A stretch of DNA of 63,800 nt, counting the filler, from Klebsormidium nitens (lineage: Eukaryota > Plantae > Klebsormidiophyceae), in NCBI GenBank assembly GCA_000708835.1. It is 6 parts of 6 records of this genome, joined end to end, with 100 filler letters (N's around TTAATTAATTAA, not from the genome) between each part and the next. Parts side by side here need not be neighbours in the genome. Positions count along the whole stretch, not along the records: positions 61,430 to 63,800 come from DF238704.1; 5 more parts are not named here. One strand, written 5' to 3'. Positions 1 through 63,800 of the stretch are shown piece after piece; the first letter of the stretch is position 1, and every line of letters begins with the position of its first letter. The notes beneath the pieces are model-generated. The model saw only the letters and a list, made by a program, of their open reading frames with translations. It did no database searches and was not told where the DNA came from. The position numbers and the translations under genes were made by a program.

Positions 1-765
1 CTTCTAACAAATTCGGAACTCAGTTTTTCCCTTCGACAGTTTAGTGCCCGTAAACGATTACCACCATGGATTTACGAAGTAGTCACATGCATCCTTCCCC
101 GTTACAATCTTCAAAGCTTTGCAGATTTCACTCGCTCGGGTAGAATTCCCAAGGGCACATGGTGCAGAACAATGACTTCAAGAATAAAGAAGATCGACCT
201 TCAAGAATTGTTGCACAGTATGCAAAACAGAGGCACTGCAGCTGGCCGTTTCTATGCGGAGATCCGAGGTGTGTCACCTCAAATCGATCCGTATATTTGG
301 AATTTCGACCGCACATCCACCCGCTTTAAGTTTTATTTGCGTTCGCACTCTTTTGGACTGCAAGCCCGAATCGTTCATGACGGCAACACATCTCATGCGA
401 ATCACAGCATTGTACAGAATGGGACATCCATAATGACAACTTTCAACATCAACAAAGCCTGCAAAGTGTGCCATTCGACCACACAACACGAAGATGAAAA
501 ACACTTTATGCTCCAGTGCCCAACATATGCGGAGATACGAGAACATATGCTTCAAAGAATCAGACTCGAACTTATTTCGCAATCTTTTCTACCATGCTGG
601 CAGCGTTTTTCCAACTCTGAACAGCAAATTCAAACCGAGATTCTTCTAGGAAAACGGTTTTCCGACTGGCATAAAGACGTACCCTCAATATTTGACAAGC
701 ATCTACGCCCATTCCTTCTTGCTGCAGTGGATAAACGGAATTCATGTCTGGAAGCAAATTCCTGA
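1..765 (+). mobile_element. Non-LTR retrotransposon (LINE) ORF2, C-terminal end with CCHC zinc-finger region (5' part lies outside the window)
   Basis: Frame 1 is open from base 1 to the TGA at 763-765. It contains 'FKFYLRSHSFGL...CKVCHSTTQHEDEKHFMLQCPTYAEIRE', the C-x2-C...EDExHF-x3-CP-x-Y-x2-IR signature found after RT in L1/Tx1/RTE-X-type ORF2. No introns and no clear poly(A) tail. Confidence 0.75.
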
Positions 766-2481
766 TGTTGATATTGCCAGTGTCTGAGCAACATATAAAG
801 TAATGTAATTTTAGCTAACTTCGCAGAGCCATGATATGTCAAAATTACAACCTTCCTGTCATCTCCTTTACATTTTGCGCCGGGACTGTCGCTTTGCCCC
901 TTTATCTCTGCAGATTGAGACGCACCTTGGGTCTCCTCCATGGTTCTACATCAAAGTGCATGCGCGGAAGTACCTTTTCCCCACCGGAAAAAGGCGGGCC
1001 CACTCAAAGAAGCCAAGGGACCCTCGGGGGGTTTTTAACGGCTTCCGCGTTTAGTCTAAATCTTAGAATAGCTTTGATGTAGAACCTTGGGTAGGAGACT
1101 AGCCTAAGTGAGAACTTGTTATGCGGAACATAGCAGGTCTATCTCAAAAGCTTAGGTTGTGCTGTCGTTTAACACATTGAATCCTTCATAGGGCTGCTTC
1201 TAGCACTCGAAAACCCTAATCACCGAGAACTTGTTTACCCGTACCGGTAAAACGGTCGGTTGTCAAATGAAACCATCGATCTCGAGTTGCACGGTCGGGT
1301 CGTGTTAAATGACGTGACACAATCTCGGAGTCCGCCATTCGATACTTTCCCCTCTGCTAAGCAACGGCATGGCCTCGCTTGGAATATCATCTGCATGGAC
1401 TGATGGTTATAAGAGAAGATCCCACCCAAACTTTCTGCCCGGCAGGTTTCGGCTTCTGAATACATGAGTTTGTTCATCAAATTCTTCGGAAGAGGTAGCC
1501 CTCATTGACTTGCGAACGTATCAGAGCCAACGCCTCCCCAGCCTCGACAAGTACACAACAATTTGTCGGTAGTTGTCAAAACTGAACCGCCGGAAAGCTC
1601 TACATGATGCCTTTCCCAATTCAAAGGGACGCACACGCTGCAACAATGTACACGACCATGACCTACTGCTCAGTGGGCCCACGACGACCCACCACGCCTC
1701 CAAGCTGCCAAGCTAGCATAAGCTACGATTTGTGCAAGCTAGCGTTAGGGCATATCGGTAGATTAATACCGACGGTACTAGAGACAGGGTTATACCCCTA
1801 TATTCTGTACGTAGGAAGTGTACATGCAGTGGTAGAGTAGCTTAATTTTCTAATCAAATGTTCAGACTCGCAACAAATTGTGTACTCGCTCCCACTGTCC
1901 GCTACTGTAGGCAACACCGTGGTGCAGTGCTTTACAGCAATACGAACGGTCGATTAGGTTGCTGGTAAACTAGACCTTTGAACGAGGAACTTGTAAAGTA
2001 CAATTCACACGAGCTAGACCTTCTTAGGAATATGTGAAGTACAATTTACCCATCGAGGTTCACCCATGTATTTTGCCGTCTAGTAACATTCGCCTTATCA
2101 CCACCGCATCGTTGAAATAGTTGTCAACCTACTTGAGACCGCGCCGTACTTGTTACGGCAACTGCAGAGGGGTTGGTTATCACTACCGCGTGCTTGTCCA
2201 GTTCAACGCATGAGGTTTCGAGAGTCCTATCTATGTACTTCTCTATACAAGCGTGCTGGCGCCGAAATCTTCCGAGTGACACGAAATTGACGACCTGACA
2301 ACCCTTGATATGCTCGAAAGCGCGCGGATACTGTACACCTAACCTTGACACAACGTGGTCGTTTACCAAAGTACGTGATCGTTTACCAGACGCGGGATCT
2401 GGCCTGATCTAGTTCGGCGTATGTAAGCGGATGTTCGCTACTCGGGACGAGCGCCTCTCCTCTAGAGACCTCGTGCAAGAC

Positions 2482-5400
2482 TCACAACCTCGCTCGTCGA
2501 GCCAAGAGCTCTTCCACCTCCTCGCCACGTGGCAGCTCCACAGAGGGTTTGCTTTCGAAGCGGCCAAGCGCAAATCGATGTAAAGGAACTTCGGGGCACT
2601 TTCCGGTTGTAGCTAGATCGGCCATGATCTTCCCAATGAGGGGGCCAAACTTGAAGCCATGGCCTGTATGGAAAGGCCGTATAAGTGAGCGGCAACCTTC
2701 TTTTTAGAAGCTGATACGTCTTAGCGAACCGGTCAACCTGACAATTCGCCGACAAGAAGCTGCCGTTGTTGGGAAAGATAATCAGGACGAAGTGATATGG
2801 CCAACGGCATCATTCGTTGTCCGACAACAAATGTGGAAAATGGCACTGACAACACTGGTCAATGACGGTAGGTCAAATACGCTGTCACGCATGAGTCCCT
2901 GACGATGCATCCGCAACAGAAGTGTCCCCTTTCTCTTCAACGAGCTGCTTGAATCCCCGGGAGCATCAAGTGCGCATCAGAAAGCAGACGCTACGCACCG
3001 GAGAACCCAGCCGCAACCAGAATTGGGCCCTTTTGTTTCGGTTGGTCGGGCAGCGGCAGAAAGTCGAGGATGAAATCCTGCAACAGGTGTCAAAGATACT
3101 CAGTACAATACCAGGGCCTGGCCTCGACACTCTGCCGGCCAGTGTGGAGAAGGAAATAAAACCTTTGGATCTCGGATCTCACCCGTCGCCTCCTTTTCTC
3201 CACGCCTAACAGAGAAACACACAAACGCCTTACTCGGACGACAAATGCTAACATCACCCAGCGTCGTGAAAGACCTGCAGCCCTTGTCAACCACCAACGC
3301 ATTGACTCCACAGAATTAGTGAACAGGCCAGGAAACTCGGTTAAAATCATGAGATCATATCAGCTTTCCAGAGCTGACGTCATACGTCAGTTTTCGCTAA
3401 CATTGCTCGCCTCATGCGTCGTTCAAGATACACGCAACCCTCCGCAAACATAGAAAACCTAACAAGGTTACTTAACCAGATTCCCTAACAAAGAAACCTG
3501 ATCAGATAACGTAGTCCATCTTATCTGGTGTCTTGAGATCTACGCACCGCTTTGCGAGCGCAATTTTCAGCAGAAGCTTTGTTTGATGTAAAAAACGGCG
3601 AAAATAGGCGAACCTTGAACCTGAAGCCTGATACCACTGACCCTTAACTCGCGGAAATACATGCACCCCTCCGCCTGCTCCACTTTGCGTTTGTTTTCAA
3701 ACCTCACTGTGCCTACCCAGACCACAAAATGACACCTACTCAGCTGACGTCACTGACCTCGTCTGGCGTCATGGAGTACATGCACCCCTCCGCAAGCGCG
3801 GGCGCGTCCGTCCTCACAGCACTCCCAAACTTTTCCCTCAGAAACGGCACCACGTACTTGTGGACGTCCGCGAGGAGCGGCTCCGGCGCGCGGGCGTCCG
3901 GGTCGCAGAGCGGGCCCAGGTGGAAAGCGGCCTGCGGGACACAAGAAGATGACGTCAGCATAACGTCGTTCGCTCGAGTTGAACGCAGGAGAAGAAAGGA
4001 ATATGGCGTCGGGAGGTGCCGTCATGGCCCTCGGCTTCTTGCGGTGTCGGCCGGCCGAGGAGTGCAGGCGGGAGGGAAGCAATACGACGACAGCACTGGA
4101 GAGAGCCAGTGAGCTCGTGGCACGACGGCAGCCATGCAGGTTGCTAACAACCCTGCTGCCCGGGTCTGGCTGACGTCAGGACGAGATACCAGGAAAACGG
4201 CCCGCTGACTTCACTCGACTTTTGGATCCGCAGATTCGGCTGAGTCTGACCATAAGATGCGCTCAGCAACATGGGCAAAGCCTTCTACTCTCGTCCAACG
4301 CAGTGGGTCCACTGCCTAAACGATTGAGTGGGTTGCCTCTTTGACTCCAATAAAAGTCAAAGACAGCTCACAAACGGCCAAAGCGGCCCAAACGACACCT
4401 CAACTTTTCCGGTTGGACAGGGCCCACAATCTCCACGGTCGCTCACAGAACGTTGAGCTTATGAAATTGCCAACTAGATGGGCGAGCTCCCTTAGGAGGC
4501 GCGGACGGGGTGCACACTGACAGCTAGGCAGACGGGATTACCTTCAGGAGGCCGGGAAACTCGAGGCACGGCATGCCGTAGATGAGCGCCGGCTGCTCGT
4601 AGTTGATGAAGACGGGGAAGCCCTTAGCGGCACTGAAGCCGTCCGTGCCAATAGTGCGCCAATAGGCGACCTGGAAAAGGGTAGGAAACGAGGTGACGTC
4701 AGATGGGACGTAAAGCTTGACGACCGGGTCAGCAGTAGAAGGGACACATTCCCACTGGTTCACGAAGTTTGATTTCCAGGAAACAGATTGCGTTGCCAAC
4801 CTGCCTTCGAAAAGATGAAATGGCGACAGCCAACCTGAATTGCAGGAAGACAGACTGTCTTTCCCAATCCCCGCAGAAGCCGGAATGGCGGAATCGCAAT
4901 AGCGGGGGTTCTTGGCGAACCTACCAAATAGAGACCATGCGCGGATAAGCACCCCAAGAAGCAGGACGCTTTACAGGGGGGAAAGGCCCAGAACAGGAGC
5001 GTCAATCTACTTGGGAACAGTTGAACGAGTCTAACTCCTGGAAAAGCAGAGACAGACAGCGCTGCTTTTTCTCACAAAAGGGCGTCTTTCCAAGAGCAGG
5101 AAAGGACATCAAGACTTACAAATCAGCGGGACGAGAAGCGAGAGTGGAGACCGATAAGAACATAAAGGGGACCCGAAGGGAAGGTCCGCAGGGAGTAGAT
5201 GGTAAGAAGGGAATCGGAAAGACGAAGGAAGAAAGAGAATCGGAGAAGTACGCACAGTCGTATGAAGGGGCTCGACCGGCACCTCAACCCCGGCGATCTT
5301 TTTGAAAAGCGACTTGCTCCATGCGCCTGTAGTTGAAAGGGAACGCCGTTAGCGGTTTCTGCAGAAGACCAAAGGCTCAGATAGGGGCATCCAGGACAGA

Positions 5401-8131
5401 TGTGGGCTGTAGTATGTGATCCTTCTCAAGGCATTGAAACGGGCAAACCTGCGGATTGTTATGAAACATTAGCCGAGATCTCGCTTGTTTGAACTGGAAG
5501 CTTGGATTGTGAGCCGCGAGAAAACAGCAGTTGAACCCCGGGATGCGCAAATGCCAATCCGCAACCGACTCGAACGAGGATAACGTCAGCCGCAGCTCTC
5601 TTGCATACCAGGCTTCGCGCAAACGTCAGCGTACAGAGAGCCCACAACAGCGTCCAAAATCATAACGAGGTCGAGGCTCCTTGAGCTCAAAGTCAGGTCA
5701 AAGGGAAGAACTCCGTGACCTGCTGCAATGACGCACTTCTTGCCCGCAAAGACCGTGCGTCCGTCGTTCGCCAAAACTTCTACCCCGGTCGACCCGTCAA
5801 CAAGCCGCTTCGTGCCGATGTGCTCTATCTGCGGGTCAGGGGGCAGGCTCGTGTCATGCTGACGTCTAGAATCATGCGCTTAGTTTTGAGTGAAAGAACC
5901 AGAAAGACCCTGATTCGAAGGTCTACGATCACTCACCAAGCATAGGCAGATATCCTGCACATTCTGACACCTGACTTGCAAAGAACGCCGACAAGAGCAG
6001 CAAAAATGGTTGTCGCTTTCTCTTGAGCTTCATCTGCCAGACAAGGGTAAGCCTTCTTGGAAACCGACACGGGCCCATCCAAGGCGTAAAAGGGCCGGCA
6101 GCGTACCGTAGCTTTTTCCACAACACTGGGGGCCTCGTTCATTCAGAAACGGGAAACTTGATGCTACGATGGAAACCTTCAATACAAAGAGAAACTCAAC
6201 GATTCGACCCAACCTCCCCGAACGCCCCCTTACAAACGCAGCGAGACTCGCCGAAAGCACTTCACAAGCGATTGGTCAAGACAGAACACCGTCCTGCAAT
6301 CTTCACGGCGCTATGTCGAGGGAAACTTAAAACGCGCTCGAAAAGACAATAACTAGCAACGGTCCTTGCAGCCTCACCTTGATTCGGTCCCTGAGCGTTG
6401 CACCCCGTGCAGTGGCTAGTCGCTGAAACATCGCGACAGCCTTTGTGGCGTTGAGCACACCTGAAAACAACGGAAAGAGCAAATGTGAGCAACAGGCGAA
6501 GATAAGAACAAAACGTTCGGGCTGCGTTTTGCGTTGGTTCCGTTTTTGGCCCCTATTTGCAAGGTGCTAAATGAGCTGTCATTGCCACACACACACGCGA
6601 CCGTTCAATAATGAGAACAGTAAAAGGAGTAAGCAAACGCTGGCGCAGATAAAAGTTGTCTCGACCAGAAATGAACTTGTCCCGGCTCTTAACGAGGTCC
6701 TCACAAGCCAGTTTCGACCGCTTTCAAGAGGTACAATCGTTGAAAGCAAGAGCGCAATATCGGATGACGTCAAGGGTGATTGGACGGGAGGAGGAGCGCC
6801 CAACCTGCGGCGGGGCTGTAGATGGCCACGTGGTCGTCTGGGAGACGCAGCTGCGGGAAGCGGTCCATCGCGGCTGCGGCGGTCAAGACCTCGTGCTCGA
6901 CTTTGTGTACCTCGCAGGAGCGGATGAGGCCCTGCAACCGAGGTGCGAAATATTAGATGAAACATTCGACGACGCCAGCTGAGATTGGATTTCGACCATG
7001 CAGAAGTCCGAGTCAGCTTCAGGAATACTCCTACGTCGACTTCTCTTCTCCAGAGGTTGAGGAGGACTCGTTCCCTACCTTTTGGGAACACCAACTGAAA
7101 AGGGGGGATTCTTTGCGCCGCACTTCTCCAAGAAGGTCCTGTTTCAGAACGGCGTGTAAAAGCTATGCGAGCACTGGGTGTTAAAGACATCAGGAAGGAC
7201 TCTCCACGAAAATTTGGCTTCTGCTTGCGGTTCACGTCTTCGATCAAACTTACTTTCAGAATCTTACTCCACGCAACCTTTGCGAGTAGGTTGCGTCTGA
7301 ATGTTCGTGGGCCGTGAATCATTTGCCTACAAAGATCTTCGTTTCTCGTGTAGTACTTGGCCTGACGATTTGGTGAATGTGTATGAACTTAAGACAATAC
7401 GAGGTAAGATTCCTCACGACTTCGGAAGGATGCGGATGCCAGACAAAGGCTGTTGCTCTGAGCAACTTCGGAAGATCCACACCGGCATACTTCAGAAAGC
7501 AGTGGTTTGGTGAGACCAAATGAGGCAAGAACGTACCTGCACTTCAGCATTGTTGCGCCGCCCAAAGTCGAGGCCCCCTGTCTGGGTATAAACCCGTACG
7601 CCCGCCTCCTGCTGTGCCTCTTCCCATAGGTTATACGACAATTCCATCATTTTCTGCACAGAAAAGACGCCATCAACTACTGACAGGTCCCTGATGCTGG
7701 TGAGAATATGAAGCAGAAGGGCCTCCCTCCAGTGTAATCTACCAAACTCCTCGTCCAGATGACTGTATCTCAGACTTGCCCGGGCTGCATAACTTCTGCA
7801 ATAAGTAACCTCTCTTTTAGAAACATTGTTAGACCTAGTTCGGGAACATCTTTGAAAGAAAAAGGAAGGACACAGAGAACCCAAAAGAGAGAAACTCAGA
7901 AAGGGAAGCATGCGAGAGCAGTAATCATGCCAAGCAGCTCACAGTGTAATAGTCCTGCGGATATGTGCGCCGAATGATCCTTGACTCCCCATGACTGGAC
8001 CCCCGCCGGTGCAGGAAGTCAAACTGCTCAAGAAGGAGCACCGTTCGACCACGGCGCGTCAATTCCCAAGCAGTGGCGCTGCCCATGATGCCAGCGCCCA
8101 CCACGATGACGTCGTGGGTGATGTCAGCCAT
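2482..8131 (-). CDS. SOX: Sarcosine oxidase / L-pipecolate oxidase (FAD-dependent, probably peroxisomal), 10 exons, 419 aa
   Basis: Exons (minus strand): 7943-8131, 7537-7653, 6805-6931, 6378-6460, 5720-5828, 5256-5326, 4542-4670, 3758-3931, 2999-3077, 2482-2663. All introns are GT-AG, phases are consistent, and the total is 1260 nt. Motifs: [15 protein letters not shown] (GxGxxG), [42 protein letters not shown]-terminal ARL (PTS1-like). The ATG is directly preceded by an acceptor-like tract, so a 5'UTR intron is likely. Confidence 0.93.
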
Positions 8132-9873
8132 CTGATGAAGAAGGCTGTTCGACTATGAGAACCGGATGGAAAGTTTGTAAACGATGTGTTAGCATTTTGA
8201 AAACAAAAATTATAGGGAACATATTAGCGTGTTCGATCCCTCTCTCTCCTTTTACGCCCAATAGATCTGAATCCACGCCAGAGGCTTGAAGGAAGAAAGC
8301 TGCTGCCAGAAAAGGACACGCAACTGAATGCAGTTGCGGGTAGACCTCATCCTGAAATGTTTATAAGGCAAGGAAAATGTGAAAGCTTCAGGACTGGTGT
8401 CTAAACGACAACCACTGACCACTGTAAATGATAAATGATAAGCCCCCCAGCTGTGGCATGCTGCAGGCCTTATCGTGTGTTGTCAGCTCCTGGAGATCAA
8501 GGACGATGTATTAGTCCGAGAACGTCGTCATCAAGCTGCTTGAGCAATCGAGTATTAGACAGCATTCAGCCTGACGGCTGCTCGACAACAACAGAGCAAC
8601 CATGATGCAACGTCGATTGTTTAATCCTGCTTTGATTGGCTGCAAGCTCAATGGATATTCATGTACAGACATGTGCCAGAACATTGAATGAAGCGCAGGG
8701 GGCCAATCAATCTCCTTGAAGTACGCCACAGCAAAACACAAGCGCATTTGTGTCTCATACTCCCTACTTGACCAAGACATCCCAGACAAGAGAAACCCAT
8801 GTTTGAAAGCGGCCGGTCAGTTTGCGCAGATGAGCAGCATTTCAGCTCCTTGAGCAGAAAAGGCGACCACTATAGGCACTACTTTTTAAGCTGAGGAGGA
8901 GAGATGCTAGCGATAGCTCAACATATCTCCCAATGCTTCAAGATTGCGGTCCCAAATCTGGGTCCACACCCGGCGAGTCAAAAGACCGATGCTGCCAGCT
9001 CATCTCGGAGATCTCAATTGCATATGATACAGACACATTGGATTGAAAGGATAAGAGGTACTTTTAGTAAAATTTCAGCTGGTCCTGCTTCCAATGCTGG
9101 CGATTCAACTCACTCACTTTAGCTTCAAGCGTGATCGTAAGTCCAACGGAAGATGCCAAATCTGCTCCCCTGCTCAGCTGCAGGCTCAGTGGGCCCAAGC
9201 CTCAAACTTCAAAGTGCGCTGCCAGAGCAAAGGAGCCATGCGCACCACTTCTGTTTGAGCCTCAAGGCTCAAGGCTGATCTCGAGTCGTGGGGCTCACGA
9301 GTCAGAGGCTGAGATGCTCGATCCCCACACTGCTACGAATTCTGGGTTGTCCCAAAGGGTGTACATGTGAATGCGCTCCATTGGATCGTTACCGAACGTA
9401 CCGTGCGGTTTGGCAGACGGGTCCCGGGTCCGTCAGGGGCCCGTAGCCGCTGGAGCTAAGGTACGCCGTCTTTGAAGAACGGCACCAAACACGTTGTGTG
9501 ACCCTATCGTGTGAGGGTATTCTCACCAGGCTGGAGTCAGGTGGCGCGAAAATGGGAATTTTCAAGCTGCTTGAAACAGAAAGTTTCTCGTCTCTCAATC
9601 TGAATCAGAAAGTTGGAGGAAGGTCTGGCAGGACGGTTGCAGAGGCGCAGATCCGAGAAGAACATTTTGCGAGAGCGGGGCGGCAGGGCGCTTTGAGTCG
9701 TGAAGGAGACTTGTAAGTTGCTTCTTCCAGCAGTCCCTTGAGAGTAAAAGTACGGTGGTCGCAGCGCTTGCAAGGGCAAGCCCCACCGGAAGAGGACAGA
9801 ACTTGGTTGTAGGAGTTGTACGAGAAGACAGGAGGTTCACCAAACAAGGGCTGAGTGCAAAGAGGTCACAGCC

Positions 9874-12571
9874 ATGCCGAAGAATAAGGGTGAGTTGGTG
9901 GAAGATTGTTTAAGCTTGTGCACAGTGTTGGAGGGCAGGCTTGTCGTGCACCCTTATGCTTGCCCTGTGCAGCAGCTAGTGCGTCTTTCACTAAACCTGC
10001 TCTATGAGGCAGATGCAACACTCTTGTTGCGCATGCAGCCTTTGATGGCGCATGACTGTTGACTCCCTTTCCTGTCAAGTTCTTTTACATGCCCTGGTAT
10101 GTTTCTTATTTTATCAATGTTGGAGACACTCTAATAGTTGGCTTACTGTTTAGAAGTTGGTGTACTGGCTGGGAAGAAAGGCTCATGGTCGAAGCAGGGG
10201 ACGTTATGTCAACTTTTGGCTTCTACTAACATCCTCTCTTGAGCCATCCTGAATCCTTAATTTCAGAGCTCCAATTGCTGAGTCTCTTTCAAAGCAATAT
10301 CAGCCCCAGGTCAAATTGACCTTTGCATCCTTTTCAGTCCTTGCCTCATCCAACTGCTCTAGAAGTTTCCATCAGCCATTCCAGAGAGTGTTTTCGGTTG
10401 GAGCCTGCTGCTGGTCATGACTTGACGGCAATTCTCTTTTGCCCGCTGGTGATCATAACCCTATGTTGTATGGTTTCTGTTCTACAAATTGGGGAGGATT
10501 ACTTCAGCTCTTGCTATTTAGAAGCTGCGGGGCTTGTGTTCCGCACGCAGGTAATGGTGTTAGGGTTTGAAGTCTGTCGCAATGTCTGCTTGTTTCGCGT
10601 TCAACTGCATACTTGTAATCCGAAGCTGCAATTGTATAAGGGTCTCTATATTTGATTCTTGGCACTGTGTGCGCCTTCATGTAAGTCATGCTTTTCAGGG
10701 CTTTGAGCAGGCTCGCAAATTACCTTGCCCGAGAGGCTGGCCAAAGGTTTGATTGCATTCTCTAGTTTCTTCAGTTCACAGGAAAGATTAGTACTCCTGC
10801 ACCTAGGAATGGGCAGACAAGCAGTGATGAGGCGAGTACGCAGTGCACAATTGATCAGAGAATCTTGGCCTTCATGTTACTGTAGGTGACAGATCTTGAC
10901 CCATGATGATTCCTGTTGAGCAGGACTGTGGGTGACAGAATCTGACCCACAATAAATCCTCTTTTGTAGGAAAGGGAGGAAAGAACAGGAGAAGAGGAAA
11001 GAACGAGAATGAAGAGAAGCGAGAGCTGATCTTCAAAGAGGACGGGCAGGGTGAGTTGCGGAGCAGTGTTGGTGCTGGAGCAGCTCCCGATTCATTTTTT
11101 TTCCGGCACCTCAAGCTTGTCTTTTGATGTTTTTTCTGGATTGTGCGAGAGGTTATCTGCTCATGGCACTGCACAGGCCGTAGTGATTGCTTCTAATTTG
11201 GCAGGTGGGGGATTCCGTCCTCTTGCTGATTTCTTTGTCAGCACATTTAGCCGCGTCACACTAAGCCACTTCACTTGGATTCCTTCAGTAGAGCTTTCTC
11301 TGGAGCGGCGTGTGAATCCTTTTTTCCGCTCTGCAGAGTATGCGCAAGTGCTGCGGATGCTGGGGAATGGACGGCTGGAGGCGCAGTGCATGGACGGCAG
11401 TAAGCGGCTATGCCACATCAGGGGAAAGCTTCGAAAAAAGGTTTGGGTGAACGCGGTAAGTACTTATGCCCTGCCCCGTATTTGAATCAGAGCTGCAGAA
11501 ACGAGAGTCCGTGTTTTTGAAGTCAGTGTCTATGTACTGCACCTAATGATGTCTTGAGGTGGCGTAGCGTCTGGAGCATCAAGTATGTGCTCACACTTTT
11601 GCTGCACCAGACGCTACTGGTCTGATCGTAAGCTTCTGTCTTGCAGGGAGACATCATCCTTGTTGGACTCCGAGATTACCAAGACGAAAAGGCTGACGTC
11701 ATTACAAAGTGAGTCGACTTGTTGCTTTCCCTCTTGGATCCATTTTGCCCAGGCATCTCCCTTAAATGGGGCTTGGCATGCGTATTGCAGATTCGTCTGG
11801 ATGATGTCGGGCAATATGGCAACCTTTCCCCTCTTCACGAAGGTTTCCCGTCTTCATCTCTGGATTTCAAATCTTAGAATCTGGACACATGTAACTGGAT
11901 TGTCATCTTTCCTGGCAGGTACATGGCTGACGAGGCCCGTAGTTTGAAAGCCTACGGAGAGTTGCCTGACTCGAGTGAGTCCTCCGGTCCTTGTCTCGCA
12001 ACGCTCTTGTGCCAAGTGAACTGGCAGCCATTATCTTTTGACATGGATTAGGCCGTTGTTCAAAAGCAAACTTGGCCGTAATATGTGCGTGATGATGTTT
12101 CGTTTGATAGTTGTGTCCTGGCTGATCATAACAGGTTGGCCTCTTTTCGGTGTTCTGGTCCTGTGCCGCGGTGGAAGTTAAGCCTGGATTGGATTCTCAT
12201 TTACGTGTTTTTTCGACCCTGCAGTCCGTGTCAATGAAACGGACACGTTTGCTGACGACGAGAACGAAGAGGACGACTACTTCGATTTCGATGACATCAG
12301 CGAGGTGAGCACGGTTTGCTGTTCTCTTCTTCCAAGGGCGGACTTGTTAAATACGTTTCCCTGATGTTTGCTGGCACGGTCGAGTTGAGGGGATGCTTCA
12401 CCTGTGATCATATAGATCTATGTTCGCACGGTGCTTGAATTTGTACGACCCTATAAGGCAAGTGTTGAGGTGCTCCAGGCGGCTCAAAAGAGGCCTTCTC
12501 ATCTGGACAGGTCAGTATCCTCGTCGTTTCTACTCCACTTACGTTTCCGTTGTTTTCTTTTGCAGATCTAG
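9874..12571 (+). CDS. eIF1A: Eukaryotic translation initiation factor 1A, 7 exons, 139 aa
   Basis: Exons 9874-9889, 10970-11050, 11337-11455, 11647-11708, 11919-11974, 12225-12304, 12566-12571 (420 nt, GT-AG). Translation [109 protein letters not shown]... followed by an acidic tail. Confidence 0.96.
10560..10568 (-). promoter_or_regulatory. Telo-box-like motif (AAACCCTAA) in eIF1A intron 1
   Basis: TTAGGGTTT at 10560-10568. A similar AAACCCTAAA lies in NSE1 intron 1 (19997-20006). Telo-boxes are known in 5' regions of plant translation and replication genes, but a 9-mer can occur by chance. Confidence 0.25.
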
Positions 12572-14410
12572 ACACGTATCTTCACACATTTCTGCTTCTT
12601 CTTGAGCGGCTTCAGGCTTCTCTTCTCGTAAGCCTGAGGTCCAGAGTACTAATCAGAGAACGAGTCGGAAGCTGTTGCGCAGCAGACAGTACAGCAGCAA
12701 TGAGTTCGATCAACATCTTGTCGATCTTTAGGTCTTCAGATGGCCTACCCTGTGGTGGTTTGAAGGGCTTGAGGATTGTTTCCTCGACTTTGAAAAGTGT
12801 AGAAGTTTATAAGCAGAGCTTGTTGTTGTTCAAATCAAAGGTGCTCAATGCCGACGGTCTCTATCCAAGTTTCCAGACGCCACTCCTGGCACGCTTTTAC
12901 ATAATCAAAGGACGCCTTACAGGATGCATGGTTTGAAGTGTTGCTGCTTGTCGTGTCAAAAGTCAATTAGGCAGGCACATGCGTTTTTGTCGTTTGCATG
13001 CTACAGGAGGCCGTTCATTGCTAAGGTGAACTTACCAAAAGGCGACACGTTAACATGCAACAAAAATGGAAACGATCTTGGAGTTCGGGACACTCGTTGG
13101 CGTATGCCCGTACGTTCTGAAACATCAGGTGTTAGACGCCAAATGATGTATTGGCACATGAGAACGTGCATGACCGTCGAGGCATGGTGCAGGCGGGGGC
13201 TGGGAAGCGGGCGCCAGCTAATGTGTACGTATGCGAGGCATGCCACGGAGCTGCCGCCGGCATGTTCTGTATAGCATTATAACTGCATACACATGATGGT
13301 GTGACACATGTGATGAGTGAGTACGTCTGGCCTGCATGGCGCATATGTCTGGTTTATTGCGCGCAAGGCCGGCCGGCTGCAGCCGCCTAAAGGTCAAGAT
13401 ATTCGCCCGCTCTCGCTCAGCGTGGTGACAAATCAGCCAACTCAGATCCGCAACATCTTGAAATGAGTCTTAGGCTAGCTCTAGCTTTGATGCAAGCAAT
13501 CGAACTTTCCAGGGGTACGTAGCAAATGTAAGAATACATTAGACTGCACGAGCGGCGACGCGTGGTAGCATGTCGATCTGTCAGGCCGGGATCGTATATG
13601 CTAGAAGTGGCATACTCGGAGAGCAATTTGGACCGCAAAAGTGGCATTCTCATATGCAACTCTATCCTCTGGCACAATCATTAGCTCGCAAACGAGCAGT
13701 CCAGAAGATTGAGTACGCAAGTATGCACCAGTGCGAGCTGCAACTTGGCAATGATGGTTGCAAAAGATACTCACGATGAGTACGGATCATAGAATGTATA
13801 CATGAAGGTTTTGCCGAGACGGTGCTTTTACGGAACGCTGCCAGATCAGTAACACAGACGCGTGCCTGTAACTTATGTAAGGTTCAAGAGCTTCGTCAGG
13901 GTTGTTCTGTTTTCTAAGGACGCGGATGCAGGTATTGAAGGGCTTCGCTTAGCATGCTTCGAGCCACATAGAGAGACGTATACTGGACAAGAATGTTATC
14001 ATGCATGCTGATTGCAGGTTAAATGATCTGCATTGATGCAATGATCGGCCATTGTTGGTGAGGATCGGCGTGAGCGGCAAAAAAGTGTTCATCGAACCAT
14101 CCGACGAATCCAAAGATTAGCTTGCAATTCGATCCGTCGAGCTTTGTTTGACAGTTGGGCGACGCGAGCTGCGTCACCCGTATGCTGCGACGTACATATT
14201 CTACATCTATATGAATTGTGAACTGACTGTCTATCATAGAGGTCCCGCAAAAGAAGCCCTCAAAAAAGAACTGGAATGTTCTTCCCATCCCGCCTTTACA
14301 ACCTCAGTGCCTCCATGGTCGCGTTGAAGGAAGCCTCCCTTTACAAACGCAGCAAAAAGAGTGCGTAGCCTGCAGTCTTTGGGACCCGCTTTGGAGTGGG
14401 CGCTTGAACC

Positions 14411-16779
14411 TCAGCTCTCAGACGTATCAAGCGCTTTCCCAGCGACGTCGTCTTCCGTCTGCGACGCTTTCCGGTCGGACCCCACGTAGCGGAAGTACCG
14501 GAATCCGTCCACCTTTTCCGGCCGGAGCTCCGGCCGTTCCGTCCGCCCCCTCAGCACTTCGCACACGTCTTCCATTACCCCCGGGTGCGTGAACGCATAC
14601 GTATGCCCCGCCATGCTCTTATCCAGGCCGGTCGCGTCGATGACGTGGACGTTCTCGGCGAGCGCCACGTGGCGGCCCTCGGCCACGTGGACCTCGAGGT
14701 TGAAGTGGCCCAGCCGGTGGTGGCCCCCGTGCAACTTGCGCGACAAGTTGAGCGGCCGGTCGTTCTTGGAGCAGTAAATCGATACGCGCTCGACCTGACA
14801 ACGGAACGTTGGACGTTACTGTGGGCGTCCGAACACAAAGCTACGGAATTGAACATTTCGTACATTTGAATCTTTATTTGACGGACCGGATTGCAACTTC
14901 GGCCAATTTGGGCCTCCACAAACGTAGATGGCCTCGGGGTGTCCATGCATGGCCTACGCCCACTTTAAGCTTTTGTCACGGTCCGCTTCAGGAGGCCGAG
15001 TATAGGCGGTTAATGATCAATGACTTGGACGCGTAAAGCTGTCGCTCGCTTGGGACGGAGGCTGACTGCCCTTTCCGTTAACCAAGCTCAAGTACCGCAT
15101 GGATGCGGAGCCACTTATCGACGAAGGTCGTTCACCTTTCGTTGCGACAAGAGCACGGCTACGAGAAGCGTCGATGCCTTCTAAACGGCCTCCAACAACA
15201 GGTATTGCTTACGTGATATCGTCTTGAAAGCAGACGCCGACTTCGACAACCGAAAGACGTTGACAGAATAGCGCAAAAGAATTGGTTCATCTGCCCTCAC
15301 CTGTTTGTTGACGTCTCAGTGCATGTTATATAAGTCCCCGTAAAAATTCTTGACGTGGCAGATAAAATACTAGATCTACCGCGGATGACCCTATCGTCAA
15401 GTAAGTATTTTCTCAGAATCCTCACCTGTTTGCTGACGTCTGGTTGCATTTCGTAAAACTCCCCGGTGTCAAAGTCCGGGGCGACCAGCAGCAGCTGCCC
15501 CAGCCTGGCGGCGCCCCTCGGAGGTCGCCACGCGGCCAGCCGCACGAGCGCGTAGAGCGCCACTTTGGTGCCCAGGCTGTGCGAGATGACATGCACCTTC
15601 TCCAGGCCGTATGAAGTCATCAGGCGCTTCAGGAACGTCACGAAGTGCGGCACGGTCCACATCGCGTTCGCCTCATCGCCGCCGTACTCTTGGAGCGACT
15701 GAAAAGAGTGGTTAGGGACAGGTTAGACGCAAATCCTGGTTTTAATTGATAATTGGTAACTGATGCGGTAAGTACTGATGCAGGTCAACTGCGGGCAAGA
15801 TGTGGTGACCTCAGCGTGACGGCAACGGCAGGGATTGGGACGGCTGTGCTTGTCCGTCCCTTATGATTGTTGAAGCGATCTCCGGATCTCGGAAGAAGAC
15901 GCGACGATCTGTCCGGAAGGACACGTGTATCTCAGGAGAACAGGGCCATTGAGATTAAAGAACTGGTGAACGCAACGAACTTTGGTGCGCTAGAGGCACG
16001 CAGAGTCAAAGCCTACAAGAGAAGCCGTGCGAACCCGGAATATTCAACTCGAGATTCGAAGTAGATGAGAGATACATGGAAGTGGCTAGAACATGTGGGC
16101 TGTGATACAGGTCCGAGTAGCCTGGACTGCCGATGTCAGAGCAAATAAAGTAACGAGAGAGGCGAAGTACCGCCTTTGAGTTTCTTTGAACTTTCACAAC
16201 CTTACGATGGAAACGGCACCAGTCATTCAGCGGAGCGAGATCAAGCGTAGAACGTGGCCCAGATCAGGGCATACATAAGCACAGAAAGTCGCTGAAGCCC
16301 AGAATCTGGTTACAAGCAGGTTGTGCTAAACCCCTGCGTCTGGTTCAGGAGCCCCACCTGGAACGACGGCCACTCGTAGAGAAAGAACGGCATGCGTCCC
16401 CGCATCTTGTACGCATACACCCCCATGTGCTTTGCCGACCACGACATGTCCGTGTCGAATCCGTGTACGAAGACGGCCGCCTCCCGGGGACCGCCCCCGA
16501 ACCCGAGCGCTGGCCGCACGTGATGCTCGTAATCCATGACGACACATGCCGTCATCTCGGGGCTGTTGCTTGACTTTCCCGTCGCGCGACGCGGGCTATG
16601 GGACCATAGGTACGGCAATTGCGCGCCCTGCGACGCAATGTGGTGGTAGTCGGGAAGGGAGACTTTGACGATCCCGGTTGACATTGCGCGCGCGCGGTTT
16701 GTGCTGAAGAGGTCGGCCGGCGTCCGCGTGTCGGACCGCTGCCGGTCGGTGCAGAAGAAGAGGGGGACCTTTACGTACC
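14411..16779 (-). CDS. Alpha/beta hydrolase of the DUF900 (esterase/lipase-like) type, at least 3 exons, 5' end not resolved
   Basis: Exons 16358-16779, 15426-15698, 14411-14794 with GT-AG junctions in frame. Motifs: VPLFFCTDR, AAVFVHGFDT, FFLYEWPS, nucleophile elbow VISHSLG, LLLVAPDFD, VSIYCSKNDRPL...RLG, IDAT...GHTYAF. This motif order is typical of DUF900-type proteins. Confidence 0.8.
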
Positions 16780-17329
16780 CTGCAGAAGAACGGAAGCAGG
16801 CAGGTTGTCAGTGCCTTGAAGCATACACAACCCGGAGAGACATTGGCTCCGGTGTTGTGACTCAGTTACTCAAGGCCCAAGTGTGGCCTGTGCAGAAGAC
16901 GAAAGATCTGGAAGAAAGAGCTGGTTCCTCATGGTCGAGAGGAATTTCTACGAACCTGTTGCGTCAGTCGGATGGCCCAAATATTTTCAAGCGGATTGAG
17001 GACCCACTAGAATATGCAAAGCTGGGTCTATCTAAAAAGGCAATGGATAACAGCGCGAGGACCCGTTGTCTTTGTGAAACAAGAGCGCTGTTCCTGTCAG
17101 GGAAAGCCATCCGTAATGTGCTGAATCGCGCTGGGGATGAAGAGATATCGGTTGGTTTTGAGAAGGAGAAGAAACTACGGCAAACCAGACATCAGACCCC
17201 TCTATGGCAACCGAAGCTCAACAGTGGGCTGTCAGGCAAAAGCAAGTTGTGTCACCTCCTGCTGTACAGGACGATGCGAAGACCACAAATAAGACTAAGA
17301 TTTGATTGTCAGCTCACTAGTAAGAGAAC

Positions 17330-17971
17330 CTATTGACATCTCCCTGTAAAACCCTGCAAGTGCAAATTGCCCCTAAAAGGGCTCATTTTGGCGCACCACA
17401 ACCACACCACTGAAAGCCCCGTCTTTTTCAGCTCAAACTCCAAGATTCCAGCATCTTTTAACCCCAGCATTTGTGCCCGAAGATCTTCGGACTCACCAGT
17501 CCCACCGTCAAGCTCAAGCGCTCTCGCAGCCTCCTCGTCCCCCAGCTTCCGAAACAGGCGGTGAAACTGGTTGCGCAGCTCCTGTTCCTCTCGCCACTGC
17601 TTTGGCAGCGCTGTCGTCACCGAGTCTTCCTTTACTGCCCCCTCCAGCTCCTTGTCGTTTTCCGCGCACTTCCGAAACTGCTCTATGACTCCGTCGGCGA
17701 TGTGTTCTAGATCAGCTTTACGTAATTTTGAGCTCCGATCCGCGGTGGGCAGAATGCGGTCGTGCAGCTCGCCGGAGAAAGACTGCCAGTCGTCGCAGCT
17801 CATGTGACTCTGGATGAGCTCCAAGCGGTTTATGAGGCATGTGAGAAACACACAGCGCTCGGTCTTCTCATGAGACTTGTAATCGTAGGAATGCCGGCGG
17901 CAGCCGGAGCATGAGAAGCAGAGCGCCTTCATTTTAACTGCTTCTCTCTTGGCTTGGTGGTGCTCAGCCAC
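17330..17971 (-). CDS. Hypothetical coding exon (helical, charged), possibly an upstream exon of the DUF900-type gene
   Basis: 213-codon ORF with protein-like composition (FSGELHDRILP...LRNQFHRLFRKLGDEEAARAL), on the same strand just upstream of the hydrolase. The splice connection is not established. Confidence 0.4.
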   Translation of the reverse strand: MAEHHQAKREAVKMKALCFSCSGCRRHSYDYKSHEKTERCVFLTCLINRLELIQSHMSCDDWQSFSGELHDRILPTADRSSKLRKADLEHIADGVIEQFRKCAENDKELEGAVKEDSVTTALPKQWREEQELRNQFHRLFRKLGDEEAARALELDGGTGESEDLRAQMLGLKDAGILEFELKKTGLSVVWLWCAKMSPFRGNLHLQGFTGRCQ

Positions 17972-19541
17972 TGGATAAGCAAGCTGACTTGGTGTTTGGA
18001 TTGATGGTCACCCCATTGGTTAAATGGTGGTTAACAGTGGTCAAAGTGGTGGCCCTACCAGCTTGACAGAGCTTTGCAGATTCTCTCTAGAGCCAGACAA
18101 ACAATCTGCTTCTTAGCTTCAAGTATGTCCTTTTTCCTTTTACCTTTTCCCACCTTTTGCTAGCACTCAAATTGGGCGTGTGGCATGGGCAAAGCTTTGC
18201 ATGCATACACCGGCAGCTGAGCAACATGATCTACAAACCAAACTTCCCAGATCCGACTTGGTCAGGTGTTTATCATACTTCGCGTGCTCCAGTTCGACAG
18301 AATGTGTGACTTTCTTAGCGCCACCACTTGATTGGGGTACCGTCACGGTCCCAGAACCAGACAGCTCCCCCTGATCTGCAAACCCGCCGCAGGGCAATCC
18401 GTCTTTTGTCAAGTTGCAGATCGTACCAATTTAGAATCTATTCCTGAGGACGTTGGAACTTCAGCTTCTTCTTTCCGATAGAACTTGAATGGGTCACCAC
18501 ATTCTCTGTACAAGTCAACAAGATACCGCAGCTGTAGCTTAATGTAGGTATGCCTGCATTAAGCCAATTGAGAATCTACAAGGTCACCCCTCCGTAATTT
18601 CGTCTAAACCGTATGTTGAACGTGCAACACTGGTCATCAAGTGTTGCGAGCCTGGGGGAGTGCCTCATTCAATCGGCTCGCAGCCGGAAAGGATCTAGAT
18701 CGTGGAGTGGTACTCCTATTCCAGTAAAATGCACGACGGTCGCCCTGCTTGGTCTGCGCATATCGACAGCTCTATTCAAACCGCACCCGCAATGTGGCCG
18801 CAATGTGGAACTGATCAAAGGCCTCTAGATCTTTCACAAAGCACACCGGACCATCCTTTTAGGTATAATGAGACACTTGCCTCCTCCATGCTCCACAGGT
18901 CGGCATCATCCTGAATCCTGATCCTGGCAAAGCCGTTTCAAGACTTGTAAACGCACTGCTGTTCTCAGCAATTTGTTATTCCAATAGAGTCTGGAATCTG
19001 GAAGGCTCTGGATTATGAAATGATTGAAATCGGATTTCTAAACATAAAACCGGCCCACGCCGCGCCACGCGGCGAATGCCGACGGGTGCATCATGCACTA
19101 TTGTCACGGGTTCCCTAAAGCTGCCACCTGGCAGGCCCTGCTCGTTCGGCACCCTTTCACGTGGATCAGCATGGGGTCGGCTAGCCCGTTCGATGGTTAA
19201 GCTGGTTATCTGGGCGGTCCGTTTTCGCGCGAAGCTGCTAATGTTGGCAAACTTTGAATTGAAGAGTCCAGACTGCAGTGCGCTTTCCCCTGATCCTGAT
19301 TCCTGACCCGTTCATAGGTAGGTACCGTATTCTGACCTTTCCGAAGTAGAGCAATTGCAAACATTCTCAAACAACTTGGAAGGATTGCGGCATTTAGCGT
19401 TGCCTCAGCGTCGTGCCAGTGCCTTTGACAGGAGCCTCTAGCTGTTGCGTGTTGGTTTGTCTGGCCTTGCGAGCTACCGAATATCAGGACACTTTGGAAT
19501 TGTATTGCCAAGAAGTTATAGGCCCGTTGCTTCATAAGTCC

Positions 19542-22500
19542 ATGGCTCCGAGCTTGAAGACGCCGCACCATGTTTTCCTGCAAAAGCTCATGGTCGAGCA
19601 TGTGCTGCCGGAGAGTGGTGCACGGCAGCTGTACAGGGATGTCGCACAAGCAGAAGGTGAGCAGATTTTGTTTGCGCCTTGTCCTGGGGATTGAACGTGC
19701 CGATGCATTTTTGTTGCTTCTGGGTGCTCATCCCCTGCAAGAGACCTTGCGAGCTTCTTTTAAAAGTTCACCATGTGCAAGATAAAGGACGTCCCGATCT
19801 TTGAACTTATTCTATCAGGTGTGGTGCGCGTCACGCTGTCACATAGAGCTGCTCCATGTTCAATCTGCGGATTACCAGGCCAGGGGTGTCTCACGACATG
19901 CAACTTCTCGTTTCCCCCTGTTCTTCCACCTTTACGCTTTTCTCTTTGCTCTCCTTATATGGAACCTCTAAAAGTAGGAATAAGATCCAACCTTACAAAC
20001 CCTAAACCAAAGTAGGGGCAGACAGTGAACCCTTAGTGTCAAAGCGGGTGTTAGGTGGCAGGTTTTTGCTTGGACCACCAGTAAGTAAGCTGCCAAGAAC
20101 TTACTTCCGAACCTGCACCTTTCAAAGGAAGGAATCGACTTGAGGAGTGTGCGCCTCTCTGCAGATGCTGCCTTTGGCAAATTCGTAAATGACATCAACG
20201 ATGAGCTCAGCTTCTTGTCCATGGAAATTCGCATCCAGACATACCAAGGGGACGGCAAGAAGTACTACGGGCTGGTGAATAAGGTGGCAGACGACCAGGC
20301 AAAGCTAGGCACCAAGTTTCAGCACGGGCAGATTGCCCACTTCAAAGCAATGGTAAGTACTCTTCCCGTGAAAGAAGTTCCTGGCTTCTAAATCAGTCAT
20401 TCGCCTCAATCGCAAGTCCTCAACTCACTGACCAGTTCCGGATTTCCAGAGGATCAGTCAAGCCATGTCATTCTCGAGGACTCTGCTTGTAAGCAACGAG
20501 CTGCGCTAAAGAAATACTCGAAAGTGCCCCATTAGCGACTATGTGTAATGCTGATATGACAAGCCACAGTTCCTGGTCAGGTCTGCAAATTTCAGAAGTA
20601 CGCTGCTACCTGGATAACTTGACAAACTCCGTATGTCAGTGGCTTCGGTTGCTCCTTTGTGTGGGCTTTCTGAACGGTTCGTCAGGCTTCTACAGAGGAT
20701 GCAAAACCAAGGGGGATCGTACACTTGACTTCCAATGTTTCCTCTAACTTTGACAACATCTGACTGCTCAACTGACGGCTTGCTCAACAGACCGCTTCTG
20801 TTTGCAGCTGGAATCTATTGTAACCGAGTCAAAGGGCGCTGGCGCAATCAGTACCATGGATGCAATCAACCTGCGGCCCGACCTTCAGGTTTGATGCGGA
20901 TCCATTATCTTTGGAACGGTTGGCATGATGTGCTATTGAGGCAGGGAGTTGGCGGAATTCTTTTCGACGGATTGTTCAAGGACTTCCCAGGTGGAGTATC
21001 CTCACAGAGACAGTGCAATGGTGGGCTTTAAGTGTTACATTTCAAGCACCACTTCCCATACAATATCCTGGCAACTAAGCAGAGGCAACTAGTGGAATTT
21101 CAAGAGGTCGTTCGCCTTTTCCAAGAGTTGGGCTGACCACAATAAGAGCTCCCAATGATAGCGCCCTTAGACTTGCTTCAGTGACGAACCAAACACTCTT
21201 GAGCGCTTGGAAAGTCTGCCATGATTCATCAAGAATGTGAACAATTTAGTTCGTTGGATTCATTCGGGACACCGTTTCTGCATGTGCATGGAATCGACCC
21301 CAAGGGAGTGGTCTCTACTCGAACTATCCAATGCCATTGTGTCTCCGTCACCAATCAGGCCATGGCAATCTTCAAAAGGTGGCCAATACTAGATTGCTGG
21401 TTGAGCCACTTAAAAACTTATGAATCATTGGATTAGAACCACTTAAGCAACCAGCTTTCTGTCCGAGTCATACACATCCCATGCTGCCTATCAGTCACCA
21501 AGACGACCATAATAGCCCATCCCACAGGCGCAGAGAAGCCCTTCACAGAGCTTGAAAAAATGAGAGAACGGTCGCCGACGCTTCTTGCAGGGCAACACGC
21601 AAGCCTCCGAGAGCAGCCAAGCCGCCGCGGCCCGCACCCTCAGCGCATCTGAGAAGGAGAAGAACATTGCGGAGCTGATCACGGAGGGCTGGCTGGAGCG
21701 GCTGTCGGACGGCCACCTGGCGCTCGGACCGCGGACGTTCATGGAGCTTCGGACGGTCATCCAGTCGTTGGACGTGCCAGCGTGCAAGGCCTGTACCGAG
21801 CCCGCAGTCAAAGTGAGGGACACGTTCAGACAGTTCAGTTGGAGTGCGCTTGGGTTTGGGTTCGGGTTTGAGTTCGGTTTCTGGTGTGGCTTCCACTTTG
21901 GTTTCGGGTTCGTTGCATGCGGGTTTGGATTTGTGTCCGGGTTCGAGTTCGGTCAGCTTCCGCTTCGGGTTTGCGTCCGGGTTCAGATTCTGTTCCGATT
22001 TCGGATTCCGGTTCAGGATCAGGTTCGGGTCTCGGTTTAGTTTGGGTTGGGTTTGCTCGGGATTCATGTGAATCAAGGGCCAGGTTGACCAATGTTACTG
22101 CCAGGGAAGGCCTAGAGTTGAGGGTGTTTGGGGTGCACCATGAGCATGCTGACTTCGGATATTTGGGATTCAAAGTACTTTGTTTCTTTCGGGGGGCTTA
22201 TGCTTCGGTCAATCTGCTCCGGTTCAACAGGCTTTGACAAGTTTCTAGAAGTGGGTGTAGCGCGTCCGGCGAGGTAATGAGCTTCCGGAACACAGGCTTT
22301 CTGCAGGCATACAGGGAGTCGGGCGCAGGCAATCCCTGAGGTGGTGCTTGACCGCTTGATCTGCGCGCTTCTGACTTACATGTGTGGAGAATAGGATCCT
22401 GGATGCACCGTTCCTTTCGCTCAGATTGTCTGATTAGCTCAAGAGGGCTTGGCGCCAACCGTTGTTCTGCCCAAGAAGCGGACTCGGCTTGCTCGTACTT

Positions 22501-23259
22501 CCCCGGTTTGGAGTCTTACATTCGATTGCGCAGGGTAGCATGCTCAAAAGGAAAGACATGTCGACGAGAACGATGCAAGGCATTTTTTATTTTCAACTAA
22601 AGATGGCGCAGAGGAGAGAAAGCCATCCAGCCACAAGGCTGCAAGCGGGTCCCAGAGGCTTTCTTGAGGACTCGCGCATCGTGGACAGACCAATCTGTCT
22701 TCTAAATCAAGCTAGGCGACGTTTACAGTTGTGAGAGTACTTTTGATTACCCCTGCGCAGGCCCAGGTTTGCGAAGCGCCCGGTTGCCTCACCTGCTTGC
22801 ACGACCCCTGCGCGAAGAGCCGGTTCAACGTGTAAGTCTCGTGGTGGTTACTGGTCCAAAAACAGCGATTTAAAGGCACGTTTGTTGACCCTGTGCAGGC
22901 CCAAGCCTGTGAGGCGGCCGGTTGTCTCACCTGGCTGCTCGACCACTGCGCCAAGAGTTGGTTCAGCCTGTAAATCGAGTGGTGGGTATGGGGCAATAAC
23001 AACGGTTATCAAAACCCGTTTTTTTAACCTTGTGCAGGCCCAAGCCTGTGAGGCGCCCGGTTGCTCCACCTGGTTGCACGACCACTGCGCGAAAAGCTGG
23101 TTCAACCGCCCGGGAGAGCCCCGGACGTGCCCGGAGTGTGGGGCAGAGTGGGCGGCAGCGCCGCAGGAGGAAACGGCGGCAGAGGAGCGGGCTGAGAATC
23201 TGGCGGCGAATGGGCACAGGAATAAGAAAGCGAGACGGGAAAGGCGGTCGAAGACGTGA
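19542..23259 (+). CDS. NSE1: Non-structural maintenance of chromosomes element 1 (SMC5/6 complex, RING E3 ligase), 5 exons, 275 aa
   Basis: Exons 19542-19656, 20165-20352, 20808-20888, 21591-21812, 23038-23259 (828 nt, in phase). Motifs: HHVFLQKLM, INDELSFLSMEIR...YYGLVNKVADDQAKLGTKFQHGQIAHFKAM, EKEKNIAELITEGWL...LALGPRTFMELR, and the NH-RING CKAC...CEAPGC...LHDHC...CPECGAEW. Confidence 0.92.
21851..22065. repeat. Degenerate hexamer (GGGTTY/GGGTTC-like) microsatellite in NSE1 intron 4
   Basis: Runs such as gggtttgggttcgggtttgagttcgg...cgggttcagattc...ggttcaggatcaggttcgggtctcggtttagtttgggttgggttt. Confidence 0.8.
22745..23112 (+). repeat. Three tandem ~138-bp copies of the acceptor site plus first 25 codons of the NSE1 last (RING) exon
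   Basis: Exon-start copies at 22761, 22899 and 23038 (periods 138 and 139), each preceded by ...cag. Copies 1 and 2 end in TAA (22833-22835, 22971-22973); copy 3 continues to the true C-terminus. Confidence 0.9.
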
Positions 23260-24102
23260 GAAAAGCTGTGTATGAATGGTATTACAAGGCGGCCAACCTG
23301 GTTTATGCGAAGCTAGTGGTGGTATTGAAATGAGCCATGGTGTCTTCTATCCGGTTCCTGGTAAGCGGGGGGGTCCCTAGGAAGGTGCGACAGTCTGTCG
23401 ACAGTTAGAAGCTCTTGTTGATTGTCACTGTCTCACTGTGTGTTGAGATTTTACTTCAGAGTCTGTCGCTGAATTCTAGATGTGCCGCAAGGCTCGACTC
23501 TAATAGGAATTTGCATCATGCAATCTCGAAACGGCAACATTGCGGAGCGTCAACAATCAATTTCCCCTGTCAACAAATAATGTGGGTTGATACCAGAGGG
23601 ATTGTGATGACCCTGATCCAAGTTACATGTGCCACTCAGAAGATTTGGCCCAGTGGCCACCGAGGACGGGAGCCGCCGTCGACAACTGCAATAGTAAGCG
23701 GTGTTTCAGTCTGCATGCGGGTCGGTAAATATGTTAGGTTGCAAGTTTCCCGGCCAGATCGCTTGTCGTTCTTGCAATCGCCTGCCTTCATTGATGGTGA
23801 GAGGCATGCGCATGATTATAACCACCACTGATATTCAAGTTCTGGGTAGTTTGGGTAGCAGCATAGCCGTCTCGTTGTAGGCCGGGATCTTGCGCATGTC
23901 CTATATTCACAGGGGTATCCCGACTGAATGATAATCGATTGTCGGCGGCTGGAGCCGCGTGCCAACATGCTCATAGATTTAGATTTAGATTTAGTTGATT
24001 TAACGTCGGTTCGGAGCCGTGGTCGGCTAAGTCGACGAATGTCTCTATTTACTAACTCTGCACTAAACTCGCTCTTAATGCAAAGCTTAAGTGCAAATAC
24101 AT

Positions 24103-24202
24103 NNNNNNNNNNNNNNNNNNNNNNNNNNNNNNNNNNNNNNNNNNNNTTAATTAATTAANNNNNNNNNNNNNNNNNNNNNNNNNNNNNNNNNNNNNNNNNN
24201 NN
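24103..24202. other. Assembly gap with artificial TTAATTAATTAA spacer (also 45590-45689, 53813-53912, 58774-58873, 61330-61429)
   Basis: All five gaps are 100 nt of N with the same central 12-mer, which has a stop in every frame. Confidence 0.97.
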
Positions 24203-24233
24203 GTTTGCTCGATAGTCGGAATTGCAAGCACCA

Positions 24234-24283
24234 GGTGCGTCGTTAGTCCGACTTCAAATCCGAAGTCGGACTAACGACGCACC
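24234..24283. repeat. Perfect 22-bp inverted repeat (hairpin) with 6-nt loop
   Basis: GGTGCGTCGTTAGTCCGACTTC (24234-24255), loop AAATCC, then GAAGTCGGACTAACGACGCACC (24262-24283), its exact reverse complement. Confidence 0.9.
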
Positions 24284-26577
24284 ACAGAGCTGCATTCGAC
24301 CCCGGCCTGCGGCCGCTCGCCGTACGGGTCGTGCCAAACCCCGCCGAGCGAAGACGTGGCACCTCTGGGCTTTGTGCCAGCCGTCCGAGTCTGCACTTGG
24401 GGACCCGGACCATTCAACGAATTTTGCGGAGCCGGCACGGTTGGACCTCCGGCAGGTCCTTTGCGATGCAACCGCGCCGACTCCAAATCTTTGGTGGAAG
24501 ATCGAACTTTTCTGGGGGGGTAGTAAATGCCAACCGGCGCCGTTGCATTCTGCCAACCGAACCGTGGATGTAAATTCTAATGTAAGCACCGGTTCCGGTT
24601 GAAATTGAACCGTAACCGGTGCAATGTAAGTGAGCTCTAAGGCTACTATATAGTAGGCCTCGCGTAGTCCAGTTTTCGGAGCGGCCGCGGCGCGCGTCAG
24701 GCCTTCAATCTGTCCGAGTCACTTCTCTCGACGTACGTTCCGCGGAACTCCGAGCGACGTCGAGGATCCTGTTCACAGCAATCAGCGTTCGGCGACTTCA
24801 CTAGCTTAGTACTCGCCGCTCGGCAAGATAGCGTGCAGAAAATGGCGGCGCTTGTGATGGCCTTTTGGTTCCTGCACATTTGCGTGTAAACATTGTTGCA
24901 GTAGCTGTCTGACGTCCCTGCCGGCGCGTTCCACGTAAAAATCGGTTGTTTTGAAGCCTTTGCTTACAAGGCCTCCGCCTGGAGCTCTTAGAGGAGCTTT
25001 TTGAGCTGAAGAGCAGTCTGGCATGAGCATCTTCAAGGGAAAGGCGTTTGACAATTGGGCGTGGAGTTTGTGTTAGGCCATGTCCCTGCTTGAAACAAAC
25101 AGCTTTTGCTTGATATGATGCAGAGATGCAGAAGCCATCGTTCTTCTTGTCCCCCTCACATAGGCCTTACAGTGGGGTATCACAGGTATAGCCAGTCTCG
25201 CGCAAGCGCTTTCAGGCTGGGGAGCTCTCTGCCAAAGGGGCAATGAGCTGTGGGTACAAAATACTTCCAGAATGATTTCAAATGTCTTGCAGTATAAGAT
25301 GCACCGCTGCAGAAGGCATTTCACATCAGGTGGGTTACCTGGCTTGTAGCTCTTTTCGTGGCTGGTCAACCTTTTCTCGCTTATCGTGACTGCAGTAACT
25401 ATCTTGAGGTCATTTTATCAAGGGTTCAGCGACGACATCGCACAAAGCTTTTTCGGGGCAGCTCGCATTTGTAACCTCAAATGTTCAGTAGCTGCAATGC
25501 CAGGTCATACGGTCCACCCCCTAGGTTGCTTGGGCAACAATGAGGCGAAGGCATTAAGGTATGCAGTTTTGTTTCTACTTTCAGTCTGCTAAGTCGCCAG
25601 TCTTCTTCATGCAGAGAACTTAAGACCTTAAGGGCAAGATATCCTGTGGCCAGCATGGAAACGAGGTGCAGACCTGACACACTTCCAGGGTTTCAAGGTT
25701 GAATGTCCATAGATGGTGACTGCACCAGCTGTTTTTGATAGAAGAGGGACACGTTTCAAGGACAGAATTTGGGTCGCTTCCATTTTTTTTCCGTGATTCA
25801 TGTAATGCAGCTCAGAAAACCATTTAGTGACCATTCAAGAGACAATGTCAGTCCCATTTGTCGGCACGCATTGTCATCACTCTCCACGTTGCAAGGCAGA
25901 CACATTGTTTTGCATATTTGAGGCGGGTCAAGTAGTCATTCCTTTTTGTATTGCTCATAACAATCTTGCTCCATCTCGTGGCTTTGTTCAAGCTGCTGCA
26001 TACGAACAGCATCGGGAGTTGATTGTTGGGCATTGACAGGAGATCAGTCGACCACGATAGGGATGGAGTTCTCAAATTCACCAGGATCAGGCTGTTCTAA
26101 CTTCTTTGCACTTTGCACGCTCGATGTTGGCAGCAGTACCAGCAGGTTTTCTTATGCAGCCCTTATTAACTGGGCACTTTTTGCACTTCTTGCAGATCTG
26201 GCTCTGGCGGCGCTTGTTGTGTGTCCGCGTCTGTTTGCTCCTGACCACAAGACCCGTTGGCCTTTGGTGAAAAGTCCTCATTTTTGCCAGTTGGAAGCCA
26301 CGCCTCACCATGCACCTGAGGCTGGGGTGTTTACAATGTGAGTCTCAACACAGCTCTTGATGGGTGTAATCGTGGGTCTGACAGAGCAGGGTCTTGATTT
26401 TTCAAAGAGTCGGGGCTCGGGAACAACTGTTCATCTGGAGTATTTGATGTTGATCTTCCACATGATTTGTAGACTCTTGGCTGATGCTCCTGCCACCGGA
26501 GTTGCGTAGAGTGCATTTCAACTTTTGCCTTACCTGCTGCTGTCCATGGTCGCTTCTCGATATCTCCTCTCGTTGAA

Positions 26578-27747
26578 TCATCTCTCCCTGGGGTTCTCAT
26601 TCCCTTTCGTTTGCGCCCTCTCCGGTGCAGGGCCTTCCGACTGCTGCCGCAGAAACCTTCCTGGCTGGGGGGCTCGAATTGCAGGGGGCATGGTGACCCT
26701 ACCTAAGAGGTGGGTGGTCTGTAGCACGGAACCGTTCCTGAGTGCCAAACACAGTGCCTCTCGTGCTGGCTCAAGGTGCGTAGGCAGCTGCTTTCGGGTT
26801 GTGACACTTTTTGAGTTGTTATTACGGTTCCCATGACAAGTGACGGTCTCAATTCTGACGAAGACACATACATTGTCCGAAGCTGGTGAAACCTTGTGCG
26901 CCGCAGGCAGGCCCCCCTCACCTGGTTGTCGGGACCCCCGACCGGATCCACCAGATGACAGAATACAGGAACCTTTGCTGAAAATAGGCTCAATTTCATC
27001 ATCGTTGACGAGGTAAGGCCCAACTTTTCCTCCCCTTTCCGCTTGAACAGTCTCCCTCTTTTCGAACAAATCTGCCAGACGAAGTGGCAGCATCGCATGT
27101 CTGGAGATGCCAGCTTGTCACCAATGACGTTTCTCCGCCTTTCCTATCCCTGATTTGACACGAAGGTAGGTTCGACGTCTACTGCAAAGTCTGACGAAGT
27201 TGTGACCGGTTTGTCAGGCGCCAGCTTCCAGCAGCGGCGTAGGTGGGTTTGCTCTTGTCAGCCTTTTTTGTCTGATGTCAGCATCCCTTTTTCGCACATT
27301 GATGCGAACCCTGTCGCAACTCAACCGACTGGCAGCCTGAACACGCTGCTGAAGGTCGACACCGCTCCGGAAACGAAGCCACCCATAAGATGACGTCGCG
27401 TTTTTCAAATCACGTCTGCTTGTTTTCCCTACAGTTCGACGCATATCTGCCGCGACTCGCACGACGAGCAGCCTGAACAAAGTGCTGACGATCAACAGCG
27501 AGGCCGGCAAACGAGAGACCATCTTAGAAGCCCGACAGCGACGCAGCACAACGGGGCCGTTACGGAGCTGATCAAGAACAAGGGGGGCGGGTGAGTGCCT
27601 GGGAAATAGAAAGTGGGGCTCATCTCTCTGCTCGTCGGCGACTACATCATCGTTAACGAAATGTGCGGGTACATCGTGTCCAGCTCCAGCGTACTGTAGA
27701 AGGCAGCCGCTACAAGAATCAGTGCCTTCTCTGAAATGGCCTGCCAA
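26578..27747 (-). CDS. Probable exons of a low-complexity hypothetical protein gene (structure unresolved)
   Basis: Two long same-strand ORFs (26578-27093, 27214-27747) sharing a short motif (GPYLVNDDE / PAHFVNDDV). No recognisable domain. Confidence 0.25.
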
Positions 27748-30086
27748 TTGTGCCGAATCAAAAGATGAACCTCATTCTAGTAGCTGGTCTACGAATCCTC
27801 CTTTTCAGAGCGTTGCAGGAAGAGCAAGAGGAACACGATTATCCGGGTTCCTCCAAGAATTTTCCGTTCAAACTGCTCATGGCTTCTATGTCAGAAGCCC
27901 ACACGTGGCAGAAGTCCCCAACATTGCCGCAAACCTGTAATGTGACAGGCTAATCCAGGCCGTGATAGTCTTTGCAGAACAACTTGATGCATGTTCACGT
28001 GACTCGATTCAGCACGTGCCTAGGTGTCGGGATCACCTGTACCTGGTGAGCGGGCTCCAGAAAATTTGTTTGGTTTCTTCAGTCTGCTTTGCCTTGAGGG
28101 CAAGAGGGCTGTGTTCAAAAGCTCGCTGATTGTTCCCTCAAAAGCCGCAAAGTGGCTCATTCTGACTCAAAGAGAACGCGAGTCGTACAACAGGCGGTTG
28201 GCGCTCTAGATCAGCGAGAGGCTTTTAAAGTGCGGACGGGTGGCCCTCTTGGTCACGAACGGCTCTCTTATGCAGAGTAAAAGTGACATCACAGAAGACA
28301 GATTGAAGTGACAAAATCTCAGTTTCGTGGATCAGAGCAGTCGGGGCCCGAGTACCGGGCTTCACTGGTGGCTTGCTCCAAGAGTTCGGAAGGTCCCCGC
28401 TTTGAAGTCGAGGACCACAAGACAGCAATCGGGATGGATAAGATGGCAGAAGCATATGAGCTTGTCAGGGAATGAAAACTTTTTCTTGCAGGTGTGCGAA
28501 AGAGACCACAAGACCAGGGACTGCAGAAAGGGATCAACCGGATCAACCGTCCGCTCCATTTTTCTGCTCACGACCTAGTGAGGATCAGTCCCTAATACTC
28601 GACGCAATTTTTCTCGAAGCACATATGCAAGTATCTTGACATAAGATTGGAGCCGATTCGGCCAGCTGGACAACTTCGTTAACATGTCAGTTTTGAGCAG
28701 GCGGGGTGAGACTGCCGATTTGAGTGGACGCTTTTGCCAATCGCCGTTTGCAAAGTTGGAAAAGCGCTTTGCTTTTTTGGACTTGGAAAGGCTTCGATTC
28801 AAATGATGCGATTTGCGGATGTTTGCAGCGGTTGAAGAGCTTCAGTGGCCACGAATGGCTCTTCTGAAAAGTGTAACGAATTTTTGACCCCTTCATTAAG
28901 GTATTTACTTGTTACGTCAATGTCACGTCAATCTGTCAATTGAACGTCTGCCGCTCGCCCGCTGTCAGCTTCCGTCCCTAAGTACGGGCCGCAAATTCCG
29001 TCGGCAGAGGCCGCATCGGAGGTGCTAGTTCAGCATCCGCTGCGGCTTGCCACTGAGCTATTGTCAAGTTTCTCGTGATGCTACCTTTGCGTTATATTCG
29101 CCTCTCATCATTTGGAATCAAAATTCGTTGGAAGCGGCTGTGGTTCCTCAACACACGGAACTCTATGAAACGTCATTCTCTGTAGAAGCCACTTGTTCGC
29201 TGACGTTATTTTGTTGACTGACCAAGCGCAACAAGCGCAAAGGCGAGACCCTTTCGGTGGAATCTGTTGCGGAGGCGCTAAGAGAGGCGGCCGTCGCGGC
29301 TCCAACTCACGAGACGTCATTCGCATCGGAATCCGCATGTTTGCTGACGTCACTTGCTCAACAGGACGGAGCGCAACAAGCTCACCTTGCGGGGGCGATG
29401 AGCGAGGGAAAGCTCGGGGCCCTTCAGCCGGTACTCCTGCTGCAGGAGACCCCGCGCGCAAAAGCGGCGATCATCGTGCTGGTGCGCGAGCTGCCCCCTC
29501 TCGTTCAATGTAGCTTCTCATCTTTGTCGTTCTTTTCTGCTCCTGAGTAGCGGTGCTCCAGAGCAGTGGTCACAAAAATGCTGGGTTTTAGGGGGGTATT
29601 TTTTACCGCTCTTACGGGCATCGAAACAAGCATATGTCTGCAGACACGCTGAGACCGCTATAGCGGCGCCTTGACTACCCGATCTGCTTGGTAGGACCGA
29701 GCCTCTGAGAGCCTCTTATGGTAATCTCTGAATAAACGAAAAGTAAATCTCTTGTGAGTATCCAAGCAAGCTGAACCTACAGTCCCGCGTCCTTTTCTGC
29801 ACTTGTAAGAGCTGTGCGCGTCTCTGTTTCTCCATGCGGAAATACTGCGTGCTTTTAGACAAACGTCAGATCCGGAAGCTTGTGAGGTTACTGCGGAACC
29901 GACTCCTCTTGAAACCTGACAGAAACGCCTGAAAGTCTGAGGCCCTTTTCAAGATACGAAAGTTGACCCTCGACTGACTGAACTTCACAGGTCGGTTTCG
30001 TCTTGCCACGTCGGAAGATACATTAACAGGATGTACGGACCCTGCAGGAATCATCTTAACAAACAAATATGTGCACGTCTCTGCAG

Positions 30087-31929
30087 GCTCGCTCGGAGCA
30101 CCGCTCTGAACGAAGTCCTCGAGCGTGGCGCGGTTGCCGGCATCCTAGCACCCTCGCCCTCGCGCCGTATTACTTGGCAGTGCGACCCCGGTACCACGAG
30201 AAGCTGGCGCGGACGATGGAAGAGCAGCGCAAGCCCCTGCTTTGACCGTGAGGTTTTTTAAGAATGACTGTGGGGTTTCTGATTGACCGCATATCTCTGT
30301 GTGCTGGAGAATGGGGTGTGAATTCTGCACAGGTGCACAGACGGGGCTTTCTTTAAACGGGGAGCTTAAGTGGGTAACAAAACGTTCTGCCACAAACTTG
30401 CTGTCAGGGGATTCACCTGAAGTGTTGGTCTTCGCGAAAGCCTGCCAACCTATGAGTCCGCGGCCGCGGTTCATTTCACGTCATGGGCGAATTGCATCGG
30501 ACTCTGCTTCGAAGTCCTTGATACTCAACGCACACAGCGGTGCCTTTGAACACGAGTATGATTGTTGACCAAGTATTGGCAGACTCTTAAAGCCTGGTTC
30601 TCGGAACTCGCTCTGTCCCGCCCTCGCCCCTTTTGAGGGCAAGTCTACCAAAGCAGGCCGGTGCCGAGCGCAGAACCTGAGCCGTTGGATCACAAAACCT
30701 GAGCCGTCGGATCACAAAACCTGAGCCGTCATCCAACGGCTCAAGCGTTGATTCTCCAGCACAACTGCACGTGATAAGGCGGCCCAGTTTTCCGCAATAC
30801 GGAGCACCATCGAGAAGCTGTAAGTAGGTCTGGGCTGACATTTAATCTCGCTCTCCAGATTCGTCGACCGCATGTATCTGGTGTACCGTGCGGTAGACCT
30901 GGTCGTCGGCAGCGCGGGCGCAACCACGTCCAGCGAACTGCTCATTACCGGGACTCCGTCGCTGCTGGTAAGCATCGCTTCTCTGATGCAAGCGTCCTCG
31001 CCTTCAAGAGCACTTGCGCACGCGGACTTCGTCTGTGTGCTGGCAGCCTTCCAGACGTTCATTTTGAAGAACCTTCTCACAGTTTGCCCTGTGAATGGGG
31101 CGCTTCCAAGTTTGCAATCGACCTTATCTGATGAGCAGGACGCTCCGTTGGTGGACTGAAATTCTTTCCATTGTCGCGGGTCAAACTTATCAGCACTCGC
31201 AATCTGCTTGTTCTGCGAGTGGCGCGCATTCTCCGGCTCGCACCTTTTTGGCAGAATCTTCCTTCTCCTTTCAGAAACAAATTCGTCGTTCGAAACGTAG
31301 AATATGACATTCCTCAAGATTCCATTTAAAACTTTGCAAAAGCACGTACTGGCTGTGAGCAAGCCACAGGTTCCGCGTCGACCAAAAAGCGTGAGCGCTC
31401 ATCTTCGGTCCGCAGGACCAATGAGAACGCTTCGATCGGTCACGTGGTCCGATAAGTACAGACCTAGTACAACTTTAGCTGGAGCGGTAGCGTACAAAGC
31501 TATGCGGACCAGAGATGCGAAGCTGGCGAGCATAGCAGTGTTCGGTTGACTTGGAACCTTTGTTTAGCTGCAAACATATCTTCTCCCGATCTTTGCCGAC
31601 TCACGTGGCCGTCTCTGTCCTTCTTTCTCGCGCGTGCAGATCCCCTCTCCAAACGTCGCTTGAGGACCACCAAACAAAGAACGAGCTGGCGATGGAGTCA
31701 GGACGGGGCGGCGGTGCTTATGGAAGAGAGACAGCTGTCGGCGGAGTCCTTGCTTGAAAGTGTTGAACGCCTATTAGGTGACCGGCAACGTTCAGAAACC
31801 ATGCGCAGCCAAGCGCTTGCAGCCGCCAAGCCAGACGCTGCCAGAGACATTGCGCTCGCCGTTATCAGGATAGCTAGCCAGCGCGGAAAGAAGCGCCCAC
31901 CGCTTGCTCTAGACACTCGGACGAAGTAG
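30087..31929 (+). pseudogene. murG: MurG (UDP-GlcNAc:lipid I glycosyltransferase, GT28 C-terminal half) spliced pseudogene fragment
   Basis: Exon from 30087: GSLGA..ALNEVL...ITWQC. Exon 30859-30967: FVDRMYLVYRAVDLVVGSAGATTSSELLITGTPSLL. Exon 31640-31929: IPSPNVAEDHQTKN...LLGD...AAAKPDAARDIA. At least four 1-nt indels (about 30101, 30184, 31660, 31698) are needed to keep the frame. No N-terminal GGTGGH half was found upstream. Confidence 0.82.
30674..30730. repeat. 22-bp tandem repeat, about 2.6 copies
   Basis: Unit AACCTGAGCCGT(T/C)GGATCACAA starting at 30674, 30696 and 30718. Confidence 0.9.
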
Positions 31930-33739
31930 AAAGATTACCAGGTGAACGGAGTAGCCGATGCAAATGCCTGCCGCCCTTCGATCAGTCGGACAGCAGGAAA
32001 CCTGACAAAGAATGTCGAGTCCTTTCAAAACAGTATGCCTTTACACCGGAAAGAGCGGAATTGTAAAGTGCGCTTTTTAGGTCAAGCAAAGGCCCTTCTC
32101 GTTACGGCTGTTTTCAAGTTTCTGCCATACTGAATGAAGCCAGCCTTGGTTTATGTTTTGTGGAGAATGTATGAGCGACTCGAGCGAGCCGCCGGCCCTT
32201 TTCTGTATTCACTGTCGGACAAAGGGTGCAGCTACGTGACGGTAGACTGAAAAGCCTGGTCCATTATATCACGAACAGCCCAGCACGTTCATGCAATAAT
32301 CTGGGCAAATCTTTGTTGAGATCTGATGCCATTGCTTCTTAAGCTCCATGAACAAGTACCACTTGGTGAATCCTGAACGCTCAAGCTCTCAACGTACATG
32401 GTTCCGTCCCCGGCCGGACCTACTTTGGACGCCCTTGATTGACCATATATCTCCTGCTCAAAGCTACAAGCGCTGGCCCAAGTCGTGTAACATTTATACA
32501 CGTGTGACGATCGAGCCGTACTAACGTCTCCACTTCCTTGAGTCATACTAATGAAGTCTTGAACTTCGCGGAAGCTTCTCCTTGTAGGAAAAGTAGCTGA
32601 GCTGCGGATGAGCCTTGGAGGCTTCGACCAGGCTCTACGCCTTAATGCACCTAGCTTGATTGCCGGGCCGCGCCGAGTGCAGTACGACGGAATGGCTGAT
32701 TGCAGGGCTGTTTGGCTGACCCGCTAGTGCAGGATAAACATACCAGCTGGCCTAACGATGCAGACCCAACGGTGGATAGCACTGTCTCGGATTCGTATCC
32801 ATGCGTGCTATACGACTATAACGGCTCGAATGGTTACTTGCATCAATTGAAACAACTCAGTCTTGACAATCGAGTGTTCTGTGGCATGCTGGCAGCTTGA
32901 GAGGTGGCGAGCGATAGGCAGCTTTTGACATGAGCCAGGTACGTCACGCATGAAAAGAAATTTAACGGCAGCACAATATAAGTTGGCAAATGTGTCTGAC
33001 ACAACCGGCTCGAAAAATATCCACGACTTCCTAGACTCTTGTATCACCCTTGCCACCAGACTCAAGAAACTTCACATATATAAACTCAACTACCAAGCGT
33101 ATGGAAATCCAAGGACACCATCACAAGCTTTCCCCCTTTCCATAACGCTTCAGTAAATCTGGGGCCCCTATCACGTCAACGGACCTCGACACGATTCTAA
33201 CAAGTTTAGCATAAGATTGCTCGTCCTTTACGCTGGCAGGGATGTTTGGTCTGAAAATACCCCTATCTTTACGACAGGCATCGGGCGCTCCCAAATCTGT
33301 ACAATAAACACGCAACCACCATAAAATTGCCAACTCCGATGTCCCAGGCGTCGCCACGTCAGAAGCAGAGCGGCCGCGGAGTTTCGTGATACGGCTCGCG
33401 GGGACACCCGACATGACAACTGCTCACGCCTCACTCGGAGCTGCTTCGACGCCGAACGCTCGAAGCAAGTCCTCGAAGTCCGTCTCCTCGATGTCCGGCA
33501 GATCAATGTCCAGGAGAGTTGGATCGGGGCTCAGAAGGTCGGGCGACGCCATATCGTCGTCGTTCGGAACCATATTGGGCACGAGGTTTGCAGCTGGCTC
33601 CTGCAATGTGAATCCAGGACGGAACTGTCAGATACGGAGACGAAGCGCGTCCGTCTGATTTGACGGCCGCCCACGACGGATAATGTTCAGAGTCAACGAG
33701 TGCGGAGAACAAGGGAGCGGTTGATCTGGCGTGGAATTT

Positions 33740-35630
33740 CTACCCTTACACACAGTGGCAGTCCGGCCACCCGCCGCTACCCGTTCTTCCGCTGTTCGAG
33801 CGCTAACGGAAGCTTGTAAAAGTCTACCCACTAACTTCGAGGCTTGGAGGCTGCTGTGATTCCAGAGGTGTAGTCGAAAAGTAGATGTGAAAAGACTCTG
33901 TGCTTGAAGATTTAACGATTCCCTGATATCGGTGGTTCCTTTGAGCAGAATGAGGATTGCAACCGACGGCCAGATTTCACGAAAACCAGAAGGAGAAAAC
34001 GGGGTCTGGAAGCTCAAGCTTTTCTCACCGGGAATGCGGCCAGCATGTGTGCGAAGCACGCCTCGAGGCGGGCGCGTGTGGCGGTGTTGCAGGCAGCGGT
34101 CCCCGGGTTGACGAAGTATGTGTCCAGGTACGCCTTCACCGTAGTGTATAGCGATTGGTTGGCAGCGATGAGCGACAGAAAGAAGTCCAACGCTTCCCAC
34201 AGACCTTCCTGCCTCAGGTCCTGTGCGCGCGATGCACCAGGGGACAGGTCGCCCCACGTGATCTGCGTTACGAGGGGATAGGTAGTCAGGAACAAAGGCA
34301 GGCCCGGCACTGAAAGCAGGCCCCCGTATATCTACGAGAAACGAGGACACCTGGAAATCTTTAGCCCGGGTTGAAAGTTTGTCGCCCATTATGAAGTGGG
34401 CCAGTTCCCGGGGGTCCATACCAACGCCACGACGAAACACCTCTTCTTGAAACAAGCTTTCGAGCCGGGTCGTCAAACAAAAGACACCTTCAAGACTACT
34501 ATTACGTTCATTTTCTGCTTCACGCGGGTTTTGAGTCAGTAGGTTCTTTTTAAGCTACCGGACATGCAATATTTGTTCGAGGTTAAAAACGAAGAGCCAA
34601 GTATGTGCGTCTCTGCTTTGGTGGGTGAAGAAGCGCAACAGGGTGCTATCTTTCTATGTGCGAGTCATTGAGTATCAATTTGACGAAAAAGTTTGATTGA
34701 AAAACAGCTGGCCTGGAGAACCAATCGAGCCAGCTTTCACCGTTTCAGCGACGGCAACTTTAAAATCGAGGGATTTGGAGTAGTTCTGATACTACACCAA
34801 GTTAGGCAGTGCTTTCAGGAAAGCCTTATGTAATGAGCAGGTTAAACAGAGCGGATTGGGTCCGACCTTTCTGAAACGCTTATTGGACGAGACGCCACCG
34901 CAGAGGAATTCGTTGACTGCATTGTACAGAGCCACGGCCACACACTGCAGGGATGTGGTGTTGCTGACGCCTCCATGGAAGATCTCCTTCGCAATTTTCA
35001 GATTGCCTGTGGCTGGGTCAGTGACAGCGATGGGCCTGCAGCAGCATTATGGTGTGGTCAGCGCGCAGATTGTCACGTGCACCCAATGAACAGATTATTC
35101 TAAGCAGGACTACGGAAGCATATATGGGGCCCTACAATGATCAAGGCAATAGCTAGAGCTTCCGGCTATATGCGCAAATGCGCACGTGGGGCCAACCTTG
35201 TATGGATTCATGATTCCTCCGACCTGAAGAGCACCTTTGAAGATTTGCTCTTTCGCATGACAACCCGTGCCCATGTTTGTCAAAAGTGACGCGCACAACA
35301 ATCATGATCGATCAGTGACTAGTACGACCAGCAGTGGCGCGGTTACTGGAGCGCTATTCTCATCTACATCTGTACATGGCCCAGATTGACTCCGCAAAGC
35401 TAGCCCCAATGAACTGCTCTTGACACAATGCTGATTGTTTTCCGACTCACCCCTTCTGAAGAGCCTTGACAATCTCGTCCCGAGCTGCTGGAACGAAGTT
35501 CCTAAGCTCCTCGTTACTCAGATCAGCGCGCACGAGGTTTTGTGCCTGCAGCGCTGGCACTAGTAGAACGTCCCTGAGTGTTTTCAGGAAGAGAAGGTCG
35601 CCGCCTCGAGCACCTGCCATTTCTTCTAGT
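33740..35630 (-). pseudogene. Copy A of a duplicated, decayed unknown spliced gene (inverted paralogue of 43410-45480)
   Basis: ORF 34014-34310 reads QEGLWEALDFFLSLIAANQSLYTTVKAYLDTYF...NTATRARLEACFAHML and matches copy B. Flanking intron and other segments are also alignable by eye (34860-35050, 35450-35630). Confidence 0.65.
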
Positions 35631-35651
35631 TCCTTTGGTCAGAAGAGTTTA

Positions 35652-35743
35652 CTGATGAAGAGTGTTCTGTGAATTTGGAGCCGGGCTGGCTTTCTAACTG
35701 ATGAAGAGTATTCTGTGGATTTGGAGCCGGGCTGGCTTCCTAA
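35652..35743. repeat. 46-bp tandem duplication
   Basis: CTGATGAAGAGT(G/A)TTCTGTG(A/G)ATTTGGAGCCGGGCTGGCTT(T/C)CTAA x2, 43/46 identical. Confidence 0.9.
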
Positions 35744-36220
35744 CGTCTGCTTGTCGCGATCGAAAGTGAGCAGTGGGGCTGAAGCGAAGCACGTTTGATT
35801 TATATGATGCCTTGGGAGAACGCCGATAGGAAGAGTGGAAGAGAGAGCAGTGCAACAAGTTGGCCTGGCAGTCTGGCAGCCGGCTTGGGCAGCCAGCCGT
35901 GGATATACCGTCATGGGCCGACCGTGGGCGGCTCGAGATTCGCGACAGACCGTACGGTACAGGCGGTCTGCAGATCTGAGAAATGGCTGGGGGACAAGGC
36001 TCTTTGCTGTCACCAGCGTCCATCTTGTTAACGTCAATCGAACGGACGGTTCAAATCGCCTCGAAAAATCTCATACCAGAGGTCCTGATCACATGGCAGG
36101 TCCTAGGTGCAAACAGCTAAAGCCCGAATTGCACTCTCAGACTTGGCTTCATTAGCTGACGATCGGACGGCTGTCACAGCGTTTCGGCCATCGGAGCGGG
36201 TCTGCGGTCTTCCTTTGTAG

Positions 36221-36420
36221 ACCGTACCAATTATTCGATTGGGCAACAATTAAATACTCATTGACTTGCCCAAAAATCTGGATTGAAAATAAATTCCAAT
36301 TAAAAATTTGCAGATCAATTTGCCCCGTAATAAAACAAAATAAATGGATAAATGCAGCTGCCCAAAATCCCTGAAATTATTTATTGGGCAAAATCTGTCC
36401 ATCCGGACAATTGGTACGGT
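36221..36420. mobile_element. MITE-like non-autonomous DNA transposon, 200 bp
   Basis: Terminal inverted repeats ACCGTACCAATT / AATTGGTACGGT (12 bp perfect, 15/17 when extended). The interior is strongly AT-rich within GC-rich flanks and has internal TTGCCCAA/TTGGGCAA motifs. The right end reads ...CGG-TA (Tc1/mariner-like TA); the left flank has GA instead. Confidence 0.7.
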
Positions 36421-37308
36421 ACTAGCCGCGTCGCGGGCCGTGGTCCGTCACGCGCTCCCTAACTTTAAGTCCGTCAGTACCGTCGTCGTGGGCCGTCGCA
36501 ATTCGTTTCGTTAATGCCGTACGTTGGACACGTGGCTCCGGTCGTGGAGCGCGGGCCGCGGCCCAAGCCCGGTCCACCTGGGCTGGCATAACCTGTCCAC
36601 CTGGGCCGTGGCCCGTACGTCCGGCTGTGGACCTGCCAATGGTTCGTGGAGGGAACAGCCTGGCAAAATGATAACGGATTCTCTTGAAACCCTCCAAGAA
36701 AACTCAGTCGGGGATCATCACTGGGATAGAAGTATGGTTTCAAGACTGAGAATTTGAAGTGGTTCTTGGCCGGTCGTTGAGCTACCGGTTTGAATCTGTC
36801 AACCTACAAAGGCAACAAAGCATTAACCCAGGATCGTCCACTCCCCCAGCTAGAGAGGCTTGGCCGCGTTGGCGCGAGCCGCCGAACAGATTCGAGCACA
36901 GCGAAGCGCACCTGGGCCTCAGACTCAGAGTCACAGTCAAGACTTTGAAGCTCGTCCATGAAACAGAAACTTCAACGAAAGACAACAGTCACAATCTGAA
37001 GAGTAGCTAAGGAGGCAACAGCCTGCACTGACAAACATGCTGCGCTTTGGGACCTAATTGAGCTTCAAGTTCCTACCTACTATCCTCCGCGTGCAATTGT
37101 GCTTTGAACTGAAGGTTCAGAGCTCCGCTTCACAGCTTCATAGCTTGGTCACATTGGTGGTAGTCTGCATGGGACGCCTTGCAGAAACTTATGTATCCTG
37201 CAGCAAGTAGAGAGCTTGGCAAATAGCGGGCTCTAGTGCTTGGACTCATTCAATTCCGCATAAATTCCTCGCCTCTGAAATAACAAGAGCTTTTCAAACC
37301 CGATATAG

Positions 37309-40161
37309 ATGGCATCGAGCGGCAGTGGTACCAAGGATGTGCGAAAGTCGCCCTCAAAGGAGCAGCGGGACAAGTGGCGGGAAGGAGTTCCTTATCTTGT
37401 CCAACTATACTTTGAGAGGTGGGGGAGCAATGACCCTTTGGCTGTTACTGATAAATCTGGCCTTGAGAAGCTGATAGAGAGAAATTGGCGGAAATGTGGT
37501 GCAGGGGAGGGGTGCAGGTGCGAGGAGATTTGTGAGCACCTCCTGTGGCCATCTTCGTGTCCTATCAGTTACGCCCATAGTGTGGCAGAATGCGCAATAG
37601 ATCCCGACGAGAAGACGAGGTACCAGAAGATCTTCTTGGATGCTGTGGATGCGCTCCAGAATGGGGAAGCAATTGGGCAAGGTACGCACCTCTATCCTGA
37701 ATCGATATCGAAAAAGTCTCTGCTTGTGAATGATCTTGGATCAGGATTTGACAAAGAGGGGCTTTATGGCTGAGATAAGCAGCAAACAATGGGCTGGAAG
37801 ACTTCTTCACCATCATAAAGGTGGGACCTTTGACCTCTCAAAACATGATATTGCTGTAGCCAGCAATCGCAATGGGTTTCGTGACACCCCTACTGGACAA
37901 TAGAGGGGCAAGGGCAATTTGTTGGTCATGCTTGCTTGCATAAGATCCATCAAGCTCTTAGCTTGTCAATCTGTAGCTGGAACAACAGATGGTGCATGGA
38001 TGTCATGCATAGGCTTGACGAAATCAAGATCTGAGCTGCCTGGAGAGACTTGTTCAGTCCTACATTTTGTGCTAGAGATGCTTCTTGCTGAGGTTTAAAG
38101 CTGGGCATTGAAGTGTTTGGCAAGTGCACCTGGTGAAAAAGTGACTTGAAAGACGCGCAAGCATTCTCAATGACAGGCCATGACATTGCCAAAGAATAGC
38201 AGTCCCATTCTTGCTGTTTTGCTATTTGTGTAACCCTCTTGCAGAAGTGAAACAAGGTGTAATGTTCCAACAGAGCAATCCAAAGTGCTGAAGATTTGGG
38301 TTACGCAACAGAGATTGATGCACTTCAGCGCAGGATTGAAAGCTTTGTCAGACAAACGGCACAAGTGTAATTCAATAGATGTTATCAGAGGGCCAGTTTC
38401 TTCCAAAAGAGACAACATCTCATATTCCCATATCAAGAAAGTGTGAAAGAGCTTTCAGCACCTTCTTTGCACCAGTTTGCGCAGGCTCAAGCGTTGTGTT
38501 TTGCAGGATCCAACAACTATGTCCAGGATGGTGCATGCCCCTTGCAAAAGGTGCACAGCGAGCTACTTGTCAAGATGCCTCGGCACAGGAAAAGAAAGGG
38601 GGATAGTCTTGCCGAGTCAAACCCCAGAAGAGAAAGGACACGGGGATCGGCAGAGGGCTTGCCGGAATGCTCGCCAGGTGGGAGCTCTGAGCAGAACCCT
38701 GGAGCCAGTAGTGTGCGGTCGACAGGGATCCTCAGCATACCCTCCAGCAGAGCAGAGTTGCCTTCGGGTCTGCCGTCAAACCCATGCCCTGAAGCAACGG
38801 TCAGGCACTCGGTTAAGATGGCGGTGTTGAGTGCATTGTGGGACCCCAGCAAGGACGCCAGATATGTTATCATGAACCAGTTCTGCGAGCTGGGAGATCC
38901 GCGGGCAAACTGCAAGTTGCGGGAGGCTCTGCGAAGCTGGGACTTGGATGGGGTAAGTTTTGGAGGCCCGAATGGCATCTCATATGCTGTGTTGCGGGGT
39001 GGCGGGTCTGATCAACTGAGTTGGAGACGCCACCTGAGAGCTGTACCTTAGGGAACTGCGAAGGATTCTACATCAGTCAAAAGCTTGACTTGGGCTGGTG
39101 CCTAGGGCAGGTTTGAAAGTTGCCTTTCTCTATGCATTGGCTTTCTACACAGTCGGTTTTCCAGGCCCCAGTCCAATTAACAATCATCATCGTCTATCCT
39201 TTAAAATGTACGTGAGGATTTGTGTATATGAAATGGATGCCAGATCTGCAAAGTGTTATTCTGCAGGTCCTAACTCCCAACGACCAGAGCAGCCCGGAGC
39301 GTCAGATCATGTATCTTCTCTGGGACTGCAAAGACAAAGACGAGAAGCGCGGCTGTACAAGTTGGGACCTTGTAGCGAACAAGGTTGTCAACCCGACGGA
39401 GGCCAAGGCTAAAAGTCACGACATAGCGCTGGGTGTGCTCGATGCCTTTGAGCCCCTCTCACCTAAAGAACTGCGGCCTGATGATGCCATGGGCCAGCTT
39501 GTTCCCCATGGGAGATCTGGGGAGCCGGACTCGTGGGGAGGTTCGTTTGGCGGGGGAGGAAACCTTTCAGAGCAGAGCTCCGGCAGTTTCTTCTTTGACG
39601 TGCTTGGCAGTGGCTCTTTCCAACCGCCCGGGTCTACAGAGGGTTATTCGGCGGCATTGAGCTCGTCAGTGCCGGGAGCCGTGCTTGACAGTGCGGACGT
39701 GGGGAGTGTGAGTGGGAAGTCCGTCGTGCTTGACGGTGAGCAACAGGGGGCTTCCAAATCAGGGGAAGACATTCTGGCGCATGGTTCGGCTGTCCCGGGA
39801 GAGTTCCCCAGAGGAAACTTCTCTGAGAAGCACCTACAGGCCCCCCTGTCGAGACAAGCATCTGAGGAGGGCGGGAGGTACGATGGAGCAAGAACCGAGA
39901 GGACAGACAAGGATGCCGGTGAGGAAGGGCATCCTTGTTCGTTTGTAAACACTTGCATGTCCTGATGATTGATTGCAGTCTTGAGCAGAGCTCCGTTAGG
40001 GCAGGTTCTGTATATGCAATAAGAGGATCAGAGCTCTGTGAGGTATCTCAGTTAGTAATGGCACTTGGGCAACTTGTGGAAATAATGCCACCACGTCTAT
40101 CTATGTGGCTCAATCTGCACTTCTTTCTGCAGTGTTTGTGCACTTTGAAACTCAGCGTTGA
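37309..40161 (+). CDS. Hypothetical protein, 4 exons, about 499 aa, with two copies of an unknown ~90-aa domain and a Ser/Gly-rich tail
   Basis: Exons 37309-37681, 38507-38952, 39267-39918, 40133-40161. All introns are GT-AG with matching phases (1, 0, 1), total 1500 nt. The last exon is the least certain. Confidence 0.65.
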
Positions 40162-42797
40162 TGATTCTCCAGATCGCGGCCACGGATCATCGGAGCAGGC
40201 AGTTTGCGAGAAGCAACTCACTTTTTGCGCAGCGGGGACCAAGCCCTCTCCATCTACGTGTAACTCCTGCACCGGTGTCAGTGGATCCGGAGTGAGTCTT
40301 GGAATAGGTTTATCAGACAGCTCCGTTACGGTGTCTGCTTCATTACTTGGTCTGCTTGCTCCACTATCGACAAGGTCCTTGTTGGATATCAGGATTTCAT
40401 TTGTTGCCGTCTACCAAGCAGAGTCCTGAGTGAGGGACTTGTAGAAAGTTCGGGACTGCAAAAATTTGAGGAGCAGAAGACAAGAAGCTTGTATGTTCAG
40501 AATGGACAAGCTGCAGTCGGTTGGAGTTTATCGATCTGAGTCGAAAAGAGTACTCTGTGAAACTTCGATGACTAGCTTGGAGTTGGCACTTTTTCTCGAT
40601 TGATGTTTCTTTGCGGCGCTCTTTGCTTTGACTCGAGCCTTGAGGCTCGAGCCCTCTTTCAGGGACTTCCGGAGCTTGCTTGAAAGCACGACGATTGGGG
40701 TGTAAGTTGGTCTGCATGTTCTTCAAACTGACCTTTGGACGTACCGGTGCATGAAAGGTAGTTAGTGATTTCGTTATTCTTGTATACTTCTCAAAGCTGA
40801 CATGCACTCGAGTGGGTTATGGTGGCGGCTCGAAGTGCTGTTTTGCTAGCCGTGTTCATTGTTCATTGCAACAACTTTTAACAGAAGTTCTATTGCGCTG
40901 CATCTTTATATTGTAGGGTTGAAGTTGTACAATCCAGAAAGAGCAGTAACCATTTTCTCTCGATGCAGGTAGCTGATTCTTCCCTGGTTCGCTGTAGCGA
41001 CGGCGTAGAGTTAGGCATCCCGGCACTTGCAGAGGAGAAGGGGGCGCCACAGACTGCGATGAGTATTAGCAGCGCTGCTTCCCGGACCACCACGTAAGGC
41101 AGCGCTTCGTTGCTCTGCAGTGAATCTCCTTCCGACCAGTACGGCGATAGCTTCGTTTGAAGGTAGAAAGCTCTTGAAATATGCTTTCGTCGAATTCAAT
41201 GCATACCGTGCTTTCTCTGCCCGCTGATCAATACAGGCAAGCCGTGGACTGACAAGAAACAGAAAATCTGCAACTTGTTGAAGACCTCAAAAGTCAGGAG
41301 ACTCGGACGTGAGGTCTCGTCAGCTGGCTGGAATAGGGTCTGCTAAGCGAAGGGGCAGAGATCGGGTAGCAATTCTACGACTCACTGTTCTATGATGTTG
41401 CTGACGTGTACTTGATCAGAGCACTGTGCCTGATTTGCAGCTCCGACGTCCTACATGACGGAAAAGATGGTGCAGCAGGTTTCCGAACCGGGAACGGCGC
41501 CCAGAGTGATGGAAGCCCTGGCTCGAGGTGAGACTGCATGTTTGATGTGCGAGGGCATCACTTCTGCTTTGGAGCGGTACAAAAACGTTCCTTGGAAGAC
41601 TCTGTTGCCGCTTGCGCCTGATGATCTGCCTTAGCCGTTGTCTGAATGCAGACTAGAGCGCTTGAGTTGGCACGCCTGCGAGGCTCCTTCTGTCGAAAAA
41701 TTGCATTGGGTTGCATAGATTGCAGCTTTCATTTGACGGCTTATTGGCTGTCGGCTAGTCGCTCCGCCCTCAGCAATTGCCGCGACGACCTACCCACCGA
41801 CCTCCGCTTTCAGTGGCACGCCTTCTCAAACCGCCTCCGAGTCACTCTCATCCGTACTCCCACCGGCAGTCTCTCCCATCAGCACTTTCTCGCAAGAGAG
41901 GCCCGGTCCCTTTCCCAAGGGAACTTCTTGCCGCTCGGGAGGTGAATACCGATTCTTTTTTCTTATCTGCACAGAGCGTCCCCGCCGTCATCCCAGGGAA
42001 ATCACTGCGGACGCCTCGGCTCGCAGGCCAATGCCAGCGTCGAGACCCGGACAGTCTCGGCAAACCATACCGAGCCCCAAAAGGGGAACACATTTGAGCG
42101 TCCAGAGACGATCACCGGCGGGCCGCTGGTTCGTCAAAGCCGCGATGCTGAGCGAGTGTGTACGAGCAAAGCAGTGCAAAGAAAGGCAAGTGGGCAAAGT
42201 CCAATTAGGAGCGGACAGGCGGAGGCACGCTTCGACCGCACCGGACTGGCAGAAGTGCTCACGAAGCTAGAACTCTCCAAAGAGACGACACCCAGGTGAG
42301 CGGGGCGAGCAAGGGTGCTACGGAAGTTTGGCATTGCTTGTCGCTCACAGGAAAGCCTTTGAAAGGCTTTCGTTCCCTTGTCTCAAGCGAACCAGTGACA
42401 TATGCTACACACCCAAATCCTCGAGATCGAGTGCGGTCTTTGGGTGACGTCTTAAAAGAAAGCGAGCGGCATTTATGACACAAAGATGCGAAGTGCCTGA
42501 CGGGCGCAACCTTTTCCCCGCATTTCATGTAGACTTCACCTCTTCGATGGCCGTTCTTCGCTGCCGTCCTTAGCGTGCTTTTCTAGAAGTCGTTCTTTCG
42601 AGCGGAAAGACACAACACACCGTCCTCTATCTTTAACTTCTAGCAGAAATTAGTTTTGTCATGCTTTGCTTTGCTTTCTTACTCTTGTGATACAGGGACC
42701 AAATTTATCTCTTCTATGTTCTCAAATCTGCAAGCCCTTCCCGTACTTTTGGGGAGAGAATCTGGATCCGAAGGCCAAGCACTCCTGCATTTTCCAG

Positions 42798-43050
42798 ACT
42801 AACGCCCGAGGAGCCCGAGACGGAGCGGCAGCTGCGCAGGCACGATTGCAAGGTTCGCGCGCTGTCTCCTAGCAGACTGGCGGAGGCGGAGGCGGAGCGC
42901 GCGTACGCACTCGCCGTGCACCAGAAGCGCGAGCTCACGCACACGGTCGAGCAGGAGGATCCCGATCAGGAGCGTGCGGCGGAGGAAGTTGCGGAGAAGG
43001 GACGCCAGGAGCGGGTCGCAGTGCAGCAGCAGGCGGCAGAGCACGAGGAG
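42798..43050 (+). CDS. Coiled-coil (E/A/Q/R-rich) exon; direct paralogue of the exon ending at 45473
   Basis: Open frame LTPEEPETERQLRR...ERAAEEVAEKGRQERVAVQQQAAEHEE followed by donor GTACGT. 42928-43150 aligns with 45351-45582, including intron sequence (gcaggagaagccttgttc, gtgcgggg..tggagagt, ctcgaaggtc). Confidence 0.5.
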
Positions 43051-43409
43051 GTACGTCTTTTGCCAACGCAGGAGAAGCCTTGTTCCGAGGCTTGAGCTAA
43101 TTGGTGCGGGGTCTGGAGAGTTTGGGCTCGAAGGTCTACGCGTTTGGTAATAGAGATTTGATGGTCTCGGCAATTTGTCGCGAAGACTTGATGGGGCACA
43201 AAGGCAGGCGGCAGAACCAGGGCGCTTAGATTGAAGCTCACCGGCCTCTATACAACCTTCAGAGTCATGTTACAAATGTTTAAGATGTGCTCGCCTCAGC
43301 CCCTACTTGCGGCAAGGCAATAAAGCAGTCAGCTCCAATTGCCAGCTCGCCACGTCGCAGCACCGATCGCTGCTCAGTGAGCTCTTCGACCACTCGGACC
43401 ACCGGCGGT

Positions 43410-45480
43410 AAATATGGCATCTGCTTGACTCGTAGACCTTCTCCTACTGACAAATCAATGCGATGTTCTGCTCCAGGCACAAAACCCGGCGCACGCTGAT
43501 CTAAGCAACGCGGAGCTGTCCAAGAACAGTCCAGCAGCTCGGGACCAGATTATCAAGGCTCTTTTGAGAGGGTGAGCCACTTCGACCTTGATAATCAGCA
43601 TGTCGGATATGTAGATTCGGGCTTCACATGGTCAAAAGCTGGGCATGTATGGGGTTTATTGAACCCTCCCTGGTAGTTTAACCAGTACTACCAGTGGCCG
43701 CTCATCAGTACTCTTGTGCAGGTGGCCTTTCCATCAGGGCAATATAGGGTGTCTTGCAATGTGAGGGGCTGTAAAGCTTCCAAGCATTCGAGATTGTCAA
43801 GGGCTTTCACTTGATACAAGGTGGAACGTACATATGTATCTGAGACCTGACGTTAAATTGATTTCAGTACGATCGAGGCAGCTTTACTGAAATCACGGCC
43901 AGCTGAAATTGTAGCTTCAGGTGTCTCATCAGTGCTAGTGGTTCCGCATCGCAGTTCTCGAAAGCTTCCGTCACAGTTCGAATAAGCACAAAGCCTCTAG
44001 GTACTTATATACAAATTTGGAGGGCCAGATGGCGGAAAAACTCTGCAAGGTTTACCAAAGGACGGGCTTGCTTGATACAATGAGAGCTGCACAATGATGA
44101 CCATCTGAAGCCGCTGCAGGCCCATCGCTGTCGTTGAGCCAGCCACGGGCAACCTGAAAAGCGCGGAAGAGATTTTCCCTGGAGGCGTCAGCAACAACGC
44201 ATCCCTGTACTGTGTGGCAGTTGGTCTGTACAACGGACTTAACGCATACCTCTGCAGTGACGCCTCAACCAACCAAGAGTTCAAAAAGGTGGGTTCCGAA
44301 TAGGGAACACCTTGGAGCAAAATGTGTGTCTTTTTTTGCTGGTCGCTTTTGTCACATGTGCTCTGATTGTACTGCCTATCGGCCTATCAATCATTGGAGG
44401 GTAATTCCTTTCATCCTTTTGGGAGTCTCAGCCACTAGATTCAAGGTCACCGTTTCTGAAAGGTAGAAGTTGGCGTAACATTTTCAACTGAATCAGTTTA
44501 ATCCAAATACCTCCTTGATTTGAAGGACTTGCTAGGATTCTGGCATCCTGCGGTTACTTCAACGAACTCCTGATAAGTGAATCCAAACTTTCATCGTATG
44601 TTTGGTTGAGTACTTACGTGTCCCTCTCAAGGGGAATCTCTGTTGATGTCGTGTCTGCAACTGGAAGAGCCGGTGGAAAAACCCATTGCTACTTGGGTGA
44701 CAGTTGATCAGTAACGGTGTCCTTTAAATTTTTCATAGACCGGGGCGCAAAGAGTCTAGAATAAGCATGGTGATTACAGTAGCGCCAGTTCAGCCCTTCA
44801 GGCAAGAGACTACCATCAGGCAACAGAGGTCCCATTCAAGCAGAGCTTGTGTTCTCCCCCGTTTCGGTGGACCCACAACCTTGATTACCCTATCGAACCT
44901 GAAAGCCCTTCTCACTCTTGGAGCAGCTGTTCTGGAGCGAGCTGTTCCCTGTCGTGCAGCCCGCCCAAGACATGAACCGGAAAGGTCTTTGGGAGGCGAT
45001 CGATTGCTTCTTCACGCTAGTCGCTGCCAGCCCTGCGCGGTGCACTGCGGTGAAGGCGTACCTGGACGGGTACTTCGACACCCCGCGGACTGCCTGCGAC
45101 GCGCGCGTCAACACCGCGACGCACGCGCAGCTCGAGGCGTGCTTCGCTCACATGCTGGGCGCTGTCAAGGTGAGAACATCTTCGGCTTCCAGACCAGTTT
45201 TCTCCTCCTGGTCTTCCTTCAGATTTGTCCTTGGATGCAATCCTCATCTCGCTCCAAGAAACAGTGACTTGATTGTTTCGTGACATCTCCAAGCATAGGA
45301 TCTTTTCACATATGCATTTCAACCACCTGACCGGCGCCGTGCATCAGGGGCGCGAGCTCGCGCAGAGGGCCGAGCAGGAGGAGCTCACGAATGAGCGTGC
45401 GGCGCAGGAGGTTGCGAAGAAGGAGCTCCAGGAGCGGGTTGCGGAGCTGCAGCAGGCGGCAAAGTACTATAAGGTACGTT
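43410..45480 (+). pseudogene. Copy B of the duplicated unknown spliced gene (inverted relative to 33740-35630)
   Basis: ORF 44918-45283 reads RKGLWEAIDCFFTLVAASPARCTAVKAYLDGYF...NTATHAQLEACFAHML with donor AAG|GTGAGA. 43490-43575 matches the reverse complement of 35450-35530, and 44100-44260 matches the reverse complement of 34860-35050. Confidence 0.65.
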
Positions 45481-46571
45481 TTGCGATTGCAGGAGAAGCC
45501 TTGTTCGAAGGTTGCTCAGATCAACCTTTTGAAGTGCGGGGTGTGGAGAGTCTGGACTCGAAGGTCCAAGCTTTTGGTAGATTTCATTCNNNNNNNNNNN
45601 NNNNNNNNNNNNNNNNNNNNNNNNNNNNNNNNNTTAATTAATTAANNNNNNNNNNNNNNNNNNNNNNNNNNNNNNNNNNNNNNNNNNNNTCCCTGCAGTG
45701 CAGACGTCAGACGTGTTGAAAGGGCGAGAGACGATGCCCGAACATTTCACGGGGCTCGGATGGGTCTCTGCAATCCGATGTCAAGGATTCAAGGGTCGAC
45801 ACTCGCTGCCCGTGGAAAGGAGGCGCCTTGTGGACCTTTCATCGGCGAATGCTCATTGAAAGCACAACCTCCTCTTGTGGGAAATGGTGCTACCAGTCGC
45901 CCTTGCTGTGCACATTACAGAGCCGCCTATCACGGTGACCGCTCTCTCGGGCTTGGAAAGCGAGCCTCTGCAAGCGTTGATGGAGGTGGTAACGGCGCGG
46001 CCAATAGGAGCAAAGGCAGGACCCACCGTGCGTGTTCTGCTCGGGAGCGCAAATGCGAGAACGTTCTGCGCCTTTTTCAAGAAATCGGGTTCAACAAAGG
46101 AGCAGATACGTGTGGAAGCCAGCTCGGCTGCCAAGCCAAGGACCAATCGTCCCCGGAAGCAGCGTCGCGCCTTGGCCGCGGGCGTTCACCACGAACTTGC
46201 AAATGGGGGGGATTTTGTGCACACAAACGCCTAGCTAGCGTAGGCGGCGTGCCCCTTCGGGTGAGCTTTGACGAGTTTTGGAGAAGCGTGGAACCTAAAC
46301 TGCAACCGCGCTTTAGGAATTCTATAGCGTTCGTAGAAGAAGCAGCGGCCGAGGGATGGCCTAGCGTCACTAACCTAAACGCGCTGCGGGAGAAAAACAA
46401 GATCGGAGCGGACGTGAGCCTTTCCTGGGGTTTGCAATTGCCCGCTGGCGTCTAAGGACAAGGGATTGTTAAAAGGAAGTGCATAAAAAAGCCCAACGAG
46501 TTTTGCCCCTTACAATCTTTAGCTTGTAGAGTGCACCGAACTATCTATAAAATGTGTGAAGCGTACCGAAT

Positions 46572-46611
46572 TGTGCTAATGTGCTAATGTGCTAATGTGC
46601 TAAGGTGCTAG
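46572..46611. repeat. Octamer tandem repeat (TGTGCTAA)4 plus one degenerate unit
   Basis: Read directly from the sequence. Confidence 0.9.
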
Positions 46612-46677
46612 GTGCATAATAACGGACGTCAATCTCCAGCGTGACTTCAGCTTCACGCTTAAAGGAATAGTCGCTCA

Positions 46678-47286
46678 TCATACATGCCAAATAGAGCAAC
46701 TAGCACAAACAACGGCTGGGACAAGAGCTAGGTCGGACGACAGTCTGCATTTATGCTTCTTGCGTATATAAACGCTCAATCCGCGCGGGGGTTGCTGAGG
46801 CGTACGCGCAATGAGAAGCACCATAACGCGTTTTTGTTTTTTCACCACGAGGATCTCGCCGCCAGTCATCCACGCGAGAGAAACAAGATGGACACATGCA
46901 TCCGAAAACTCGACAATTTCTAATACGATATTAGGCGCATAAGAGTACCGAAGGTGCGAAAGGAGCATATGTCCCAGACAGACATTGTACAAAGAACCGG
47001 GCTCGCCGCAGAGGCGAAAAGACGAATTTGTGAGGGGGTATAGTCTGCAAAAGGCAAGGTAAAATAATGTGTCAAAAGCTGAAAGAGTGTCAAAACTAGA
47101 TGACTCAGTTGTGTACAACGCCGTTTTCAGAACGTCCCGAAATGATTCTACTCGGAAAGAGGTACGAGTTTGTACAAGGTTGACTAAAAAAAGCAAGCTA
47201 TAGGCTCTTCGAAGAAAACAGTTGCCAATATCGCCTAGTTTGCTGTCTTGCTTGCCATGAATAGGATTCGAAACCAAAAACATCAC
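46678..47286 (-). CDS. Intronless hypothetical ORF (202 aa) in an AT-richer block
   Basis: Long stop-free frame while the opposite frames are riddled with stops. No recognisable motif. Confidence 0.25.
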   Translation of the reverse strand: MMFLVSNPIHGKQDSKLGDIGNCFLRRAYSLLFLVNLVQTRTSFRVESFRDVLKTALYTTESSSFDTLSAFDTLFYLAFCRLYPLTNSSFRLCGEPGSLYNVCLGHMLLSHLRYSYAPNIVLEIVEFSDACVHLVSLAWMTGGEILVVKKQKRVMVLLIARTPQQPPRGLSVYIRKKHKCRLSSDLALVPAVVCASCSIWHV

Positions 47287-50145
47287 GTTGAACCTACGTA
47301 ATAGGTCAGGTAGGTATCGAAATAGAAGCAGACAGACAAAACGCTAACCCTTCTGTGGTTCGAAAAGAATTTCACGGGTCAATTTTTTTGCCGAACTTCA
47401 CCACGTTGAGGAATACATTTGCCAGTTCACTGCATGTGCCTTTATGCACGCTTTTTCAATGCTTTCCCCTGGTACGGTTCTCCACAGTACGGGGTTTGGA
47501 ACAACCAGAGCACCTTTTGTATTCCTTCCCTTCTATAACACAGTTGCGCAGAGCCCTGGACTATAGCTGGTCCCAGATGTTCGATGCCGCGGCTCCGAAT
47601 ATAGCGCTGTCTAAGATCACGCCAACGTTTGCGGGGCCATTGTCGCCGATCATGCCCCGATCGCTTCTTGAGGAGCCTGATGTACGACCGGAGCAATAAC
47701 TTTGGCTTCCAGCATAGCTCCAACTCCGCCCATGCAACATCCTTTCTCACCAGGACAGCCCCACTGACCAACCGGGAATGTCGCAAAGTGAGAAAACGGT
47801 GGAAGAAACGGTCTCCTGTCATACTTCATCAGACTTTTGAGCACGGAGAGTGTCTGGTTCGGTTGCCAGATCTGGCAGGAGCGGTTCATTCGACTGCGCA
47901 AATATGCCCGGTGGAAATATGCGCATAAGCCGGGGGGTATTGGCAGCTGATCAGCTTGCCAATCTTGGATCCCTGGTTGTAGAAGAGAAGGCTGAAAGCT
48001 GCCTCCACCCTCTTGCTTACTTTTTCATGCTTTCGCTTCAGCTTGCTCAAGACGTACTATGGCTAACCGAGAGCACACATTTCATCCGGGTTCTTGCCGA
48101 TCCCAAAGATGGCGGCAAGCTTCATCGAGGGAGTCCATAGCGAAACGCGCGACCTGTGCTTCAACACTCAAAAACCTGACAGCCCCATGCTGGAGAGTAA
48201 CCATGTTTAAGCATGACACAATTTCAGCGCGTGCGGCCAACGTTTATATGTTGATCTCGGCAGTGTTCAGGATCAAGAAAGGGTAGTACGTTGACCCGGA
48301 CAGCAAAGTTGGCATGTACATCACGCTCACATTAGGCGGCTCTTGTTCCTGCAGGGTGGCAGTTTGCGTTCTTGCTGTCTGTTCGGCCGGTCGACCAATT
48401 CCGCAACGACGATGAATCGAAGCTTGCGCGACTTGTTGAGGGCTCGCCAGAACAAACTACTCAATGCTTCTACTCCGGTCACGTTCGTATTGACATGACC
48501 TAATTGAAGCTATATACTATGGCGACCAAAAGCACCCGCTTCCGTTCCTTTCGACGAAGAAATGTTCGATGTACGGATCCCTCGAAAGTGACGACGACTG
48601 GCACATCTGCAAAGTTACTGCCGCATGTTCAATGACGAGTCGACTCTGAGGAGGTAGGTCGTGAAGAGGCGATTGGGAGCTAGATTTCGGGTGGCCAATA
48701 CAGGCTTCTCAATGTGACACGTTGCACGTGATCTCATGACTACCCATTTCCGATCCGCTTTGCTCGAGATTGGCTCATACTTACGTTTGGGCTCCTTTCG
48801 ATGTCCAATCAGACTCGCTTTTGGGCTCGCAACAAGGCAGAAGCATGACCGTAACCCTTGGCGTCAATGCAACCCATCATAGGCTCGCTGTTTACGCCAC
48901 CCAGGCAACCCTCTTTCGCAGTGCCGTCCAAATTGTCTCCACTGGGGTTGGAAGCCAGGACCCACGGCCCACTCGGCCGTCCGGCGACGTCACTATGACG
49001 TCAACCCGGTCTACACATTTTGTTATCAGTTTAACGCGCCAGTGTAGCCCGAGTGGTAGCGCGTCAAACTTACAACACGATCGCTATTGTGTTTCTTCAA
49101 CAGGCGACCAAAGAACTAGCATGCACCAGATCAGTCCGCTCATAGGGTCATAACGGGCACCGCCGTGTCATTACAAGCTGAGTCTACCTCGCCGGATCTC
49201 TAAAGTCCTCTCACCTTACCGAGACCCACCTGATGAACTCGAGCTTTTTCTGTGCCAGAATATCGCACCCGACCACTTCTGCAACCAAAAGGATAGTGGT
49301 CGACAGATTGAGCGTGGTACAAATGCCGTCATTGTGTGACCTAGCTTTTGAGAGCAGGTTGGTTGACTCTCCTCATTCATGCCACCTGCCGAACTGATCA
49401 ACAAGGAAACTCTTCAAGGAATTGAACCGACTCAGGATTTTCATTGTAATGATCTGAGCTGATCACTCTCGATTCGCTGCAGCATAAAAAAACACTGGCA
49501 AATCCGCAGGGCGGCCCTCCCGCAACGGGAGGGGACGGTTGCGGTCAAGACAACACGGGACATGCCGAAGACTCGCTAGTGACGGTAAACCGAGGGGCGC
49601 GCCAACGAATTCGTGGTGAGCGCAATCACCGGAGGTGCCACAGGCTGCGGTTGTGACCAAAATCCATTTGAACGCTCCTCAAACGTGGCCGTGGTGCAGA
49701 TCTCGCACAAGAGCGGCGGACTCTGCCGAATCACATCTAAACGGAGGTGTATTTTTCAAAGAAAAAACGGCGGTCGCAGGCTTCCATTCTGAAAAGGACA
49801 TCCGCAACACCCCAGCTTCCTAGCCGGACACAGGCCTGTGTGCGCTAAGCAGATGGTACCAAGTTTGTCTCCTCGTTCAGCGGCGGAGGGGATGAGATGC
49901 ACGGTGGTCAACCCGGCGCTCAAGGTCGACCCGACGCTCATAAAGCAGGTAATCGAGCGCTCGGCGCTTGATCGAGACTCCCGCATCGGCGTCGAGCAGT
50001 GAACGACGCTCGTCAAGGGGGCTTCAGGTTGGTTGGCCGTTAAAGGCCTGTGTCTGATGGTACTAGGCTATAAGACGCTCGGGTCTAGTCACTTCACAAA
50101 CTCGCAGCCCGGAATTACTAGTTAAACAGTGATTCGGCAGCAGAG

Positions 50146-50371
50146 AAAGTATCGTTGCGCGCGTGTGTGTCGCCGCAGCCCAGTGGGTTACCGAATTGTT
50201 ACAATGGTATCAGAGGCTGACGTCATGACGATCTCATGACGCTTTCCTTCGATCCAAGGGTCGTGGGCTCGAATCCCTCAGGGCAACTCAGGTGATTTCT
50301 GCCTCTCCCTGAAAAAGTATCGTTGCGCGCGTTTTTGCCACCGTAGCTCAGTGGGTTACCGAATTGTTACA
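50146..50371 (+). mobile_element. LTR-retrotransposon remnant: LTR 3' end, tRNA-iMet primer-binding site, and a second partial LTR-end copy
   Basis: ...GAATTGTTACA (ends 50203), A, then TGGTATCAGAG (50205-50215), the canonical iMet PBS. 58-bp direct repeats at 50146-50203 and 50314-50371 (52/58 identical), both ending in CA. Confidence 0.6.
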
Positions 50372-53300
50372 GTGTGCCCAGCCGCAAGTAAACCGGTAAG
50401 CATCACTCCACTCGACAGTGCTTGCTCACCCTCATTTGCTCTGCAACGCGATGTGCCGCGGTGTTTGTTCCAAATAGCGCGGGGGTAGCGCCGGGGAGGG
50501 CCTAGTCGGGCCATCCTGCATTATAAACTTGGGGGGGGTGGGAGGGGCGGGGAGCGGCAAAACAAAATCAGATTCGTCACGCCATGAATTCTCGAAAAGA
50601 TTACAAAGCTTGAAATCTGTGCTTTGAAGTCTCCTCGTGCTTGCAGAAAACGCAGCTCGCCCGCTTTTCAGCGAAGGAGCAGGCCCGAGACGGCTCAAGT
50701 TCACGCAAAAGCGGCCACGGAAGACGTCGTCGCCCCGCTCTTTGTCGGACGCGTCCACGTTTACGCCGTCGACCACCAACGACACGCAATCTCACTGCCA
50801 CAGTGAGCACCTCCCGGAACGCGCCGAGCATGATCTCGCGCCTGCCTGCCGGAACAGACTCAACAATGTGCCCGGCTCTGGGGGACAGTAGTTCGGCGGG
50901 TCGGCAAAATACAGGCGAGTTGGGTCCCACCTAGTGCTCGGTTGTCGAGGTTTGGTCTGAACGTAGCAGCGTTGCCATGTGGCAGGTAGATATTGGGTTG
51001 GGCGTGACAGAGAAGCCAGCGCGAGATCCAAGGCTGTAGACGGCCAGAAAAGACTTGGTTTCGTGCATGAATTGGGAGTATGTCAGGCAAGCTTGCAATT
51101 AAACGGGAAGCCCGGTCGCCTGTCTGGTTGCTTTGCAATGGCTTGTTGCACGCTCATCTTAAGCATTTGTTGCCTTCTCGAGCACGGAGCACTTACTTTA
51201 GATTCTGTCGCAAACTAAGCGCATTATTCGTGAATAAGAAAGTGGTTTTGCGTGCACACCCTGCTACCATCAACTTGCAGTGCCATCGTCGCCACACGAC
51301 CTCCCAAGAGGCCCGTAAAAAATCGAGCCACCTTGCGCTGCTCGTAGATAAAGTTTCCATAGCTAAGTACGTTACTGGAGTATGAGGAGAAGGAAGGACA
51401 AAATAGGATAGCTAAATTCTTAATAGAACAGTCCGCTAGGCATGTTGTGATCCCAAACGGACTTTTATGATTCGTTCATTCATTCACATAAGCCCACAGT
51501 CACCGCGAGGCAGCCCATCGTGGCCGAAGCTATTGTGACAGCAATAATCAAGCCTCATTGATATCCAACTGCTGCATTGGACATGCACAACGAACGTTAT
51601 CTCAACCCATTTGAACACTTTGTACCAAACTAAGTGGGGTTAGCAACAGGACGGCGTCGTACTTGTGCTTCGGCGCAGCCGCTCCTCTATGGTAATCTTT
51701 GCAATCCCTCTCAGCGTCAACGGACATGCATGTAACAACAGGATAGGGTTGACAAGTTGGTGGTCCCGGCCTAATAAGAGTATCAATGATACACTGCGTG
51801 CGCCGAGGATTGGATCCAACAGATTCGATCATTTCAGATGACAGTGGCCTGAGGAGGAGATATTGTGATCTGTATGGTGCCACAGAAGTTGCAGCTATTG
51901 ATTTCACGTCTGCCTATACAACCAAGTGGGCACAAATTCAAGGCAGCGTAAGAAGCTCCGCAGAGCGCAGATGAACAGGCTGTGGATATGCCTGGTGCAT
52001 TGCCACGATCAACTGCAGCTGGAAAACGGTCTTTTCCTTGACGGGGTCCCTTCTTTTCAATTAACTTCACGCGTAGACACCGGATCCAACGCGCCTTGAA
52101 AAGGTGTCAACTAGCCTACCCTCATCCTTTGACCCGACTGTGGCTCTCTTCAAAACGGAGCGTCTCGCGTCAGACCACCACGCTCTTCACGCTCGATGTC
52201 ACTGACAGGCCACCTACCAGTCCGATCTTCGTTGTTTGAGCTTTGATATAACGTCACATATTTGTGGACAACCATCTGGTCCTTTTCAGGAGTCCCTAAG
52301 ATCTAGCCGCCTTCCGCATTCGTGCCCTAACAGTAAGAGGGGTACGCCTCCGGATTCCTGTATTGAAGATCGTAATGCATAGTAAGGTCGTTGATCCGGG
52401 CACTAAACGCGACCGCCCCGTCCGTTCTTCGAAATGAAAATTTAACGGTGTTGAGAAACTTCAGCGCGAATCGATCACAAGTCGAGCTAAATAATGGCTT
52501 CCCATTCTGATCAACCAGAGCCTTGATAGGCGTTGCCCTCTTGTAAACCTTTACCCAAATGGTATCAAGAGCGAGGCCTTCTGAGGAACATGGTTCTCGA
52601 ATACTCTGCGCAAACCCAACTTGTGGAAGAGACATGGGGAATCCGCTCCATGCAGGAGGCAGAAAGAACGGGAAGCTTCTCCTGCGAGACAATCATAAGA
52701 CGCGTCCCCTTTACGCCGCGACTGCATGTGTATCAGGAAGAGGGAATCTAGGTCCACAACACCTTTGTGGACCTACACTATTTGTCCAGTACAGGTTGGA
52801 ACGAGTATACCAAAGCCTAAGCGTAGAGTTGCCGACACATTCATTGACTCGCGGTCGGCATATCGAGGCTTTTTGCGGGCTTGGTACAGCGCGCCGGTCC
52901 CTTGCCGAGAAAGAGAGTGAGACGGGTCTCCGTCAAACGCTTCTCAAACACATAGTGAACAGCGACGCACTGAGCCTTTGGCGGGATTGGGTTGAGAAAC
53001 CGCGCAAGCGGAGCAGGCTTGTATGTGCACTATGTCGATATGAGAACCGTCGCCGGAGACAAAATCCTTTCTCCACAATTGCAATACAAGCACCCACTCT
53101 CCAAGGCACGGTCTGTGAAAGCTCGTGCCTACAAAAACCTCGAATCAGACCCATGCAGGGTGAATAGAGCGCAACGGTCGGCAGCAGCAAAGATATAGTT
53201 TCCAGCTAAATTCTTTGGCTCAACCCTCGAGATTGGCTCCTTGGGGGTGGTTCACGCACGCCTCAGAGAGCGGCCCCCCCATTCGCCCCACCAGTCGCTC

Positions 53301-53912
53301 CTCCAGTCGCTTAGAGGCGAATGCTGCAAGGATTCTCCAAGGAGGCAAGTTGGAAATGAATGTTTTCAACTTGCGCAACGTACTATTCATACTAGCAAGC
53401 TCCGGCGATTTCGAACACTTGCAAACCGGTGTTATCGAATCTTTCAACACGATTGATTCGCACGTTAGCATATCTGATAATAGTCAAGGTGCACGGGTTG
53501 CGCAACCCTTTGGCCTCGCCGGCCGCTTTCGAAAATCCTTATTACGGAAACCTTGCCACGGTCAGATAGGGCTTCAATAACCCTTCAAAGTGGACTCGTG
53601 TCACATCCCGAATGTTGTTAGAAACAAGGCGCCGTGAACGTTTGAGAACGCCTCAATGCTCATTACTAAGAGATACATCTTATGAAATTTTGTTGAGATA
53701 CGGGCATTTAGGGACCGATTTCTGGATGATTCTAGGGTTTTAGGATCACGATGTCGACGGTAATCCGACGGTAACTGGAAGTTACGGTTACACGGTTAAA
53801 TGCGCGCGCCGGNNNNNNNNNNNNNNNNNNNNNNNNNNNNNNNNNNNNNNNNNNNNTTAATTAATTAANNNNNNNNNNNNNNNNNNNNNNNNNNNNNNNN
53901 NNNNNNNNNNNN

Positions 53913-55965
53913 CTTTTCTCTAGAATGCCCCGTTATGCCATAGCCGAGAGTCATCTGCAGAACGGGCATCGTCTCCGGCGGTTGTATTTGCTGCATGAAA
54001 TCGTCTACCAATGGGGACGGATACTCATGCCCCTTGTACTCCGTCGAACACTCTTTTGACAGCATATTGCTCGGATGATGGGGTATGAGATTGCCCGTCG
54101 GTAGATGTATTGCGCCAGATGATGTATTCAAGTAATCCCTTGCAGTATCGAGCTCTTTAGCAAAGTTCTCGACTTTGAGCAGATCCTTCAGCGGAACCAG
54201 GCATCGACCTGCAATTGGCACCGACTCGACATCCGGCCCTTGCCAGTTGGCCGACTGAGTGGTCTTTTTCTTGAATGCCTCGAATGATTTTAAGATAGCC
54301 CTCTCAGCGACCTTTGCTTTGCGAACGTCCTCTTTTGAAGGAGATTCGGTCGACTTATGAGCACCGTGAAGCTGCTCTAGGTCGGCTTCCTTCGTGCATT
54401 CTGCCTCAGCAAGCTGTTTGCTGTGTATCTCTGCGAGGTACTTGAGCCAAAAAGTCTTCACTCTGCCCATGTGGTACATGAAAGCGCTCTTAAGCTCCGC
54501 CGCTTCCGAATCGCATGATACCCATGTGGTCCCGTTCCATATCCAGAACCTTCCGGCATCATATATGACCCGTCTGTCATGCTCGAAAAGCTTGGCAAAG
54601 ATCGATGCAGCTCCCCAATCGCTCCTGCAAATCGTGGCTTCCATGAACGGCCGCTGTAACCGCGCCCTCAGATGGCTTTCGCAACTCACAGTACGGTCTC
54701 GTATTCCGAAAGCTTCCACCCCCACTTGCTCCAGAGCGGCGGAAATGCTCACTCGTCCCAGTAATCTTGTATTGTCTTGCTGGCAAGCCGTGCCAAAACA
54801 CCGATAGAATACCTCTTGAAAGTCACCCGCGCACCCCTGGATTGCAGTGAAATTATTAGAGCCGTTATGCTGTCGTCCAAGGTAGCACGTTCTTGGGCCA
54901 TTTACACGGAACTGAAAAGAGCGATTGCCATTTGGGAGCACAGTTGAGCCACCGTATACGGCTGTGCAATCGTTAGCGTTCTTTCGTAGCAGGTCTTGCA
55001 CTTCACGGTATGCTTTTGAATCCACATTTGAAACCACGGTTTGGATGGGCAACTCATCTCCGGAGATCGCCTCGGAGTCTTGTAGAGTGTCTGTGTGGTC
55101 GACTTCTGAGCTTGTCTGTGGCAAAGACTGTACATTCGGTGAAGCAGAAGCACGTCCGATGTTCACACAGTCCGCGAGCCATTGGGGGATTTCTTCTACA
55201 CATTCGTCTTTTGAAGTTGGCTCTGAACTCCATCTATGTTGCAAAACCTTGCCGTTTGGATCTTTGTAGGATGACGGTGGGGCAAATATGACACCCCCAG
55301 TGCCTCTTCCATCGACCCGATAGGTCTTGCCATCGACTTTCAGGGTCTCGAAGTTGTTCAACTGCTTCAAGCGAGCGCTTTTATCCATCCGAAAGTACAG
55401 ATGGAAACCCCCATTTCCGCTGAATGCTTTGAGTGTCTTTGGTTCCGTATGTTGGGTCATAAGCTTCTTCCAAAGTGTCAAACCACACAGGTTCTTCCCT
55501 TCATCACCCATATCAAAGTCCAGAACGAACAGCCGACTCGGCCCCGTCAGAATGGCAATACTGTTGGGCTCAGAAAACCCTCTAAGAATGTCTTGAATGT
55601 TGTCCTTCCAGATCTGCGAAGTTGACAATATGATCCCACTTGCGGGGAAACTTAGTGCCTTTCTTGCCGTTTGGTTTCATCCAGATGTGGACTGGGATTG
55701 CGAAAAAACCAAGCATGCCTAGGCGCAAGATCTCAGCCTTGATGCCTTGGGGCCCTAGGGGTTTAGATTCGGCAAGCGACGTCTTCTGAGCCTTCAGGAC
55801 CTCGGCGCTATTGGCGGGAGCATCTTGATTCGAGACCCTAGGCCTTTCGTGAGGCTGCGTCACGTTGGCTTGACCATCACCAAGGGCGAAGTCCTGGGAA
55901 GCAGCTGTCCCTTCGTCGAAAGCCATTGGAGCCTTTGTCTTAGTCTTCGACCTGAAAATATGCAC
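53913..55965 (-). pseudogene. Bifunctional primase-polymerase (Prim-Pol) + Zn-finger + D5-like SF3 helicase N-terminal region; one frameshift at about 55622; runs into the gap
   Basis: GFFAIPVHIWMKPNGKKGTKFPRKW, then a frameshift, then SIAILTGPSRLFVLDFD...SGNGGFHLYF...VDGRGTGGVIFAPPS...IPQWL (Prim-Pol). Next RTCYLGRQHNGSNNF...FYRCFGTAC (Zn-binding). Then FWIWNGTTW...YLNTSSGAIHLPTGNLIPHHP...LQMTLGYGITGHSREK (D5_N, just before the Walker A motif, which would fall in the gap). Confidence 0.88.
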
Positions 55966-56027
55966 AGCTGGTTTTCAAACGCACGCGTCTGTATGCACCT
56001 CAGGAATATTTTTCGTGACAGTAGATA

Positions 56028-56384
56028 GTGAGCATATCACAAATGGCTTCCAACGAGCAGAGCGTTGAAACGTCTCCCAGCAATTCAAACAAATGCCAGT
56101 GCAACACGTGCAAATCGCAGCGCCGTTATCGGAAGATGCATCCGGAACAGCACATTATGACCGTGAAACGTCATTATCAAAAACATCGTGATGAGATACT
56201 CTTGAGTAAGACTTACGCGAGATACCTTAGAGGCAATCGCCCGCAGAAACGGACTCTGATCAAGCTGATTGATGCCGGATTCTCAATAAAGCCCGAGACG
56301 ATTGCACAATACGGCTTTGGGGCGAATGATAACGGATTGTTCAACAGCATTTCAAACGTTCTAAGTGCCGTTGAAACATGCTAG
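56028..56384 (+). CDS. Small basic hypothetical protein (118 aa) of the virus-like element
   Basis: Intact intronless ORF with CQCNTC and a K/R-rich helix (KRHYQKHRDEILLSK...GNRPQKRTLIKL), a composition typical of small DNA-binding viral proteins. Confidence 0.55.
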   Translation: MSISQMASNEQSVETSPSNSNKCQCNTCKSQRRYRKMHPEQHIMTVKRHYQKHRDEILLSKTYARYLRGNRPQKRTLIKLIDAGFSIKPETIAQYGFGANDNGLFNSISNVLSAVETC

Positions 56385-56451
56385 CTTACCCCTGTGATTC
56401 CGGCCACTTCAATCGCTCAAACCTCAATGACAAAAAGGTGTACATTGAGAC

Positions 56452-57625
56452 TTAAGCACCGGAGAATTTTATCTTTTCGCCATTTGGCAAATAATGCTTT
56501 TCGTAGGTGGTCATCTGGATCGAAGACGAATGCAGCATCTTCATTGCCAGCTCGTCCCTTTCAGCAATACTGGGTGCATCTTTGAATGTGTTCGAAATAC
56601 ATATTTTCCGCAAGAGGCATGATCCGACATTCGCATCTGGAAAGATCTGAGAGCAGAACTTTGTCAGGTAGTTTCGAGACATTGGCGCATCAGGAGTGCG
56701 CATTCTGCTGAGGAGAAAAGCCCTTGGGAAGACCTCGAGAGAGTCTACAATCACATTGTTGGTACGAGTTGGCAGATCAATGGTTTTTTGGCCGTAGGTT
56801 TTAACCGGTTTGTAATCCTTTAGCACGATTTGGAAACGGCCTTTCTCATATTCGAAAAGGTAGTTTCCGGTTCCCTCCATCAAGGCTCTTGCAGCAGAGC
56901 TATGCCGTTCGTCAAAGCGAACGATTGGCAGCTCGCTGTAATCGTTTCTGACCGCTGGTGAATAGGTATAGACAAAGCACCAAATGCCTGATAAGAGTAA
57001 CCTTGTCCGAAACGGTCAGTTGTTCCGGCTTTTTTGGCAGGATATAACGGTTCACTCGCCGTTGCAGCTCCACGCGTCTTTCGTTAATCTGTTCGAGCGA
57101 TCTCCAATTCTTATATTCCGACGCAGAGAGAACTTGCGGCGGAGGTCTGGCTTTTTCCATCACTTCGCGAACCGTTTGGTACCGTTTGTAGTAGGTCTGA
57201 TAGAGTTCAGAGTCTTGGTCGGATTTCAATTCCTTTTTGACTATGACGAGAATAGAGGTTATGCATGTCGCCTGCATGCTCGGCTTTTCCTCGTATGTGT
57301 TGGCCAAATAGCCGATTATCCGGTTTGTGTCCTTGAGCCATTCGAAATTCGACATATCAGAGTCTGAACCGTTCAGTCCCTTGTACAGACGCGCAATATG
57401 GGAGCAGTATTGATTCACGGTTACCGGTTTTCGGGTGCCATCGTCGAAGACCCCTTGAAGAAGCTCTTCCATTCTTGGCGCGGTTATGGTGCGTGTCCCA
57501 GCCTGAGGAGCCTGCATGTTTGCTTTATCTGGGTTATCTAGATAAAAATTCCGACCAGCAAACGTGTCTCTCTTTTGTGGATATGTGAATATCGGTGTTT
57601 GTATTTTGTGCGAAAGCTTTAGCAT
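56452..57625 (-). pseudogene. Divergent tyrosine recombinase/integrase (PLV/virophage/Tlr-like type), split by a frameshift at about 56970
   Basis: Joining ORFs 56912-57625 and 56452-56883 gives an N-terminal helical domain (TVNQYCSHIARLY...FEWLKD) then LCLYTYSPAVRNDY...GNYL...IVLKDYKPVKTYG...LLRKICIS...LAMKMLHSSSIQMTTYEK. This matches the R...K...xxxR...H...Y catalytic order of YRs. Confidence 0.8.
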
Positions 57626-57772
57626 GTAGGAGCTTTTGTAAATTATGTGACAAAAGAGGGGTTCTGGAGGCCTTTTTTCACAGGCACTTTTGTTACAAAA
57701 GTGATTATGAGCTAGATAACGTGAATATGGATGTACATTTTTCGTGAAATGGGCGCCTTTACGCTATTCCTA

Positions 57773-58285
57773 TTATCCAGGATGGACTCGACGAGCCTTT
57801 GAAAGGTTGGCAATACCCTCCAGATCCAAGCTGTAGGCGCTTTTATCGTCCCATATGCGAGTGCAGTCGGCAGGTGACTCGGAATCGGATTCGGATGCTG
57901 TGCAATGCGAAACGGAGTCGTCTCTCCTTCTGTGTCGGGTATGCGACCTTCGAGCGGCCTTTCGCGCACGGCTTGCCCGTTTCAAAGCCGTTTTCCAGCT
58001 GACATGAAGCATATAAGGGGAATCAAGGAAACCGTTTTTATACCAGTGCGCCTCAAAGCCCTCTCCTTGCAGAGAGCGGACAGTCGTTCTGCAAATGTGC
58101 CTCAATGAAAATGGTTTGCAGAGCGCCCGTCCCGGAGCGAGAGTCCCGATGTCCAGGACCGTAGTCGAAATACCCATCTCCGTGTAGGCTGTTACGATCG
58201 CGCTTCGCACACTTTCAAGCACTTGCCTATCCATCTCGAGAATAGCAATCTTGTCCCTTGGTTTCCAGCCGAGGATGACGTCCAT
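57773..58285 (-). CDS. Hypothetical protein (170 aa) of the virus-like element
   Basis: Intact ATG-to-stop intronless ORF, co-oriented with the YR gene; basic/acidic low-complexity C-terminus. Confidence 0.55.
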   Translation of the reverse strand: MDVILGWKPRDKIAILEMDRQVLESVRSAIVTAYTEMGISTTVLDIGTLAPGRALCKPFSLRHICRTTVRSLQGEGFEAHWYKNGFLDSPYMLHVSWKTALKRASRARKAARRSHTRHRRRDDSVSHCTASESDSESPADCTRIWDDKSAYSLDLEGIANLSKARRVHPG

Positions 58286-58324
58286 TGACTACCTTATTGA
58301 CACTAATATGGAAAATCTCACAGC

Positions 58325-58716
58325 CTACGAATCCTGGTTGCGCATCAACCGTCGAAACGCGATGGACGTCTTAAACCTCCTCTCTAGCTGATCATCAATC
58401 CATCTCGCTCGTGACATCTGGAGCTCTTCCTCGATCCGTTTGATCCTCGATTCTAGTCTGCAAACCTCAACAGGTAAACAGCGTACGAAGTGATCAGTTC
58501 GGCCTCCACGTTCAGCCAAGCCCGCCACAGCATGCCTCCCGTCTTCTGTGCAACCTGACCCGGCTTGAATCGATCTTCATTGAGAGGTCCGAACAACTGC
58601 GTCGCATACAGGGCTCTATTAGGTGATACGATGCAGCCTGCTCCGTTTAGCTCGGGTTGTACCCCTTTGAAGTGTAGCTCGAATTCCTGCAGAGTCTCTG
58701 GGCTTTTCCACTGCAA
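58325..58716 (-). pseudogene. Hypothetical ORF of the virus-like element, probably frameshifted, 5' end at or near the gap
   Basis: Overlapping ORFs 58453-58716 and 58325-58528, the second ending in a coiled-coil-like RLESRIKRIEEELQ. Confidence 0.4.
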
Positions 58717-58873
58717 AGTAGGAAGGCCGTGTTAGTATTTAGTACCTTTTTCATAATTATTGATCAATGTACTNNNNNNNNNNNNNNNNNNNNNNNNNNN
58801 NNNNNNNNNNNNNNNNNTTAATTAATTAANNNNNNNNNNNNNNNNNNNNNNNNNNNNNNNNNNNNNNNNNNNN

Positions 58874-59265
58874 CAGCAGACGACGCGGCGGAGGCCCGGA
58901 AGCTGCAGGAGGCCTACGACGTGGCGGCAAAGGCACAGGAGACGCAGCTGGTGTGGGATGAGCTGAGCGAGAGGCTGGACAAGCTGGAGGAGGCGGAAGA
59001 GGCGGCGTGCCAGGGCAAGAAGGTGCGGCGTGGGCGCAAGGGAAAGGACCTCGAATTCGACATCGAACCTCCCCCCAGGTTAAACGTCAAGGTGCTACCG
59101 GAGGAGTATGCCGGGATGTTCACCACGGCGGGGGTGGAGGAAGTGCCGGAGGCCACCCTGGCAAGCGACGACGAAGACTCGCCCAACACCCCTCCGCCCA
59201 AGGCGGAAGCCCGCCAAACCCTGGAGGAAATGTCCATCCCCGACTCGATCTTCAAGACGGACTAA
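58874..59265 (+). CDS. 3' end of a hypothetical GC-rich coding sequence (acidic/coiled-coil)
   Basis: Open from the gap edge to the TAA at 59263-59265, with strong G/C third-position bias like the host exons. Confidence 0.5.
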
Positions 59266-60056
59266 AAGTTTGAAGCATGCGAGATTCATCTACATGCTTC
59301 TATGTGAATTGATGAAGCAACGAAGAATGAGCAATTATGCGGCAACAGCAACAGGAATCATGTGAAGCCAACAGGCCGAAGCATGCGGCGAAACCGACTG
59401 CTTTTTCTAGCCCTAGATGCTGTAACATACCTTCATTCTTCACCCTCAGACTCCACCTGCTCTTTGCCTCCTGAGGTCCTCCCTGCCGTCTTCCTGCAGG
59501 AAGTTCGATCATGGAAATGAACCTTCTTTTGCCCCGGCTTTCTCGAACCAGCCAGTCCCGATCCGTAAGCTGCTCATATGATTCCTAATTCGAAAGCACA
59601 ACAAGCACAAACAGGGCTCACAAACTGCCAGCATCATAATTGAAGGACATCCGCCAGGCTGGATATGACAAGCCCTCACAACAAACCCCAACCCAAAAAG
59701 ACCAGTCCTGGGCCGATTCTGGTGCAAGTTCCTCAGTTCAATGTATCGGGTTCTCATTCGTCAGATTCAAAATTGCTCCCTTGACTTGAAACATACTCTC
59801 TGCTGGGGAATAAAGAAGCTGTTTGACCATCATTATTTTATCCCAGACTGAAGAAGAACTATATAGTGCAGAGGCAAATCTAGATTCATCCGGATCTAAA
59901 GAACTTTCATGCAAAGCTTGGCACCAGGTCTGAACGAACATGGCTAGAAACAGAAGTCATCAGAAGGAAGCAGGATCCTGCCACTCTCAAAGAACTCAGA
60001 GCATAATGGTGCAAAACAGCAAGATGGTCCCTAACTGTATGCGAAGCCAGTATTAC

Positions 60057-61329
60057 TCACCCTTTCCCCTTGGGGTTCTTAACCCGCTTCTCGTTCTCCG
60101 CAAACTTTACCTGCTTGTTGGACCTTTTCGCATGGGCCACCGCAGCTTGCGCTTTTGTCTTCTTCTTGGGCGCTTCCTCTTCCGAGTCCCCGTCTCCATC
60201 CGATCCCGTCCTTCTCTTTGCATTCAGCCTGGCGGACTTCTTGCCATCCCCGTAGTCAACCAGAGCAAGCTCCTCCGGACGCCCAACAGCCCCAGCTGCC
60301 CCCTTCTCTCCTTTCACAGCGGCTTTCTTCTTCTTCTTCTGCATGGGCTTCACTGGCGCTCCTTCTCCTTTCTGCGCCGCCTGCGCCGCTTTGACCGCTT
60401 GCGCAGCCTTCACCATTGCTGCATCAGCCTCGCAGTCATCCGCGATGTGTCCGCTCTGAAGGCAGCGCCCACACTTCTTCTTCAGCGCAGCTCCCCCAAC
60501 CTTCCCTGCTTTCCTCAGCGGCGGACCCATCAGATCATCCAAGAGCGCGTTCACTTCCTGCTCTTCCGCACTTGCTCGCAGCTCAGCTTCTTCCCGGGGC
60601 GAGAGCGCACGTTTTGGGGGCAACCCAAGGGTTTGCTTGGACCCCCCTGCCCTTGCCGGGAGACCTACGGGGCTGCGAATGTCCACCTCCTTCTCCGCAC
60701 TCTTCGCTGGCCCATTCACCCCCTTCTTTGCTGTCCCGACGGCCTCAAGAGCAGGACCCCGACCCTCGCTTCTCCCCAACCCTTCTTTCTTATGCACAAG
60801 ACCACCTGCTTTCTGCACACTACCCTCCTGCGCGCTGCCCTCCTGCACGCTGCCCTCTAGTACATCGCCAATCAGGCCGCCCTCGTCGTCAGTTGCAAAG
60901 ACGACAGGCTTTTCCCCAGTGGTTACATCGGACGCCCCAGAACGCCTGACCGACTGCTTCGAGCGAACTCCGTCAACTCCCAGCGACGCTGCTCCAGGAC
61001 CAAGCTCTTTCGCCACGCTGCTGGTCCCGACTCCCAAAGACAGGCAGCGAGCTACCTTGCTTGCAGGAGACGGCAGACCTTGGTTCGCAGCCGCCTCAAG
61101 CATTCCCGCCGCTCTCCGTGCCGCGATGGCTGCCTGCTGTTTCTGCTTTCCGCCCTTCCCCTTTGGCACCTTGATGTCTTTGAAACGTCCATTGGCGGCG
61201 TGATCATAGACCGCATAGTCACGCAGAGCTTTCTTCGTCCTTTCTTGCGTGACTCCTGGCTCCTTCTGCCACTCAGGCAAGGCCATTAGGTTCCTGACAA
61301 CAATGTCCAATGTCAAACGGACTGGGGTG
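60057..61329 (-). CDS. Zinc-knuckle (CX2CX4HX4C) low-complexity protein fragment, 5' end in the gap
   Basis: An ORF of at least 419 codons containing CGRCLQSGHIADDC, with K/A/G-rich flanks. The end overlaps a donor-like GG|GTGAGT, so it may be spliced onward. Confidence 0.55.
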
Positions 61330-61429
61330 NNNNNNNNNNNNNNNNNNNNNNNNNNNNNNNNNNNNNNNNNNNNTTAATTAATTAANNNNNNNNNNNNNNN
61401 NNNNNNNNNNNNNNNNNNNNNNNNNNNNN

Positions 61430-63800
61430 CAGGAGTTGCGGCCGCCGGCGCAGTCTTCGCGTACTTTGACGAGGTCTACGAGGTGCGCGGGGCTGAAACA
61501 AGGAGAGTGGGCCCGGTGCAGAAAACGAGAGCGGCCCTGGTCCCGCACGTTGTGGAAGTCGACGAGGCGGGCCGGCGCGCGCTACCCCCAGGCTGGAGGT
61601 ACACGGAAGGGGGGAACCGGGTGTTTCACGCGGGCGCCCTCAGTTTTGATGGACGGCACTGGCGCGGCGAAGAAGAGTGGGAGATCCAGGACAGGGCGGA
61701 GGCGCACATGGCGCTGGAGCTGCAGCGGGAGTGGCCGCAATGGGGCGACACGCTGCGCTTAATGGGGCAGTTGCAGAGACAGCGACCCCCACCGCCGCCG
61801 GACCAGGACGAGACTCTGCCGGCAGTGCAGGCTGGACGGCTCGGGGAAGAAGAACCCGGGTCGGATGGGGAGTACGAACCACCGCTGGGGGAGCCCTGGG
61901 GAGACTTGCCGGGGGCTTACATGGTGGGATTGCCGGAGGCAAACGAGCGCCGGCGCCCCCTGAGAGAACAGCTGAGGAAGATGGAACGGGACTGGGGCCA
62001 ACAGTGGGCAGGGATAGGACCGGAGCGGCTGCCGGTGCTGACGCAGTTTGGGAGCCGGCAGATCACGGTCCTCAGCCTCTTCGCTGGAATTGGTGCGGAG
62101 CTCGAGGGACTACTAAGGGCGGGGGAAAGTATCTCCAAGTTCCTTTATGTGCAGATAGACCCTGTTGCCCGCAAAGTCATGGAGCACCGCGTGAGATGCT
62201 TGCATCACCGCTTTCCGGAGGGGTTGCCCACGAGTGCGTTTGAGGGGTTTCTGACGGCGCTGCCAAGGACGTGCGAGACGTGGGGGACCGAGAGCTGAAC
62301 CGGTACGGGAAGATACACCTAGTGACGGTGTCCTCTCCCTGCCAGGGGCTTTCACGAGCCAACCATCAAGCGAAGGGGCTGGAGGACCCGCGGTCGGCGC
62401 TGATTCTCGAGGCGTGGCGCGTCATCTCCCACATCGCCAAGCGCCAGCAAGTGCCACCCGGTTTCATCTTCGAGATGGTGGACGCGGCAGATCACCAGAG
62501 CCCGGCGGCGCGGTGGGCGTTTGAGCTGATGGGGCGGGTCAGTGTGCTGCGGAGGGCCCGGACGCTGGGTGCGGATAGACGCGGCGAAAGTGGGGTCGCC
62601 GGCGCACAGGGTGAGAGTCTTCGGGACCAACTTGGCGCCCCCAGAAGAGCTGCAGGCGCGGTACAGAGACTTCCAGCGGGAGTGGGTCAACGACAAGCGG
62701 GAGGCGCAGGACGTCCTGGACACCGGGCGGATAGTTCAGGTGGCGCGAGCCAACGACGTGGAAGTTGGCCGCTACCACCCGATGAACGTCGCCGGCGAGC
62801 CCCTGCGGATCTTCCTCACGTTAGTAGCCACCCCGGGGTCGTATGCCTGGCGCCTGCACTCAAAAGACGTCCCGGGGCCTGGAATGGTCTACGACAAAAA
62901 CTTGAGAGAATGACAAGAGCCCAACGCCGGCGAGCGGGAGCGCATCATGGGGTTGCTGAGGGGCTCCAACGAGGCATGGGGGGTCAGCGAAGCAGACCGC
63001 CGGCGGCTGATTGGGGCGGCGATCGACGTGCGCGCGTACGCATGGCTCTGCAAGCAGATCATGCGGTGACGTGACGACGCCAATCACAACTAGGGGCGCG
63101 CGGGGGTCGCTGCGCCCCCGCAACAAGGATGTTCCGGGTCACCCGGAACAAAACCCAGGAGTGAACCAGCTGGCGGGCAATTGGAGCGTCAACCCGCAGC
63201 TGGGGGGGGGAGAGGATCCCAGGGGTGTGAAAAACCCAAGAAGAGCGAGGGGCCGGGGGGGCCCAGGGCGGAGATCGGAGAGTTTTTACCTACAGAAGGC
63301 GCCGGCGCAGAAGAGGAGGCGGTTGAGATCGAAGGGCTGCGCTCTCTCGCGCACGGCGGACAAGAGATAGGGCCTGAGTGGCCGGAAGCGGTGCCGGCGG
63401 CGGCGGTTGGTCCAAACCCCAAGGAGAAAGGTGCGGAGCGGTTCGGGAAGGGCGCGGAGGAGCCATTCGAGTAGGGAGCCGAGCAGATCTGGCCGGGGCT
63501 GAGCGAGGCGCAGAGAGAACGGGTTGTGGAGCTGCTCGAAGGGTTTCGGGAGATCTTCGCCTGGTCGATCTACGACCTCAGCGACACGGCAATAGAGGGG
63601 GTGGAGTTCGAAGTGGAGTTCACGGACGACAAGCCCATCTTCGCGCCCCGCCGGCCGTTCTCCCAGTACGAACACGAGCTGTTGAAGGCCTACTGCGAGG
63701 AACGGGAGGCGGCAAAGCTGATAACGAGGCTGAAGCTGCCATCTGGGGTGAAAGAGCCAAACTGCGCGCCGACGGTGATGCCACGGAAGAAGGACGCTGA
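61430..63800 (+). mobile_element. Ty3/Gypsy retrotransposon pol with an embedded C5 DNA cytosine methyltransferase domain upstream of RT; decayed copy truncated by the gap and window end
   Basis: DNMT motifs at about 62062-63070: I VLSLFAGIG, II YVQIDP, III DVRDV, IV SSPCQGLS, VI FIFEMV, VIII DAAKVGSPAHRVRVFGTN, IX EPNAGERERIMG, X RRRLIGAAID. Then the Gypsy pre-RT region ELLEGFREIFAWSIYDL...KPIFAPRRPFSQYE...APTVMPRKKD. Frameshifts at about 62266 (-1) and 62535 (+1); stops at 62911, 63067, 63091 and 63472. Confidence 0.88.

Follow-up and report, generated by a model that had tools for sequence, protein, structure and literature searches.

A conserved stop codon between a Dnmt3-type methyltransferase and reverse transcriptase, with predicted readthrough, in a clade of Klebsormidium Ty3/Gypsy elements

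The window analyzed here, 63,800 nt of Klebsormidium nitens DNA, consists of unrelated contigs strung together via N spacers with a TTAATTAATTAA linker, and sequence flanking positions 61430 to 63800 therefore provides no context for the element at that position. The interval is a piece of a Ty3/Gypsy element that encodes a Dnmt3-type enzyme of its own, a class reported by de Mendoza 2018. The following features were assigned:

61430..63800, plus strand: decayed Dnmt3-bearing Ty3/Gypsy element, internal fragment; one entire contig (2,371 nt, GC 0.65), bounds from the N/linker spacers
61432..62061, plus strand: ORF1, last part of the spacer that leads from protease to DNA methyltransferase (DNMT), from alignment to P0003, P0152 and P0015 5' of their DNMT
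62062..63090, plus strand: Dnmt3-type C5 cytosine methyltransferase domain, broken here, C-terminal end of ORF1 (PF00145, E 2e-5)
62152..62160, plus strand: motif II QID, private substitution (four of four runs have another base at 62152, at full depth, and read E)
62264..62266, plus strand: frameshift 1, copy-specific (absent from contigs of other copies)
62331..62345, plus strand: motif IV SSPCQ with the catalytic Pro-Cys (SPCQ in 14 of 14 clade rows)
62472..62480, plus strand: motif VI EMV, clade-fixed variant (clade rows: 13 of 14 EMV, one KMV, none ENV)
62538..62541, plus strand: frameshift 2, copy-specific (absent from contigs in three of four public runs)
62608..62616, plus strand: motif VIII RVR (translation, clade motif table)
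62911..62913, plus strand: premature stop, decay (sense codon in four of four public runs)
63013..63033, plus strand: motif X region GAAIDVR (clade motif table)
63067..63069, plus strand: premature stop, inferred decay (relatives have a sense residue in that column)
63091..63093, plus strand: in-frame TAG closing ORF1, conserved (L001 DNA, clade protein ends); predicted readthrough site
63094..63474, plus strand: Pro/Gly/acidic linker that lacks Met and continues the ORF1 frame (translation, frame test)
63100..63121, plus strand: predicted hairpin 1, GC stem of 8 pairs and loop of 6 nt, 6 nt 3' of the stop
63166..63203, plus strand: predicted hairpin 2, 10 pairs and then a G run, about 70 nt further on
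63472..63474, plus strand: premature stop, decay (sense codon in three of four runs; the fourth shows no difference)
63475..63800, plus strand: N-terminal start of a Gypsy reverse transcriptase (RT), cut by the contig end

The contig lacks termini, Gag, protease and the RT core. The protease motif of relatives maps further upstream than the ORF1 spacer, and at the other end the RVT_1 start projects about 14 residues beyond position 63800 when mapped on L001; an RVT_1 match was absent from all six translated pieces of the contig in the Pfam search. L001, the sole DNA relative obtained, is unbroken, with DNMT, TAG and RT-RNase H-integrase-PHD colinear, and the element order protease, RT, RNase H, integrase is present in both L001 and GAQ87975.1. 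The RT start of the contig shares 82% identity over 108 aa with P0181, which has RT-RNase H-integrase-PHD, and is 72-89% identical to the clade relatives L001 and GAQ87975.1, and 89% identical over the RT start to GAQ91872.1, the nearest named relatives being the K. nitens proteins GAQ91872.1, GAQ87975.1 and GAQ89454.1. A prior sequence-only reading had described a Ty3/Gypsy element carrying its own C5 methyltransferase, and the PF00145 match together with the identity to P0181 bears this out; the Gypsy pre-RT/RT start that it reported is present as the N-terminal part of RT, but no RT core is reached before the contig end.

Searches beyond these relatives returned little. A PDB sequence search with the RT start gave no match, the piece spanning motifs III to VI matched solely the contig's own gene model when used as homolog query, and no family member was found in viral and prokaryotic collections, where 20 viral loci were without RT or DNMT match. 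Two loci in those collections (L022, L023) show retroelement RT/integrase without DNMT within prokaryotic MAG contigs, probably eukaryotic contamination. Long repeats were found neither in the contig nor in L001, both of which are partial sequences. At its N-terminus, ORF1 of the clade has a long region without Pfam or Atlas match and without a recognised Gag domain; the Gag part is placed here by position and is referred to as Gag-like, and a zinc knuckle is present in the sister protein P0067. Past the integrase frame, the 3' part of L001 (4436-5774) holds a G-rich tract near 4466-4478; it also contains a perfect inverted repeat of 19 nt (4868-4886 / 5182-5200), and these features may belong to a 3' terminal repeat. 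Elsewhere in the window, a separate contig (53913-57763) has a minus-strand Prim-Pol and D5_N primase-helicase gene beside intronless ORFs without Pfam match and looks like a virus-derived or Polinton-like insertion, while another (60060-61328, minus strand) has a long ORF of low complexity that matches a zinc knuckle weakly (E 0.57) and is possibly the ORF1 of a different retroelement.

Within the methyltransferase, motifs I to X (I FAGIG, II QID, IV SSPCQ, VI EMV, VIII RVR, X GAAID) follow in unrearranged order, and the solved structures closest to the domain are DNMT3A/B. A motif table and tree were built from 105 rows with a near-complete domain, the contig copy included and fragments and the contig's own gene model excluded. 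In the midpoint-rooted tree, drawn without outgroup, the 14 EMV/KMV rows, all SPCQ, formed one clade (FastTree support 1.0). The Asn of the canonical motif VI, ENV, is thus lost throughout this clade, and the catalytic Cys, the Glu and both Arg of motif VIII are kept. The reading from sequence had singled out EMV as notable and asked whether it is fixed; the counts and the single clade in the phylogeny answer this for the family, and the four public runs show no difference at the EMV site among the differences listed. For the intact relative P0010 a fold was predicted with pLDDT 85 and pTM 0.85 (52-row alignment), which matches DNMT3A 6f57 with a Foldseek E of 3e-17 and a TM of 0.83 by target. 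Elsewhere in the table, WECQ stands in place of PCQ in 48 of the 105 rows, and some rows have EHV/EHL or ECV in motif VI.

In the contig itself the enzyme is split. Three-frame translation places the methyltransferase in three pieces, the PF00145 match being the middle one. The frame shifts near 62264 and again near 62538, and stop codons lie at 62911, 63067, 63091 and 63472. The full DNMT with intact Pro-Cys that had been reported therefore stands as regards SSPCQ but not as regards the domain, which frame changes and premature stops interrupt. Decay was called by aligning contigs from four public runs to 61430-63800; the 63067 stop was not among the 40 of 358 run differences listed, and that listing does not bear on the 63091 stop either. 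QID, also put forward as a notable variant, turned out to be private to the contig copy, since all four runs differ from it, and was rejected as a family variant; the other clade rows have EID, END or DND at motif II. Counted over 25 differences in the majority in at least one run, among 40 of 45 rows listed in a separate table of run differences, 15 of 18 DNMT differences among relatives were synonymous versus only one of seven private to the contig copy (six change the protein), indicating from these substitution counts that the DNMT of the relatives is under purifying selection. With two frameshifts and three decay stops, the contig copy is dead. In run X1, a single contig lacks 221 nt within 62123-62345, and the ends of this gap are non-canonical.

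The fourth stop, TAG at 63091-63093, behaves differently from the decay stops. In L001 the TAG (848-850) is followed in frame by 1,194 codons for the RT-RNase H-integrase-PHD part, and both DNA copies keep the same frame on either side of the stop. All 13 clade proteins reaching the DNMT end finish within three residues of the L001 stop; several of these are near-duplicates, leaving about nine distinct lineages. This count leaves out proteins that end or diverge earlier (P0006, P0189, P0173, P0008, P0013, P0016, P0122, P0015), as well as two gene models running past this point, P0001 (the contig's own) and GAQ87975.1 (3,109 aa, K. nitens). The latter two join DNMT to RT, GAQ87975.1 running through a shifted frame of the post-stop sequence; both drop motif X, probably through predicted introns spanning the stop, real splicing being the less likely reading. 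Among forms of 812 to 2,585 aa, the range searched, with longer fused forms beyond it, seven clade proteins were found, none with an RT. A further K. nitens protein, GAQ89454.1, begins with a shifted-frame reading of the element (score 83, against at most 47 in 2,000 shuffles). Its two initial codons would imply TGA-AR at the homologous stop position, assuming no indel. Judged by these alignments, the TAG is a feature of the clade and not decay, so that DNMT and RT lack one open frame even in unbroken relatives and form a single frame only via readthrough of the stop. The sequence-only reading had translated through this stop and placed the DNMT in one open frame with RT inside pol; conservation of the TAG in unbroken relatives contradicts this, and the stop most likely regulates expression. 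Sister ENV-type proteins (P0067, which is K. nitens GAQ93235.1, P0056, P0046 and P0099) likewise end directly after the DNMT, and by their protein ends the stop may predate the EMV change.

Downstream of the stop, the long acidic and Pro/Gly linker already noted between DNMT and RT is indeed present. The linkers of the two DNA copies (129 and 123 codons) are open in the ORF1 frame only; when shuffled they stay open in 155 and 208 of 5,000 cases, and the frame register is kept despite indels that leave a six-codon difference between copies. The first Met of the downstream frame lies inside RT, at aa 223 in L001 and aa 229 in the contig copy, and ORF2 starts called in databases are scattered at unrelated places. 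In the matching RT clade (support 1.0), 12 of 13 rows start after the DNMT.

The bases following the stop are conserved as well. Both DNA copies read TAG GGG, and their 140-nt post-stop regions fold with z scores of -2.9 and -2.7. Of 2,334 segments of 36 nt in the contig, the most stable begins at 63093; in the L001 coding region, with 4,399 such segments, the most stable begins 2 nt past the stop. Third-base identity between the two copies was 14 of 17 comparable codons post-stop versus 50 of 129 elsewhere (Fisher p 0.001), for a 120-nt region picked after the alignment had been seen and with two sequences only. The 18 pairs of the two hairpins show no compensatory change between these two sequences, with one one-sided change and stems otherwise invariant, whereas all six positions of the hairpin 1 loop differ; with two DNA copies and no covariation, the structure rests on folding energy and conservation. 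A pseudoknot based on this loop was considered and rejected, because the loop of the contig copy could pair downstream and that of L001 cannot, and no conserved pseudoknot was found in the two copies. In L001, post-stop bases 850-864 are a 15-nt near-perfect complement of an RT site 897 nt away (1762-1776), a match that may mark a long-range contact for readthrough or may be due to chance. According to the portions of PMC3159437 and PMC13517186 available, UAG-GGR with a 3' structure is a type III readthrough context, with 6-9% readthrough in murine leukemia virus (MuLV).

Taken together, these features suggest that the DNMT ends at a conserved in-frame stop and that RT-RNase H-integrase-PHD is likely made only by programmed readthrough, a reading that we consider well favored. 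The published picture, in which PMC5890265 (as far as its accessible text goes) puts DNMT and RT in a shared ORF, would make the 63091 stop one more decay mutation within a single pol frame, and the three other stops of the contig copy and the continuous Gag-protease-DNMT-RT-RNase H-integrase frame of related clades (P0018, P0160, P0162) are in its favor; the same stop in the otherwise unbroken L001 and at the 13 protein ends makes it very improbable. That databases call DNMT and RT as separate proteins could also reflect two nested insertions, yet L001 is colinear and unbroken with no repeat between the two, ORF1/ORF2 pairs come from equal-sized contigs (P0171/P0177, 15,330; P0005/P0179, 15,423), and DNMT and RT each form one clade, the two matching. 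The claim of the earlier reading that DNMT and RT are one element is upheld by this comparison, and we give nested insertion next to no credence. More weight, although it is still distinctly improbable, goes to a real stop beyond which RT is produced from an RNA that is spliced or has its own start site, or by initiation at a non-AUG codon 3' of the hairpins. Ogre elements, with their split of protease from RT, would be the model for this; the gene models GAQ87975.1 and P0001 link both parts via introns, and the conserved hairpins could act in splicing, initiation or packaging. However, past the DVRAY end of motif X no GT donor is common to both copies, the modelled introns would delete motif X, and no joint over the stop was seen in the four runs among the differences listed. 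The retained frame register across the indel-bearing linker also speaks against a separate RNA, as does, weakly, a contig of a run guessed to be RNA that covers 63013-63225 unspliced; none of the carrier runs listed is on record as RNA.

A different alternative accepts readthrough and assigns the EMV domain little or no catalytic activity; as a plentiful protein of the particle it would instead bind DNA or RNA or act as a decoy. The missing ENV Asn in every clade row points this way, as do, in what could be consulted of the two sources, the 10-fold lower rate of the N-to-A mutant of Dnmt3a (PMC4802922) and the lack of methylation by a KnitGypsy DNMT domain in yeast, which its authors call inconclusive and for which the excerpt does not state the clade tested (PMC5890265). 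Against it stand the retained Cys, Glu and motif VIII Arg, the confidently predicted DNMT3 fold, and the role of the Asn, which according to the same part of PMC4802922 positions the motif and is non-catalytic. Other motif VI variants also occur elsewhere, the EHV/EHL rows here and EQT or EET in fungal RID/Masc1 (PMC6709928, in part). We consider this alternative unlikely; going by its conserved residues, the EMV enzyme is probably active, perhaps slow.

Comparison with known systems was limited to the accessible portions of the sources cited. KnitGypsy-Dnmt3 (PMC5890265) is likewise a Klebsormidium Gypsy element with an intronless Dnmt3-type domain under purifying selection, which agrees with the earlier remark that the class is known from de Mendoza 2018; its DNMT is published as lying in the ORF of RT and RNase H, unlike the EMV clade, where an in-frame stop lies between. 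The published element type is also listed with a DIRS-like arrangement of repeats. The related one-frame clades (P0018, P0160, P0162) may be what PMC5890265 drew. In the literature searched, neither a stop nor readthrough is described for these elements, with the qualification that the figures and main supplement of PMC5890265 could show the stop or EMV; PMC12344493, PMC11244446 and bioRxiv 10.64898/2026.05.21.726589 likewise describe neither a stop nor readthrough in the parts available. MuLV gag-pol and the tombusvirid UAG-G sites share an in-frame UAG-GGR and a GC-rich 3' structure, predicted in our case, and MuLV also has a structural product above the stop and RT below it (PMC3159437, PMC13517186). 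The MuLV stop, however, follows Gag, whereas the stop here follows protease and methyltransferase, and the spacer to the structure is 8 nt in MuLV versus 6 nt here, where plain hairpins are predicted and no pseudoknot was found. Tj1, Tcry1 and Tosmo1-3 are LTR elements in which an in-frame gag|pol stop sets the Gag:Pol ratio, but with the protease below the stop and no captured enzyme above it (bioRxiv 10.1101/2022.12.06.519325). SymbioDIRS-Dnmt3, SymbioLINE-Dnmt and EpiLTRs are retroelements with captured cytosine methyltransferases (PMC5890265; bioRxiv 10.64898/2026.05.21.726589), in SymbioLINE also in an upstream ORF, but they belong to other retroelement classes or carry other DNMT families, and the text available reports no readthrough for them. 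DNMT-bearing Gypsy elements also occur beyond Klebsormidium: 35 of the 105 rows are ordered RT-RNase H-DNMT-integrase-PHD (e.g. KAF8056149.1 of the chlorophyte Scenedesmus sp. PABB004), a form on which our literature search found no paper in chlorophytes, and the Closterium entries GJP34393.1 and CAI5973665.1 are protease-DNMT or DNMT-RT proteins.

If the stop is read through as proposed, the GGG context and the hairpin behind it would likely stimulate readthrough; most ribosomes would halt, giving Gag-like-protease-DNMT as the main product, and a few percent would continue into the rare, full RT-bearing polyprotein. With ORF1 as main product and the RT polyprotein rare, particles would contain a large surplus of methyltransferase, at structural-protein levels and with many copies per RT, and the enzyme would likely methylate cytosines of newly made cDNA ahead of its insertion by the PHD-bearing integrase. 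Tentatively, and as a possibility rather than an expectation, the lineage may have put an active DNMT above a leaky stop such that enzyme at capsid level saturates its own cDNA with 5mC pre-integration, recoding setting the ratio of writer to RT and dose offsetting the slower EMV site.

The element class is known; new here is a clade in which EMV is fixed and a conserved stop, with a predicted hairpin behind it, separates DNMT from RT. The conserved stop shows why gene models of such elements contain introns that are probably false, and the readthrough site, if true, would lie at an unusual place, downstream of protease and of an enzyme captured from the host. The reason for which retrotransposons retain a silencing enzyme is an open question in the field. 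In the published model, each RT is assumed to come with one DNMT in a single polyprotein, whereas the intervening stop predicts a many-fold excess of DNMT, and such an excess would change what the domain can be for.
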